Assembly: GCA_965287045.1 (NCBI GenBank)
Contig: OZ336870.1
Coordinates: forward strand, 84,382,001 to 84,446,000
From: Carcharhinus amblyrhynchos
Taxonomy: Eukaryota
Direction of reading: 5' to 3'
Length of the DNA stretch: 64,000 nt
In this document: positions 1-64,000 of the stretch, piece after piece
Layout: the number at the start of each line of letters is the position of its first letter
How positions within the stretch are numbered: position 1 is the first letter of the stretch
Notes under the pieces: model-generated
Databases searched by the model: none
What the model was told of the DNA's origin: nothing
The model's input: only the letters and a program-made list of their open reading frames with translations
Made by a program: the position numbers and the translations under genes

Positions 1-354
1 TGAGGGGATAAAAAACCATCTATGAGCAAAAAGTGGCCATTTACTACGTTTGAAAAGTAATATCTCATATCCACTAATGGAAAGAAGCTTAACCACACTG
101 TTGATGACAAATAACTTGACCAAATTTAGAGTAGTCAGCGCTCTCAATTTCAATGCCAAGAACTGTGGAACAAGAGTAGGTTTGGGTAGAGAAAGCAACT
201 CAGATTGCCTTCTCACACTAGCTTAAAACCTGATCTTTGTGGAGCCTAGACTGCAGCCATTTGAAAATAGGTCAATAACTTCTCTGAGGCAGCTCAATTT
301 CATAGCTGTGCAATAGGAAAGAAGTTTTAAACTTTAAGCTTTGAGAAGTTTTAG

Positions 355-525
355 ATTTCAAGAAGAAATTAGACATGGCTCTTTGGGCTAATGGGGTCAA
401 GTGATATTGGAGGAAGGCAGGATCAGGGTATTGAATTTGATGATTAGCCATGATCATAATGAATGACGGAGTAGACTCAGAGGGCTGAATGGCCAACTCC
501 TGCTGCTATTTTCCATGTATATTTC
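355..525 (+). mobile_element. CR1-type LINE 3' end fragment
   Basis: 3' UTR ...agggctgaatggccaactcctgctgctattttccatg, similar to 44870..45030 and the other CR1 tails. Confidence 0.7.
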
Positions 526-1121
526 TGTGTAAACAATGAATATGTATCAATGAATATCTAAAGTGGATATTAAAGCAATGTATGCATTGACTTTTTAGAC
601 AGATCAGTGGCATCTTAGGGAAGTACATTGTTCTGCTTTGCAAGAGGAGAATTGTTATCTCAAGGATCGTGTGTGGAGCTGGGTGGGTGGGGGGAGTCGG
701 GTGCATGGGAGGTTGATGGTGGGTGGTGAAAGACAGGAAAAATGTGAGCACATGAGTATCAAGTTCCAAATCATCTACTTCCTTGGTAATTGGAACCTGT
801 TATGGCTCCTTTCGGGAAAGGTGAGCTGCCGATTTGCTAATTGTTAAATTGGAGCAAAATTTCAACTGACTTTCAAATTTACTGGAGCATCTATTAATTT
901 CATGACACTTGCTAATGAAAGCATGGTGAGACCACAATGTGATTGAGGGGACTGATCAAACTTCCTGAAAATACTGCAATACTCTGTCCTCACAGCTGCT
1001 TTCTTGCTTACCAATGGGAAAGGACTTGTTTGCAATAATTTTACTCAGAGTCTATATCGCACACTTCAAGTTTTCTGAATCACATCATCATGGGTGGTAC
1101 CTTGGCTGCCTAAGTGCTGTG

Positions 1122-1370
1122 AGGGTGATACAGTGGCATAGTGGTTAACTCTGCTGCCTCACAGTGCCAGGGTCCCCAAATTCGATTCCTGGCTTGGGTC
1201 ACTGTCTATGGAGTTTGCATGGGTTTCCTCCCACATTCTGAAAGACATGCTGGTTAGGTGCATTGACTTGAGCAGGCACCAGAATGTGGCAACTCGGGAT
1301 TTTCACAGTAAGTTCATTGTTAATGTCACAGTGTTAATGTAAGCCTTACTTTTGACTAATAAATAAACTT
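1122..1370 (+). mobile_element. V-SINE with alternative ('B') 3' tail, internally deleted
   Basis: tRNA-like head (gtggcatagtggtta...ttcgattcc), partial V core, tail ...gtgttaatgtaagccttacttttgactaataaataaactt. Confidence 0.75.
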
Positions 1371-1379
1371 TATAAGAAC

Positions 1380-1398
1380 CAGCAGCAGCAGCAGCGGC
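1380..1398. repeat. Short (CAG)n microsatellite
   Basis: cagcagcagcagcagcggc. Confidence 0.7.
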
Positions 1399-1868
1399 AA
1401 CAACTGCCAGATGTTCAGAACTCTGCGGCTGGATATCAGAAATGGGAGCCGCTTGTAGAAGACAATACTCTGGGTCCAGATTTGTCATTACTAAGCCATT
1501 TTCAACCAGAATTGTGGAACTTCCTTTGCATGTTGGAACAGCTTGCAGAGCCTCTGGTGGTTGCAGAGTTCTAGAAGCAGTACTGTGATACTTTATGACT
1601 ATGCCTTACCCAGTGGATGTCAACATGTTTTCAACTTTTCTTTGCCTCTGGATCCTTCCAGAGTTCTGCTGGAGACATATTCAGGATCTTACAGTCAACA
1701 AACCACAAATGCATAAAGAAGATTTTTCATGATCAGTAGTTATGTGAAGTTAACCTGTGATGATATTGTCAGAATGAACAAGTGCCTGGAACTAGGACTC
1801 TGGCTGACTTCCAGCACATGCGAGAAATCATTGACTGCATACACATGGCAATCTAGCCATTCCACTAG

Positions 1869-2179
1869 CATAGAGTCACTTCAATGCAGAAGTAGACCAT
1901 TCGGCCCATCGAGCTTGCATTGATAACAATCTCATTCAGGCCCTATCCTGTAACCCCAAGTATATACCCTACTGATCTTCCTGACACTAAGGAGCATTTT
2001 AGCATGGCCAATCAACCTAGACCGCACATATTTGGAATGTAGGAGGAAACCAAAGGAAATCCATGCAGACACGGGGAAAACGTGCAAACTCCACACAATC
2101 ACGAATTGATCCCTAACACTGTGAGGCAACAGTGCTAACCACTGTGCCAACCTACTGTCCATGTGCCACGGTGCCGCCC
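1869..2179 (-). mobile_element. HE1-like V-SINE
   Basis: Reverse complement of head, V core and CR1-type tail; homologous to 9025..9366. Confidence 0.85.
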
Positions 2180-3324
2180 ACTAGCAGCAATTGTGAACTG
2201 CAAGGGCTTCCACTTCATCAATGTCCAGCTGTTGTAGAACAACAGAAGAATATTTCTGCAAATGTATTCTAGGTTCCTGAAGAGTTATAATTATGCCTTT
2301 ATCCTGCAGCAGTCCAAACTGGCCTCTTTGGACCTGGACAGAGGTGGCTGCTAGGAGACAAGTGATACCTAATTCAAATTTAATTTTGTCACCACAGATG
2401 TGTGGCTGAACAGCACGCTGAAGACATGTTTCAGGTCCCTAAACACATCTGGAGATGTCCTTTAAGGTGGGTTAGTCAGCGTGTCCAGAATTGTCGTGGT
2501 GGGCTGTAATGTGAAAAATATTGCACAACAGTCAGGTTTGGGCTTGCAAAGAGAAAGGCACAGGCCATGTATCATTTACAAACAATTTTGCGGAAGAAGA
2601 AAAGTAGCAACCTATTGAGTGGAAATGTCACTTTGAGGCCCCGTTTTTGCCATCATTCCCCTCACGGTACAATCTGATTTTACTGCTAACGTTCTGTTAG
2701 ACAGCACTTTGGTGAAGATCTGTCAACACAAAGGCTAAGCATTGACCATCCTGTTTAAGCCAGCAGATGTGTTGCATCCAAGTGGGCTTGTTGTCATTGC
2801 ACTGACCCCCTTTTCTAGGAGTCCCTGAGGTTGGCTATATTGGCGATTACAAGAAGGCTGCCCTACCTCATCTTCATCTTTATATATATGAAACAGGCAG
2901 AGAAGGAATAGCTCTCAATGGGGAGAGGAAAATAGAAAGCAGTAAAAGTGAAAGCAGATCTCTCTCCCCGATTTCTTCACATTTTCCATGGCTATCCTAA
3001 ACAGTGTGAGCTGGGACAGCAAAGGAAAATCCATACCTGAGTCTATAAAAAAAAATCAAAAGTACAGTTGTAATTTAGTTGGTCTATGCAATATTCAACT
3101 ATACTATTAAAACAAAATCATAAAGATTTAGTTTTATTCACATGGTGGAAACTAACTGATTAATTTTTTAACTATGCAAGCTGGCTATGGGCTACCTGTA
3201 AATCCAATTCTGGAATAATATCATTCAGTACAACTGGGTATGATGTAAGATCATGCTGTTTTTGTTCATTACCTGAGGGAGACAGAACCCATCGATCAGA
3301 GGCAAAAAACAATTCATTATTTAA

Positions 3325-4000
3325 AAACTGAAATACTGTGTATGCTGGAAATCTGAATTAAACCAGAAAATGCTGGAAATACCCAACAGGTCAGCAGCAT
3401 CTGGGAGGAGAGAAACAAAGTGGAGGTTGATCATCTTTTATCAGATCTGAAAGCAGAGACTGAGGAGGTTTCATGCAGGCATGAGGAGGGCAAAGGAAAG
3501 AGGAAGGATAAAACTAAAGGGAAGATCCATGATAGTCTGGAAGGCAGGACAACAAAAGGAATGATGGTGCTAGTCAAAAGGAAATGAGAATAGAATCATA
3601 GCATAGAATCCCTACACTGCAGGAAGAGGCCATTTGGCCTATCGAGCCTGTGCTGACAACAATCCCATCCAGGCCCTAACCCTGTAACTATGTATATACC
3701 CTGTCAACACCCCCCTGACACTAAGGGGGAATTTAGCATGGCCAATCAACTTAACCACACATCTTTAGACTAGGAGGAAACCGGAGCACCCGAAGGAAAC
3801 CCACGCAGACACAGGGAGAATGTGCAAACTCCACAATAGGACAAGAAAAAATACATTGCCCTAGAGGAGGTGAATATGAGATCAGCAGAATCATCAACAA
3901 CATTTCCATCTGAAAACATGGGGGGCAGAGTTTATGCAGAAATTGTTGAACTTTCTGTTGAACATGGAAGGCTGTACAGCATCTAATCAAAAGACAAGAG
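3325..4000 (-). mobile_element. Penelope-like element fragment (terminal part), interrupted by HE1 SINE; continues at ~6748
   Basis: tgctggaaatctgaa...cagaaaatgctggaaatacccaacaggtcagcagcatctg terminus shared with 36600, 39494 and 52955. Confidence 0.55.
3590..3837 (-). mobile_element. HE1-like V-SINE, 5'-truncated
   Basis: tagaatccctacactgcag tail plus V core (ggaggaaaccggagcacccgaaggaaacccacgcagacac). Confidence 0.85.
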
Positions 4001-6630
4001 GCAGAACTAGGACTTTCAACTAAGCCAAGGGCTCAGGAGGGGTTAGTAAAGTTTTCAAACCACGTAAGAGAGCAGACAGTACAGAAGGTGGCAGGAATCT
4101 AACCTCAGGCAGAGCAAAAAAGGTGACAAGTATGAGAAGGGAGGTGGTCAATGCAAGGCTGAGGGTGTTGTACCTAAATGCGCACAGTATATGGAACAAG
4201 GTAAATGAACTTGTTGCCTACATTGAAATTAGCCTGTACGATGTTGTGGGCATCACAGAAACGTGGCTGCAAGGGGATCAGGGCTGGGATCTAAATATCC
4301 AAGGATATGTGTCCTATCAGAAGGACAGGCAGATGGGCAAAGGGGACGGGCTGCATTGTTAGTAAGGAATTGAAGTAAGTTTAAATCGATAGAAAGAAGC
4401 GATATAGGAACAGAAAGCACAGAATCTCTCTGAGTAGAGTCGAGGAATCGCAAAGGTAAAAAGACCCTGATGGGAATTATATACAGGTCCCCTAGCAGTA
4501 GTCAGGATGTGGGGCAGAAAATAAATCAGGAGTTAGAAAAGGCAATATGACAATAATCATGGGGGACTTCAATATGCAGGTGGACTGAAAAAAATATCAG
4601 GGAGAGAGTGGATCCCAAGAAAAGGAACTTGTGGAATGTGTAAGAGATGCTTTTTGCAGCAGCCTGTGACAGAGCCCACTAGGGAACAGGCAATTCTGGA
4701 TTTGATGATTTGCAATGAGGTTGACTTGATTAGGGTACTTGAGGTGGAGAAACCCTTAGGGAGCAGTGGCCACAATATGATGGAATTTACCTTGCAGTTT
4801 GAGAGGGAGAAGCTAGAATCAGATGTAATGGTATCACAATTAAATAAAAGTTACTACAAGGACATGAGGGAGGAGCTGGCCAGTGTTGGTTGGAAAGGGA
4901 GCCTAGCAGGGAAGACAATAGAAAGCAATGGCAGGAGTTTTTGAGGGTTATTCGAGAGGCACAACAGAAACTCATCCCAAGGAGGAGGAAACATGCTAAG
5001 GGGAGGATGAGGCATCCATAACTGATGAGGGAAGTCAAGGAAAGCATAAAAGCAAAAGAAAAAGCATACAAGGCGGTGAGGATTAGTGGGAAGCTAAAGG
5101 ATTGGGAAGTCTTTAAAAGTGAACAGAGGACAACCAAAAAAGCACTTAGGGGGGAGAAGATGAAATATGAGTGTAAGCTAGCTAGTAATATAAAAGAAGA
5201 TAGGAAGAAGTTCTTTCAATATATAAAAAGAAAGAAAGAGGCAAAAATAGATAATGGACCACTGGAAAATAACGCTGGAAAAGTAATAATAGGAAACAAA
5301 GAAATGGCAGAGGAACTGAATAGTTACTTTGCATCAGTCTTCACGGTGGAAGACACCAGTGGGTTGCCAGACCTTCAGGAAAATCAGGGGACACAGTGAG
5401 TATAAAGGCCATCGCTAAGGATAAGGTTCTGGGGAAACTGAAAGGTCTGAAGGTGGATAATTCACCTGGTCTGGATAGACTGCACCCCAGAGTTCTAAAA
5501 GAGATAGCTGAGGAAATTGTGGAGGCATTCGTGGTGATCTTTCAGGAATCACTGGAGGCAGGGAGGGTCCCAGAGGACTGGAAAGTTGCTGATGTAACAT
5601 CACTATTTAAGAAGGGAAGGAGGCAGCACATGGGAAATTTCTAGGCCTGTTAGCCTGGCTTCAATCACTTGCAAGATTTCAGAGTTCATTATTAAAGATG
5701 AGTTTGCAGAGTGCTTGGAAGTGTGTGATAAAATAGGAGTGAGTCAGCACAGCTTTGTCAAGGGGAAGTCATGTCTGTCAAATCTGTTAGAGTTCTTTAA
5801 GGAGGTAACAAGGAAGTTAGACAAAGGAGAACCAGTGGATAGGATATATTTAGATTTCCAAAAGGCCTTTGACAAAGTGCCACATAAAAGACCGTTAAAT
5901 AAGTTAACAGCCCATGGTGCTAAGGGTAAGATCCTGGCATGGATAGAGGATTGGTTGACTGGTAGAAAGCAGAGAATGGGGACAAAGAGGTATTTTTCAT
6001 GACAGCTGGTGACTAGTGGTGTGCCGGGACCACAACTTTTCACAATATACATTAATGATTTGGAAGAAGGAACTGTTGCTAAGTTAGCAAATGATACAAA
6101 GACTAGAGGGACAGCTAGTCTTGAGGAGGCGGTGGGGGGGGGGAAGGCTGCAGAAGGACTTGGACAAGTTAGGAGAGTGAGCAAATAAGTGGCAGATGGA
6201 ATGTAATGTGGAAAAGAATGAGGTTATGCACTTTGGAAGGAGGAATGAAGGCATAGACTATTTTCTAAATGGGGAAATGCTTAGGAAATCAGAAACACAA
6301 ACGGACTTGAGTCCTTGTTCAAGATTCTCTTAAGGGCTAACGTGCAGGTTCAGTGGGCAGTTAAGAAGACAAATGCAATGTTAGCATTCATGTCGAGACA
6401 GTTAGAAAACAACAGCAGGAATGTACTTCTGAGGCTGTATAAGGTGTGGAGGCCAGGCCACTGAGTGTCTTTAAGACAGAGATAGATAGGTTCTTGATTA
6501 ATAAGAGTATCAGGGGTTATGGAGAAAAGACAGGAGAATGGGGATGAGTAAAATATCAGCCAGGATTGATGGCGGAGCAGACTTGATGGGCCAAGTGGTC
6601 TTATTCTGCTCCTATGTCTTATGGGCTTAT
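4001..6630 (+). mobile_element. CR1/HER1-type LINE, degenerate ORF2 (AP endonuclease + reverse transcriptase) with internal deletion near 6445 and 3' UTR
   Basis: ORF pieces LYLNAHSI...VVGITETWL (EN), AILDLMICN...LGSSGHNM, PGLDRLHPRVLKE...VPEDWK, GKSCLSNLLEFF...YLDFQKAFDKVPH (RT); stops and frameshifts; tail cctatgtcttatg. Confidence 0.93.
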
Positions 6631-6745
6631 GGCAGGATTATACAGCCTCGCTCGTCTTGAAACTGTAAAATCCCAACCGAGGTCCCATGCTTTGTCCCTC
6701 ACCAGCTCTGGTCCCTGTGGCAGGCAGGCTGATAAAATTCCGGCC
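6631..6745. mobile_element. Short MITE (~120 bp), PIF/Harbinger-like TIRs
   Basis: ggcaggattatac ... gataaaattccggcc imperfect TIRs; related to 26097, 47424 and 63847. Confidence 0.55.
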
Positions 6746-6747
6746 AA

Positions 6748-7000
6748 GATGTTATTCCTCAAGATTATTCTGATCTCCATTGGAACAGAATGTCAGAGGA
6801 CAAAGTCAGAAAGGTTAGAGTGGAGGTGGGGAAAATAATTAAAATATCAGCAACTGGAAGATGGCATCATAACTACAGTGAAGTTCTGCAATCGATGTGC
6901 CCTCTTCTACATTGGGAAGACCAAATACAGTTTGGGTGAACATCCCCATTCAGTTTGTGAGCATGATTCTGAGCTCTGAGCTGCCTGTCAGTTTAATTTG
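6748..7000. mobile_element. Penelope GIY-YIG endonuclease remnants (minus segment to ~6865, plus segment from ~6885)
   Basis: Plus strand from 6887 translates CNRCALFYIGKTKYSLGEH (CxxC..YIGxT motif of PLE endonuclease). Confidence 0.65.
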
Positions 7001-7479
7001 CCACTTGTGCTATTCAGCTTTGGAGAACAGCTAGGGAAGTATATGTTTCTTGAAGAACTAAATGTAGTCACGGTGATAACACTAAATGGTGGAATTCAAC
7101 CAACTGCTAATCACTTAACTAACAATAATAGTTTACCCATGGGATATTTTTATCTTTTGCACATGCTGAAGGACCAAAAACAAATGCAGGTTGCTATCAG
7201 CCCAAACAGGATGATTTTGTATCACAACGAACATAACCTGGACCTGAGATCTTTGATTGCACAGTATTTCCCTAACCCTATCTCTGTCAGACTGGACTGC
7301 ATTTCACTGGCCAGTAAGAAGAGCCATGTCTTGAACTCAGGTTGATCTATAAATAAATCCATTAATCTGAAGAATTAATTGTTCATATCAAATTTCTCCA
7401 CATATGTAAGCTTCACTTCAGATGACTTCATTCGCAAAGATGAGTGCATAATAGAACAGTTTATAGAAGAAATATAGCT

Positions 7480-7750
7480 AAGAAAAAGATATCGTAAGGG
7501 TGTTGTGCTTCAGTTATGCAGGACATTGATGAGGCACATCGCGGATGTGCAGTTTTGGTCTCTTTATTTAAGGAAGGATGTAAATGTTTAGGAGGTAGTT
7601 CAGTGGAGGTTTAATCAATTGACATCAGCAATGATCCTGGGTCATCTTAGGGGGATACATTGAGAAGGCTGGGCTTGTTTCCACTGGGGTTTAGAAGAGT
7701 GAAGGGTGACTTGATTGATGTATATAAGATCCTGAACAGTATTGACAAGA
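7480..7750 (+). mobile_element. Old CR1 ORF2 C-terminal fragment
   Basis: gtgcagttttggtctctttatttaaggaaggatg...gggtgacttgattgatgtatataagat pattern shared with other CR1 copies. Confidence 0.7.
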
Positions 7751-8103
7751 TGTTCATCCTGAGTACCCTCATCATTAGATGTGCCCTGGGAGGTTTGGAG
7801 ATCTGTTGGACTGACTGACTGGCTGGCCATGATTGCTTATGCTTGCAAAATACAAATGGACAGTGTTTGCGGATAAAGCTGATACAGAATTTGTAGCACT
7901 CAGTGTGAATTGCAGGAATTGGCAATGCAATGGCGCTGAGATCTTTAACAAATTGTTGTGGGGGACTAAGCTCGGACTCCCCACAGGACCGATCCTGGTC
8001 CTCGCCACTGAGCTCTGCAGCAGCCTCCTCGCACTTGGTGGGGGCAGTAAGCTTTGCCATTGCTCCTCATGCATAGGCTAGCTCAAGTTTGTTATGGAAA
8101 CAA

Positions 8104-8310
8104 CATGAGGTGGAGATGCTGACGTTGGACTGGGGTGGGCACAATGTCTCACAATACCAGGTTAAAGTCCAACAGGTTTATTTGACATCATGAGCTTTCA
8201 GAGTGCTGCTCCTTCATCAGGTGAGTGGACTGAAGGAGCAGTGCTTGGAAAGTTTGTGATTCCAAACAAACCTGTTGGACTTTCATCTGCTGTTGTGGGA
8301 CTTCTTACTA
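8104..8310. mobile_element. Palindromic Penelope-derived short element (copy 1)
   Basis: Same leader and inverted arms as 47858..48068; minus-strand core TCAC-CTGATGA-A-GGAG..CTCT-GAAA-GC-TC-ATGA at 8188..8224. Confidence 0.7.
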
Positions 8311-8789
8311 TGAAGACAACAGAAAGAGATGTGATGAAAGGGAACGGAGCCGAGATTGGGTGAAATGCATGTGTGTGATGAGCTTCCCCAGGAAGGACAG
8401 AGTTTGGATTTTCAGCAAAAAGACAGATGGGATAGTGGTGATGTGAAATTCTTGTTGATGGAGTAAGTATTGATATGTGTCCCCCACAACGGAATGTGAG
8501 AGCGCTATGGATAGTATAGCTGTTTGAGTACATGATGTCATGCTGAGAGAGAGGAGGGAATTGAGAAATGACTTTACCTTGGGAGAGCAGTTGAGATCAT
8601 TCATCTGCTTCCTGCACTGGGTGGTACTTCTCAAGTGGGTGGCAGCCACACTGACACCCTGGGCAATGGCCTTCCAGGCCAGTGATGTGTGCTTTCTCGA
8701 GCCAACCCCTAGTTAGAGGATATGCCAGCGCTCCCTGAATAAGGACCTCAAGGCCTCTGGTGCTGATGGCTGTGTTGCCTTCTTATTGA

Positions 8790-8985
8790 GACAAAGAACA
8801 AAGAAAGTTACAGCTCAGGCACAGGTCCTTCGGCCCTCCAGCCCTACACAGACCATGCTGCAATTCTGAACTAAAACCCCTTAATGCTTTCGGGAACCAC
8901 ATCCCTCTATTCCCATTCTACTCATGTATTTGTCCAGACACCCCTTAAGAGCCATTATTGTATCTGCTTCCACTAGCTCCCCCAG
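8790..8985 (-). mobile_element. CR1 3' end fragment
   Basis: caaagaacaaagaaagttacagc...ggtccttcggccctcca, same tail as 26404 and 28053. Confidence 0.75.
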
Positions 8986-9024
8986 CACTGAGACTACTGT
9001 CTTTCTGCTGTGTGTAATTAACTA

Positions 9025-9366
9025 AGGGTGGCATAGTAGCACATGGTTAGCACTGGTGCTTCACAGCTTCAGGGACCTGGGTTCGATTCCCGGCTTGGGT
9101 CACCGTCTGTGTGGAGTTTGCACATTCTCCTTGTTTCTGCATGGGTTTCCTCCGGGTGCTTTGCTTTCTTCCCACAGTCCAAAGATGTGTGGGTTAAGTT
9201 GATTGGCCATGCTAAAATTGCCCCTCAGTGTCCTGAGGTCCGTAGGTTAGAGGGATTAGTGGGTAATTATGTAGGGATAGGGGGGTAGGGCCTGGGTGGG
9301 ATTGTGGTCAGTGCAGACTCGATGGGCCAAATGACCTCTTTCTGCACTGTATGATTTCTATGATTT
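9025..9366 (+). mobile_element. HE1-like V-SINE, full length
   Basis: Pol III A box (tagcacatggttag), B box (ggttcgattcc), V core, CR1-derived tail ending tatgatttctatg. Confidence 0.92.
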
Positions 9367-9634
9367 AATGAGGTTCCAGATGTGTAATTTGGAGCTGGAT
9401 CCTGCCATTCTTACATAGAAACCAGCAGGAAAGATTCCATGAGAGCCACCCACCCTCACACTTAATCTCAAAATGGGAGAATTCCACCCTTTGTATCTAA
9501 TATAACTGAGACAGTAAGTTATTCTGAATGTGTTATTAGAAGCAATTTTTATCAGAAGAATCAACAACCAGAAAAATTACCTCAATTCCACATATCTGAA
9601 GTTAAAGTTTGTTTTAAAGATGATTTTTTTTATA

Positions 9635-9983
9635 GGGCGGCACGGTAGCACAGTGGCTAGCACTGCTGCTTCACAGCTCCAGGGACCTGGGTTTGATTCC
9701 CGGCTTGGGTCACTGTCTGTATGGAGTTTGCACAGTCTCCTCATGTGTGCGTGGGTTTCCTCCAGGTGCTTTGCTTTCCTCCCACAGTCTAAAGATGTGT
9801 GGGTTAGGTTGATTGGCCATGATAAAATTGCCCCTCAGTGTCCTGAGATGCGTAGGTTAGAGGGATTAGTGGGTAAGTATGTAGAGATATGGGGGTGGGG
9901 CCTGGGTGGGATTGCGGTCAGTACAGACTCAATGGACCAAATGGCCTCTTTCTGTACTGTAGGGTTTCTATGATGATTTCTAT
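9635..9983 (+). mobile_element. HE1-like V-SINE, full length
   Basis: Highly similar to 9025..9366 throughout. Confidence 0.92.
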
Positions 9984-11609
9984 GAAAATTATAGTAAAAA
10001 GTAATTAAAAGTGATAACTCTGCATTCAGTCTTTTTTTTCTATTGATGCTTAAATTCAAAACATGGATTTCATTTATTATACATGCAAGTCATTCGTTCC
10101 ACCAGAAAAACTTGGCAAAGTTTCTAGCATTTTGCTCAGAGACGTCAATTTTTCATTTTACCGCTCCTTTTAGTTTTTACTTCAGGCACTTCTTTTTAAT
10201 GAAAGGGCTTTTCGGGAAAATAAATGGTTGCCAACCTCTGGATGAATGACAGCGAGGATAGAAAATTGTGCCAACATAAAGCATTGGAACAATTTTTATT
10301 CAGCACGTGTAGCAAAACATCGAACACAGGATTTAAGAAATCTAATGGGGTGTTTTTCTTTTTAATTTTGTGAGGCAGAAAACTGGCAATAGTGAATTGA
10401 CAGCCTGTTATTCAGCTTAATTTTTCCATTCCATTGAAGCTATTGAAAGATTTCAGCTGTCACTGAAGATGAACATTGGTTCTTAGAGCCTATTGATTGG
10501 GTGATTTCGGCACCTTGTTACATTGCTACAATGCTGCAACATGTGTTGTATCAGCACCTTTAACGCTGACATACATGCTCACACGAGATGCTGCACATTC
10601 AGCTGAGTCATCCATTAATTAACCCACCTTATCAGATCACACTCCATTTAATCTTGCCAATACTGTGCTTATCCTTAAATTATCAGTTGGCATGATTGCT
10701 TATTTTGACTGATTTGAATGCAGCAGGCAAAGAGATATTCTGTTTACATCAGTAATTGAATCTAGTTTGAATATATTGATCTGAATTACATTCAAACCGT
10801 CTCACATTTATACAGCACTTTGTCGTTGAAATGGGGATGCGTCATAGGGCATCAAATTGCACATCCTATTCACACATGGTGCTCAGTAGCAGACATCAAT
10901 ATGGAATTTGAATTAGGCTATGAAAGTGTATTTCTTTATCATGCTTGCCCTAATTGTGAAACAAGATTGTTTGATTTTTTGCCAAGATTGTCACATTGTT
11001 CATCTTGTCAGGTGACATGAACTAGAATGGGCTAAAATCCATTGTTGTTGGCAAGGTAAAAGATATTCGTTTCTATTGGGAATGTGCTTTGTTTTCAGTC
11101 TAGTGAATTTCCTGATCTGACCTTGTGGTGATCATTTCTTCTGCCCCCATCAATACTGCACATATGCAAATGAAATATTTGAATCAGCACATCAACATTC
11201 TTGTCTAACTAGCCATAATTTCCTTTGGTGTCATTCATAATCAGCTAATAAAGAGATAACCTTGTCAGGAAGCAGGTACATACAACAGGAGGGGTCCATT
11301 TAAAAGAGTTTGATGCCTTGATAACTTGTCAATGTCTCAGGTTTGCCTTTCCTCAATGGTCCTCTAACTCTCCCACCTGAAACCTTTGTTTGAAAGTCCC
11401 TTCAAAATGCTTTCTTGTACATGTCCATGATGTCCTGAATCCTCATTCTGATTTCTCCAGCCTCCTTCTCCCTCCACCATGTCCATTTCTCCCTCCCTCT
11501 CCCCTGGTTACTCCCCTTCTCTCTCCCTCCACTTCTCTCTATGCACTGTTCTATCTTCCCACTGTGCCCTTAGCCACCACCTGGTCTCAAAGCCTCCCCT
11601 TCACAACTT

Positions 11610-12000
11610 CAGTTATAGTCAATTATTGGAATAAATCCTAAGGGATCGCATTAACTTTCATTTAGAAAGGCAAAGGTTAATCAAGGTAAGCCAGCATGGA
11701 TTTGTTCCGGTAAGGTCATAACTGACAAACTTGATTGAAGTTTTAAAGAGGCCGCAAGTAGGGTTCACGAGGGCAATGTGGTGACAATGGTCTACAAGGA
11801 TTTTAGCAAGGCCATGGACAAGGTGCTACAAGGCTGACTGGTTAAAAAAATTAAAAGCTGTTGGGATCCAAGAGCGAGGGGCAATTTGGATCCAAAATTG
11901 GCTGAGTGGCAGGAAACAAAGGGTAATCTTTGATGGGTCTTTGTGATTGAATCTCATTCTATTACTTGTGAAGTTCTGCAGGGCTCAGTCCTTGGGCAAG
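11610..12000 (+). mobile_element. CR1 RT fragment
   Basis: cagcatggatttg (QHGF), gattttagcaaggcc (DFSKA), cagggctcagtccttggg (QGSVLG). Confidence 0.75.
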
Positions 12001-12354
12001 ATTTTCTGGTCCTGATTGCTATGGGAATTATGACAGGCGGATCCTTTAAAGGTCTGTTGACCTTGAGCAGGAATTTCCAGTCTTGGGGCATGAGCAGCTG
12101 GGAAACTCTGCCCCTTGTCTTTTTGTATCTTACATTAATTTTGTGGTACACATTTAATTGGTATGACTGTATTTTCAGTATACATCACTAGAGAAGAAAT
12201 GATGTAATGTATCACCTCTTAGTTTCAGTTTTATTCTGAAGAAGGTTCCAAATCAAACATGTGTGCAAGTTTTCCAACTGTAGAATACTGTTGCCAGCTT
12301 CTCAGATCCTTAATAAGTGAATCTATATATTTCTGTGTTGAACTTACTTTTTTT

Positions 12355-12655
12355 AAAGTTTTTATTAGTGACAAGTAGGTTTACATTAACCCTGCAATGA
12401 AGTTAGTGTGAAAATCTCCTAGTCACCACACTCTGGTGCCTGTTCAGATTCACTGAGGGAGAATTTAGCATGGCCAATGCACCTAACCAACACATCTTTC
12501 AGATTGTGGGAGAAACTGGGGGACCCAGAGGAAACCCACGCAGACACAGCGAGAACGTGGGGTGGTACAGTGGTTAGCACTGCTGCCTTACAGGTTTGAT
12601 TCCTAGCTTGGGCCACTGTCTGTGCATGTTCTCCCCATATCTGTGTGGTTTCCTT
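12355..12655. mobile_element. V-SINE (B tail) on minus strand with inverted 5' head on plus strand
   Basis: 12355..12558 is tail plus core reversed; 12559..12655 is ggggtggtacagtggttagcac head in forward orientation. Confidence 0.75.
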
Positions 12656-12659
12656 TGAC

Positions 12660-12948
12660 TTTTGCCATCTGGAAGGACAAGGGCAGCATGTGGGAACACC
12701 ATCGCCTGCAATCTTTCCTCCAAGTCACTCATCATCCTGATTTGGAAATATATTGCCATTCACTCATTGCCACTGGGTCAAAGCCTGGAACTTACTCCTT
12801 CACAGAATTATGAGTGTACATACACATCAGGGACTGCAGCAGCTCAAGAAGGTAGCTCACCACCACCTTTTCAAGGGCAACTAGGAATAGGTAATAAATG
12901 CTGGTCTAGGCAGCAACACCCACCAAGCCATTGATAATTTAAAAAAAA
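12660..12948 (+). mobile_element. 3' end of a second LINE family (CR1/L2 group)
   Basis: ...caccaccttttcaagggcaactaggaataggtaataaatgctgg... A-tail; same family as 40840.., 42830.. and 48750.. Confidence 0.75.
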
Positions 12949-13289
12949 CATCTTCCATTCCCACCCTCTCCTCATTACCTGCTTTCTTCCAATTCTAGCC
13001 TATCCCCAGTTTTCAGCAGCCTGTCATTAGAGGCTGTACCTTTAGTTGCCTAGATGCTAAGCAGCATTCCCTCCCTTAACTAGCTCTCTATTTTTATTTT
13101 TTTCAGTTAGACACTCCCTTAAAACATGCATTGCTCATCTGTCCTAATGTCTTCTGGTATGCCCAATGTCAAATGATGCTTAATATGCTCCCATGAAATT
13201 GATTGATGTGTTTTACTACATTAAAGATTCTATTTAAAAGTAAGTTCTTGTTGTATTGTTTGACCTGGGATTAGAATCAGATATTGAAT

Positions 13290-13715
13290 GGTATGGGCAC
13301 ATTCCTCTGCTTATGCGAATGACTAGCATTATTGTAGCTGAGGGAATATCTATGGAAAGAACTGAGCTTGTAACTGGCATAAGAAAGCTTTGTGGGTTAT
13401 AAATAGGGACATTGGCTTTACGGTAAGGAAGGAATATTGATCTGTACCAGACATTGGCTGGACCAGAATAAGAGTAATACTTCAGACACTCCATTATCTG
13501 AAGCGCATGAGAGCCAATGAAAAAGTTGACTTGGGGTTTGCTGAAATTATGCCAAGAATGAAAGATTGTATTTAAGAAGAAAGGATAAAAAGGCAGCTTT
13601 TTTAACTTAACCTGATGGGATTAATGGTGGATCAAATCAAGATTTTCAAAAATCATGTCAGGTTTTGAGAGGAAAATAAAGAAAAATTATTTCTATTGAT
13701 TTGGTGCATCAAAGA
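13290..13715 (+). mobile_element. Old CR1 fragment (continues ~15105..15200)
   Basis: Degenerate ORF2 C-terminus pattern (ctgtaccagacattggctggacca...). Confidence 0.5.
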
Positions 13716-13717
13716 AA

Positions 13718-14052
13718 GGGACGGCACGATGGCACAATGGTTACACTGCTGCCTCACAGCTCCAGGGACCCGCGTTCAATTTCCAGCTTGGGTCACTGTC
13801 TATATGAAACTTACATGTTCTCCCCGTGTCTGTGTGGGTTTCCTCCGGGTGCTCTGGTTTCCTCCCACACTCCAAAGACATGCGGGGTAGGTTGATTGGG
13901 CAATTTAGCATGGCCATGGTGTCCCAGAATGTGTAGGTGAGAGGGATTAGCAGGGTAAATGTGTGGGATTGTGGGGATAGGGCCTAGAGTGGGATTGTTG
14001 TTGGTGCAGACTCAGTGAGCCTCCTTCTGCACTGTAGGGTTTCTGTGATTAC
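13718..14052 (+). mobile_element. HE1-like V-SINE
   Basis: gggacggcacgatggcacaatggtta head, V core, ctccttctgcactgtagggtttctgtg tail. Confidence 0.88.
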
Positions 14053-14072
14053 GATGAAAAACAAAAAACCAT

Positions 14073-15100
14073 GGGGACAATTTTCCCAAAAATATTCAAT
14101 GTGTTGAACTCATGTAAAAACTTAAGTAAATCAAAATCAAAGGCAGTCAAAATGAATCTCCCACACGCTGTGTACTGCAGAGTGCCCTCGCGTGAACTGC
14201 ATGAATAATCAGTGGGCGGGATCTATTCCCTTTGGAGAGGCCGGCAGCATAGTGCTGAGTGGGCCACTGCACATGCGCTGATCTATCAGTGCTGAGATTA
14301 GCGCACATGCAGTAGCCCTGCATTGCCTGCTTTCTGATTGCTGGCCAGCCCTGCGACTCCCACATTGCTGCCCCACTGACCCTCCCACAGCCCAATTGCT
14401 GTGTCCGGCCTAGCCTCAACCCCACCCTCCTCTCCCACAGAGCCCACCTCAATCCACCCCCACCACTCTCCACCATCCCAGCAGTTCCGATCTCCTGATC
14501 CATCCTCATCTGCAGCTCCAACCACCCCCAGCCCTGATTCCTCCTCCACTGCAGCCCTGATAATTGCCAAGTCTCAACCCACATGGCGATGACCAGCCCC
14601 AATTGCTGGCTTCCCTCCATCTGTCATCGCCAGATGCAGAAGGCAGCAGGACCCCTCCACCTCCACTGATTTCCCCACCCCCCCCCCCAACAGAGGCCCC
14701 TCTCCCTTTACCCAGTGGGCAGTGCCAAGGTGCCCTGGGGCATTGCCACTTTGTCTCTTGGACAGTGCCAGCAGGCAGGCCACTAACTCCCTGAAAGTGA
14801 GGAGCTCTTGTAAACTCTACTGGAGTGAAACACTCCTGGCAGGGAGGTGGGGGAGGGTGGCGGAAGAGATTCTCGCATGCCCAGAGACTTCAGTCCTGGG
14901 CTTGCTACTTCAATGTAAGTAACACTTAAATAAGTATTTAAATAATTTATGCAGCTCTGTGCCGATTTCTGGCACAGAACTGATGGTGCCAGAAATCCAG
15001 CGCCCGGAGAGTTGCAGAGGCTGTGGCGCCCAGCAGGGATCCCGCTAAATGGCCTCCATGTGGGTCTCCCAGCAGCGCAGCGGGCTGGGAGAATCACCCC
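14073..15100. mobile_element. Non-autonomous TIR element (PIF/Harbinger-like), ~1 kb with GC-skewed interior
   Basis: TIRs gggacaattttccc / gggagaatcacccc; homologous in reverse orientation to 56931..58101. Confidence 0.75.
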
Positions 15101-15584
15101 ACATGACTTCAGAATAACTTTCCACAAAATTAGTAGAGACATTTGAAGATAATTTTTCATCTGGAAGTTGATTAGGATATGGAATGTTTGACAACAGAGG
15201 ATGGATTTACCAGAGTCTGAAAATGGTCTAACATCAACAGCACTGATTAACCACAACAGAAGGAGTCCAGGCACAGCTTTGTGGGAAATGGCTTCCAGGA
15301 TTGACGTCCAATTAGGGTGTCAAGCAGGCTGAGGAGGTGGGAAGAGGCAATCAGGGACATATGGAAGGCCAGCAGCTTTCATTCTGGCTGCAATGGGAAT
15401 GAAGCTACAATGACTGGGACACAAAAGAAAACAACACAAGGAAAGGGAGATGAGGCTGCATGCACTCCAAGGCTTTTCTCTGGCCAAACTGCTCTGCATG
15501 AAAAACTCCTGCAATGATAAGCTTATACCTGGGAATAACGTCTGTCTTTCCATTTTCAGCAAGTAGATCAGATTATACGCAGAA

Positions 15585-15800
15585 TAGAACATAGGAACTC
15601 AAGGATTAGAGCAGAAGAATGTTATTGGCCCATTGAGCTCTGCTATTCAATAAAATCATGACTGATCCAGTTGTGGCCTCAATTCCACTTTAAGGTCAGA
15701 CCCCTTGACTCCCTTGTTAATCAAAAACCTATCAAAATCAGCCTTAAATATATTCAATGACCCAACTTCAGCTGCCCTATCGGGAAGAAGGTTCCACAGA
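15585..15800 (-). mobile_element. CR1 3' end fragment
   Basis: catagga...ggcccattgagc...ccccttgactcccttgttaatcaaaaacctatc. Confidence 0.7.
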
Positions 15801-15815
15801 CTGTAAATACCAGAC

Positions 15816-16031
15816 TGTATTAATATCATGACTGGGCTATGGGAGCCTTCGTTAGAAGACAGCTGCAAACCATACTATTGTAAACTACTGAACATTTATT
15901 GACTATTTACACAGATTTTAGCCAGACTCCCTTAGAACATTCTTCCCTCGGTCTGCAATTACAGCTGATCTGGCATCATCTAACAGCACTAATGATGCAT
16001 TAACGAGTAACATTTAATCCTTTGTACTACA
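15816..16031 (-). mobile_element. Possible short solo LTR
   Basis: tgtatta...tactaca ends (TG..CA), AATAAA on minus strand at ~15895; no TSD found. Confidence 0.3.
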
Positions 16032-16374
16032 GCTTGGAGCTATTGTGCACTGGACTCCTGTGAGCTGCTGAATTCTGCACAGAGATGGGGTCCCAGTCGC
16101 CTCTGAGAAGACTGGAAAGTCCAGTGAAAATTCCTATTGATTACCTCCCCAGCTACTTTAATTAACTTTGTGCTGCTGGCAGACATGTTTTCAGCACCAA
16201 CCTGGAGCTGTTTGAGAAGGTAGGAATGTGTAGGGGAGGAAGCTTAGTCCTCCATGCCGCCAAACACATATCCAATATACGGGGACAATATCCACCCACC
16301 CTTCCCCCACAGCTACAGGTACCTGAAGAAGATGTCATAACAATATTTAAAATGCTAGATAGTTTAAAGGTTTA

Positions 16375-16445
16375 ACGTTTATTTATTAGTGTCACAAGTA
16401 GATTTACATTAACACTGCAAAGAAGTTACTGTGAAAATTTCACTG
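16375..16445 (-). mobile_element. Isolated 'B' tail of V-SINE
   Basis: tttattagtgtcacaagtagatttacattaacactgcaaagaagttactgtgaaaat. Confidence 0.7.
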
Positions 16446-16629
16446 TGATATTTCAGTTACACAGAAAGATTGGAGAAGTTGAAACTCATGCGTGGAAAAG
16501 TAAAGGTTGAGAGGAGATTTGGTTTAAGGTACATGAAATCATGAGGGGTTTAGACAGAGAAGATAGGGAGAAACTGGTCCCCTGGTGGAAGGATCGATAA
16601 CCAGAGCGTGCAGATTGAAAGTAATTGAC

Positions 16630-17545
16630 TGTTGGGGAATGGAAAAAAAATCCCAGTAGGCTAGGGAAGATTTTAAACCATTGGGCATTTAAGACACTGA
16701 CAGAACTACCAGCATTGAGTTAAATGATTCTAAATTGTACTTATAAGCTAACAAGAGAATAACTTACACACATGTGAATGCAGTAAGAGAATTAAAACGC
16801 GACTATGATTTAAGTGCATATTTTGATATTTTAAATGTTTTAACTGTATTTTTATAAAGTGATTGTGTATTTTAGCCAAGAACAACTTGCTGCAAGGCCT
16901 GATGGTATGAGGACTTCAGAAAGAACCACATTTTTGGGAAATAATAAAACATTAGAACGTGTGAGCTCTAATCAATGAGAATTGCTAGCAGTAGGATTCT
17001 CAGGGCTGCTTATGAACAGAGTTACTCACTATCCACATAAAACAATGTCTTCTCAGACGTGAGAATGTGCATTAGTCTGGTGTGGTTGGTGATGCAGGGG
17101 AAAATGGTGGGAATGTTAATTTTGACCTCAGTGTCTGGGGTTGCTAAGCAATAGAGAAAATTGAGTCAACAATAGGGGGAGGAAGCATTCAGATTCTATG
17201 AACCAATGAAATCCCATCATGTCAGAAGGTAAAATGCAATTGGCTAAATATTTGACATGTGTTATTTACGACTTGTATATGCTGAAGACGATTAATTCAA
17301 AGCTAATGAAGGGCAGGAGAATTTGATAAGAAAAATGTATAATTGTTCTATCCTAAACTGTATATATCAGAGTTTATTGGAAATGTCAGGCTGTTCTACA
17401 TCTGGAAAGGCCTAGAACTCTGTGATAATCTCTCCCTGCGACTCACTGGTTAAATAAATGATATGCCTTTAAACTGGGACACTGGCTTTTGTAGTATTGG
17501 CTGAAGTTTCATTGATACCTGACCACCTCACAAACCCCATTAACA
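16630..17545 (+). mobile_element. Solo LTR (~916 bp) inserted in a CR1 3' fragment
   Basis: TGTT...AACA ends, TATA-like tgtatatatc ~17360, AATAAA 17453..17458; CR1 sequence on both flanks (16460..16629 and 17546..17725); degenerate TSD ttgac/ctgat. Confidence 0.6.
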
Positions 17546-17726
17546 CTGATGAAAGAAACAACTTATCAACGTAGCAAGCAGTTTGGATCTGACAATGTGG
17601 TGGAGGCTAGGTCAGTTGAGGATTCAATCATATCAAGAGAAAATTGGATACTTATCAAAGAAGGAATACTTTCTCAGACTGTGGAGTAAAAGTCAGGGGA
17701 GTGACACTTGGTAAATTACTCTTTCA

Positions 17727-18733
17727 GAGTGGCAAATGTTGTGCCTTTGTTTAAAAAGGGCTGCAGGGAAAAACCTGGGAACTACAGGCCAGTGAGCTTC
17801 ATATCTGTGGTGGGTAAATTGTTGAAAGATATTTTGAAACACAGGATCTACAGGCATTTAGAGATGCAAGGACTGATTAGGGACAGTCAGCATGGCTTTG
17901 TGAGTGGAAAATCATGTCTCACAAATTTAATTGATTTGTTTGAGGGGATAGCCTGTGATCAGCAGTGTGCTTCAGGGATCAGTGCTGGGCCTATTGTTAT
18001 TTGTCATTTATATTAATGATTTGGATGAGAATATACGGAGCATTGTTAGTAAGTTTGCAGATGACATCAGGATTGGTGGCATGGTGGACAGTGAAGAAGG
18101 TTATCTCCAATTGCAATGGGATCTTGATCAATTGGCCAGTGTGCTGACAAATGGCAGCTGGAGTTTAATATAGATAAACGTGAGGTGATGCATTTTGATC
18201 GATTGAACCAGGGCAGGACTTACTCAGTTAATAGTAGGGCATCGGGGAGAGTTACAGAACAAAGAGACCTAGGGGTACATGTTCATAGTTCCTTGTAAAT
18301 GGAATCATGTGTGCTGAAGAAGGCATTCGGCATGCTTGGATTTATCAGTCAGAACATTAAATACAGGAGATGGGACATCTTGTTGAAGTTGTACAAGACA
18401 TTGGTAAGGCCACACTTGGAATACTGTGTGCAATTCTGATCACTCTATTATAGAAAGGATATACAAAAGTGTCCAAAGGGGAAATTTTTTCACATAGAGG
18501 GTGGTGAGTGTCTGGAACAAGCTGCCAGTGGTAGTCGTAGAGGCGGGTACAATTTTATCTTTTAAAAAGCATTTAGGTAATTACATGGATAAGATGGGTA
18601 TAGAGGGATATGGGCCAAAATGCGGACAATTGAGATGAGCTTAGGGGTTATAAAAAAAATTAAGGGCAGCATGGACAACTTGGGCCGAAGGGCCTGTTTC
18701 CATGCTGTGAACCTCTATGACTTTATGACTCTA
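17727..18733 (+). mobile_element. CR1 LINE fragment with internal deletions and 3' tail
   Basis: ANVVPLFKKGCREKPGNYRPVS, QHGFVSGKSCLTNL, QGSVLG, KFADD; tail ctctatgactttatgactcta. Confidence 0.92.
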
Positions 18734-19309
18734 GAGGGCCTGCACATTCACAACAGGCTGAATGGTTCTGTTTGTGCTGTGATCATTCTCTGATTCTAAA
18801 TATTTAAAAAGGATTATTGGAATGGGAATGAACAAAGAAGTGAAATCAGAGCAAAAACTTCACTTAAAGAGGTTGCACCAGAAGACACACAATGGGTTAT
18901 TACCTCTTCTGAATTATAATTCTAAAATTCTATAATTAAGTGCAAAGAAAAGGATTGAAAATTTTTAATTGCACTGCAATACAGATAATAGGTTTTCAAA
19001 AGTAAAACTTCTGCAGTGAACATATGTCTCAGAACTGTTTAGCTGAATTCATTTTTACTCGATTGATTCACTCTTTATTAGGGGTAAAAGCAAAACCCAT
19101 GGGTTGAATTTAATGACCACAATCGTGGCTCGGTCTGTCTACTGGAAACCAGGAGTGAATGAACTGCAGCCATTTTGGGAAACTGCAATGTACTTCTATG
19201 CCCACCAGGTTATTGGCTGCCTGGCTTCAAGGGTTTTGCCCCGAGAGTGGTCTTGCCTCCAAGAGATGCCACAGATCATCAGCTCCAACATGCCATAGGT
19301 AGTGGTGAT

Positions 19310-19642
19310 CACAGAAACAGAATCATAGAATCCCTCAGTGTAGGAGGCGGCCATTCAGCCTATCAAACCTTCACTGACAACAATCCTACCCAGTCCCTAT
19401 CCACTTAATGTATTCACTCTATTAGTCCCCCTGATACTAAAGGGGTAATTTAGCATGGCCAATCCACCTAACCCACATATGTATTTGGAGTGCAGGAGGA
19501 AACCAAAGCACCCAGTGAAAAGCCATACAGACATGGGGGGAATGTGCAAACCCCACACAGTCAGTCACCCAAGACCGGAATTGAACCTGGATCCCTGGTG
19601 CTGTGAGGCAGCAGTGACACCCACAGTGCCACCTTGTCACCC
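19310..19642 (-). mobile_element. HE1-like V-SINE
   Basis: Reverse complement tail, core and head. Confidence 0.87.
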
Positions 19643-19875
19643 CATTGTGGGACTGCAACTGGCCAGGCCCAATAACCACGGAGAAGGCCCCAGAATGGAA
19701 GAAGTCAGGTTATCCTAATTGGGGTCAGTCAGGCACAACCAGGCAAGGAGGCTGGAGGGGGTGGGGCAGGGGTTATTGTCGAGGGTGGGAGGTCTTTTTA
19801 ATTTGGTGGCCCTTCTTGCCAGGGATGAGGAACCCTTCCATGGACTACAAAGTACCAATTGGTAGAGCAATCACC

Positions 19876-20587
19876 TGTGAGCAACAGGTAAAGATGCTGT
19901 TAACACATATATCTGTACACCATAGAAAAATAGCATAAAGTTAGGTAGACTGGATATAGTCAGGCACATTGATAACCCACATTATGGAAACAACTGTGAT
20001 TTTAGTCACAAACATAGGGCATAAAATTCGCTGCTGCTAACAGAGCAATAGTCAGGGACAATAAAAAGACTGCCTGTGGTGTAGGAATAACACCAGATGT
20101 GTGGGTCCAAGTTATAAAAAGCAAATGGTATACAAGATGTGTTGTTTCTACAACTAAGCATAAAAGGGGGAAAAAGGTCACTGAGATAGTCGGGACAGCA
20201 GTGATTAAGTTGGCAAAGGGTTGATTACCGCCAATCTGAACTGGACATGTAACAGTGTTGGATAAGACGAATGAGCTTACTAATGCACTCTTATGATAAC
20301 AGGAGACATTGTTAGATGGGGAGTAGAGGGGATGGAAACTTGGGGCACCTCAAGCCAATAGGGGAATGACAACACATAGATGGGACAGGGACCACCAATT
20401 AGGGGAGAACAACACATTGCAAAGCCATTACAATGCTTGTAAAAAAGTATAAAAATGCGCTGCAAATCGATGTAAGGTGTGCCTATTTTATTGGACACCC
20501 GGTCTTGCAAGAACGTTAAATAAAATATCTTGCTCCTTCAGAACTTGACTTGACTAAATTGTTTGACTGTGAGCTGCGTTTCTCACA
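19876..20587 (+). mobile_element. Solo LTR (712 bp) with perfect 5-bp TSD
   Basis: TCACC|TGTGAG...CTCACA|TCACC; CCAAT at 20355 and 20395, TATAAAA at 20448, AATAAA at 20519. Confidence 0.88.
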
Positions 20588-21913
20588 TCACCCAAGCCAA
20601 TAGGAGGCTGGTAGTTTTCACTGGGCAGCTTCCTCATGCCATCCAAAAGTCTTTCTTGTCTTTTGGGCAGGAAGGCCATCCTCATAACGTTATACTCCTG
20701 ACTGAACCTGAGGAAGTCAGGAAAGCAATAAACTTTAACCCCCGCCCCACCTTATCCCTGAAATTCTATGAGTAAAATCTTTGCAGGAATGATGGTTGGA
20801 CTTGGAATATGGAGGTAACATGGATATTTAGTCTGACCAGGAGCCGAGAGTGAATCTCATAGTTGTTAACATGAACCAACACAGTACAATGTGAAGGTTC
20901 TGGAAGATATATTTTTTTAAAATTCATTGGATTGTGTATTTAGAATTATTTATTCTACTGCTATGTAGAATATAATGGCAATGCTACTAACTAAAGGAGA
21001 TTAACAATAAACGACGACCATATTGAATTCAGATCAGGAACAAAATCAGTTTACTACCTTACAATGGAAAATTCTAAACAACTCCAAATTTGGCAAAGAG
21101 AAGAAGCAGCTTCATTGTTGATCATCCCATCCAAATCTAATTCCACACATTAATCAACAGGAGGCTCTCTCATTTCGGAAAAAAAAGTTTTTCTTGCATT
21201 GTGAGATGAAAATATGGTTAATAATTAACAAAACATTACATACATATACACAACCTCTGCACAAACTAGTAAACTAAGTATATGTTTAAGTTGAAAATGG
21301 TTGCATTATGTTTCAAGTATTCAGCTTTAACGGTTTTTAGAAGCTTTAGGAAACGCAAATGTACTTTTAAAAGCTGGAGTTGTATAACTTTATATATTTT
21401 CATTCAATCCTTACGATGTTTTCAATATATTTTGCTGAAGAAACATTGTATTTTATTTTGAACATGTTGAATGCAAATTAGCAGATAACAAACGCCATCC
21501 AGCTTTCATATTAGGTAATAAGCCATAGACCACGAAGAACTGTAAGTCAATGTATCAGAGAATACATTATTAACAACCTCCATTTTTTAACTATGCAACT
21601 ACTTTCATATTAGTGTACATAGACTGGTTATGGCGTGGCCCTGTGTATCAAATTTGGCAAAGAGTGCTAGATGGAGCATCAAGAACCTGAAACCAAAGAT
21701 ATCTGAAGAACTATGTAATGTGAGCATAGAGAAATGCATGATAGTTAATTGAGCCAAGATACAACTTTTGCTGGTACTAACAGCCTTGTCAAAATAAAGT
21801 CAGACTGTGCAGAAATATCTACATCAGGGAAAAGCACTGATCTTTGCCCTTAGGGCAAGTGAATAGATTTTCTCTGCCAGCCTTGGTGAATGACAACATC
21901 AGAAAAAAGAAAC

Positions 21914-22608
21914 TGTAGTTGAAGTGCCTGTGTTCATTTAAGATTGGGACTTTGAAACTTCTGCTAGGGCCAGACAAGAGACATCTAGGGAAGGATTGTG
22001 AGCCCACTGTGTCATGCTGGAAGCACAATAAGAAGTCTCACAACACCAGGTTAAAGTCCAACAGGTTTATTTGTCACAAACACCACTAGCTTTTGGAACT
22101 GACTGTTCCTCCATCAGGTGGGTGGGAGTATTCCTGATGAAGAATTAGCCAGTTCCAAAAGCTAGTGGCGTTTGCTACAAATAAACTGTTGGACTTTAAC
22201 CTAGTGTTGTGAGACTTCTTACTATGTTTACCCCAGTCCAACGCTGGCATCTCCACATCATGCTGGAAGTACAGTGAGGTAACTGCAAGCATTTAAATGG
22301 TCTTATCTTATCTGGCGCAGGGCCATTGCAAAAAGGGGATAAAGAAAGGGCCGAGAGAGGCATCATTTCTGCAATTGGGCAAGTATGACCTGGTCAGTCA
22401 TTCAGAAGTCATGCACAGAGAAGCTGTCAGCAGATCGATCATCTGAGGTGAACTCTACCACTCTGGAACACCAGCAACAGGTATTGTGAAGATGTGCTAC
22501 TGCTTAGTTGTGTAATAAAAGGTACACCATATACAGTAACCAAGTTATTGTGAGTCATTGATACCCAGAATAAAAATGTGAACTCTTAGATCTAGTAAGA
22601 CTTCTACA
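21914..22608 (+). mobile_element. Probable old solo LTR containing the Penelope-derived palindrome
   Basis: TGTAG...CTACA ends, AATAAA ~22514; TSD only 3/5 (gaaac/ggatc). Confidence 0.4.
22022..22262. mobile_element. Palindromic Penelope-derived short element (copy 2, opposite orientation)
   Basis: taagaagtctcacaacaccaggttaaagtccaacag... / ...ctgttggactttaacctagtgttgtgagacttctta inverted arms, leader reverse-complemented at the right end. Confidence 0.7.
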
Positions 22609-22917
22609 GGATCATTTGCATCTCTCTCCATTAGAAAGAGACAACTGATTATATAGCTTCAAGGGCACCACTCTGCATCAAATGTGGGGCCAGATAAGGA
22701 AGCAGGCTTCCAATCACAGGAACTGAACCTGCACTGCTGGCATTATTCTGCACCACACTCTAAATCTAGTTGGGGAAATGAGAATTATAGGCAGCAACAA
22801 AATAAATTCAAATGAATTCATCACTCTGCTTTGAAGATAAAAATGAATTAATTTAAAATTCATCAAATGGTTCTTCAGTAAGTTATCTTCTACTGTGTAA
22901 AAATTGTTATTTAATAA

Positions 22918-23325
22918 AAACATAAGAACTAGGAGCAGGAGTAGACCACTTGGCCCCTCAATCCCTGTTCCGTCATTCAATACGATCATGGTTGATGTTT
23001 ACATGGACTCAGCTTCACTCACCCACCTGCTCAACATAACCCTGAATTCCTTTACCATTCAAAAATCTATCTTTGCCTTAAAAACATTCAACGAGGTAGC
23101 TTCAACTGCTTCACTGGGCAGGGAATTCCACAGATCTCACGCTCTTTTGCCTGAAGAGGTTCCTCCTAAACTCAACCCTGAATCTGCTCCCCCTTATTTC
23201 TAGTTTCACCTGCTGGTGGAAACAACCTTCCTGCTTCTATCTTATCTATTTCCTTCATAATTTTATATGTTTCTGTAAGATCTCACCTCATTCTTCTAAG
23301 TTCCAGTGATTATAGCCCCAGTCTC
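22918..23325 (-). mobile_element. CR1 3' fragment
   Basis: cataagaactaggagcaggagtagaccacttggcccctc tail plus ORF2 end. Confidence 0.8.
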
Positions 23326-25456
23326 AATAGCTCACTGAATAAACATACTGAGCCATAGAGATCAGGAAATTTTCAATTGAACCCTTGACCTATGATCTAC
23401 TAGGTCAGTGATAAGAACATTACATTAACTCCAGGGTTAAAAGGTCAAAATCAACTAGGGTACTCATTCCTACACAAGAGTGATTGCACATTAAAAGTAC
23501 TTTATTGGTTGCTAAATCTGTTTGCAAATTTAGCATATCATCAGCACACTTTATAATTGCAAGTATCAGCTTGTTTCTTTCTTGAATACTTTTAGCAACT
23601 TTGCTAAAAGGGTACACCATTGGTCTTCAGATCAAATTTGGCCAGAATTTAAACCTGATCAATTTTCCTGTTTGTGCTCACTGTCAAGACTACTTGTACA
23701 AGGCTCTAGTTCCTATGGAAACACATTCCATCCAGTAAGGAGTTTAAACGCTTGAGGAATGGAGGGGAGCGGGGAAATTGAAAATTATTCATTTTCAATG
23801 AATGAATGATATGCAAAATATTTATAAATCTCTGCTAGAAATGACAATTAATATCATGCAGCTTTCATTTCAAAGCTGCGAGAAACATGTGATTTACATG
23901 CAACTCTTTTCGATGTCTCACATCTTTTCCTGAAAGCTTATTGCTTTTGCAAACTTTAAACTCGGTACCAGTGGGAAAGATGCTTCTTCCTCCAAACTGT
24001 TATAAATATTGTTCTTTCCATTCTGTTCAGACTACAATTTTATTACAATATATAATGGATCTGTTTTATGGGTCTAAATATCAGAGTCCCAGGCAGTAGT
24101 ATTTTTGAAATGCAGGGCATGCATCCCAAGTGTCTGTATCCTGTAAGAATGGAGTTGACCCATCTACCCATCATAGCCCTGATGAATAGAAGACCACAGC
24201 TCTATTCTCTGTGGGGAACACACAATTGATGGAAATGGAACAACAATCTCCCGTAAAGCCTATAAATGGTTCTGCTGGTAGGGAGTTGTCAGGCAGATTA
24301 CATTTTGTAAGAAAACAACTTGGAGCATGATCTACTAGATTTACAGAGGTGGGGTTGACATTCACCATAGGCATGGGAAAAAAATGAAGATAAAACATCA
24401 TGTAAAGAGCAACTTCCACAGATCATAAAATTTCCCTAAGGAGCCTCCCCATCACTCAAGCTGAATGCTGCAAATGTTTCCGAGCTCTGTAGAATAGTCA
24501 CGGTGCATTGCAGTGTGTCACACCATTTGGAACCAAGTGCAGCATTCTCCTTGAATGATGGGTGCATCAGCTTTGACACCAATATATTGTAATACATTGT
24601 AGTATTAAGATTAGTGCTGTACTTTCATTTATTTCACTTCAATAGGATAAGTACCAGTGGTAGATTTGCAATAAACTTTTCAAATTGGAATAAAGTACTG
24701 ACTAATTTCAACTGGAATTTAATTAAATGAGATTAGATACAACAGATGAAATAACTCAAGATCACCAAAGTTCACCCTCATTTCAGACAAAGAGCTGCGT
24801 CACAGAGATACTCTTGAGATGTTTTCATTTCATTCTTGTCATTAAAAATTGGCATTGGTCAAAGATCACAACGCTGGAATAAAATGTATTTTTTTGAGCA
24901 CAAGTAAAACGTTCCTGATTTAATTTGAAATGTACCAGATGCTGCAAAATCACAAATTTCTCCATTTTAAGTTGCACTTGTTTGAGTATAAAACGTTCAT
25001 TGAACAAACTATTGTTTGATGTGAAATGCTAAGAAAATTTCCTAGCATCTTGGCAGTTCTCATCATTAAGCAGTAAATTATATAATTTTGGCTAACTATC
25101 TGCAAGAGTCCCTCACAGCTGTGGAAACGTGTGATCATAATGAGAAGTGATTTGCATGTAATAAGTTTAAAAAAAAAGCCTATTCTGTCTTACTACAATG
25201 ATGAAACAATATCTCTCTTTTCTGACTATTCAAGTCCTTCTCAAAGATGATTCAAACTTTAAAATTACTGCCACCAAATATTCATCTACCAAAATATTCA
25301 ACTGCCGAATTATGAAGTGGACATTTTAAGGATTTTAGAAGTCACAAGTTCCAGTTCCAGAGGAAATATATATGCAGTGACATCGCAAGGGTGTTAGCAA
25401 AGATGATATTTATACTTAATATGTTCTCCTGAGTTTTCCAGAGCTGAATCATTGAT

Positions 25457-25507
25457 ACATAAGAACATAAGAACATAAGAAATAGGAGCAGGAGTAGGCC
25501 ATCTGGA
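25457..25507 (-). mobile_element. Very short CR1 tail with (ACATAAGA)n terminal repeat
   Basis: acataagaacataagaacataagaaataggagcaggagtaggcc. Confidence 0.7.
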
Positions 25508-26096
25508 CCACACCGTCTTTCATGTCAAAGTAATCAACACCAGATTCACAGAAACAGGATTATAGAATTATTGCATCACTGAAGGAATTTGGCCCATTGT
25601 GCCTGCAATAACTCCCCAAATAAGAAACAAATAAGTACCAATTAACACTGCCAAAATTAACACAGTAATGGTTTCAGCCTGTACTTGGGGTGGGAAGAAG
25701 TCCACATCAGGTGAATTACTGAACTCCAAGCATTTCTGATTTGCCTTATCATCTGCATGTCATCACCATCATTATGCATATTGTTTTATCCCCACAATGC
25801 AGTGTCATTCATATTAGCTCTTTCAAAAACCCTCAATTGTTTCATGAGGTCGAATGAACATTAGTTACGTCAAGCAATGCAGGTATCTTGCCTACAGGTG
25901 TGCCTTCAATCAAAACCATTAATATACATAACTTTGAATGAGATTTTTATTTGAATGGAACATTGGGATTTGATATTTTTGCCTGGGCGAATTTTGAAAT
26001 CTACAATCCTGGTGTATATGAAACTATGTAATTAATATAGTCGTCCTATAAAATGATGTGGCATTTATGCCACAGAACTATCGAAAATAGTACTTC

Positions 26097-26223
26097 GGGC
26101 AGAATTTTACCAGCACATCTGCCCAAGGTTTGTACGACCCAACCCGAGGCCAACAGGAAATGCTGTTCTCCGAGTCTCACCAGCCCCTTAAATTGGGGCA
26201 GGCAAGCCGGTAAAATTTTGGCC
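26097..26223. mobile_element. Short MITE, PIF/Harbinger-like
   Basis: TIRs gggcagaattttacc / ggtaaaattttggcc. Confidence 0.65.
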
Positions 26224-26402
26224 ATTATTCTGTAATGGTAGTAGCAACTATGGTAGTCTTCCCATTTTCCCTTCTCAACCATTCTTCAGTGTTTAATATG
26301 GCGTTGATCTTATAACATCCTCCTATGCCTCCCCTCCATCATCCAGCAATTTAGGATTGCACTTGCATGCACTATTCCTATTTGATTGTAGCATGTTCAC
26401 CT

Positions 26403-28040
26403 CAAAGAACAAAGAAAAATACAGCAAAAGAACAGGCCCCTCAGCACTCCAAGCCTAAACCAATCATGATGCCCTAACTAAATAAAAAAAACCTTCTGTC
26501 CTTACTCAGTCCATATTCCTTTATTTCTTCCCTGTTCATGTGCCCATCCAGATGCCTCTTAAGTGTTGCTAGTGTGCTTGCTTCCATCACCTCCTCTGGC
26601 AGCATGTTCCAGGCACTCACCACTCTCTGCATGAAAAGTTTTCCCCGCATATCTCCTTTAAAATTTCCCGTCCCACTCACCTTGAACCTATGTCCCCTTG
26701 TAATTGATACTTCCACCTTTGGAAAAAGCCTCTGACTATCTACCTTATCTATGCCTCTCATAATTTTGTAGCCCTCTATCAGGTCTCCCTTCAGCCTCTG
26801 TCTTTCCAGTAAAAACAATCCTAGTTTATTCAACCTCTCATCATAGCCAACACCCTGAAGACTGGACAACATCCTAGTGAACATTTTTTGCACCCTTTTC
26901 AAAGCTTCCATGTCCTTCTAAAAGTGTGGTGACCAGAACTGCATGCAATACTCCAAATGTTGCCTAACCAAGGTTTTATATAGCTGCAATATGATTTCCC
27001 CAACTCTTGTACTCAGTGTCCTGGCTGATTAAGGCAAGTATGCCAAATGCCTTCTTAATCACCTTGGCCATCTGTGTTGCCACTTTTTGGGAACTTAGGA
27101 CCAACGCGCTCAGATCCCTCAGTATGTTAATTTTCCTAAATTTCCTTAATTCACCTAAATTTGATTCACCAAAATGCATCACCTCATATTTTTTCCCAGA
27201 TTAAACTCCATCTGCCATTTCTGTGCCCCATTCTCCAATCTATTTATAGTATGTGGTATCCTGTGACAATACCCGGAACTATCAGCAACTTCACCAATCT
27301 TTGTGTCATCCACAAACTTGCTGATTAGACAACCCACATTTTCCATCAGGTCATGTATATATATCACAGCCAATAGAGGTCCCAGCATTGATCCCTACAG
27401 AACATCACTAGCTATAGTTCTCCATTCTTAAAAGCACCCTTCCATCACTACTCTCTAGCTTCTATAACCAAGCCAGTTTGTATCCATCTAGCCTGTTCAC
27501 TCTGATTCCCATGTGATTTTAGTTTTTGTACCAGTCTGCCAAGTGGGACCTTGTCAAATGCCTTACTAAAGCCCAGAAAACCTATATGAACTAGATCCAC
27601 AGCCCTTCTCCCGTCAATTATCTTTGTCACCTCTTCAAAAAACTCAATCAAGTTGGTGAGACTTGACCTCCCTACACAAAACTATGCTGCCTGTCATCAA
27701 CTAGTCCATTTTCTTCCAAATGTGCATATATCCTGCCCCTTAGTATCTTCTCCAAAAGCTTCTCACCACTGATGTCAAGCTTATCGGTTTATAATTTTCT
27801 AGATTACCCCTTCTTCCTTTCTTAAACAATGGAACAACATGGGCTATTTCCCAGTCCTCTGAAACCTTGCCTGTGGTCAAAAAGGATATGAATATATCTG
27901 GTAAGGCCCCAGCTATTTCTCCCCTTGCCTCCTGCAGTAACCTGGGATAGATTCCATGTGGCCCCAGGGATTGTCCACCTTAATGGATAACCTGGGGTAG
28001 ATCCCAACCCACCCTGGGGAATTGTCTACCTAACCATCTG
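26403..28040 (-). mobile_element. CR1 LINE, 5'-truncated (RT + C-terminus + tail)
   Basis: IEFFEEVTK...FSKAFDKVP, LGPLL...KFVDDTKIG, ALKRVQKMFTRM...WNMLPEEV. Confidence 0.92.
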
Positions 28041-28051
28041 CCATCTATTTT

Positions 28052-29088
28052 CAAAGAACAAAGAAAATTACAGCACAGGAACAGGCATTTTGGCCCTCCA
28101 AGCCTGCACCGACCGTGCTGCGCAACTTAACTAAAACCCCCTATCCTTTTGGGGATCATATCCCTCTATTCCTATTCTATTCATGTACTTGTCAAGACGC
28201 CCCTTAAAAGTCACTACTGTCTCCGCTGCCACTACCTCTCCCGGCAACAAGTTCCAGGCACCCACTAGTCCCTGTGTAAAAAATCTGCCTTGTACATCTC
28301 CTTTAAATCTTGTCCCTCGCACCTTAAACCTATGCTCCCAGTAATTGACTCTTCCACCTGGGAAAAAGCTTCTGACTATCCATTCTGTCCATGCCTCTCA
28401 TAATCTTGTAGACTTCTATCAGGTGTTCCCTCAACCTCCTTCGCTCCAGTGAGAACAAACCAAGTTTCTCCAATCTCTCCTCAAAGCTAATGCTCTCCAT
28501 ACCAGGAACCATCCCGTTAAACCTTTTCTGTACCGTCTCCAAAGCCGCCACATCCTTCTGGTAGTGTGGCAACCAGAATTGAACACTATATTCCAAGTGC
28601 GGCCTAAGGTTCTATAAACCTGCAACATGACTTGCCAATTTTTAAACACATTGCCCCGACTGATGAAGGCAAACATGCTGTATTCCTTCTTAACTGCCTT
28701 CTCCACCTGCATTGCCACTTTCAGTGACCTGTGTACCTGTTAACCCAGATCCCTTTGCCTATCAATACTCTTAAGGGTTCTGCCATTTAATGTATATTTC
28801 CTGTCTGTATTAGACCTTCCAAAATGCATTACCTCACATTTGTCCAGATTAAACTCCATCTACCATCTCTCTGCCCAAGTCTCCAACTGATCTATATCCT
28901 GCTGTATCCTCTGATGGTCCGCAAATCCACCAATCTTTGTATCATCCACAAACGTACTAACCAATCCAGTTACATTTTCCTCCAAATCATTTACATATGT
29001 TACAAACAGCAAAGGTCCCAGCACTGATCCCTGAGGAACATCACTTGTCACAGCTCTCCATTCAGAAACATATCCTTCCACTGCTACC
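28052..29088 (-). mobile_element. CR1 LINE, 5'-truncated, tandem to previous copy
   Basis: VPQGSVLGPLLF...FVDDTKIGG, EYSVQFWLPHYQKDV, WNLLPGEV. Confidence 0.92.
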
Positions 29089-29484
29089 TTACAGTATTTG
29101 GAATATGTCTTTAAATTAAATGTGCTCTGTAAATGCAAGCTGCTACATTGGAGGGTTAATCTTGGCTAGTTATAAAAATCTTTGTTGTATATTATCATTC
29201 TGCTAACTTGCAAGAATTATTATCTTGTTTAATTTTCCAATCCTAGTAGAAAGAAACAAAGAAGTCAACATTTATGCAGCACTTTTCACACCCTTAGGAA
29301 ATCCCAAAATCTCTGCACAGCCAATTTATTGCTTTTGATTTGTAAGAAAACATGGAAGCTTTGTGTATAGCAAGGCTCCAATACCAGTAATGACCATTTA
29401 ATCTATTTGGATGATGTTGACTGAGGGATAAATGTTGATCAGAATGCTGGTTTTTCTCAGAACTTTGTTTGGGATTGTTTACAT

Positions 29485-29655
29485 ACATAGAAACATAGAA
29501 GAAAGAAGCAGGAATAGGTCATTTGGCCCTTTGACCCTCCTCTGCCATTCATCATGATCATGGTCGATCGTACAACTCAATAGCCGAGTCCTGCTTTCTC
29601 CCCATAACGTTTGACCCCATTCGCCCCAAGTGCTATATCTAGTGCCTCTTGAATA
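29485..29655 (-). mobile_element. CR1 3' tail
   Basis: catagaaacatagaa...gcaggaataggtcatttggcccttt. Confidence 0.75.
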
Positions 29656-30774
29656 CTTGCGGAGTTGCTCATCGAACAGTGCATGACACCCTTAGCCCAA
29701 CCTAGATTTGTGTGGCCAAGATTATATGGACAGGGCAGGTGTAGTGAAGATCAGTACTTTCAAAAGACTAAGCCAATGTTAGGAAAATTAAGAACTACCA
29801 AAACTGAGTTGATTAAACTGTTTATAGGAAGATTTAAATGGAAGAATGATAACTGATTGACAGATATAGCAGCTGAAATAAAAAGCTTAATGACAAGCAG
29901 AGTTTGTAGTATTTGTGGTAATCATAGTTACAAAGGCAGATGAAAGAAGAAAATATTGTTGGGTTTGTCCTACAGTTTTTATTATCCGAATATAGCCCAG
30001 TGTGATTATAATGTTGTCAATCTGTTATGCATTCTTCTCCTTCAGTTCCAACTAACCCCCATTATGACTTCCATGCAACTGTAAAATAACTAAGTTACCA
30101 TCTTCACAATATCAACACAATTATATCTCCCCTTTGTCTATTGATTTTATATAGGTATCTGCGCAACGTGATCTGAACTTATCTCCTTGTCAGCCATGCA
30201 AGATATTTGTTAAAAGTAAATTGGCTAAATTTAAGCAACAAACATATTTAAAGTCACACTGAAATTGGAAACATGGAAGATCGTAATAAAAGCCAAGAAA
30301 ATATGTTTGTTGTTACTGGATTAATTCTTAATGACATTCCCTTGCTTAGTCATTTATCTATTTAAGATACCTGGTTATGTATGTAGATAAAGCAATGTCA
30401 TATGAGTAACGTAAATATTTGGCTGTTAACATCACCACAAATAATTTGGTGGAAAAAAAGAGTTAGTTAATTAATTTTTACCCAGTCCACTACCTTTGGG
30501 GCATCATTCCGAATAGACTCTCTCCTTCAGACAGAAAGTTGAGGCAATCTGTCTGACGGAATTCTGCACAGCCATCATTAATTTACTATGCACTCACACA
30601 GAATGCTGTTAATAAGAGCCGTTCTCTTCATTCTGCAATGACACACTTTGTTATTATATAAAAGTGTAGAAGTCACTAGATTCAACATATACCAAAGTGG
30701 CCAGATTGGTCCTGCTTTACAACAAGTTAACTGATTTCCAGCCAGTTGAATCACTAAAATTAGTAAGAAATTGA

Positions 30775-30964
30775 GATTGGGCAAGAAACAGCGCTTAAGT
30801 AGCAAATAATTGGTCACTTAAGGGCCTCAACTGGGGTAATGGTGGACAGCCATCCGAGGCCTTGCCTGCTGGCGCAAGAACGCTGAGAGGTGGGATGGGC
30901 GGGAACCCATTCATGATCATTTACACTCCAAACCTGCCAGCAGAGGGCCATAAAATTTGGGCCC
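30775..30964. mobile_element. Harbinger-like terminal fragment
   Basis: Ends in taaaatttgggccc, the TIR type seen in other copies. Confidence 0.4.
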
Positions 30965-31351
30965 AAATGCTCCTTTCTTGAGAGAGGAGCTTTCACCTGT
31001 CTTGATGCTAACTTCTAAAGCTTCTTTTCAAATTGTTTTGCTTTGTTGCCTCATTGCCTACCTTAAAATACTTTCTTAAAACTCTCTTACCTTCAACCAA
31101 CTTTCTCAAATTCCCCAACACTTGACTTGAGCTAACTGTTGCCAATGTGAAGTGTATCGGACATATTAAAAGCACTATTCAATCGGAGGTTGTTTAGGTT
31201 TTTTTTACTGAGACTGGTGGAGCTCAAAAACACAGATGCAACTGTGAATGCAAAGGAACCGATCACGTTTGAATAACAGACCATAAAGTACATCTTGCCA
31301 ATCCTCCCTACAAAGGACAAATATAATGTTTTTTCTTGCTATTTGAATTAA

Positions 31352-31719
31352 GTAGGCAATGGCTAAATGGTCCTATCGCCAGACCATTAATCCAGAAACT
31401 CAGGTAATGTTATGGGGACCCAGCTTTGAATCCCACCACTGCAGATGGTGGAATTTGAATTTGATAAAAAAAATCCAGAATTAGGAATCTACTAATAATC
31501 TTGAAACCATTGTTGATTGTCAGAAAAACCAACCCGGTTCACTATTACCATTCTTTAGGGAAGAAATCTGCCATCCTTACCTGGTCTGGCCTATATATGA
31601 TTCTAGAGCCACAACAATATGGTTGACTATCAACTGTCCCCCAAGGGCAACTAGGAATGGGCAATAAATACTGGCCAGTCAGCAATGCCCATGTCCCACA
31701 AACGATTTTTTAAAAAAAT
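31352..31719 (+). mobile_element. tRNA-derived SINE (non-V core) sharing its 3' tail with the second LINE family
   Basis: A/B-box-like head (tggctaaatgg...tttgaatccc); tail aagggcaactaggaatgggcaataaatactggcc matches 12874..12910 and 48852..48890. Confidence 0.75.
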
Positions 31720-31899
31720 CACCTTTATCCATCTCCAGAGATAAAATTTATTGGAGGAAGAGGCTATTTTGAATGCCAAGATGAAGTGTTAAAATCATGG
31801 TGCCAACATAACTGAAGAGTCAAGCAGAAAAGAGGAGACATTGGGCAGTAGTGATCACGGAATGACAGGTTTTGAATTCAAATCCAGGTTTGATGGACC

Positions 31900-31950
31900 A
31901 AAACTTCATTGCAGTGTTAATGTAAACCTACTTGTGACACTAATAAAAAA
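31900..31950 (+). mobile_element. Isolated 'B' tail of V-SINE
   Basis: aacttcattgcagtgttaatgtaaacctacttgtgacactaataaa. Confidence 0.7.
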
Positions 31951-33709
31951 TGCATCAAATGTACATTTTCCTCTTCCAATTGCCTGTCAGAGGACAGTGA
32001 CTTATGAGTTAAGTACATAAATGGTCTTGTAAGCGAATGTCAAGCAATACTCCGGCAATGGCTCCTGCTCGAGTTTTGGTACATTGAAATGAATCTGGAA
32101 AACATTTGTGGCTGACAGTAACCTGGCATTTCATAGAATAAAAGTTCGCATTTTGATTATCATGCATTGATAATCAATTCATTTCTCACTGAGGCGGCTG
32201 TGATTGTAAAATAACACCTAATGTTGGTGTGAATGGAGTTTTTAAATACACAGGAATGCTGTCTGGTGCAAGTTTGGGTTAAAAGTGTTTTGAGTTCTTC
32301 CTACAGACCAAGTCATGTAATGTAATTAAACACTTTGGAAAATGACCAAATAGATCTTACCGGTTTCACATGTACCCGTTTAAATGCGTGTTGTGTTATT
32401 TCGTCGTATTCGTTATTTTGCTCCCCTTTTCGGTGTTCGGGGCCACAGAACCTGTTGAGCGATGAATCTGCCTGAGCCTGTCCAACGCTGGTCTAAAAGC
32501 GCTCGCTAGGAAGCGCTGAAGAGTACTGAGTCAGGATCTCTCATTTGGGAATGCGGTTTGCATTTACTCATTACAACCCCGTGGTGTTACCAGCAAGATT
32601 AGGTACCAGTCCTGTGCACAATCGAAATCCACGCACTCAAAAGCTAATAAAACTCAAGGATGCTTTCTGATTCGAATATTAGTCGTTTATTGCTCCTGAA
32701 CACTTCAAAATTGCCGCATGATGAATTACAGTGGCTTCCTCTCACCCACTCTTCTATCGAAACCACTTTATATTTGCATTTCAACTATTGTAGCCTTTTA
32801 AAGAGTAAAAAGGCAGGGCCGCGGTTCAATGACATCCATGCTGGTTCTTACTTTAACCCATTATTATGGCAAATGGGTGGCGTGTGATTCCAATTTCACT
32901 TTCGTAACCTAATATAATTTCATTTTCATTCTCGATATTTGAAAGTTGCAAAAAAGCCACTAAGCTGTCTTGTGATCTTTGGACCTGTCTGAAATCAGTG
33001 CGCGGCATTGGTAAAATAACGCAATCATTATTGAGAATGGACAAGCGGTAACATTTCCTACAACATTTATATTGATCATGTTTAAGCCGCATTGTCTCTC
33101 TCACGCACACAGATAAAGCCTTCGATTGATTCTGTATAAACATTTACCATTCCACTGGAGTTTTTATATATTGTCCCTAATCTATTGTTATCGACAGCCC
33201 CCGGGCATCTCCTTCAAAGCATTTCAAATATCTGCACTTCCAATCATTTTTTTGTTCAGCTCCTTCAAAGAATATTTTCGAGGCTTAAAGGTATAATTAA
33301 CGTCCATAGACTTTCCCAAGTTATTAAACAAATGTCGCAGGTGCAAGACATCACAATCGAAGCATTTAAAGCATGTCAAACAAGAGAAAGTTTTTAGATG
33401 AAGAAAGCTGATCGGGTTTAATTACAAATACGCCGGCCACCAACAGTGTAACCATGCAGTATTCTACAAAAATAAAACTTCCCTCGCAGCCTGCAGCAGC
33501 ACCATGTCCTGTTCACATCGACCAACCCATATCACGGCACCGCTAATGGATTTTTTTTAAATATTGGTTTAATTCATGTCGAGTTTTCAAATAGATTTTA
33601 GAAAGCACTGTCTGAAAGGAGGAAAACTGAAACTCCTAAAGGTTAGTCGAATCTTTCTTCGCGCTGAAGTTTGCACTCATTGTGAACTTTAATTGTAGCG
33701 GGCTAATAA

Positions 33710-33925
33710 TTTGATTTATTCTTGTCGCATGTATTAACATACAGCGAAAAGTATTGTTTGTTGCGCGCTATACAGACAAAACATACCGTTCATAGAGAAG
33801 GAAACGAGACAGTGCAGAATGTGGTGTTGCAGTCAAAGCTAGGGTTTAGAGAAAGATCAACTTAATGCAAGATAGGTCCATTCAAATAGCAGCAGGAAAG
33901 AAGCTGTTCTTGAGTCGATAGGTAT
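33710..33925 (-). mobile_element. Rex1/Babar-like LINE 3' fragment directly upstream of the KCTD8 promoter
   Basis: Reverse-complement similarity to 54520..54760 (aagctgttcttgagt, gaaagatcaactt, cagacaaaacatacc). Confidence 0.75.
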
Positions 33926-34010
33926 GAGGCAGAGGTTACAGGTAGAGATGGAGTGGATTTCCATTTACTTTTCAATCCAGACTTGCAAAGTCCCCTCCCT
34001 GCAGCCTGGC

Positions 34011-34018
34011 TGACGTCA
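34011..34018. promoter_or_regulatory. Full palindromic CRE (CREB/ATF site) in putative KCTD8 proximal promoter
   Basis: TGACGTCA (within cTGACGTCAg) about 240 bp upstream of the ATG, at the edge of the GC-rich leader. Confidence 0.6.
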
Positions 34019-34201
34019 GGGTACTTCCCCAGACTCTCTCCTGTATCCTGGTGCTGCCAGTTGGTCCACTGCCTCTCTCTTCATCGCGCACACATACACC
34101 ATCCCCTCGCCCTCCCCTGTCCTGCCGTCGCCTTCTGGAGGAGCCGCCGCCTTGCCTCCCCAGTGGGGAATGTGCACACACTCTCCGCCTGGGAGCTGTG
34201 A

Positions 34202-35113
<912 letters not shown>

Positions 35114-36599
35114 TGAGAGCAAAGCCAGGGAACCCCCAACACCCTGATTCCCACACAGGGGACAAGGTGAACATGGGATCAAAGTGTATGAAGTTCCAGT
35201 TAAACTCGCTGTGCACCTTACAGTCAGGCGATTCGTCTTTGCACGAACTTTTTCTCCAAGCACTGTTGCGGCCCCTTTTCCTTACTCTTGTTTTCGATGC
35301 GTGTGGGAGTTCCTGCATGAGGTAGGAATTAATTCTGATTGCATTGAAAATTGATTCATTCAGCTAAAACGGGCGAGTAGCTCCACACAAACATTTCCCA
35401 TTAACTCTAGGTCAATGATCCCAAGCCCTTCCACTACCCAACCATTGTTGACATGTGGAAAAGCAAATAACGCACCTTTCTTTAGGACTTGAAGGTATTC
35501 CCATTCAGGACAGAAAGTGGACTATACATTTACAATGGGGAGGAGTTGGGGGGGGGGGGTGGAATTCCCAACAGGAGTTGGGCACAGAACACCCCCAGCT
35601 TCCTTCTAACATTCCTCCTATTCGTTTGGGAACAAGTGGCCAAGTTTAGAAACTGCACAATAATCGCGTGGGTTCCCCTTTTGACTTTCTGTAGAATTAA
35701 CTTCTATAAAACATCTCAGCTAGTGGTATATAAAACGTTCATGTTTGGTTCAGTGTATTTCTAAAATGAGATTCGGTGCACTTGATCGTTTTGGGCACGG
35801 CTGTAGTCCCGAAGCCTGTGAGAGAACTGCTCAACTCAGTGGATGGGAAAAGCACCGATGGCTTTTGAATTATTTTGCTTTATTGTTGGAAGGACTGGAG
35901 TCAGCTTCGAGTCAATTCAAACAGCGAGCAGTCAGAGTGTAAACACTAGAGAGAGGGGGGCTGAGTGTGGGGAGGCAGCACTAACCGGTATCAAAGAGAC
36001 AAATCAGCCTACCAGAGGGAGCAGGATCGATCAAGGAAAAGTCTTGTGTGTGGATTACTTTCAGATTTGCCGGAATATCGCCTTTCAGCGGTGAGATCAA
36101 TAGTGAATCCCCATAGTACAGAATCCTGACTCGTCGGCATACTGTCATGACAGCAAGAAAACATTTCAGCCCCTTCTCTGCTGTCACTGTCTATTCAGAC
36201 GTTTGTTCCTTATTGGCCCCCATTGTCATTTTTTAAACGAGGCAACGCCGAATGATTTATCTGTACGATCCTCCAGCAGGATATGCAAGAACGCGCTGGT
36301 AATAGTGTTGGACTCCTCGCTGCCGATAGTAAACAGATGTTGTATAATTGAGTCGGCATCTATGCAGTTCTGAATATAAACAAAGCAACCAGGCATGCAA
36401 ACTGTTAAAAGCCCCATTCATTCCACACACGACTGATATATATATACGTATGAGGATATAGGACAAGAGACGTGGGATATCATTCAATGTGAACTGGGCA
36501 GAGACTTGAAGTTTTGTTTAGAGCTACAGCGTGACCAGGAATTTTGTTTATATCACAGCTGCCCAGTTATTGAAGCTAAAATCTTAGCCTAGCAATGGG

Positions 36600-36745
36600 A
36601 ACAAAATGCTGCGGATGCCAATCTGAAACAAAAACAAACTTGTGTAAAATTCTCCGCCAAGTCAGGGAGTATCGGTGGACAGAGAAAGTGTGAACCGCTG
36701 ATTTTCCGATAGAGCTGGGAGATGTTAGACATGAACAGTTTTAAA
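36600..36745 (-). mobile_element. Penelope-like terminal fragment
   Basis: caaaatgctgcggatgcc-aatctgaaacaaaaac similar to 3325 and 52955. Confidence 0.45.
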
Positions 36746-38989
36746 TGTAAATATACGTGTAGATTTCACGAGACTCTTTATTTCACTTTTAGTTACCGAC
36801 TTGTATGGATTACAATCCCCTTTTCTTGCATCTCGCTACTTTACAACATGGTTGGTGTTTCTTTGAATTCACTATATTTCTTAATTTCAGAGATCTTGCC
36901 CTACACATCCTCTCTCTTTAGAGACTTCACTGTGTTGAAATGAAGAAGTATCTCGCGGGCTGCCAGTCCGATTCATTCTTTCACAAGACCTCCTTTACAT
37001 CCTTTGGCCTTTCCCTTTCACAGACTCCTAAGGCTGTAACTTACCAATTGACCACTCTGATTTCCTTCGCCATTTCGACTTTAATCTCCACTTTTCACCT
37101 CAGTCATTGTGAAATGAGCTGCTCTTTTGTAAAACGGGAACGACCACGGTGAATTGGGGAAATGATTCGTGTATATGATGTGACTAACTTCTACTTTCAG
37201 AACTTCACTTGAGTTGACATTTATTTGGGCGTGGGTTGGAGGGAGGGATCAGCTGCCTTGCTCCTCCGCACAGATTCGTTTGTACGCGCTCAAGCATTAC
37301 AAGGCATAAAATCTATTTTCAGATTTTAACGAGTATTTATGTTAATATAACTATCCAACGCAATAATTCTACAAAGTCCTCATGGAATACTCCTTGCATT
37401 TTTTTCAGACAATGGTTTTTCATGTTTTATTTTTCTCTAAACTCTAAACAATCGTTTCAGCCTTGTGGTTGTTATAATTCATGTAAATTAGATCCAGCTG
37501 AACTTTAACAATCTACAGCCTAGAAATCACTCTGTGCTCATAGAGTATCACTTAAGGCTATTGAAATTGTAGGGCATTGATTTCGTTGCTTTTTTTAGTC
37601 CTCCTAAAATAGCAGACAACGTAATATGGGCATGCTAAGTGTCTGTATACCAATATCAAACATAGCGATTCCGAGCTTTGCCACTCTCTCGCCCAACCGT
37701 TGAGTGAATTAAATGAAGTAAATTAATTTATACTCATACACTTGCAGAGTTCAATCAGTGGTACAGCCACGACTGAAGAAGTAGAGGCAATTCTGAGATG
37801 TGGAGTTGGTGCCAAGGAAAGAGAGGGCATAATCTAAACCAAACACAAACTGGGGAACATCTGTACATTCATACATCTTTTGGTTTAAGAGCTCAGTCAG
37901 GATAGTATGAGAATATGCAGAAGAAATAAATACACAAACATGGATAATGGCATAGACAAGTCCAGATTAGAGTCAAAATATTATTATCATGCACCCTATG
38001 TCTGATCTGTGACTATTAAAATTCAACTCTGATGTTTGCAACTGCAAGGAAATACTTCAGTCTGTTATTGCCATATTATTATATTTTTAACATCTTACTT
38101 TGAGTACAAAAAGTGCCCACTTTTATCTAAAGGTTTTGCGAGGGCCTAGATTAACTTGTTTTGCTGCCATGCTTGATGTTTCATGCAGGTAAGTTCCAGT
38201 GAGGTGTTTGTTTCTAGGCTGGTGAATGGTCTGTCTGAGTCTTGTGATATGGCATCCTCAGACTGTGTGACTTCTGAGCCTTTATCCTCCTCCTCTATCA
38301 CTTCCTGCGGGATGCTTGAAGGATCTGTGGTTGATGAAAGACATGAATTTAGAATAGTCAAGGTTAGGTGCTGTTAAATAATCACTGGTGCACATCTTCA
38401 TATCTCGCTGGTTGCTGATATGTTTGCATCCCATGTGGCTGGGCTATATTTAATTCTGTTGCCAGATGTTGGGATGCCCCCATCTCTCCACCTCTGATGG
38501 CAGGTATGCTAAGACTCAGCTTACTATATCTTCTTTTGCAGCTGTCAATATGGGGATAATTGCAGAGCCACATCTGGTTTGCTGCCTCTTTCTAATGATC
38601 CATGAGGGTGAATAATAGTGTATTGAGTGGATGGATGGGCAGCATTTGTGGAAGGTCATTTCGATAAGGTTGAATATTGCTAGTGATGGTCAGATGGAGG
38701 TGTAAGGAGATATAGAGACAGAGATGTACATCAAAATATGTATGTGTAAAGATGTGCAAGCGTAGACTTGGGAAGACAAAGCAGGAAGCTAGGGTTAGAT
38801 GTGTATCAAGATATAATCGAAAGTACTATTAATCACAAGGCCAAGTGTGACCCAATTAGGTCACTAAACTTTTTCTGGCATTGTATCCAGGAGTGCAGCA
38901 TCAAATTCCTACTTCCTCAGCAATTTCCTACAATGCTTTCTTATTTGCTGAGGCATGCTTCTTCCTCCCACTTGCAGTTTTAAAAAAAA

Positions 38990-39420
38990 AATCTCAGCCT
39001 GCAGAATCAGCTGTACGGTGGGATCTCTGACTTGAGGCATTACCTTACCACATTGTGGTTGGGATGTGTGACATGAGGTATTGCCATACCACATTGTAAA
39101 ACCAGCCAGCAAGGTTTCCAACCAAGCATGGGTGGCTGTGGTCAGCATTAATCTCTTTCAGAAGAGGACAGCTATCCAATGCAGGAAGAGGATGAATGAT
39201 CTCTTCCGTTCTGCCAGGGTAAATTCACTCTTCTCATCACTCTCACCTCACACACCTATCAGACATTCACAGAGATCTCACCCACCACCAATTCAAGGGA
39301 CCTCACCATTCACTGTCCCACAGACATCTTCATTCCTCTATGGTTTGTGTTCTCATCACCTCACTGTTCCCATTCACCACCCACACAGGCTAAGCATCCT
39401 TATCATCTGCTCTGGCGGCT
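38990..39420 (+). mobile_element. PIF/Harbinger Myb/SANT-like ORF remnant
   Basis: SNQAWVAVVSINLFQKRTAIQCRKRMNDLFRSAR|gtaaat; same motif and donor position as 8575..8685. Confidence 0.6.
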
Positions 39421-39493
39421 GCTCATATGGAGATTTTGGTGTAAGCCTTTGTGCACTGTTGCAGGATGTGCACTCTGTGGTGCAGACCCACAC

Positions 39494-39605
39494 AGTTCAG
39501 AAGAAGAGTCATATTTGACTCAAAATGTTAACTTTGTTTTTCTCACCACATATGCTGCCAGACCTGCTGAGATCTTCCAGCATTTTTTTGTTTTTAGTTT
39601 AGATC
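39494..39605 (+). mobile_element. Penelope-like terminus with decayed hammerhead-like motif
   Basis: AGTT-CAGAAGA-A-GAGTC..GACTC-AAAA-TG-TT-AACT followed by tgctgccagacctgctgagatcttccagcattt. Confidence 0.6.
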
Positions 39606-40014
39606 TGAATGCTAGCTTGCTTAATTACAGAATGATGAATTCAGGAGTTGTAATGGCTCAGTGATTGTCTAAGAGGTTAGGTCACCTTTAATAAAGGACA
39701 AATTAATCCATACTCCACATTTTCAGCTTGTGATCTCTTGCTCCAGTTTAAATTTTCAGGCATGATTATTGTATATTTGGATGATTCTTGATAAGTCTAT
39801 CTTGCATGACTTAAGTGGTTAACTGCTCAACCTTAGGTTTCTAATCTAAAATAGCTTAAAATTCATCCCTTCAGAGTTTGTATAGATTTAGTTTTAGATC
39901 TATTCGAAACAATATACTAATTTTTGAATCAAAATACAAGTCATGCAAATCAAAGCAAGGCTGGAAAACACAATTGAAGTTTATTAACTCAATTTTCAAA
40001 CAATTTCGCACTTA

Positions 40015-40794
40015 GGGCCTGATTTTTACTACTGTGTTGTGCCCATTTTCGGGTGCAGAAACTTGTAAAGTCAGGCGTGAGGCGATTAGTGCGATCCACA
40101 CCAGCCTCTGTGCCGGTTCCCCTTTACTAAGGCCCAAAAATGGCTGCAATAGGGACCGCGCCTGAAATGGGTGCGACGGCCATTTGCATGCATTTAAATT
40201 GACTTAATGGACTGCACCCCCAACCTTACCGGCACTTCCTCCTTTACCACTGCCTTCGTCCATCCAGATTCAATGCGAAACAGATATGCTCCACAGAAGT
40301 CTGATTCGGGTGCTCTAGTTAGTAAGGAGGTAAGTGCCAAGCGACCGACAGCTCTCTGCTTCAGATCAGTTGTGGTGGGGGTGGGGGCAAGGGAGGTCCA
40401 CTGCCTGAGATCTGTTGGGGGTGAGGGGAAGGGAGTCATGATTGGTCTTGGTGGCGGGTTTATGGGGGGATAAGGGGATCAATAATGTTGGGGGTGTGGG
40501 GCAATATATGTGGGGGCCAGGGGTAGGCATTATCCAACCCGGGAGGGATGTGGCAGGGGAATAGCATTGTATAATTCTTTTCTGTGCATGTGCAAATGGT
40601 GGCGCCAATCGGAGCTGCAGGCTTTCAGGTGCATTAAGCCCCATCCACAGGCTTTTGCAGCATGATACAGAATCGCTGATATTTCTGGGGGTGCCTGAGA
40701 ATGGGTCTAAAAGTCGGATCTGAAACACTCCCGGTTTCAAGTCCACTCATCACTGGACATTAATTCTTAGAATCAAAGTTGTAAAATAAGGCAC
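40015..40794. mobile_element. Non-autonomous TIR element (PIF/Harbinger-like)
   Basis: tta|gggcctgattttta ... gtaaaataaggcac|ttc; G-rich interior. Confidence 0.7.
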
Positions 40795-40831
40795 TTCTCC
40801 TAACTTAACTGACTTTCAGCATTTTTATTTA

Positions 40832-42800
40832 TCCATTTTTTATTCATTCAGATAATGTAAGCATTGCTGACCAGACCAGAATTAATGGCCTTAATGCTGT
40901 TGAGAAAGTTTGGGGGAGGGGGAATAGTCTTGAGCCACTGAAGTCCTGATGCTGCACATGGGTACACCTAGAGAGTTATTAGAGAGAAACTTCTGGGATT
41001 GTGAACCAGTAACAGTGAAGTAATGGCAAAATATTTCTAATCAGGATCAGAGTGGTGAGTAACTTGTAGGTGGTGGTTCATATAAGCATCTGCAGCCCTT
41101 GTTCTTCAAGATGGTGCAGAGCATAGGTTTGGAAAGTCTTACTGAAGAATTTTTGACAAGTTGCTGGGGTGCATCTTGCAGATGGTACACACTCCTGTCA
41201 CTGTGTACCATCTGCAAGATGCACCCCAGCAACTTGTCAAAAATTCTTCAGTAAGACTTTCCAAACCTATGCTCTGCACCATCTTGAAGAACAAGGGCTG
41301 CAGATGCTTATATGAACCACCACCTACAAGTTACTCACCACTCTGATCCTGATTAGAAATATTTTGCCATTACTTCACTGTTACTGGTTCACAATCCCAG
41401 AAGTTTCTCTCTAATAACTCTCTAGGTGTACCCATGTGCAGCATCAGGACTTCAGTGGCTCAAGACTATTCCCCCTCCCCCAAACTTTCTCAACAGCATT
41501 AAGGCCATTAATTCTGGTCTGGTCAGCAATGCTTACATTATCTGAATGAATAATGGCAGTGGAGGAAATGAATGGTTAAAGAGGTGAATGAGGTGCCAAT
41601 AAAGAGAACTGCTTTATCCTGGATGGTATCAAACTTCTTGAAATTTTTGAGGCGAGTGAAGAGTATTCCATCTGACTCCTGACTTGTGCCTTGTAGATGG
41701 TGGACCGGCTTGAAGGAGTCAGGCGTTGAGTTACTTATCATAGAATTGCCTGCCTCTTGTCTGCTCATGTGGACACTATGTTTATATGGCTAGTTCAGTA
41801 AAGTTTCTGGTCAATAGTAATGTCCAGGATGTTGAGGCTGGTGGATTCACTAATGATAATGTTGAATGTTAAAGGGAGATGGTTAGAATCTCTCTTATAG
41901 GAAATGGTTATTGTCTGGCGCTTGTGCGGCTTAACTGTTAATTGCCACCTAACACAAGCCAGAATGTTGTCCAGGTCTCCCTGCATATGGACGTAGGCTG
42001 CTTCATTATCTGAGGAGCTGCAAGTTGTGCTGAACATTGTGCAATTATCAGCAATCCTGCTTTTCATCCTATGATGGAGACAAGGTAATTTATAAAACCA
42101 TTGAAAATGGTTGGGCCCAGGCCACTGTTTGAGGAATTTCTACAATGAGTGCTGCAGACGAGAAGGTTCACATCCAGCATTCACTACCATCTTCTTTTGT
42201 GCTATGTATGATTTCAACATTACTCACACTTTCAATTCCCATTAACTTCAGTATCATTTGGGGTCCTTGATCTAAACTTGGTCAAATCCGACCTTGATGT
42301 CAAAGACAGTCTCACCTTATTTCTGGGATCTGCTGTTAAGTCCATGTTTGGACCAAAGCCATAATGAGCTCTGAAGCCGAGTAGCCCTGGTAGAACTAAA
42401 CTGGACATTGGTGAGCAGCTTATTGCATTGATAACATTGCCAATGACCCCTTACATCACTTTGCTGATGACTGTGAGTAAATTGATGGGATGGCATCTGG
42501 CTAGATTGGATTAGTCCTGACTTGTGTGGCCAGAACATGCAAAGATGATTTTTCATATTTTTTGGTAGGTGCCAGTGCTGCAGTTGTACTGGAACAGCTT
42601 GGCTAGGAACTAGCTAATACTAAAGCATAATTCTTCAGCACTACACCCAGGGTTTAAATGGAGCCGATAGCCCTTTTATGACCAGTTGTAGTTTAATATC
42701 ACATGCAGTGAATTGAATTAGTTGAAGGTTGGCATCTCTGATGTTGGGGATCTAAGGGGAGACTACAATGGATCATTCATTTGGCACTTCCAGCATTGTA
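40832..42800 (-). mobile_element. Second-family LINE (CR1/L2 group), 5'-truncated, containing the palindrome
   Basis: Minus strand ADNCTMF (ADD motif), QGDLDNILA, WQLTVKPHK, KFDTIQDKA, IHFLH; 3' tail tgaatgaataaaaa. Confidence 0.85.
40840..41553. repeat. Perfect inverted repeat: 352-bp arms (40840..41191 / 41202..41553), 10-nt spacer
   Basis: Arms are exact reverse complements as read by eye; spacer CTCCTGTCAC; mirrored ORFs 41047..41232(-) and 41161..41346(+). Confidence 0.97.
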
Positions 42801-42824
42801 TTTTGCACCATTGAAACTATTTGA

Positions 42825-43000
42825 CTGTTCCTTCACTGTCACTAGGTCATAAATCTGGAACTCCTTCCCTAACAGCTCTGTATGTATTTACATGTGGACT
42901 ACAGCATTTCAAGAAGCCAGATCACACTACCTTTTAAGGACAAATAGCGATGGCAAATAAAAACGCCAGTAATGGCCACATCCTGTGAATGAATAAAAAC
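42825..43000 (+). mobile_element. Second-family LINE 3' end
   Basis: ttccttcactgtcactaggtc...ggaactcc...cacatcctgtgaatgaataaaaa. Confidence 0.7.
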
Positions 43001-43735
43001 AACCTGATATCCTCCATCAGTCACAATGGAAATGTTTGTGGGTCATCCTCCTTCCATTAGGTTGTTTAATTGTTCACCATCATTAATGGTAGGGTTTGGC
43101 AGGACTGCAGAACTTTGATCTGATCTGTTGGTATGCTGTTTCTACAGTTTAGTATGTTTGTATTGTGTGTAGCCTCACCTGGTTTATACCTTATTTTTAG
43201 ATATGCCTAGTACTTTAGATATTCCCAACCTATGCCAATGCTCTGTGCACTGTCTTTACAGGAGAGAGAATTTGCACTCCATACTATCAAAGAGAAACTG
43301 CCTAGTTTGAAACTCTGAAATTCAATGATGAATGTTTGCATGTGTCAGCCATCTGTAAAAAGGAATACCTAACTGAAGTAATATTAGTTAAAACACAGAG
43401 TCAGCTCCTATCCTCTCACATGGTGCTATGGGATTTGTATTTGCCAATCAGGATCTGCACATAAGACTTGCTTTGTGTTCAGCTCTGGCTGCAAGGCATT
43501 TGCTGATTATGTTTACAATATAGTGCATTGCCACGGGACTGCAACTTATCATCGGGTAGTGTGCAACTTGAATAATGAGATGGAACACAGGAGTAGTGCC
43601 AGTCCTGTAGCACAAGAGAGAATGTAAATTTCCTATTCTTTGTTGAACATGCACAATGGCAGCTATCCAGTTCCTGATTTTCTGTCCTTCCTTCTCCAGT
43701 ACAGGTATGTTTAATAAACAACCTAACATCATATT

Positions 43736-43945
43736 GGGGGTGGATTTAGCTCAGTTGGTTAGACAATGGTAATGCCAAGATTGTGGGTTCAATTCCCACT
43801 CTGGCTGAGATTATACTTGAAGGCCTGCCTTCTCAGTATTGCATGAGATGTGGTGAACCTCAGGTTAAAATCACTATCAGTCACTTCTTCCCCTCAAAGG
43901 GGTGGGCAGCAAATGGCATTTGGGACTATGACGCTTTGCCTAACT
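43736..43945 (+). mobile_element. tRNA-headed SINE
   Basis: A box tagctcagttggttag, B box gggttcaattccc, non-tRNA body. Confidence 0.6.
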
Positions 43946-44014
43946 TTGTACCATTATCCTTTCTCACATGTTGCTTTGCTGAAGGAAAAATGTTCTGTTT
44001 CTATTTTAAAGATG

Positions 44015-44156
44015 AATTCAAGTACATGACTAGGATGGGAATAGAGGGATATTGTCCCCAGAAAGGTAGGGGGGTTTTATTTCAGGAAGGCAACATGATT
44101 GGTGCAGGCTTGGAGGGCTGAAGGGCCTATTCCTGTGCTGTAATTTTCTTTGTTCT
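44015..44156 (+). mobile_element. CR1 3' tail
   Basis: ggagggctgaagggcctattcctgtgctgtaattttctttgttct. Confidence 0.75.
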
Positions 44157-44869
44157 GTCCTCGATTGTATGGGTGTCATTAAGCTTTGGTGAATAGTGTA
44201 GCATTGGATTTTATTGCTCTGTGCTGCTGCTGCTGTGTAGTGGGATGATTGGCCTGCAGGAGTCCATGAACAGGGCAGTTATTTCAAAGGCATAGTAAGC
44301 CAAATGGTCTCCTTCTCTGCTGTTAACATTGTGAGTGTGAATGTTGTTTTCTCTGGGTGCTGAGTAATTGGTGGGTTAATATTACTTGACTACTCACAAG
44401 ACGGAAACCTGGGGCAGGAGATATTTCCTGAATGGACTTCCTTGTGTTTTCTTTCAGCTTATATAGCCATGAACATTACACTGGAGAAATAATCTCTCAC
44501 AGCCTTTGTTTATTTACTGGGTAAAGTGCTGGTCTGTTTTAAACAGTGATTGAGACTTGTTAGAACTACAATAGGAGATGATGGGGCTTTTGAAATGATT
44601 TACATTTTCTGTTGTTGACATATCTTATTTGTTAACTAAATGAACAGACAGGAACATACATATTCCTATTTGTGTACTAACAGCTAGGACCATTCTATCA
44701 GGACCAGAATACATTCGAAAGTCCACCTGAGTGACTCACCACATACTGTTCTGATGAAATTGAAGTTTTTGAACAAAGATACAGTATCCTGAGACCACAA
44801 CACGTAAGCCAAAGATATCTAAAATGTTTTTGATTTGGCCAGGATCAGGATTACCTATCATGTATTCTA

Positions 44870-45030
44870 TGAAATTAGATATTGCTCTTGGGGCTAAAGG
44901 GATCAAGGGACATAGTGGGGAAGGGGGATCAGGATATTGAATTTAATGATCAACCATGATCACAATGAATGGCAGAGCAGGCTTGAAGGGCTGAATGGCC
45001 TACTTCTGCTTCCAGTTTCTATGTTTTCAT
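44870..45030 (+). mobile_element. CR1 3' tail
   Basis: gaagggctgaatggcctacttctgcttccagtttctatg. Confidence 0.75.
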
Positions 45031-45726
45031 GTCTGCTTTTTATAAATTATTTCGACAATTCTTAGAATTGACTCACTGCATTTAAATATTATACTTCAAA
45101 AAAAATTACAGGGTTTGACCATGCTGGCAACATCATGTGCACTGTTGTTCATGGAAAAAAGTCAATCAACCATCTGTAAAAATTCAAATGCCTACAAATA
45201 AAAAGGAATCAAACCACTGGTTGTTCCAAAACCAAGTGCTCAAATACAAAAATTCAAACGTGCATACTAAATCCTGGCTGGCTGCTTGCTCCTCATTTAT
45301 CTTTGCCATTTAGCTGGTCTTCCTTCCTCTTCATCTCCTGCTGACTGCTGGTGCTCTTCACTTTAACAGGGTGTACTCTGCTCTCACTGTCATGTGCTAC
45401 CTCTGCCAACCATCCTAGCATGGTCAGCCACTAACTACTGCCTTCTGGTGGTCAAAGTGGTTACCAGCACTGTCTCCTGCAACATCACCACAATCACCTT
45501 TCAGCTTGCCTCTGCCATTTAATATGATCTTCTCCCCAGAGCCTCCAAAGGACTGGATAAAGGATTATTACATGTCCCAGAAGATTGGTGCCAACTGCAG
45601 AATAACCATTTACTCCCCTGTTTGTTTGAATCTATCAATAAGAAAATAGCCAGAAAATTCATCAAATTCAACAACAGTTTAAAAAAAACCTCATGCAAAA
45701 ACAATTTGCAACAAGAGAGAAACCTA

Positions 45727-46007
45727 ATCAGAGAATCCTACAGTGCAGGGGTCCTTTCAGCCTTTTGAGTCCGCACCAAACCTACCCCCGTTGTCCCATG
45801 CGTTTAACATAGCTAGTCACCTGCCACTAAAGGGCAATTTAGCGTGGCTGATCATCCTAACTCTTACATCTTTAGAATGTAGGAGGAAACCCATGCAGAC
45901 ACAGGGAGAATGAGCAAACTTCACACAGACGATGACCCAAACCAGGAATTGAATCTGGGCCCCTGATGCTGTGAGGCAGCAGTGCTAACCACTGTACCAC
46001 AGTGCCA
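45727..46007 (-). mobile_element. HE1-like V-SINE
   Basis: Reverse complement tail, core and head (gtgaggcagcagtgctaaccactgtaccacagtgcc). Confidence 0.85.
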
Positions 46008-46361
46008 TAATCAAGTTGTTGAGAATTGAATTAAGGGAATTTGGATACATCTGCACCAATTTATCTTTCATATCCTTCCTTTTTTTTTCTCTTCCAAATC
46101 TCTACCTACTTTCTCCAGAATTTTCCAAAGATTGCCTGCATCTACTGTCCTCCTGGCCTTAATTTAACCTTAGGGCAGGTTAAGCTGTTGAACACCAGCT
46201 ACAAAGATGAAGTCAGGCTATTTTAACTCTTGGGGTCTGATTTAAAACCTGCCTTCCAACTTTCCATGAAGTTCAATGGGAAGAAAAGCAAAAGCAGCAA
46301 AACAAATCTGAATTTGTTGGGCAACAACTGGCAGGATCAACTGCAGAGCCATTTAATTTCA

Positions 46362-46632
46362 TCTATTAGTGTCACAAGTAGGTTTATATTAACACTGATG
46401 CTGTGAAAATCCCTTTAGTCACCACATTCCGGCATCTGTTCAGGTACACTGAGGGAGAATTTAGCATGGCCAATGCACATAATCAATATGTCTTTTGGAT
46501 TGTGGGAGGAAACCCACGCAGACACAGGGAGAATGTGCAAACTCCACACAGACAATGACCCAAGCCCAGAATTGAACCAGGGTCCCTGGCACTATGAGAG
46601 AGTAGAGCTTAACTGCTATGCCACCATGCGCA
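46362..46632 (-). mobile_element. V-SINE with 'B' tail
   Basis: tattagtgtcacaagtagg tail plus V core plus head. Confidence 0.82.
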
Positions 46633-46889
46633 TTTCCTGGGGACCCCACAATTGGATGGTGGTGAGGGCGTTGGGGCAGATCTGAGACTGCGGCAATGGA
46701 GGTCTAAGTTACCTTTGTAGATTCTGGACAGTAACTCCTGATCGTTCTAGCCTCACAAGAAAAGTAAAGAAAAGCTTAAAAAATGCCCTAAATTTACAAT
46801 GTTGTGCCTCATCCAACCCTAATCCACTTCCCAGGTAGCCTATCTGCTTCCCGCTTAAGCTCTCTCGTCAAAATACACATGTTAGAAAG

Positions 46890-47725
46890 GATCAAGCTAT
46901 CCCAGGAGGTGAAGGTCTACATCCTAGGATTCTAAAATAGATAGCTGCCAATATAATGGATATACTGGTTATGGTTTTCCAGAATTCCCCAGATTCTGAA
47001 ATGGTCCCAACAGATTAGAAATGAGCAAATGCAACAATTCAAGAAAGAAAGGGGAGAGAAAATAAGGAATTACTGCCCAGCTAGCTGACATCAGTCATTG
47101 GGAAAATACTGAAATCTAATATTAATGAAGACTTGACAATGCACTTAGAAAATCATTAGCATGACAAAGTCAACATGGTTTTCCAAACGTATAATCATGT
47201 TTGACAAATGTATTAGAGTTTTTGAGGATGTAACTAATATGGTAGATAAAGGGGAGCCAGTAGATATAGTTTACTTGGAATCTGAAACAAAAACAGAGAA
47301 TTAGGAGGAATGGAGCATTTTCAAGTTGACAGCTTGTGTCTACTGGAGTGCTACAAGCAACACTACAAGTGCCTCAACAATTTATAAGGGGCAATAATGA
47401 CTTAGACAAAGAGACAGAGCATAGGCCAGATTCTGCCATCCCACTGTAGTGATTGAGATTTGGCTAAGTGCCAAATACTCTGCCCTCTCTGGCAGCAGGG
47501 GCTGGGTGTGAATGGCTGGAGATCACCAGCCTGTAAATCTACTGACAATTTAAAACTGCGAGAATGCAAGCCATGAGAAGGATATAGAGAGGCTTCAAAA
47601 AGAAGCAAGTGAAATGTGCAGGCAACAAGATGACAGATGAAATGGGGAATTACTTGTTAGGTCATTCACTTTGAAAGTAAGAACAGAAAAGCAGAATATT
47701 TTTAAAAATGCATAAAACTTGTATA
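46890..47725 (+). mobile_element. Old CR1 RT fragments with deletions (MITE inserted at 47424..47531)
   Basis: caacatggtttt (QHGF), gagtttttgaggatgtaact...gataaaggggagccagtagat. Confidence 0.7.
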
Positions 47726-47857
47726 TTTGGTATTCAGCCAAAAATGCTGAGTGAATGATCCACCTCAGTATCCTCCGGAGGTCCCCAGCATTATAGATGT
47801 TAGCCTTCAGCCAATTTGATTCGTTCCATGTGATTTCAAGAAACAGCTGAAGGCACT

Positions 47858-48068
47858 GGATGTAGAGATGCCGGTGTTGGATTGGGGTGGGCATAATAAG
47901 AAACCTCACAACATCAGGTTAAAGTACAACAGGTTTATTTGGAATCACAAGCTTTCAGGGTGCTGCTCCTTCATCAGATGAGTTCACCTGATGAAGGGGC
48001 AGTGCTCCGAAAGCTCGTGATTCGAAATAAACCTGTTGGACTTTAACCTGGTGCTGTGAGACTTTTCA
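47858..48068. mobile_element. Palindromic Penelope-derived short element (copy 3)
   Basis: gatgtagagatgccggtgttgg... leader, then inverted arms (caggttaaagtacaacaggtttattt / aaataaacctgttggactttaacctg) enclosing two opposed hammerhead-like cores. Confidence 0.7.
47984..48020 (+). ncRNA. Minimal type-I hammerhead ribozyme-like motif (Penelope-type)
   Basis: TCAC-CTGATGA-A-GGGGC-AGT-GCTCC-GAAA-GC-TC-GTGA: stem I TCAC/GTGA, core CUGAUGA plus extra A, stem II, GAAA, palindromic AGCT in place of stem III, UC cleavage site. Confidence 0.6.
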
Positions 48069-48924
48069 CTGAAGGCAATGGTCCCTGATAATGTTCCAAC
48101 AATAGTACTGAGGACTTGAGCTCCAGTACTTGCTGCCCCCTAACCAAGCTGTTCCAGTACACTTACAATATTGGCAACTCCTCTACAATGTGGAAAATTG
48201 CCCAGAAATGTCCTGTACACAAGAAACAGGACAAATGCAACCCGATTTAATTACCACCCCATCAGTCTACTCTCGATCAGCAGAAAAATGATGAAAGGAA
48301 TCATCAACAGTGCTATAAAGCAGTACTTAATCAATGATAACCTGCCCACTGACCCTTAGTTTGGGTTCCACCAGGGTCACTCAGCTTCTGGCCTCATTAT
48401 AGCCTTGGTTTAAACATGGTCAAAAGAGCTGAATTCCAGAGGTGAGGTGAAAGTAACAGCCCTTAACATCAAGGCAGCATTTGACCAAGTATGGCATTAA
48501 GGAGCCCCAGCAAATCTGGAGTCAATGGGAATTAGGGGGAAAAGTCTCCATTGGTTGGAGTCATACCTGGCATAAAGAAAAATGGTTGTGGTCATTGGAG
48601 ATCGATCATCTCAGTTCCAGGACATTGCTGCAGGACTTCTTCAGGGAGGTGTTCTAGGCCCAACTATCTTCAGCTGTTGATCTGTTGGAGGCCTCCGGAG
48701 GAAGTTGTGATGGATCACCCACTCAGTATTTCTGGCTGAATGTTTCTTCACTGGGTCAAAAACCTGGAATTTTCTCCCTAACAGCACACTTGGTGTCTCT
48801 ACACTTCAGGGACTGCTATGGTTCAAGAAGGCAGCTCCCCACCATCTTTTGAAGGACAACTAGGGATGGGCAATAAATGCTTGCGTAGCCAGTGATACCC
48901 ACATCCCATTTTTAAAAAATCAGA

Positions 48925-49625
48925 GAGTCTTTAGCTTATCGTAGAAGCAACACAATGTTAGCAAAGTACAGCAAGAATTAAGAAGGCAAATAGCCCTTTG
49001 GTGTTTTATTGCAAGGGGATTGGAATATAGGAATAAAGAAGTCCTGCTACAATTGTACACGGCTTTGGCAAGATCACATCTGGAATATCGTGTACAGTTT
49101 TGGTCTCCATATTTAAAGAAAGATATGTTTGCATTCAGATAGTATAACAAAGGGTCACTAGATTGGTTCCTGGGATGAGAGAGTTTTACTCAGGAGAGGA
49201 TAAATAAACCTAAATAGTCTACATTCTATTTTGTTTGCAAGAATGTGAAGTAATTTCACTGAAACATAAGAAGATTCTGAAGGGACCTGAAAGACTCAAA
49301 ACCGAGAAGTTGTTTCCCCAGGCTGGACTATCTAGAACACAGGGACACAGTCTCAAGATAGTGGGCCAATTATTTGGGACTGAGCTGAGGAGAAACTTCT
49401 TCACTAAAAGAGTTGAGAATCTTTGGAATTCACTACTCTAGATGATGGTGAAAGCGCCATAATTGAATATATAATTGAATTGAAAGCTGAGAAAACACAT
49501 TGTTAGTCTCTCGGGGATGTGGGGAGCTGGCAGAAAAGTGGAATTGAAGTCCAAGGTTAACCATGATTGTATTGAATAGTGGCAGATCTGGCTTGATCTC
49601 CTGATCCTATTTCTTATATTCTTTG
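48925..49625 (+). mobile_element. CR1 3' fragment
   Basis: RTQGHSLKI...RRNFFTKRVENLWNSL, tail ctcctgatcctatttcttatattctt. Confidence 0.85.
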
Positions 49626-49870
49626 GGGGGATTCCTAGCCACTGGTAGGTTTGAATAGATTAAAACATTTAGTCATCTTGTGGTGGCTTCAGGACAGATA
49701 AGAAGGCCTGAGTGATTTTAATTAACTAGCCATTCAGTCTTTGCTAGACAACCAGGGCTAAAACTACCCCTCCCTTTATCTAAACTGTCTGCTCATCTTC
49801 ACTCTTCTAAAGCTTGTATATCTGCCAGCACATCTTGCAAAGATGGAAACCATCTGAAAGTAAATACTTA

Positions 49871-50164
49871 GGGTGCGATTTTATGAAAAAGATTCTAAGT
49901 GCTGAATGAACGAGGAAACGGCAGAGAATCCCACCTTTTTTTTCCAGCAGACTATGAGTCACAACCTAACGGCATTTAGTGCAAAGAAGTGCCTGGATGC
50001 GATTTTTGCTGGGGGGGTGGGGAGCGTGGGGAGGTTGCATGGTGGTGGTGCTGCTGAACTCACCAGAGAAGCCAGCTGCTGAACTCTTGGGGTACCATTG
50101 TGTAGGCACCCCAGTCTCCCAGCGTACTGAAAATTAGGCAGGACAAGCTCGTAAGATCTCGCCC
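49871..50164. mobile_element. Short non-autonomous TIR element
   Basis: gggtgcgattttatg / cgtaagatctcgccc; subterminal ttctaagtgctgaat shared with 14073, 58101 and 61050 ends. Confidence 0.65.
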
Positions 50165-52954
50165 GAAGTGCCAACAAATAACTTTCATCCTAGCATATGC
50201 AAATGTTCTACATAAGTACTATGAAGAACGTTCCATCATCATTATTCATTTTGGACTTGAAGTACAAGCAGTGATTACTGAAATAAAACAACACTCTTTT
50301 GTTACTGGGGTTATGGAAAAGAAATGTTACAATCCATATTGATTTGAGTGAACCATTTGCAAAATTATTTCTGTGTCACAGACTGATCCAACTCTGTCGA
50401 CAATGAGGCTGACATGCTAAGGGAAGGTCATTTTAGAAGAGGCTGATTTAGTTTTTCAATGAGTTCTGAATGTTAAAACTGATAATGCTCTGACTGGATA
50501 ACATTGCTGGACTGTGATAAATTAGAAATGTTTTTATTAATATGTGTGGTAAAGGTCTCCAAAAAGCTTTGCCTAATCATTTTTGATTGTTACATCGACA
50601 CATTGGGGATGATAGTCAACTATTTCTTATCTGAAAACTAGACCACTGGCAGTTGAAACTTACGGACAATCTCAGTCGTCCCATTGATACCCAAAGCTTA
50701 CTTGGCATAAATTTATAAGCAGCCGTCTACTAGTTTTGATGGAAGACAGCGTAAATGCACACTCCACACTAGCTGTACAATACTAATTACATTGCATTCC
50801 CATTTTCACTGTTTTTTAAATGACCTAAGCAGTGTTCCACAAATGAACCACTGGAGATAACTCAAAAACAATATTCCTAATTTCACCTTTGTAAACAAGA
50901 CCTCTGAGGCAATCTGTGAGCGCACCAGTTGTGCTAAGTTAAAGTAAAAGGCTTGGTAAAGATTTAGGGAGGTAAGCTAGAATGATATCAAGTTTGAATT
51001 TATATCTTTTTGAAGCAAATGTTTAAATGTTAGCTTCTAGGTCCTTATTGTTTATGTGGAGAATTGTACAGTACCTAGAAAAATATTATAGCTGTTCAAC
51101 CAGTGAAAATATCTACACAAAATATAAATGTCACCCCAGCAAGTTATACACTCTTAAACAATTCAGAGTTAAATCTGCACAAAGCAGGGATTTGACTGAA
51201 CTGCGGTGCCCATGTTACTGCATCAAATCAGTTGTTATGTTGGAGAAAATGATTGAGGGAATAGATAGAGTGGAAAGCTGCAGAGGGCTTTCTTTTATCA
51301 AAAAGACAATAGTTTATGGAGTTTAAATGACAGTAAATAATAAGTGGGAAACACATTCCTTCATCTAAAAGCATTAAAATCAATATTTCTATAAGCTACT
51401 AATTGACCCATTAGGTTAGAGAAACGTCATGCTATCTTTCCGACCATGTCCATAATTGCATTGAATGCTGCTTTGCATCAGATGTTGTGAAGGATTTTAT
51501 TAGAAACTCAATCTAACATTTTATACAATGCATCAGCAAATAAAAATCAGATTCTCAGTTTGTATAGATATTGTTTGGAAAATACAGGGATTCTGACCCA
51601 AAGATGAACCACATATCTGGGGTTTCTGATATATGTTCACTTTAGCTTGCACATTTTGAACTTTTGCATAGAAAATACAAAGGCAGCTATGATCTTGCTT
51701 ACCTCTCTTCATTGGCAAAGTTCCAGTTCAGGTTCAGCCTATGGTGTACGAAACCTCAAAAATAACTTCCATGTATCTCCACATTAATACTGAAAATACT
51801 CCAGGACAATTCACAGAAGGAGATAACAAGCAGCAAAAGAACATTTTGGGGATGTCTGGGTGTTGGAAGAATTAAGTTTCAGGGTGTTTTTTTAAGGTGC
51901 AGAATAAAAAGGTTAGATAGTGAGTTTGAGTGTTGGAACCAAGACAGCTGAAGGTGGAATGGAGGTATAACAAGATACCAGGGTTGTGTCCAAAAAATAA
52001 GAATGTGGCTTAGACTTTCCATGTGAATAGTTCAGGACCAAGATGTGGGGTGGATTTATGGCAAAATGATTGCAGTGTGGGAGGGCTTGATGTTCATCAG
52101 CTTATTGTTTAGATTTCAAGTGGTGGAGTCAACATCATGGTGAATCTACCTTGTTCGGGTTAGAGAGAGGCAGGAAACTCTACATGTTCATACCTCATTA
52201 AATGAGCATGGAGTATGTCCATGGTGTGGTCAAGATGAAGGTGGGCAAGTATTCACAAATGGCATCATGACATGGCACACTATTTTCCATGTTTGGTATG
52301 TGACCATAGGTGCATCTGTCCCTGCCAGTTCCATTCTAGTTTCTTCTATTGTGTGTGATCTTCTTAAAAGAGAGAAGCCAAATGTTAATGAGTGTGTTGC
52401 ATGGCACTTGGCTGGGGATATGTGGAAGCAGCTAGGGACGAGTTTCAGGTTGAGGCAAAGCATCCAAATGTTAGCTTTAAAACCCGAGAGCCAGGAAGCG
52501 CTAATAGATGAGTCTTGGGGTTGAACTGTATTGAAGAGTGAGGGAGGTTGGTTTTGTGGTGGGAAGAAGAACCATGTGAAGGTGCGTGAGAGCTTAGTGA
52601 ACCTTTTTCAACACTGCAGCTATATTCCAGTGTCTTCCGTAAAAGCATTCCCCTTCCTTCCCTTGGATTTTCATCAAGGCCTCCAGCACTGCATCCACAA
52701 ATCTGAGAGCATTCTCTCTTCTCGGGTGCTCCATTTATTTTATTTACTCTTGCTGCCAATTACATTAGCAGTCGGCGGTTTTGTTTAAATCCATGCAGCT
52801 CTCACTTAAAGTGGCTGACTGTCATGAGATGTTGGAGACTAGTTGCCGTGCTGTTAGGTCCCTGTTGAGTGTGCAGCCAGCCTGCAGCATGGGTCATACT
52901 TGGCTGGGCACAATAATCAGGCAAAGTTGGATTGCTCACCTGTAAAACAGCAGT

Positions 52955-53026
52955 AAAATATGGTGGGTGCTGGAAATCGGAAATAAAAATAGAAAATGCT
53001 GTAAATACTCAACAAGTCTAACAGCC
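52955..53026 (-). mobile_element. Penelope-like terminal fragment
   Basis: tgctggaaatcggaaataaaaatagaaaatgctgtaaatactcaacaagtctaacagc. Confidence 0.55.
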
Positions 53027-54124
53027 TAAGTGGACTGTAATTTCTGACCGAATGGCAATTAAGTTTGTTTGCACTCCACTTGTCAGTTTTTAACCTTGAA
53101 ATCCAGGTGGCCCTGGATAGTGTGGCTTGCACACAGGGCCTAGTTTCGAGGACTGTAGAATCGAAAGCAAGGATACCATGCCCCCTTTTCAATGGCAGAG
53201 AGGGACATCATGGGAGGAGGCAGCACACCCCCAACTTCCCCCCCCCCCCCCCCCCCCCAACCCCACCCCTGTCACAATGCCGAGGAGATCAGAAGTTACG
53301 GCCCAGTGTTTCAGGTCATTTCCTACCAGGCCTGTTGAGTATTTTGAGCATTTTCTATTGTTATTTCAAACCGCCTTCCATGCCCCCCCTCCCTCTCAAC
53401 TACCTACCCTGCCCGCCCCAACCCCTGCCCCCACACCCAAAGGAGATAAACTAAAAGCTCAACATTTATAACCTCCTTTTACATAATCCATTCCGGGTTT
53501 CTTTTTTATGAGATAAATGTGAGAGCTAGGCTCGCAAGAAGGTTCTGATAGCAGATATTAATAAAAATACAGCATAAGGCCATTATGCCTCAGATTTATT
53601 GATGTTTTTGAAAAGTAACACGAACATTTGCCTAATATGTTGGTGTCTGTCTAACATTTTGGAAAATCATCATAAACATCCAACTTGTAAAGAAAATTAA
53701 TGATGCAATGAGTGAGTTGCTCATACCAGCTGTCCCCTCTTCACTGCTGGCTGAACATATGAGTCTAGAATTGATTTCAAGTGAGATCAGTGGGTGAATG
53801 TTTAATACATTCCTGTGTCTGCTATTTTAACAGATGTGTTAACCCAATTAAAATAAGCAAGTTAATCTGCCTATTAAAGTAGCAAATAGAATAACCCACA
53901 AAAATATGTTGACCCACTAAAATTGCCAACGTTCCTTTCTAAGCTATGGTTATTATTTTGAGGAAATAGTGGACAGAACAATAAATTCGTACAGCTTAAT
54001 ATTAATAAAAGTTGAGATATAATTTCATGCATTTTTTATTATTATCTTATGTCACATTTTGCTTCCCTATTTACAACAAGTATGTATATTTATATAGTAC
54101 CTTGAACTCAAACTCCTTCAATAC

Positions 54125-54765
54125 GAGCAACATAATCACCAACAACCTATCCTGGTCCTTCCACGTTGATGTTCTAGTTAAAAAAGCCCACCAATGCCTC
54201 TACTTTTTCAGGGGGCTAAAGAAATTTGGCATGCCCACTACGATGCTCACCTATTTTACAAATGTACCATAGAAAGCATCCTTTCCAGGTGTATTACAGT
54301 TTAGCATGGCTCCTGATCTGACCAAGACAGCAAGGAACTACAAAAGGCCATGAATGTAGCCCAGTCCATCACACAAACCAGCCTCCCACCCATTGACTCT
54401 ATCTACACTTCCTGCTGCCTTGGAAACGCAACCAGCATAATCAAGGACCTCGCGCATCCCAGAAAAGCTCTCTTCCACCTTTTTCCATTGGGGAAAAAGA
54501 TACAAAAATCTGAGATCACGTACCAACCAACTCAAGAACAGTTTCTTCCGCGCTGCCATCAGGCCTTTTGGTAGACCTACTTATGTTAAAGCTGATCTTT
54601 CTCTACGTTCTAGCTATGTCTGTAATACTATATTCCGCACCCTCTCCTTTCCTTCTCCCATACATACTCTATGAATGGTATGTTTTGTCTGTATAGTGTG
54701 CAAGAAACAATACTTATTACTGTATCCCATTACATATAACAATAATAAATCAAATCCAATCAAAA
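54125..54765 (+). mobile_element. Rex1/Babar-like LINE 3' end
   Basis: ITNNLSWSFHVDVLVKKAHQCLYFFRGLKKFG; SIIKDLAHP...LFHLFPLGK; tail aataaatcaaatccaatcaaa. Confidence 0.85.
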
Positions 54766-54769
54766 ATCT

Positions 54770-55590
54770 GAAACCGAGTTGCATAGGAAATTATTAGAAC
54801 AGATGGTTAAAGAGATTTTAATGAACGTCATAAAGACTGGGAAGAAAGAGTCAGTTAAGTCTGTGGAGGGAATTCCAGAGGTTGGGACTTAGATTGTTGA
54901 AGGCTTGGCCATCAGTCACAGAGTGATTACAATCAGGGATACTCAGGAGGCTAGAATTAGCCGAGTGTAGATATGAAGAAGGGTTGTGGGCTTGGAGGAG
55001 ATTACCAAGGTCAAGAGAGGCAGAGTTACGGTGGGAAATATAAATAGTTCTGAGAATTTTAAAATTGAGGCATTTCTTAACCAAAGGCTAAGTAAGTCAA
55101 TGAACATGGAGATGATGGATGAATGGGATTTGGTCCATGGCCAGCAGAGTTTTGGATGCCCTGGAGATTAAGGAGGGTCAAGAAGGGGAGGCTGGTCAGG
55201 AGAACATTAGAGCCCACAGATAATAAATACAGTTGTGCTTTTCAGCAGCAGATGAGCTGAGGCAGGGATGGAGTTAGCTGATGTTATAGAGATAGAAATA
55301 GATGTTCTTAGATATGATGAAGATTTGTGGTCAGAAGTGCATCTTGGGGTTAAATAAGACAGGCTGATTTGGCCTCACACAGTTGTCAGGGAGAGAGTTG
55401 GAGTCAGGAGTGAGGGAAGCATTGCAGGCTGAAGACAATGGCTTCAGTCTTGCCAGCATTGAACTGAATGAAATTTCTGCCCATCCAATACTGGATCAAG
55501 GATAAGCAGCCCTGATGACGTATCAACAGTGGAGGCATTGAGAGAGGTGATGGTGAAGTAGAACTGGCTGCCATTAGTGTACATGTGAAA
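54770..55590 (-). mobile_element. L2-like LINE fragment
   Basis: LNFKIL...LGNLLQAHNPSSYLHSANSSLLSIP...GQAFNNLSPNLWNSL. Confidence 0.75.
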
Positions 55591-55599
55591 ACTGAGACT

Positions 55600-56400
55600 G
55601 GGTGGAATTGAACACCCCCATTCTATGATGAACATCATTTGGAGGAAGCACTGAAGATGGCAAGGATGCCAAGAGTAGCTTGGTAATACCACCACTCACT
55701 GAGGTGGCCAAGTTCTAAAGTACATAGACTGGGTCCGCTTGACTGAATCTACAGCAAGTAGGAACCAACAAGAGGAAAAAACCCTATTTGATTTCATTTT
55801 TGCCAATACACCTATCACAGCTGTATTTGTCTATGACAGTATCAGTAAGGCTGGCCATCACATAATCTTCATGGAGACATAGTCCCATCTTCACGTTGAA
55901 GATGCCCTCCATCGTTTTGTGTAGCACAACCGTCATATTGAGTGGGATAGACTTTGAACAAATGCAAAACTGGGCATTCATGAAGCACTGTGTGCCATCA
56001 GCAGCAGGATTGTACTCAGCCACAATCTGAAACCTCATGGCCTGGCATAAATCCTACTCTACCATCACCACCAAGCCAGATCAACCCTGGTTAAATGAAG
56101 TGGAACGCAGCACTGGGTATTAAATAAAAATGAGGATTCAATCTGATGAAGCAACAGCACAGGACCACGTGCATGTCAAACAATGGAAGCACTATTTGAT
56201 ACACTGAACTGAAAGATCCCATAACCAATCGATCAAATCTAAGTTCTGCTGTCCTGCCACATCCCGTTGTAGTTGATAGTGGACAATTAAACAACTAACT
56301 GGATGATGCATAAATAGCCCCATCTCAACAATGGAGGGAGTCCAGCACATCAGTGCAAAAAATGTCTCCAGCCAGAAATGCCATCATGGCCTCCTCCTGA
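55600..56400 (+). mobile_element. Second-family LINE, endonuclease-to-RT linker fragment
   Basis: gaaccaacaagaggaaaaaaccctatttgatttcatt (EPTRGKN.LD.I) and catcacatagtc-like end of EN. Confidence 0.6.
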
Positions 56401-56930
56401 AAGAAAATCTCAGGGCATGAGGGATGATAGGGGAGAAACTAAAGAATGTTGCAAGCTCAGGGAGAGCACGGAGGGAGTGTTGAAGGAAGTTTGGCAAGGT
56501 GGCCCAGGGAAAGGGAGAGAATTGGCACAGGTAACTGCTCTAATTCGCTTAATCTTACAAGTTCATGAACTTATTGTCGGAAGATGTTGTGTTAATATAG
56601 TTTTATTATACCTTAGGCTTCTTACTGCATAAGAGACCACCCACTCACAAGGAATTTAGTGAATTCATTGTGAGTTAATTTATGAAGTTGAGGCACATGA
56701 GAATAGTTATATATAGGTATAAAGTTTTAAGGCATTAGAATTGTGCTTCTCTTCCTTAATCAAATAACCTAACTCAACAAGGGATATTGCATTAAAGTTT
56801 AATTACATTAAACAGAATATCAAAGGAAACTTAATATATCAAACAAAGTGTGACTAAACGGATTGCTAATGCACCCCAGCACGGTGCCTACTAGGTACAG
56901 AAGGGCTTGATGATGATGGCAGACACCATG

Positions 56931-58101
56931 GGGGCAATTCTGCCATCCTGCTGCATTGATTTTTTTTAATGCAGTGGGCCAAGATATTTAAGCATGACCA
57001 ACATGGATTGCGCTAATCTGGCCCTGAGCGCATCTTCCACCACCGCCCCCCTTCCCCCCCCCCCCCACCCGATTTCCGGCACCATTGGCTCTGCGCCGGA
57101 AATAGGTGCAGAGCTGCATTACATATATAGCCCTTCATTTTAATGTATTTTAAATATAATTAATGGGCTTGAGACAGAAGTCCCTGGACCTGCTAACATT
57201 TCCCTCCCACCAGGAGTGGCTCACTCCAGCAGGGATTACTAAAGCACCTCAATTGCGGGGAGCTTGCGGTCCAATCCTGCTGGATGAAGTGGGGGGGGGG
57301 GGGGCAGAGTCCTCCAGGGGGTCTGGCGCACTGTCCAAGAGGCAAGGTGCCAATGCCCAGGGGCATCTTAGCACTGCTACCGGGCATGGGGCACTGACAA
57401 GGGAGTGGAGCCTAATGGGGGCAAGGCCGCTGGGGAGGGACAGTCAGAGGGTTTGGAGTCCCGTTGCCACTCTGCAGTTGGGTGGGGGAAAGGGACCAGC
57501 AATCGGGGCTGGCCATTGGAGTTAGGGGGGGAGAAAATGCTGTGGGAGTCAGGGCTGCAGGGAGGGGGGCGTTGGCGCTGTGGGGTGAGTCAGAACTGCT
57601 AGTGGGGGTTGGGGATGGAATTGGGGGAGTGGCAGATCGGGACTGCGGGGGACGGAGTATTCTTTGAGGAGGATATTTTCTCTGTGGATGTCAAGATGTT
57701 CAAGTGTGCAGGGGGGAGGGTCGAGGCTGGACCCGAGCATGTTTGGGGGCAAGCGATCAGCCCGTGGGGGATTCGGGGCGGGGGGGGGGGGAGGGCAGCG
57801 ATGTGGGAGTTGTGTGGCTGGCCAGCAGTCAAGCTGGTCAGCAATCAGGAGCTCACTGCACAGTGCCGATCTTGGCACTGAGAAATCGATGCACACACAC
57901 TGGCCCGCTCAGCGCTTTTCTCTTGGGCAGGAATCGGCCCTGCCCCCTGATTTTTTTTTTTAACATGCTTTACACTTGTGCACTCAGCAGTACACAGAGC
58001 ATGGGAGATTCTTCTTTGAATTCCCACTGAAGAAAGCAACATGATTTACTCCAGTTGTCATGTGAATTCGACACTTAGAATTTTTTTGGGAGTATCACCC
58101 C
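56931..58101. mobile_element. Non-autonomous PIF/Harbinger-like element with 3-bp TSD
   Basis: ATG|ggggcaattctgcc ... gggagtatcacccc|ATG; inverse homolog of 14073..15100. Confidence 0.78.
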
Positions 58102-59734
58102 ATGTCGTCTTTTTCCAGGGACACCCAGCAGTGAACATAGCTGTAGTAAAGACAGACAGTCAGGAAGACAATTCCCTTGATCACCTGCTGACTAGACCTA
58201 CTAATGGCTAGCTTGGCCAGGGCCAAAAACTGGCCAGTGAGGAGGCCCTCCTGTGTCTCTCTGCCCTCCTCTCACCCACTCCACTGTACTGGTGAGCAAA
58301 AATGAAACAAACAATACAGTCACTTTCACCTTTTTCACGATAGCAGAAAACTTCTCCCTCATTTCCAGTCAAGTCCAGAATCTTCCAGTTTAACAAACAA
58401 TCATTTACTATAATTATCTTTTTCCTGATCTTCAACCGATTTTTGGAATCCAATTGGATACTACACTCCTATTTAATATGGTGCACTGTGTACCCTTAAC
58501 TGGCAATGTAGCCAAATGTTTGCTGTGTGCTAGGTCAGTGTCATTTTTGTCTGCCTATGAAAAGTAATGTGTAAATGTCAGGCCATCAGCAACAGTGCAT
58601 AATTTACCCTGATTCCCATTCAATTTTGCTGGGGCTCTTTGGTGCCATATTCGGTCAAATGCTGCCTTAACGTTGAGGGCCGTCACTCTTATGTCACCTC
58701 TCTAAACACATTGCAATACAAAGACATTGTGACAACATCCTAGACCATCCTTGAATGGAATTCTTAGTTCTGTCACACAAATGTATATTTTAGCAACAAG
58801 GACATCAGACAGAATTTGTTTATCCTAAGGATAATATGTTTATGGAAGAAGGTTTTTTGGAAGGCATAAGAGGACAGTACAAATAGGCCCAAGAGAGTAA
58901 GGGCTGAGTGCTAAGACGTGAAAACAGTTGGTAGATTTGAGCTCTCAAAAGGAGACATGTCACTTAATGGTTTTTGTACTATTCCTAAAAAGCTATGCAA
59001 TCATATTTTCCTAATTAAGAATGTTTGCCTGTGTATGAGATTATTTTAAATCCTTAGAATATTAGATATTGAAAGCAGGAATTATTATATAATTATCATA
59101 ATGAATCTTACGAGCTGAGATGATGGCCATGAAATTGTATGCAGAATGGTACCGAGTAATTGTGAAAAGACAAATCCATGAAGAGGATTATGTATCATTC
59201 TTGCTCAGTGATAATTGGGGTGAGATGTTTAAAGTTAGACTTGTAATGGGGACCATGCTACCAAGTGCAGACAAAACATTGCATGAGCAATTCCTTGACA
59301 TTGTGAATTATGTATAATAATCAAACACCACAAATTGTCAAAATTGTTTACCACTTTTATGTATTATGCTTTGTTTTAGAATAGTTATATATTCTTCAAC
59401 AATCTCAATGAAGGTTTTGGGTCATACTTTCATCTGTTTAAAAATTAATGACTGTGGCTATATCAATAGTTCAGCTGTACAAGATGCATCTCAATTAAAG
59501 ACTTCAATGGGTCAGTGCAAGTTGCAGTATGATAGCACCATCCTGACAGCTGTCTCTGGACAGATAGAAAGCAGCAATATCACTTTGATGCAGTGATGAA
59601 CAGCTGTACTCTGAAGAGAATTAGCTGGAAGATTAAATCGACAGGTTCTTATCCTGGTACCATTTATCTATACAGATATTGACCATTAAGCTGAGGAAGT
59701 CTGGGCTGTTTCATCCTCAGAATAAATGGTGATG

Positions 59735-60047
59735 TTTATTTATTAATTTATTTATTATCGCAACAAGTAGGCTTACATTAACATTGCAATGAAGTTACTG
59801 TGAAAATACCCTAGTTGCCACACTCTGGCACCTGTTCGGGTACATTAAGGGAAAATTTAACTTGGCCAATGCACCTAACCTGTGCATCTTTTTGAAATGT
59901 GGGAGGAAACCAGAGCAAAAAAAGGAAACCCATGCAGACATGGGGTGAACATGCAGACTCCACATAGACAGTCACCCAAATCGAGAATCAAACCCAGGTA
60001 CCTGGCACTGGGAGACAGTAGTACTAACCAATGTGCCACTGTACCAA
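59735..60047 (-). mobile_element. V-SINE with 'B' tail
   Basis: caagtaggcttacattaacattgcaatgaagttactgtgaaaat tail plus core plus head. Confidence 0.85.
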
Positions 60048-61049
60048 GTGGAGAAAACTGTTGAAAACAAGCACTCAGACTGATTGAAATAATGTGTGGA
60101 AATGATAAAAGTCAACAACATCAAGTGATTTGATTAAGAATGGTGAAATGTACGATTTTATACAAATGATAAAACAGTGGAGCATGCATAGCCTTCATAG
60201 CTCGTGATCATTCTGATGAACTTCTGCACAAAGTGAAAGAAATTCAGTTGGTGAATGTAAGTGATAGAATGCTTTATCATACCATAAATTTTTGAAGATA
60301 TTTAGGGAAGTTGATGTAAGTCATCAAATAACAAGTAACTGAATGTAAGGCTAGATATTTTAATCGTTATAATAAAATGCCTTGGGAGTTAAAAAAAACT
60401 CATTGTCTTGTAATTAAACTATATGGAGGAGAGAGTCTGAGTGGAAAGGAGAAATTAGATGGTTTCACCCGGAAGTCTCATTGCTCTGTGCTAAAATACA
60501 TTATTTTAACTGGATGGTAGTATGGCCAACAATTTATTCCTGTGCTATATAAAAGGTTTGTTTTAATAAAATAACTGCTTTTGGAAGTGTTGTGCATGCA
60601 AGCACTGGGGGAGGATTACAATCTTATCAAGATCAAAAGGATAGTCACAATTCCAGGCTCAAGCATGCCTCAGTGTACGATGGAATTTGTAACTTGTCCA
60701 GGACTCTGCTGTGTGTGAATTGGGAGGGAAAGAGATCCTATGTGGGTTTCTCCAATTGGGATGGAAGGAGGCGGCAATTACAAAACAATTGGCTGTGACA
60801 TTGACCTGTCTCCATTCCACTCTTCCCTTTTTCTCAAGGATAATGTCTGGTGTGTGCTGTTGAATGCATCCATTACCTATCATGAGGCTAATTAACATCT
60901 TGATTGTGGGTTTATTAAAAGCTTATCTTTTGAAACTTTTCCATTATTACTGGATAAGGTTGGCGTCTAACAGCTGTCTGTCAGACCAGCTGTGGGGAGG
61001 CAAGGACCATGGGTTAGATTTAATGCAGCCCATTGCAGTAGGAAACATG

Positions 61050-61711
61050 GGGCAGAATTATCCCAAAAGAATTCTATGTGTTGAATTTGCTTGAAAACTG
61101 GAGTAATGCATATTGGATTTTTCAAAGGCAGTTCAGAGAAGAATCTCCCACATATAGTGTACTGCAAAACCTACTACCATGAATATCATTAAATTCCAGT
61201 TGACGGGGCCTATCCCCATTGGAGAGGCTGAAGTCAGTGCACTAAGCGGGCCACTATGAGTAAGTGCGCCAATCTGTCTGTGCTGGGCCATGATCCCCTC
61301 CCCTGCCAGGGTGCCAATGCCCAGGGGTCCCACCCAACCTCTTCATTGTAGCAGGATCAGGCCCCTACCTCCCCAAACAGCCATACCGACTGCTTTGATA
61401 ACCATGCAAGATTTTATCACTGAGCAGGGGTCTTCACCCCTAAAACCCACTAAACCCCACTGGAGCGAAACATTCTGGTGGGGTGGGAGATGCTAGCGGG
61501 TCTGGAAACATCAGTTCAGGGCCCACTAATCATATTCAAATTATATTAAAATGACTATGTTAATTGTCTTTGTGCCTTCCCACTGATTTATGACGTGGAG
61601 TTGACACTGCCAAAATCCAGCACTGGGAGACACTAGTGGGGTGCAAATGTCACAAATCAGCTGATGCGACAATCTCCTGGCCCGCTGCACTGGAACGGGA
61701 GAATCCCAACC
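61050..61711. mobile_element. Non-autonomous TIR element, shorter member of the 14073/56931 family
   Basis: gggcagaattatcccaaaagaattctatgtgttgaatt ... gggagaatcccaacc. Confidence 0.7.
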
Positions 61712-63846
61712 AGAGTGTTCACATAGCCTGCTTTTTCTTGTTAGAGGCCACTCTTCAGTTTCCTGGCAACAAAACCTTCCCCCAATTAAGTTGAAGGATG
61801 GTGGAAGCTGACACAACATTCCAGGCTGTCCAGGGTGGGGGATGTCAATTAGTCTCATAAATGAGACAATTCTTAGCCATTATCCTGAAGCCCACTGCAA
61901 TGCGGTGGAGGCCGATGGATTAAATGGAGTCTGCATGGCTTTCCTGCAAACTCCTGAAGGTTATCTATAAACCCTGTCATGTTAGCACGTGGCCTCTCAC
62001 TATCATGCACTGTGTACCCAATCTTGGGACTTAGCATTGGGCAGGGGGATGACAGTTGAAATGTATTCTTCTGCCTTTGGCTTTGTCTCAACTACCCTCT
62101 CCCCCATCACCCTGATCCCTACCTTGTGACCCACCCATCCTGCTCTCACTCACCTCAGGACTGGCGTCCCTCAATGATGGGTCTCTGGTGGGTATAGTGT
62201 CATCAATAGCCACTGCCGTTGGAAGCATGAGAAGCTGCCAGCCTCTGAATAGCCCGCAGCTCTCTAAAGGTGGGGCATCCACCATCAGTAACTTCAATCC
62301 CAGGGGAGCTCCAATGGAGGCCATTAAAATGCAAGAAAGACATGTGATTCCATTGGGCCTCTCCCACTGACTAATGGGGCAGGGTGTTTACCATTGGTTC
62401 TTCTGCTGGTGGCAAGACCCCTGCTCAGTGACAAAAACTTGCATGGGCTTCGAAGCAGTGGGTATGGCTGTTTGAACTCTATCTGCACATCAGGAAGAAT
62501 CCAGCTGAAAATAGGTATTGCACCCTCAGAAATGGGGGCCATTGGTAATGAGGAGCAGCAAACTGAATGGGAAGACAGATTGCCAGGCATTTGGAGGCAG
62601 GACGAGAGGAATAAGGAGCACCATGGAGAAGGAGATGCTACCCTGAGCGCAAGATCTCTACACAGAGGTGTAAATAATGGATGTGACTGAGAAGCAGTGC
62701 CGAAGGAGACTGACTCTCTAGACAGATGGTAATAGACATCTGTGCCCTTGTCAGTGTGGAGCTCCTCAATATCTCACAGGCGGCTGCATACTGATGCATC
62801 ACCTTGGTGAAAGATGCCCTCTTTACTGATACTGGACAACTGCTGGAATATTGCAGATTCAATGGGTGTCTGAAACCAGTCTCTATTTTTGCCCTAACTA
62901 GCTTCAACTAGATTGGAAGCTCTATTAAATACTCAACCCAGGGGGAACAAAGTTCCTCATTGGAATCGGATTTCTGACAAAAACTTCTCAAGTCTTGTGT
63001 TTCCCATTAACAGGGGAAAAGTCCTACCCTGGCATTCAAAGATCCCATTATCATTCCTGTCATTGAGTTTCTTATGCTGACATCTTTTAACATGATGAGC
63101 TCAGCGAAATATTTTTAAAGAGTTGTGACCGGTGGAACAGCATGGTGAATATTTCTGCATTATTAATTTGTCATGGAACTGCTATTGCCAACAGGTTCTT
63201 AGACAGTAGACTGTTCACAAAGATCATATCGAGGACAAACTAAACTATATAATAACCACCAGAGACCCATGAAAGGAAAAAAACAAGACTCTTCATTTGC
63301 TTGATACCAGAATATCTGCTTTTTCTTCTCTGTGCTTTATTTCTTTGAATCTTTTTGGGCGAGGAGGAAATGAAGGAAGCAATGTTATTATTTAGCTTTG
63401 TCCATGCTGTGACTCTTTTAGCCTGGGTTTTGATTCTGCTTCGCTCCAAATTTCTTTTCCCAACCTTCTTTCATGTCAATCTTCTTTCTACATGTCGCAG
63501 CATCGGTATTTGGATCTTTGTGGAAGTCATTAGACTTTCACCCAACATATCAAACCTTTGAGCAATAGGGTGAAGCTGGCTGTTTGATGCTGCCACTACG
63601 CAACGGCGAAACTAATTGCATTCCCCACTAACAGAACACTGCTGTCAAGAACAAAAAGAATGTTCTGCCAATCCACAAATGAGCAATGCAGTGTATGAAT
63701 TCCAGTGCTGGCATGATACCAGTTATGAAGGCTGTGCGTCCCCATAACTGATAGGTCATATTGAAAAGCACATTCCTTCAGCTGTTCGCAATGCACACAG
63801 TGCTGACTGTACTCAACCAACCTGGGCTTGCCAATCTCAAAACATA

Positions 63847-63984
63847 GGGCAAGATTCACTGGCGGCATTCGCCCTATGTTCGGATATTCCCACTGAGACC
63901 TCAACGGACCTTTAAATGATCCGCCAAATTTTCTGTCTCACCTGCTAATTACTCTAATGCGGGCGAGATGGGAAATTTTTAGTC
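63847..63984. mobile_element. Short MITE, PIF/Harbinger-like
   Basis: gggcaagattcac ... gggaaatttttagtc; internal tgagacctcaacgg like ccgaggccaacagg in 26097. Confidence 0.45.
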
Positions 63985-64000
63985 GTAGTGTCCAGCATTA

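Follow-up and report, generated by a model that had tools for sequence, protein, structure and literature searches.

A perfect 714-base palindrome at a shark KCTD8 locus, probably formed by a local fold-back inverted insertion

How did a decayed retroelement copy in the genome of Carcharhinus amblyrhynchos come to contain a perfect palindrome of 714 bases? The palindrome lies at 40840-41553 of the window, by which we mean the whole 64,000-nt stretch analysed (contig OZ336870.1), which contains no N. It consists of two arms of 352 nt each, 100% complementary, around a 10-nt spacer, as a sequence-only reading of this DNA had claimed. Our analysis points to a real, single-event local fold-back inverted insertion, an origin that we consider likely from the assembled sequence. 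The palindrome looks like a real, large and clean member of a known mutation class and not like a new system. The features to which the text refers are as follows.

34256..35063, + strand: first coding exon of KCTD8, with BTB and H1 domains
40821..40844, - strand: AT-rich element tail where the copy would end, the lowest-melting duplex in the 1.5 kb left of the fold
40840..41191, - strand: left arm, in which a decayed non-LTR retroelement, its sense strand minus, has its original 3' end; presumed template of the copy
41186..41207, + strand: seed hairpin and putative fold-back primer, in which 41186-41191 pairs with 41202-41207 across the loop in a stem of no more than 6 bp
41192..41201, no strand: loop of 10 nt, single-copy and genomic, probably host-element sequence
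41208..41552 (equivalently 41206-41550 or 41207-41551), + strand: inserted inverted copy, 345 nt
41551..41553, + strand: exit junction, a 3-bp TAA microhomology
41554..42600, - strand: upstream body of the host element, an ORF2 reverse-transcriptase region disrupted by stops and frameshifts

The insert was the reverse complement of the directly upstream sequence in 345/345 nt, and together with the stem it makes up the right arm at 41202-41553. Arm identity was complete up to a sharp outer edge. Within the 64-kb window, the next-longest exact inverted match at any spacing measured 29 bp, the runner-up perfect inverted repeat with a spacer below 60 nt measured 19 bp, and the longest exact direct repeat measured 42 bp. 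The window held 63 other repeat pairs of at least 100 bp, with a top identity of 89.7%. Three other 3' ends of the same family (12.7, 42.8 and 48.7 kb) matched the arm in 70.8, 65.4 and 64.6% of ungapped columns, and are thus clearly diverged, as had been noticed by eye. Because the arms are identical while the other copies are only 65-71% identical, they are explained by one local copy and not by two insertions, which bears out the earlier preference for a single fold-back copy. Inverted repeat pairs are plentiful in the window (88), which would favour a second family member having inserted independently in the opposite orientation; however, the chance of 352 straight matches would be 3e-55 at 70% identity and 2e-17 at 89.7%, and among the 25 inverted pairs listed the other 24 were 71-87% complementary. 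Both arms carry all the same decay, and we rule out such a double insertion, whose probability is negligible.

We assign the host to the non-LTR retroelements with an APE endonuclease, on the minus strand, with CR1, L2 or an allied group as its possible clade. A 114-residue piece of the element matched 20 proteins at E<=0.001 (best 8.8e-20, phmmer), the best of which aligned back at 35-57% identity (tblastn). Pfam detected RVT_1 in one of these matches and RVT_1 together with an APE-type endonuclease in a full-length relative; five stop-free pieces taken from the host element itself, which are too decayed, gave 0/5 significant matches. In the host, the ORF2 reverse transcriptase precedes a 3' end bearing an A-rich tail, and the minus-strand reading of the left arm aligned with the copies at 12.7, 42.8 and 48.7 kb right to that tail. 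The protein matches and the domains of the relatives support the proposed LINE host.

Several neighbouring sequences belong with this element. Past its tail on the minus strand, a second, similar A-rich block at 40813-40841 resembles a doubled tail or a target-site remnant. A separate 3' end of the host family (42810-42990, + strand) lies directly beyond the upstream end of the host element; it is 65% identical to the arms and can pair loosely with the left arm. A reverse-transcriptase fragment of the family at 48188-48677 (+ strand) is about 66% identical to 42102-42643 and inverted relative to it, and is accompanied by a family 3' end at 48737-48920.

The palindrome lies 5.8 kb downstream of a GTGAGT splice donor at 35064, which follows the first coding exon of KCTD8. 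The H1 domain matched KCTD8 at 246 bits, compared with 207 for KCTD16 and 202 for KCTD12 (PDB sequences, 4/4 matched). Exon 2 was not found in the window, where a weak test, Pfam on + strand ORFs of at least 120 aa past the donor, gave 0/9 matches; we know of no Pfam model for the C-terminal domain of KCTD8. We infer that the palindrome lies in KCTD8 intron 1, on the sense strand downstream of the donor. The gene named by the sequence-only reading thus stands on the best H1 match and the donor, and its intron is a probable placement, with exon 2 unlocated in the window. Rfam, tRNA and tandem-repeat scans gave nothing at the palindrome locus, and Rfam gave no match anywhere in the window. Tandem repetition of a 41-bp unit (1.9 copies, 84% matched) was observed at 39019-39097.

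The two junctions of the insert differ: the microhomology at the fold is inverted and longer, and that at the exit is shorter. The seed hairpin as DNA alone has a folding energy of -2.2 kcal/mol, and 6-bp stems of its kind occur at 4.1 per kb in the window. At the exit, the deletions 41206-41550, 41207-41551 and 41208-41552 yield an identical product, so the microhomology is 3 bp (TAA) and not the TA previously proposed. This microhomology is weak evidence, because at least 3 bp were available at 50/980 possible stop points for an exact return. A 5-bp microhomology located 4 nt beyond the exit was left unused, and no direct repeat longer than 3 bp flanks the inverted fragment. Copying took in 2 of the element tail's 6 A before ending, a stop that leaves the insert one base short of AATAAA on the KCTD8 sense strand. 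Omitting the remaining four A would lengthen the match by three bases (chance ~0.013), so that the exit may alternatively have involved slippage within the A run or a 6-bp pairing with a bulge. The stop falls in the AT-rich tail, where the 20-mer at 40824-40843 ranked 1 of 1485 by Tm and where all 5/1485 20-mers with at most 2 G+C start (40821-40825); this coincidence of low Tm and stop was noticed post hoc.

Removal of the 345 nt joins the element body to the left arm, and the joined sequence reads in frame. The loop likewise reads in frame with the ORF2-like residues of the left arm. For the join, we scored 91 join lengths against 7 distant ORF2 relatives; the relatives came from 9 longer distant proteins of a profile search (27-42% identity to its first sequence), with P0028 and P0029 omitted from the join test as more distant and without the anchor motif. 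In-frame joins reached a median score of 203.5 (n=20), compared with 178 and 190 for the out-of-frame joins (n=19 each) and 181 for the uncut sequence. The 345-nt join itself scored 198 and ranked 20/91, under most other in-frame joins. Rank-test p-values from this comparison lack independence, and we place no weight on them. In the 345 register, a conserved block from Leu to a basic residue aligned gap-free to the three closest relatives, and the Arg-Arg present in 7/7 relatives corresponded to His-Tyr, a change that needs at least 3 transitions at the junction. This His-Tyr can be explained by CpG decay; alternatively, the junction bases may have been templated, with a seed stem of 4-5 bp and a few original bases replaced.

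Other comparisons across the join gave no signal. A profile HMM of the relatives reached at most 6.7 bits there, and the junction halves aligned singly to the relatives scored 26-38, at noise level. Word-index searches with window peptides (4 and 20 candidates) returned no close ORF2 relative spanning the join, the 20 phmmer matches all stopped upstream of the junction (the nearest ends at 41603), and no other element copy within the window covers it. In prokaryotic genome contigs, scanned for stray element copies, 0/264 pattern matches were confirmed. These results support an ORF2 frame across the join, as judged by sequence comparison, and not the exact 345 register. The ORF2-collinear join claimed at the outset accordingly holds in part: the reading after removal of 345 nt is in frame and in-frame joins outscore the others, and the exact register, at rank 20/91, does not follow. 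With the same ranking, the stem at the fold is as it had been described, and the pre-existence of all its 6 pairs, the outer 2 in particular, and of the TAA is left without support. That synthesis returned with no sequence lost is likely true in length and unproven base by base, given His-Tyr in place of Arg-Arg.

We propose that a + strand 3' end, exposed near 41207, would have folded back on a 4-6-bp stem with the 10-nt loop, and that a polymerase, with the same strand as template, would have extended it by about 345 nt. Synthesis would have ended with release of the copy within the element's AT-rich tail (40821-40844), and the copy would have been joined at TAA to what originally came after the fold point. 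The route that we favour, which takes somewhat more than half of the weight placed on fold-back, would begin with a double-strand break at the fold point and proceed through resection, fold-back synthesis, unwinding and end-joining to the untouched other end. End-joining is favoured because an intact other end explains the return at the departure point without loss. The product would most likely be a neutral, structurally unstable variant, possibly polymorphic. We infer the order of events, the enzymes, the germline reality of the palindrome and its neutrality.

Replication could have produced the same fold-back insertion without a double-strand break, through an intra-strand template switch of the 3-2-1-4 type or an Okazaki 3' flap. 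This route takes somewhat less than half of the weight given to fold-back and, taken by itself, is a tentative possibility. It draws support from great apes, in which 3-2-1-4 events are a majority pattern yielding single inverted repeats (PMC7954356), from a two-switch palindrome expansion seen in rad27 yeast (PMC5677150) and from 3' flap fold-back with 6-bp junctions (PMC13334657). However, yeast switch events return variably, usually with a direct duplication (7 bp to >10 kb, median 148; PMC13334657), and others leave a deletion (PMC5677150), and under replication it would be a coincidence for synthesis to resume no more than 3 bp from where it departed. A single locus cannot separate the break route from a replication switch.

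Explanations outside fold-back insertion also have to account for the perfect arms. Perfect identity is what a library, amplification or assembly artefact would be expected to give, that is, a fold-back chimera carried into the consensus; fold-back reads constitute ~0.55-0.6% of ONT genomic reads (PMC12870357), and palindromes appeared in 12-50% of reads after whole-genome amplification (bioRxiv 10.1101/173872). Artefact reads as described there fold once and mirror to the read end, typically near the midpoint, and they are virtually absent from HiFi data (PMC12870357), whereas the palindrome in the assembled sequence has two junctions plus a return to the departure point. Its loop consists of 10 nt of single-copy sequence in the frame of the host element and is not an adapter remnant, and the 64 kb contain no second long exact repeat and so no hint of widespread chimeras. 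A lone chimeric molecule seldom wins the consensus. We regard an artefact as unlikely, although it deserves to be taken seriously. Considerably less probable is an old inverted duplication, arising for example by twin priming at insertion and homogenised by arm-to-arm conversion. Quasi-palindrome correction is known (PMC5677150, PMC7954356), private changes were found at 23/89 sites in the arm compared with 13-15 of 79-81 in the other copies, and the arm contained 0 CpG compared with 3 expected (p 0.046). Against this reading, homogenisation predicts blurred edges, and perhaps a GC bias, and the outer edge of identity is sharp; the changes show no GC-biased conversion signature (7 A/T-to-G/C compared with 11 opposite, both small numbers), and the GC content of the arm (42.3%) equals that of the flank (42.2%). 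Twin priming, moreover, inverts the 5' part of an insert and leaves the 3' tail unduplicated (bioRxiv 10.1101/2021.12.20.472354). We rejected a twin-priming 5' inversion of the LINE, as the element's 3' end is duplicated here and the arms share all decay.

The second arm could also be cDNA, made when the reverse transcriptase of an active LINE primed on this dead copy's transcript at its 3' tail, with the RNA still at the locus and a 5'-truncated, inverted retrocopy patching a break inside the same copy. The insert does resemble a retrocopy in that it starts in the 6-A tail of the element, is 5'-truncated and has microhomology at both ends, and the target strand ends in T residues able to pair with the tail. 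The truncation, however, lies 22 nt from the insertion site and coincides with a short inverted repeat, a placement that retrotransposition would not need but fold-back would. No duplex in the vicinity is weaker than the tail, and the stop is thereby accounted for by a DNA route; there is no target-site duplication, and 2/6 A were copied. We hold this origin, in both its parts, to be highly improbable, slightly more so than homogenisation. If it were true, dead LINE copies could convert themselves to perfect hairpins and seed dsRNA of the family's 3' end in host introns.

Returning to the fold-back insertion, we considered its age and stability. Zero differences in 345 bp correspond to a divergence of at most 0.87% (95%). 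At the mutation rate reported for the epaulette shark, 7e-10 per base per generation (PMC10587355), the age bound is 6.2 million generations (3.1-31 million over the published interval), and the arms would be expected to remain free of differences for a mean of about two million generations; at an illustrative rate of 1e-8 the bound is 0.43 million generations. A very recent origin, which had been read from the perfection of the arms, is therefore not required by identity that permits up to 0.87% divergence, and instability might imply one. In yeast, 100%-identical Alu pairs 12 bp apart rearranged ~15-fold more than 94% pairs and ~1000-fold more than 75% pairs (PMC10164571), and such inverted pairs stall forks in primate cells (review, PMC7999016). 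Persistence of the palindrome needs explaining because its geometry nears that of these rearrangement-prone pairs. Long palindromes are not unprecedented, because the human genome has been reported to contain 718 near-perfect spacerless palindromes >200 bp (review, PMC7999016).

The RNA of the palindrome was predicted to fold into a hairpin of -698.8 kcal/mol (z -59 relative to 20 shuffles), a score that is trivial given perfect arms; RNA of the same length without the second arm reached -202 kcal/mol. The long dsRNA hairpin anticipated by the sequence-only reading is thus a very stable, full-length fold in silico. If transcribed with KCTD8, it is predicted to form a nuclear dsRNA of 352 bp. 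Such dsRNA would more likely be edited by ADAR than diced, and the DNA cruciform suggested by the sequence-only reading would be a further hypothetical effect. The effect on KCTD8 is probably small, because the hairpin lies 5.8 kb from the donor, has no sense-strand AATAAA and sits in a region already hairpin-bearing at 47.9 kb.

Other repeats in the window were recorded alongside the palindrome, and the repeats overall may be of a shark or ray type. A degenerate palindromic repeat family of ~220-240 bp occurs at 8101-8319, 22023-22265 and 47859-48078 with 67-79% mutual identity, and each member folds to a long hairpin (-104 to -128 kcal/mol). The 47.9-kb member lies downstream of the KCTD8 donor and carries the motif CTGA-N-GA...GAAA on both arms (47953-47977 minus, 47988-48012 plus). 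The motif was also found at 8196-8220 (minus), and the pattern matched 5 other places too. It resembles a hammerhead-ribozyme core of Penelope-like elements; Rfam at gathering scores gave 0 matches for this hammerhead-like pattern in the window. Adjacent direct copies of a short interspersed repeat at 9025-9364 and 9634-9974 (89.7% over 341 columns) form the most similar long pair after the palindrome and may stem from an old duplication in place. Another family is represented by decayed reverse-transcriptase elements at 4537-6297 and 26402-29087, with RVT_1 at 5598-6002 (E 2.4e-11) and weak tblastn matches; within the latter element, 26402-27444 and 28051-29080 are direct copies, 70% identical.

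If real, the palindrome is an unusually long and legible natural fold-back insertion in which both junctions can be read. It would also have a 10-nt loop between identical arms of ~350 bp, a geometry strongly prone to rearrangement in yeast models (PMC10164571). Carriers across individuals and relatives would give directly the half-life of such a palindrome in a vertebrate germline. At a rate of 7e-10 (PMC10587355), perfect intronic hairpins could form a standing class in shark- or ray-like genomes. If the palindrome is an artefact, it is a useful quality flag for the assembly. Print searches, mostly outside subscription journals, for earlier descriptions of palindromes like this one in sharks or at KCTD8 gave one unrelated paper each.

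A close mechanistic parallel comes from fold-back inversions at yeast breaks, in which Pol delta extends a hairpin and the unwound copy joins the other end with 0-5 bp of microhomology (PMC11724301). These inversions use a 10-bp imperfect inverted microhomology and an exit of 0-5 bp (median 2), and their inserts are mostly about 5-34 bp, with a range of 10 to over 150 bp also given (PMC11724301). The palindrome resembles them in its inverted microhomology with a loop, its self-templated copy and its 0-5-bp exit (PMC11724301); it differs in the 345-nt length and in being a natural vertebrate locus, where break and enzymes are conjectural. Inverted insertions at meiotic breaks in the mouse germline measure 16-709 bp, with median microhomologies of 5 bp and 0 bp (bioRxiv 10.1101/2020.06.23.168138). 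The palindrome matches their size range and their pattern, in which one end has inverted microhomology and the other has little, if any, whereas the mouse insertions accompany kilobase hotspot-to-hotspot deletions, mostly in Atm-null animals, and no loss is apparent here (bioRxiv 10.1101/2020.06.23.168138).

Like 3-2-1-4 template switches, the palindrome would be a perfect inverted repeat made in one event, and an intra-strand geometry is possible (PMC7954356, PMC5677150). Human template-switch calls have a mean of 11.6 bp and a longest case of 318 bp (PMC7954356, PMC9435742), so that the copy here, with its reconstructed ancestral allele, is at or beyond the upper tail of the human lengths. 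Small inverted triplications in yeast (DUP/IN/DUP) have 6-bp junctions and inverted fragments with a median of 160 bp (PMC13334657). The palindrome shares with them a 6-bp inverted junction, an inverted fragment of a few hundred bases and putative fold-back priming, and differs in its flanking direct duplication, at most 3 bp here compared with at least 7 bp published (PMC13334657). We did not assign it to this class, its direct repeat of at most 3 bp falling below the published 7-bp minimum.

Intronic template-switch hairpins have given rise to new miRNA genes, with an optimum stem of ~35 bp (bioRxiv 10.1101/2023.04.19.537475), and long inverted repeats can yield siRNA (PMC8728187). The palindrome resembles such template-switch-born hairpin genes as an instant, perfect sense-strand hairpin past a splice donor; in contrast to miRNA hairpins, its 352-bp stem is ten times the ~35-bp optimum (bioRxiv 10.1101/2023.04.19.537475), and the hairpin is one predicted from DNA. 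It is also like the Alu fragile-site models, with identical arms of ~300-350 bp and a spacer of 10-12 bp (PMC10164571, PMC7999016). Those models were engineered, whereas the palindrome would be a natural carrier of that geometry (PMC10164571, PMC7999016).

Follow-up and report, generated by a model that had tools for sequence, protein, structure and literature searches.

A short hammerhead-bearing palindrome in a probable KCTD8 intron as a likely fold-back insertion of a Penelope-like element

Introduction

A palindrome of about 210 bp in the window analysed here (a single 64-kb stretch of DNA) carries two minimal hammerhead motifs head to head, one of them intact. Does such a unit spread as a mobile family of its own, does it work as a ribozyme in the intron of its host gene, or is it what a retroelement left behind in a truncated insertion? 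The question matters beyond this locus, as palindromes of this kind may be filed wrongly under MITEs, retrozymes or intronic ribozymes. MITEs are short, ORF-less, hairpin-shaped and abundant, with matching terminal inverted repeats (TIRs) and target-site duplications (TSDs) of fixed length. We examined the motif, the layout of all copies in the window, their centres, their target sites and the predicted folds of their transcripts, and compared them with published Penelope-like elements (PLEs) and hammerhead-bearing retroelements, which are cited from those parts of the sources that were accessible.

Results

The sequence-only reading that preceded this work had placed a minimal hammerhead on the + strand at 47984-48020 and a decayed mirror copy on the minus strand at 47945-47981, and our analysis recovers both. 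Every part of the + motif, which is of the minimal type I, is in place. Stem I pairs UCAC (47984-87) with GUGA (48017-20), the core letters are CUGAUGA (47988-94), an extra A (47995) and GAAA (48009-12), stem II (GGGGC/GCUCC) forms five of five pairs, including one G-U, around a 3-nt loop, and an AGCU palindrome (48012-15) is followed by C17 at 48016, after which the cut is predicted. The arm has all the sequence features of a minimal hammerhead (CUGANGA, extra base, G-C-closed stem II, GAAA, 2-nt palindrome, UH and stem I) and agrees with the PLE minimal-hammerhead consensus in the accessible supplement of PMC4209133. It is also the sole match to a minimal-hammerhead descriptor on both strands of the 64-kb window, the chance rate of which is 0.01 matches per window in 200 dinucleotide shuffles. 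The mirror motif has kept its core letters, but only three of its five stem II positions pair, G10.1-C11.1 is now G-U, and it fails the descriptor. An Rfam scan of the window with E up to 10 returned seven matches, no hammerhead among them and none on the element.

The same reading had counted three copies of the unit, and three are found, at 47860-48068 (copy A), about 8106-8308 (copy B) and 22028-22257 (copy C), the outer bounds and parts of which are collected in Table 1. All are palindromes of 205-230 bp with a common layout of a tail plus arm, a centre and an inverted arm without tail. Each of the three is a head-to-head inverted, 5'-truncated terminal copy, and the one-sided tail measures 31-37 nt. 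Copy A amounts to a PLE end reduced to its last ~125 nt; its tail of 34-37 nt stands on the left end only, which makes the unit asymmetric, and its arms (47905-47981 and 47984-48060, 77 nt each) are 86% complementary, differing at 11 of 77 positions, with nine transitions and four differences at CpG sites. Copy C has subfamily marks in both arms, namely a longer loop II and a longer spacer before AATAAA, and in both (22083-22168) the core G12 is replaced by A, which could reflect CpG decay, homogenisation of the arms or a template that was already inactive. Only one of the six hammerhead arms, the + arm of copy A, is intact.

Table 1. Features of the three copies, of the site of copy A and of the host gene, in window positions
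Feature	Position	Strand	Remark
KCTD8-like coding exon	34256..35063	+	GT donor at 35064; host gene
Copy A, entire probable fold-back PLE-type insertion	47860..48071	.	first 2-3 and last 3-4 bases common to target
One-sided tail, copy A	47860..47896	-	letters equal the loose-end consensus behind 48071 in sequencing runs
Tail-bearing arm, pLTR 3' part	47897..47983	-	start 6 nt upstream of hammerhead core
Tail-less inverted arm	47984..48071	+	start 4 nt upstream of core; AATAAA at 48026-48031
Copy B	8106..8308	+	subfamily of A, other centre; right arm without full core
Copy C	22028..22257	-	other subfamily, third centre
Copy A apparent TSD, left	47847..47859	+	13 nt; LINE ORF2 codons L-K-A-L-(D)
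Copy A apparent TSD, right	48069..48081	+	12/13; LINE codons x-K-A-M-(V); no plain TSD
Decayed LINE ORF2 (RVT_1) hosting copy A	47740..48680	+	Pfam RVT_1 E 8.9e-14, right flank; paralogue 42361-42779
Intact minimal type-I hammerhead	47984..48020	+	descriptor match and consensus of PMC4209133 (accessible part)
Decayed minimal hammerhead	47945..47981	-	stem II 3/5 pairs, descriptor failed

Across five aligned arms (the right arm of copy B was omitted from the hammerhead alignment because its core is absent), 82% of the stem cells are paired, versus 20-48% when the stems are slid. Covariation, a weak test with five arms only, consists of two pairs with two-sided change, and 255 of 500 shuffles score as high.

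The window holds other repeats besides. A 714-bp palindrome (40840-41553, centre about 41196, arms at 98.9%) is unrelated to the hammerhead element. None of its six frames has a Pfam match above the cut-off, and its origin is a very recent fold-back duplication or else an artefact of assembly. A SINE-like repeat that recurs many times in the window includes two 340-bp copies, at 9025-9364 and 9634-9974, with a spacing of 609 bp and an identity of 90%.

The centres of the three units differ. Counted from C3 of the hammerhead core as 0, the arms start at -6 and -4 in copy A, at -9 and either 0 (with a 3-nt loss) or +4 in copy B, and at -1 and about -13 to -15 in copy C, and they abut with 0-1 nt of filler. 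In this small sample there are three centres for three copies, which fall into two subfamilies (A and B versus C), and all six arms start inside a zone of ~20 nt along the 5' edge of the hammerhead, either at the core itself or upstream of it. The two arms of copy C are identical at 73 of 82 positions with two gap columns, compared with 9-17 gap columns against the arms of A and B. Between A and B, like arms agree at 60/74 and 58/68 positions and unlike arms at 58/68 and 60/74. These two copies have CpG-site changes in common, at two sites in the left arms and at one in the right arms, which could come from a shared palindromic master or from independent CpG decay.

Four of 22 listed sequencing runs (X1, X8, X15 and X20) were compared with a 901-nt stretch made of copy A and its LINE flanks. 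The contigs placed on it number 51,676, 47,775, 57,615 and 27,628, with a depth peak on the arms; the summed contig depths were not taken as copy numbers. At the centre, loose letters before 47984 occur in 721 contigs of X1, 729 of X8 and 844 of X15 (median 49, 90 and 99 nt) and in 333 contigs of X20, and loose letters behind 47983 in 271 contigs of X1; the median length of these stretches is 48 nt and more. The loose-end consensus resembles the centres of B and C at its end, with a low agreement of 0.36-0.38. That contigs leave the reference at the centre points to the end of an abundant longer repeat and not to one fixed 210-bp unit. Other centre positions are among the joints listed, some without a hammerhead on one arm, with 2-14 contigs each. 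The joints listed also include a few contigs that connect 47941-47945 with 48016-48026, so that both arms end just downstream of the predicted cut; if these joints are real, some templates were cleaved, and subfamily divergence could mimic them. At the core position G12, the loose-end consensus of the copy C subfamily has A in X1 and X15 and G in X8.

Copies B and C are flanked by TSDs of variable length. That of copy B has 13 nt (8093-8105 and 8309-8321, 11/13 matching), with a score reached by 29 of 1498 random site pairs, and that of copy C has 16 nt (22012-22027 and 22258-22273, 15/16), with a score reached by none of 1498; copy A is ambiguous. For copy A, a plain 13-nt TSD, whose score is reached by 2 of 1498 random pairs, was first taken and then doubted, since both copies of the repeat consist of LINE codons. 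The LINE frame around the insertion reads L-K-A-L-D up to 47861 on the left and K-A-M-V-P-D on the right, and 85 of 150 LINE-like proteins contain 91 K[AS]xGxD motifs with L four residues before the K in 80 and one residue before it in 1. It is this spacing in the LINE relatives, together with the reading frames of the flanks, that identifies the two copies as LINE codons. The apparent TSD is at least partly a near-repeat of the host LINE itself. Either copy A inserted without duplicating its target, with 2-6 target bases lost, or it made a true duplication that later lost 18 nt between near-repeats. The paralogous decayed LINE at 42361-42779 (minus strand) matches both flanks and spans the insertion site of copy A, with a short deletion of its own there, and its motif spacing is intermediate between these two models. 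A word-seeded protein search found no close relatives of the host LINE at E 1e-20, and in the PDB it has weak L1 ORF2 matches only.

A contig of run X1 bridges the right junction of copy A with one letter different, and the junction is therefore no assembly slip. In X15, a contig with the left flank and 27 nt of the tail (31 letters are needed to count as bridging) hints at an insertion at the orthologous site, and no empty site of copy A was seen among the contigs of the four runs. The LINE fragment that hosts copy A is itself bracketed by a 59-nt inverted repeat (80%; 47732-47790 and 48683-48741), an inverted repeat of the LINE start that stands directly after the LINE's 3' break.

The best PDB match of the ORF at 34202-35116 is the KCTD8 H1 domain (248 bits over 119 aa), ahead of KCTD16 (236 bits) and KCTD12 (204 bits). 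The host is a vertebrate, and its repeats suggest a cartilaginous fish. With this exon on the + strand and followed by a GT donor, copy A has the orientation of the gene and lies 12.8 kb into a probable intron; the claim that it lies sense to KCTD8 inside its intron thus holds for the orientation and is probable for the intron. The next KCTD8 exon was not found in the 64-kb window by a search with exon-2 motifs. Antisense to the coding exon, an Rfam mir-2968 match (34573-34675, minus strand; 44.6 bits, below the cut-off of 70) probably reflects conserved coding sequence.

The + transcript of copy A is predicted to fold into a single long hairpin (-131.9 kcal/mol, z -12.8), and the minus-strand transcript likewise into a single hairpin (-119.2 kcal/mol). 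In the + transcript, 12 of 13 core positions are predicted to be unpaired less than 3% of the time, and forcing the hammerhead fold would carry a penalty of 43.5 kcal/mol. Transcription on the + strand makes the complementary arm before the hammerhead arm. The sequence-only reading had expected a transcript of either strand to contain a hammerhead; this is true only as letters. The core letters stand on both strands, but the minus motif is decayed, and whichever strand is transcribed, the predicted 77-bp hairpin would engage the core in pairing.

Our assignment of copy A to the PLEs rests on motif and layout. None of the searches, the metagenome and viral scans included, linked a PLE ORF to this pLTR, and PLE ORF remnants may be present elsewhere in the window. 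A 28-nt arm pattern had no match in the metagenome scan and an 18-nt pattern matched 77 metagenome loci and one viral locus; as relatives these 78 were rejected, for BLAST aligned no more than 32 bases, the best locus (L027) had no further likeness, and the matches are put down to chance.

Discussion

We conclude that copy A is likely to be the dead insertion of a PLE with an endonuclease, its 5' truncation maximal and the fold-back made during this insertion event. The earlier proposal of two inverted Penelope termini with head-to-head minimal hammerheads is supported by layout and motif. In such an event, the RT/GIY-YIG protein of the parent would have nicked both target strands, and each target 3' end would have served as a primer for copying pLTR RNA, on one strand from the outer start site, which gives the tail, and on the other from the inner site, which gives none. 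Both cDNAs, about 85-125 nt long, would have reached no further than the 5' edge of an uncleaved hammerhead, and the two short cDNAs would then have been joined head to head. The hammerhead would be a passenger in need of a same-sense partner or of the element's protein, and the intact + core may be the sole arm of six that has escaped decay so far. All six ends of copies A, B and C share 2-5 nt with the element's continuation, overlaps that fit priming at both ends, an argument that is partly circular at the tail end. The model does not require them, given that the accessible text of the anole study reports priming without target homology (PMC11167929). As the arm starts lie upstream of the cut at +28, the templates appear to have been uncleaved. 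It is possible that the inverted arm is made not by twin priming but by self-priming (fold-back), as proposed in PMC3846280. Points against our reading are that all three window copies share one short palindromic size, which is not expected from random truncation, and that only three full copies are readable.

A rival reading is a non-autonomous palindromic family, or several such families, transcribed and mobilised as a unit by a PLE protein in trans. We consider this improbable. In its favour, each window copy is a palindrome of 205-230 bp with a one-sided tail, abundance in the four sequencing runs is very high, some CpG-site changes recur between the corresponding arms of A and B, and pLTR sequences alone can mobilise in trans (PMC3846280). 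However, three copies have three different centres and belong to two subfamilies, the right arm of B has lost the core, A and B resemble each other no more in like arms than in unlike ones, many contigs depart from the reference at the centre, and the RNA would be one stiff hairpin. Spreading of the unit as a family in its own right is not supported, given the variable centres of all three copies and, further, their asymmetric ends, their differing TSD lengths, the lack of a tandem array, and subfamily marks that are in both arms of C and missing from A and B. Variable centres had been named as what independent deletion products of full-length elements would show; the variable centres are there, but the copies look like products of the insertion reaction and not like later deletions, since B and C have TSDs of their own. 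It is very improbable that copy A derives from a longer PLE that carried inverted terminal repeats and lost its middle after insertion: variable centres would fit, and full-length PLEs with flanking inverted repeats are common (PMC2377424; PMC3846280, as far as accessible), yet in both arms three independent deletions would all have had to come to within about 20 nt of the core and end there, and ORF-like sequence is absent from all three centres.

Hardly any credence can be given to the idea that the KCTD8 intron has retained a functional ribozyme which, dimerised or assisted by a protein, cuts the pre-mRNA after C48016. Its core and both stems are intact and it is sense to the gene, but transcription reaches the complementary arm first and this arm is predicted to pair with the core, the descriptor finds no second intact hammerhead on either strand of the 64-kb window, and the stem covariation of the five arms, weak test as it is, does not rise above that of shuffles. 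One intact arm in six, along with transition-rich differences between the arms, is what neutral decay is expected to leave. In the accessible text of PMC4209133, single minimal hammerheads have no detectable cleavage in vitro and dimers little, and the hammerhead of the anole PLE cuts only with the element's protein and is dispensable for insertion (PMC11167929, in part). From the predicted folds, the copy A motif is unlikely to work as a ribozyme and would most likely be folded shut and idle.

Within the truncated-insertion reading, a tentative idea, which we regard as possible but doubtful, could account for the short size. The stumps may be fossil 'strong-stop-like' PLE products, in which both nicked strands prime at the two internal start sites of a pLTR near the 5' end of the parent's mRNA, synthesis runs off the template there (or is halted by the hammerhead fold), and the products join head to head. 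In the PLE of D. virilis, 46 nt separate the transcript start from the beginning of the intron (PMC2377424), whose other end is at helix I (PMC4209133); there the hammerhead thus lies near the mRNA 5' end, and this is what makes run-off or stalling a lead for the short size. If true, the centres of many copies would map the transcript start or stall site at base resolution, templates would be shown to be uncleaved by the hammerhead, and the origin of inverted pLTRs, an open step of the PLE cycle, would be explained. The locus itself, a decayed retroelement stump in a LINE inside a probable intron, is of little import, but its class is a large natural record of Penelope insertion. Should arm starts cluster at the hammerhead 5' edge genome-wide, twin priming could be distinguished from self-priming, and ribozyme action before insertion could be shown or not.

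Among known systems, non-LTR retrozymes resemble copy A in being short, ORF-less, hammerhead-bearing and pLTR-derived, but they are head-to-tail tandems with same-sense hammerheads and circular RNA (PMC7229834; bioRxiv 10.64898/2026.07.22.740005; both accessible in part), whereas copy A is inverted and its two motifs cannot share one RNA. We rejected a retrozyme identity, as none of the three loci has a tandem unit and the window has one descriptor match. The class of copy A is also short, ORF-less, hairpin-shaped and abundant like MITEs; that identity was rejected too, given a one-sided tail in place of matching TIRs, TSDs of 13 and 16 nt, a variable centre and retroelement-end sequence. The likeness to a retrozyme or MITE drawn by the sequence-only reading is therefore not upheld, there being no head-to-tail units, no matching terminal inverted repeats and no fixed TSD length.

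The closest likenesses are within the PLEs. Metazoan PLE minimal hammerheads have, like copy A, CUGANGA plus an extra base, G10.1-C11.1, palindromic 15.2/16.2 without stem III and a short stem I (PMC4209133, accessible part). In the supplement file of that study examined here, the stem I letters of copy A are those of the lamprey PLE row and its GC palindrome that of the painted-turtle row, and there is no cartilaginous-fish row. The same source noted in 2014 opposite-strand pairs of minimal hammerheads 100-700 bp apart; unlike these, the arms of copy A abut directly. Our literature searches, with most subscription papers and the repeat databases outside their coverage, yielded no description of stumps of this kind from cartilaginous fish and none of a clustering of centres. 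The protein of the anole PLE cuts and extends both target strands, two internal start sites define its tail, and its hammerhead cleavage is protein-assisted (PMC11167929). In that source, as far as accessible, Poseidon PAc of Anolis carolinensis has, like copy A, a pair of ends downstream of the hammerhead that are spaced by about 35 nt and match two RT start sites, an AC-rich tail end and a hammerhead that is uncleaved in the inserted DNA. The PAc ORF starts within the hammerhead, whereas the core ATG of copy A reaches a stop after nine codons, so the ORF start of the parent must lie elsewhere. Insertions of EN+ PLEs often consist of an inverted truncated copy and a one-sided tail of 30-40 bp, with a TSD that is variable or absent (PMC3846280; PMC8557442; tail length also in PMC11167929; all in part). 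Their complex forms share with copy A the head-to-head inverted arms, the tail at one end and the variable or missing TSD; copy A differs in having no ORF and no direct pLTR, with both arms ending at the hammerhead within about 210 bp. Copy A is an ordinary case of this known PLE insertion pattern of inverted pLTR plus tail.
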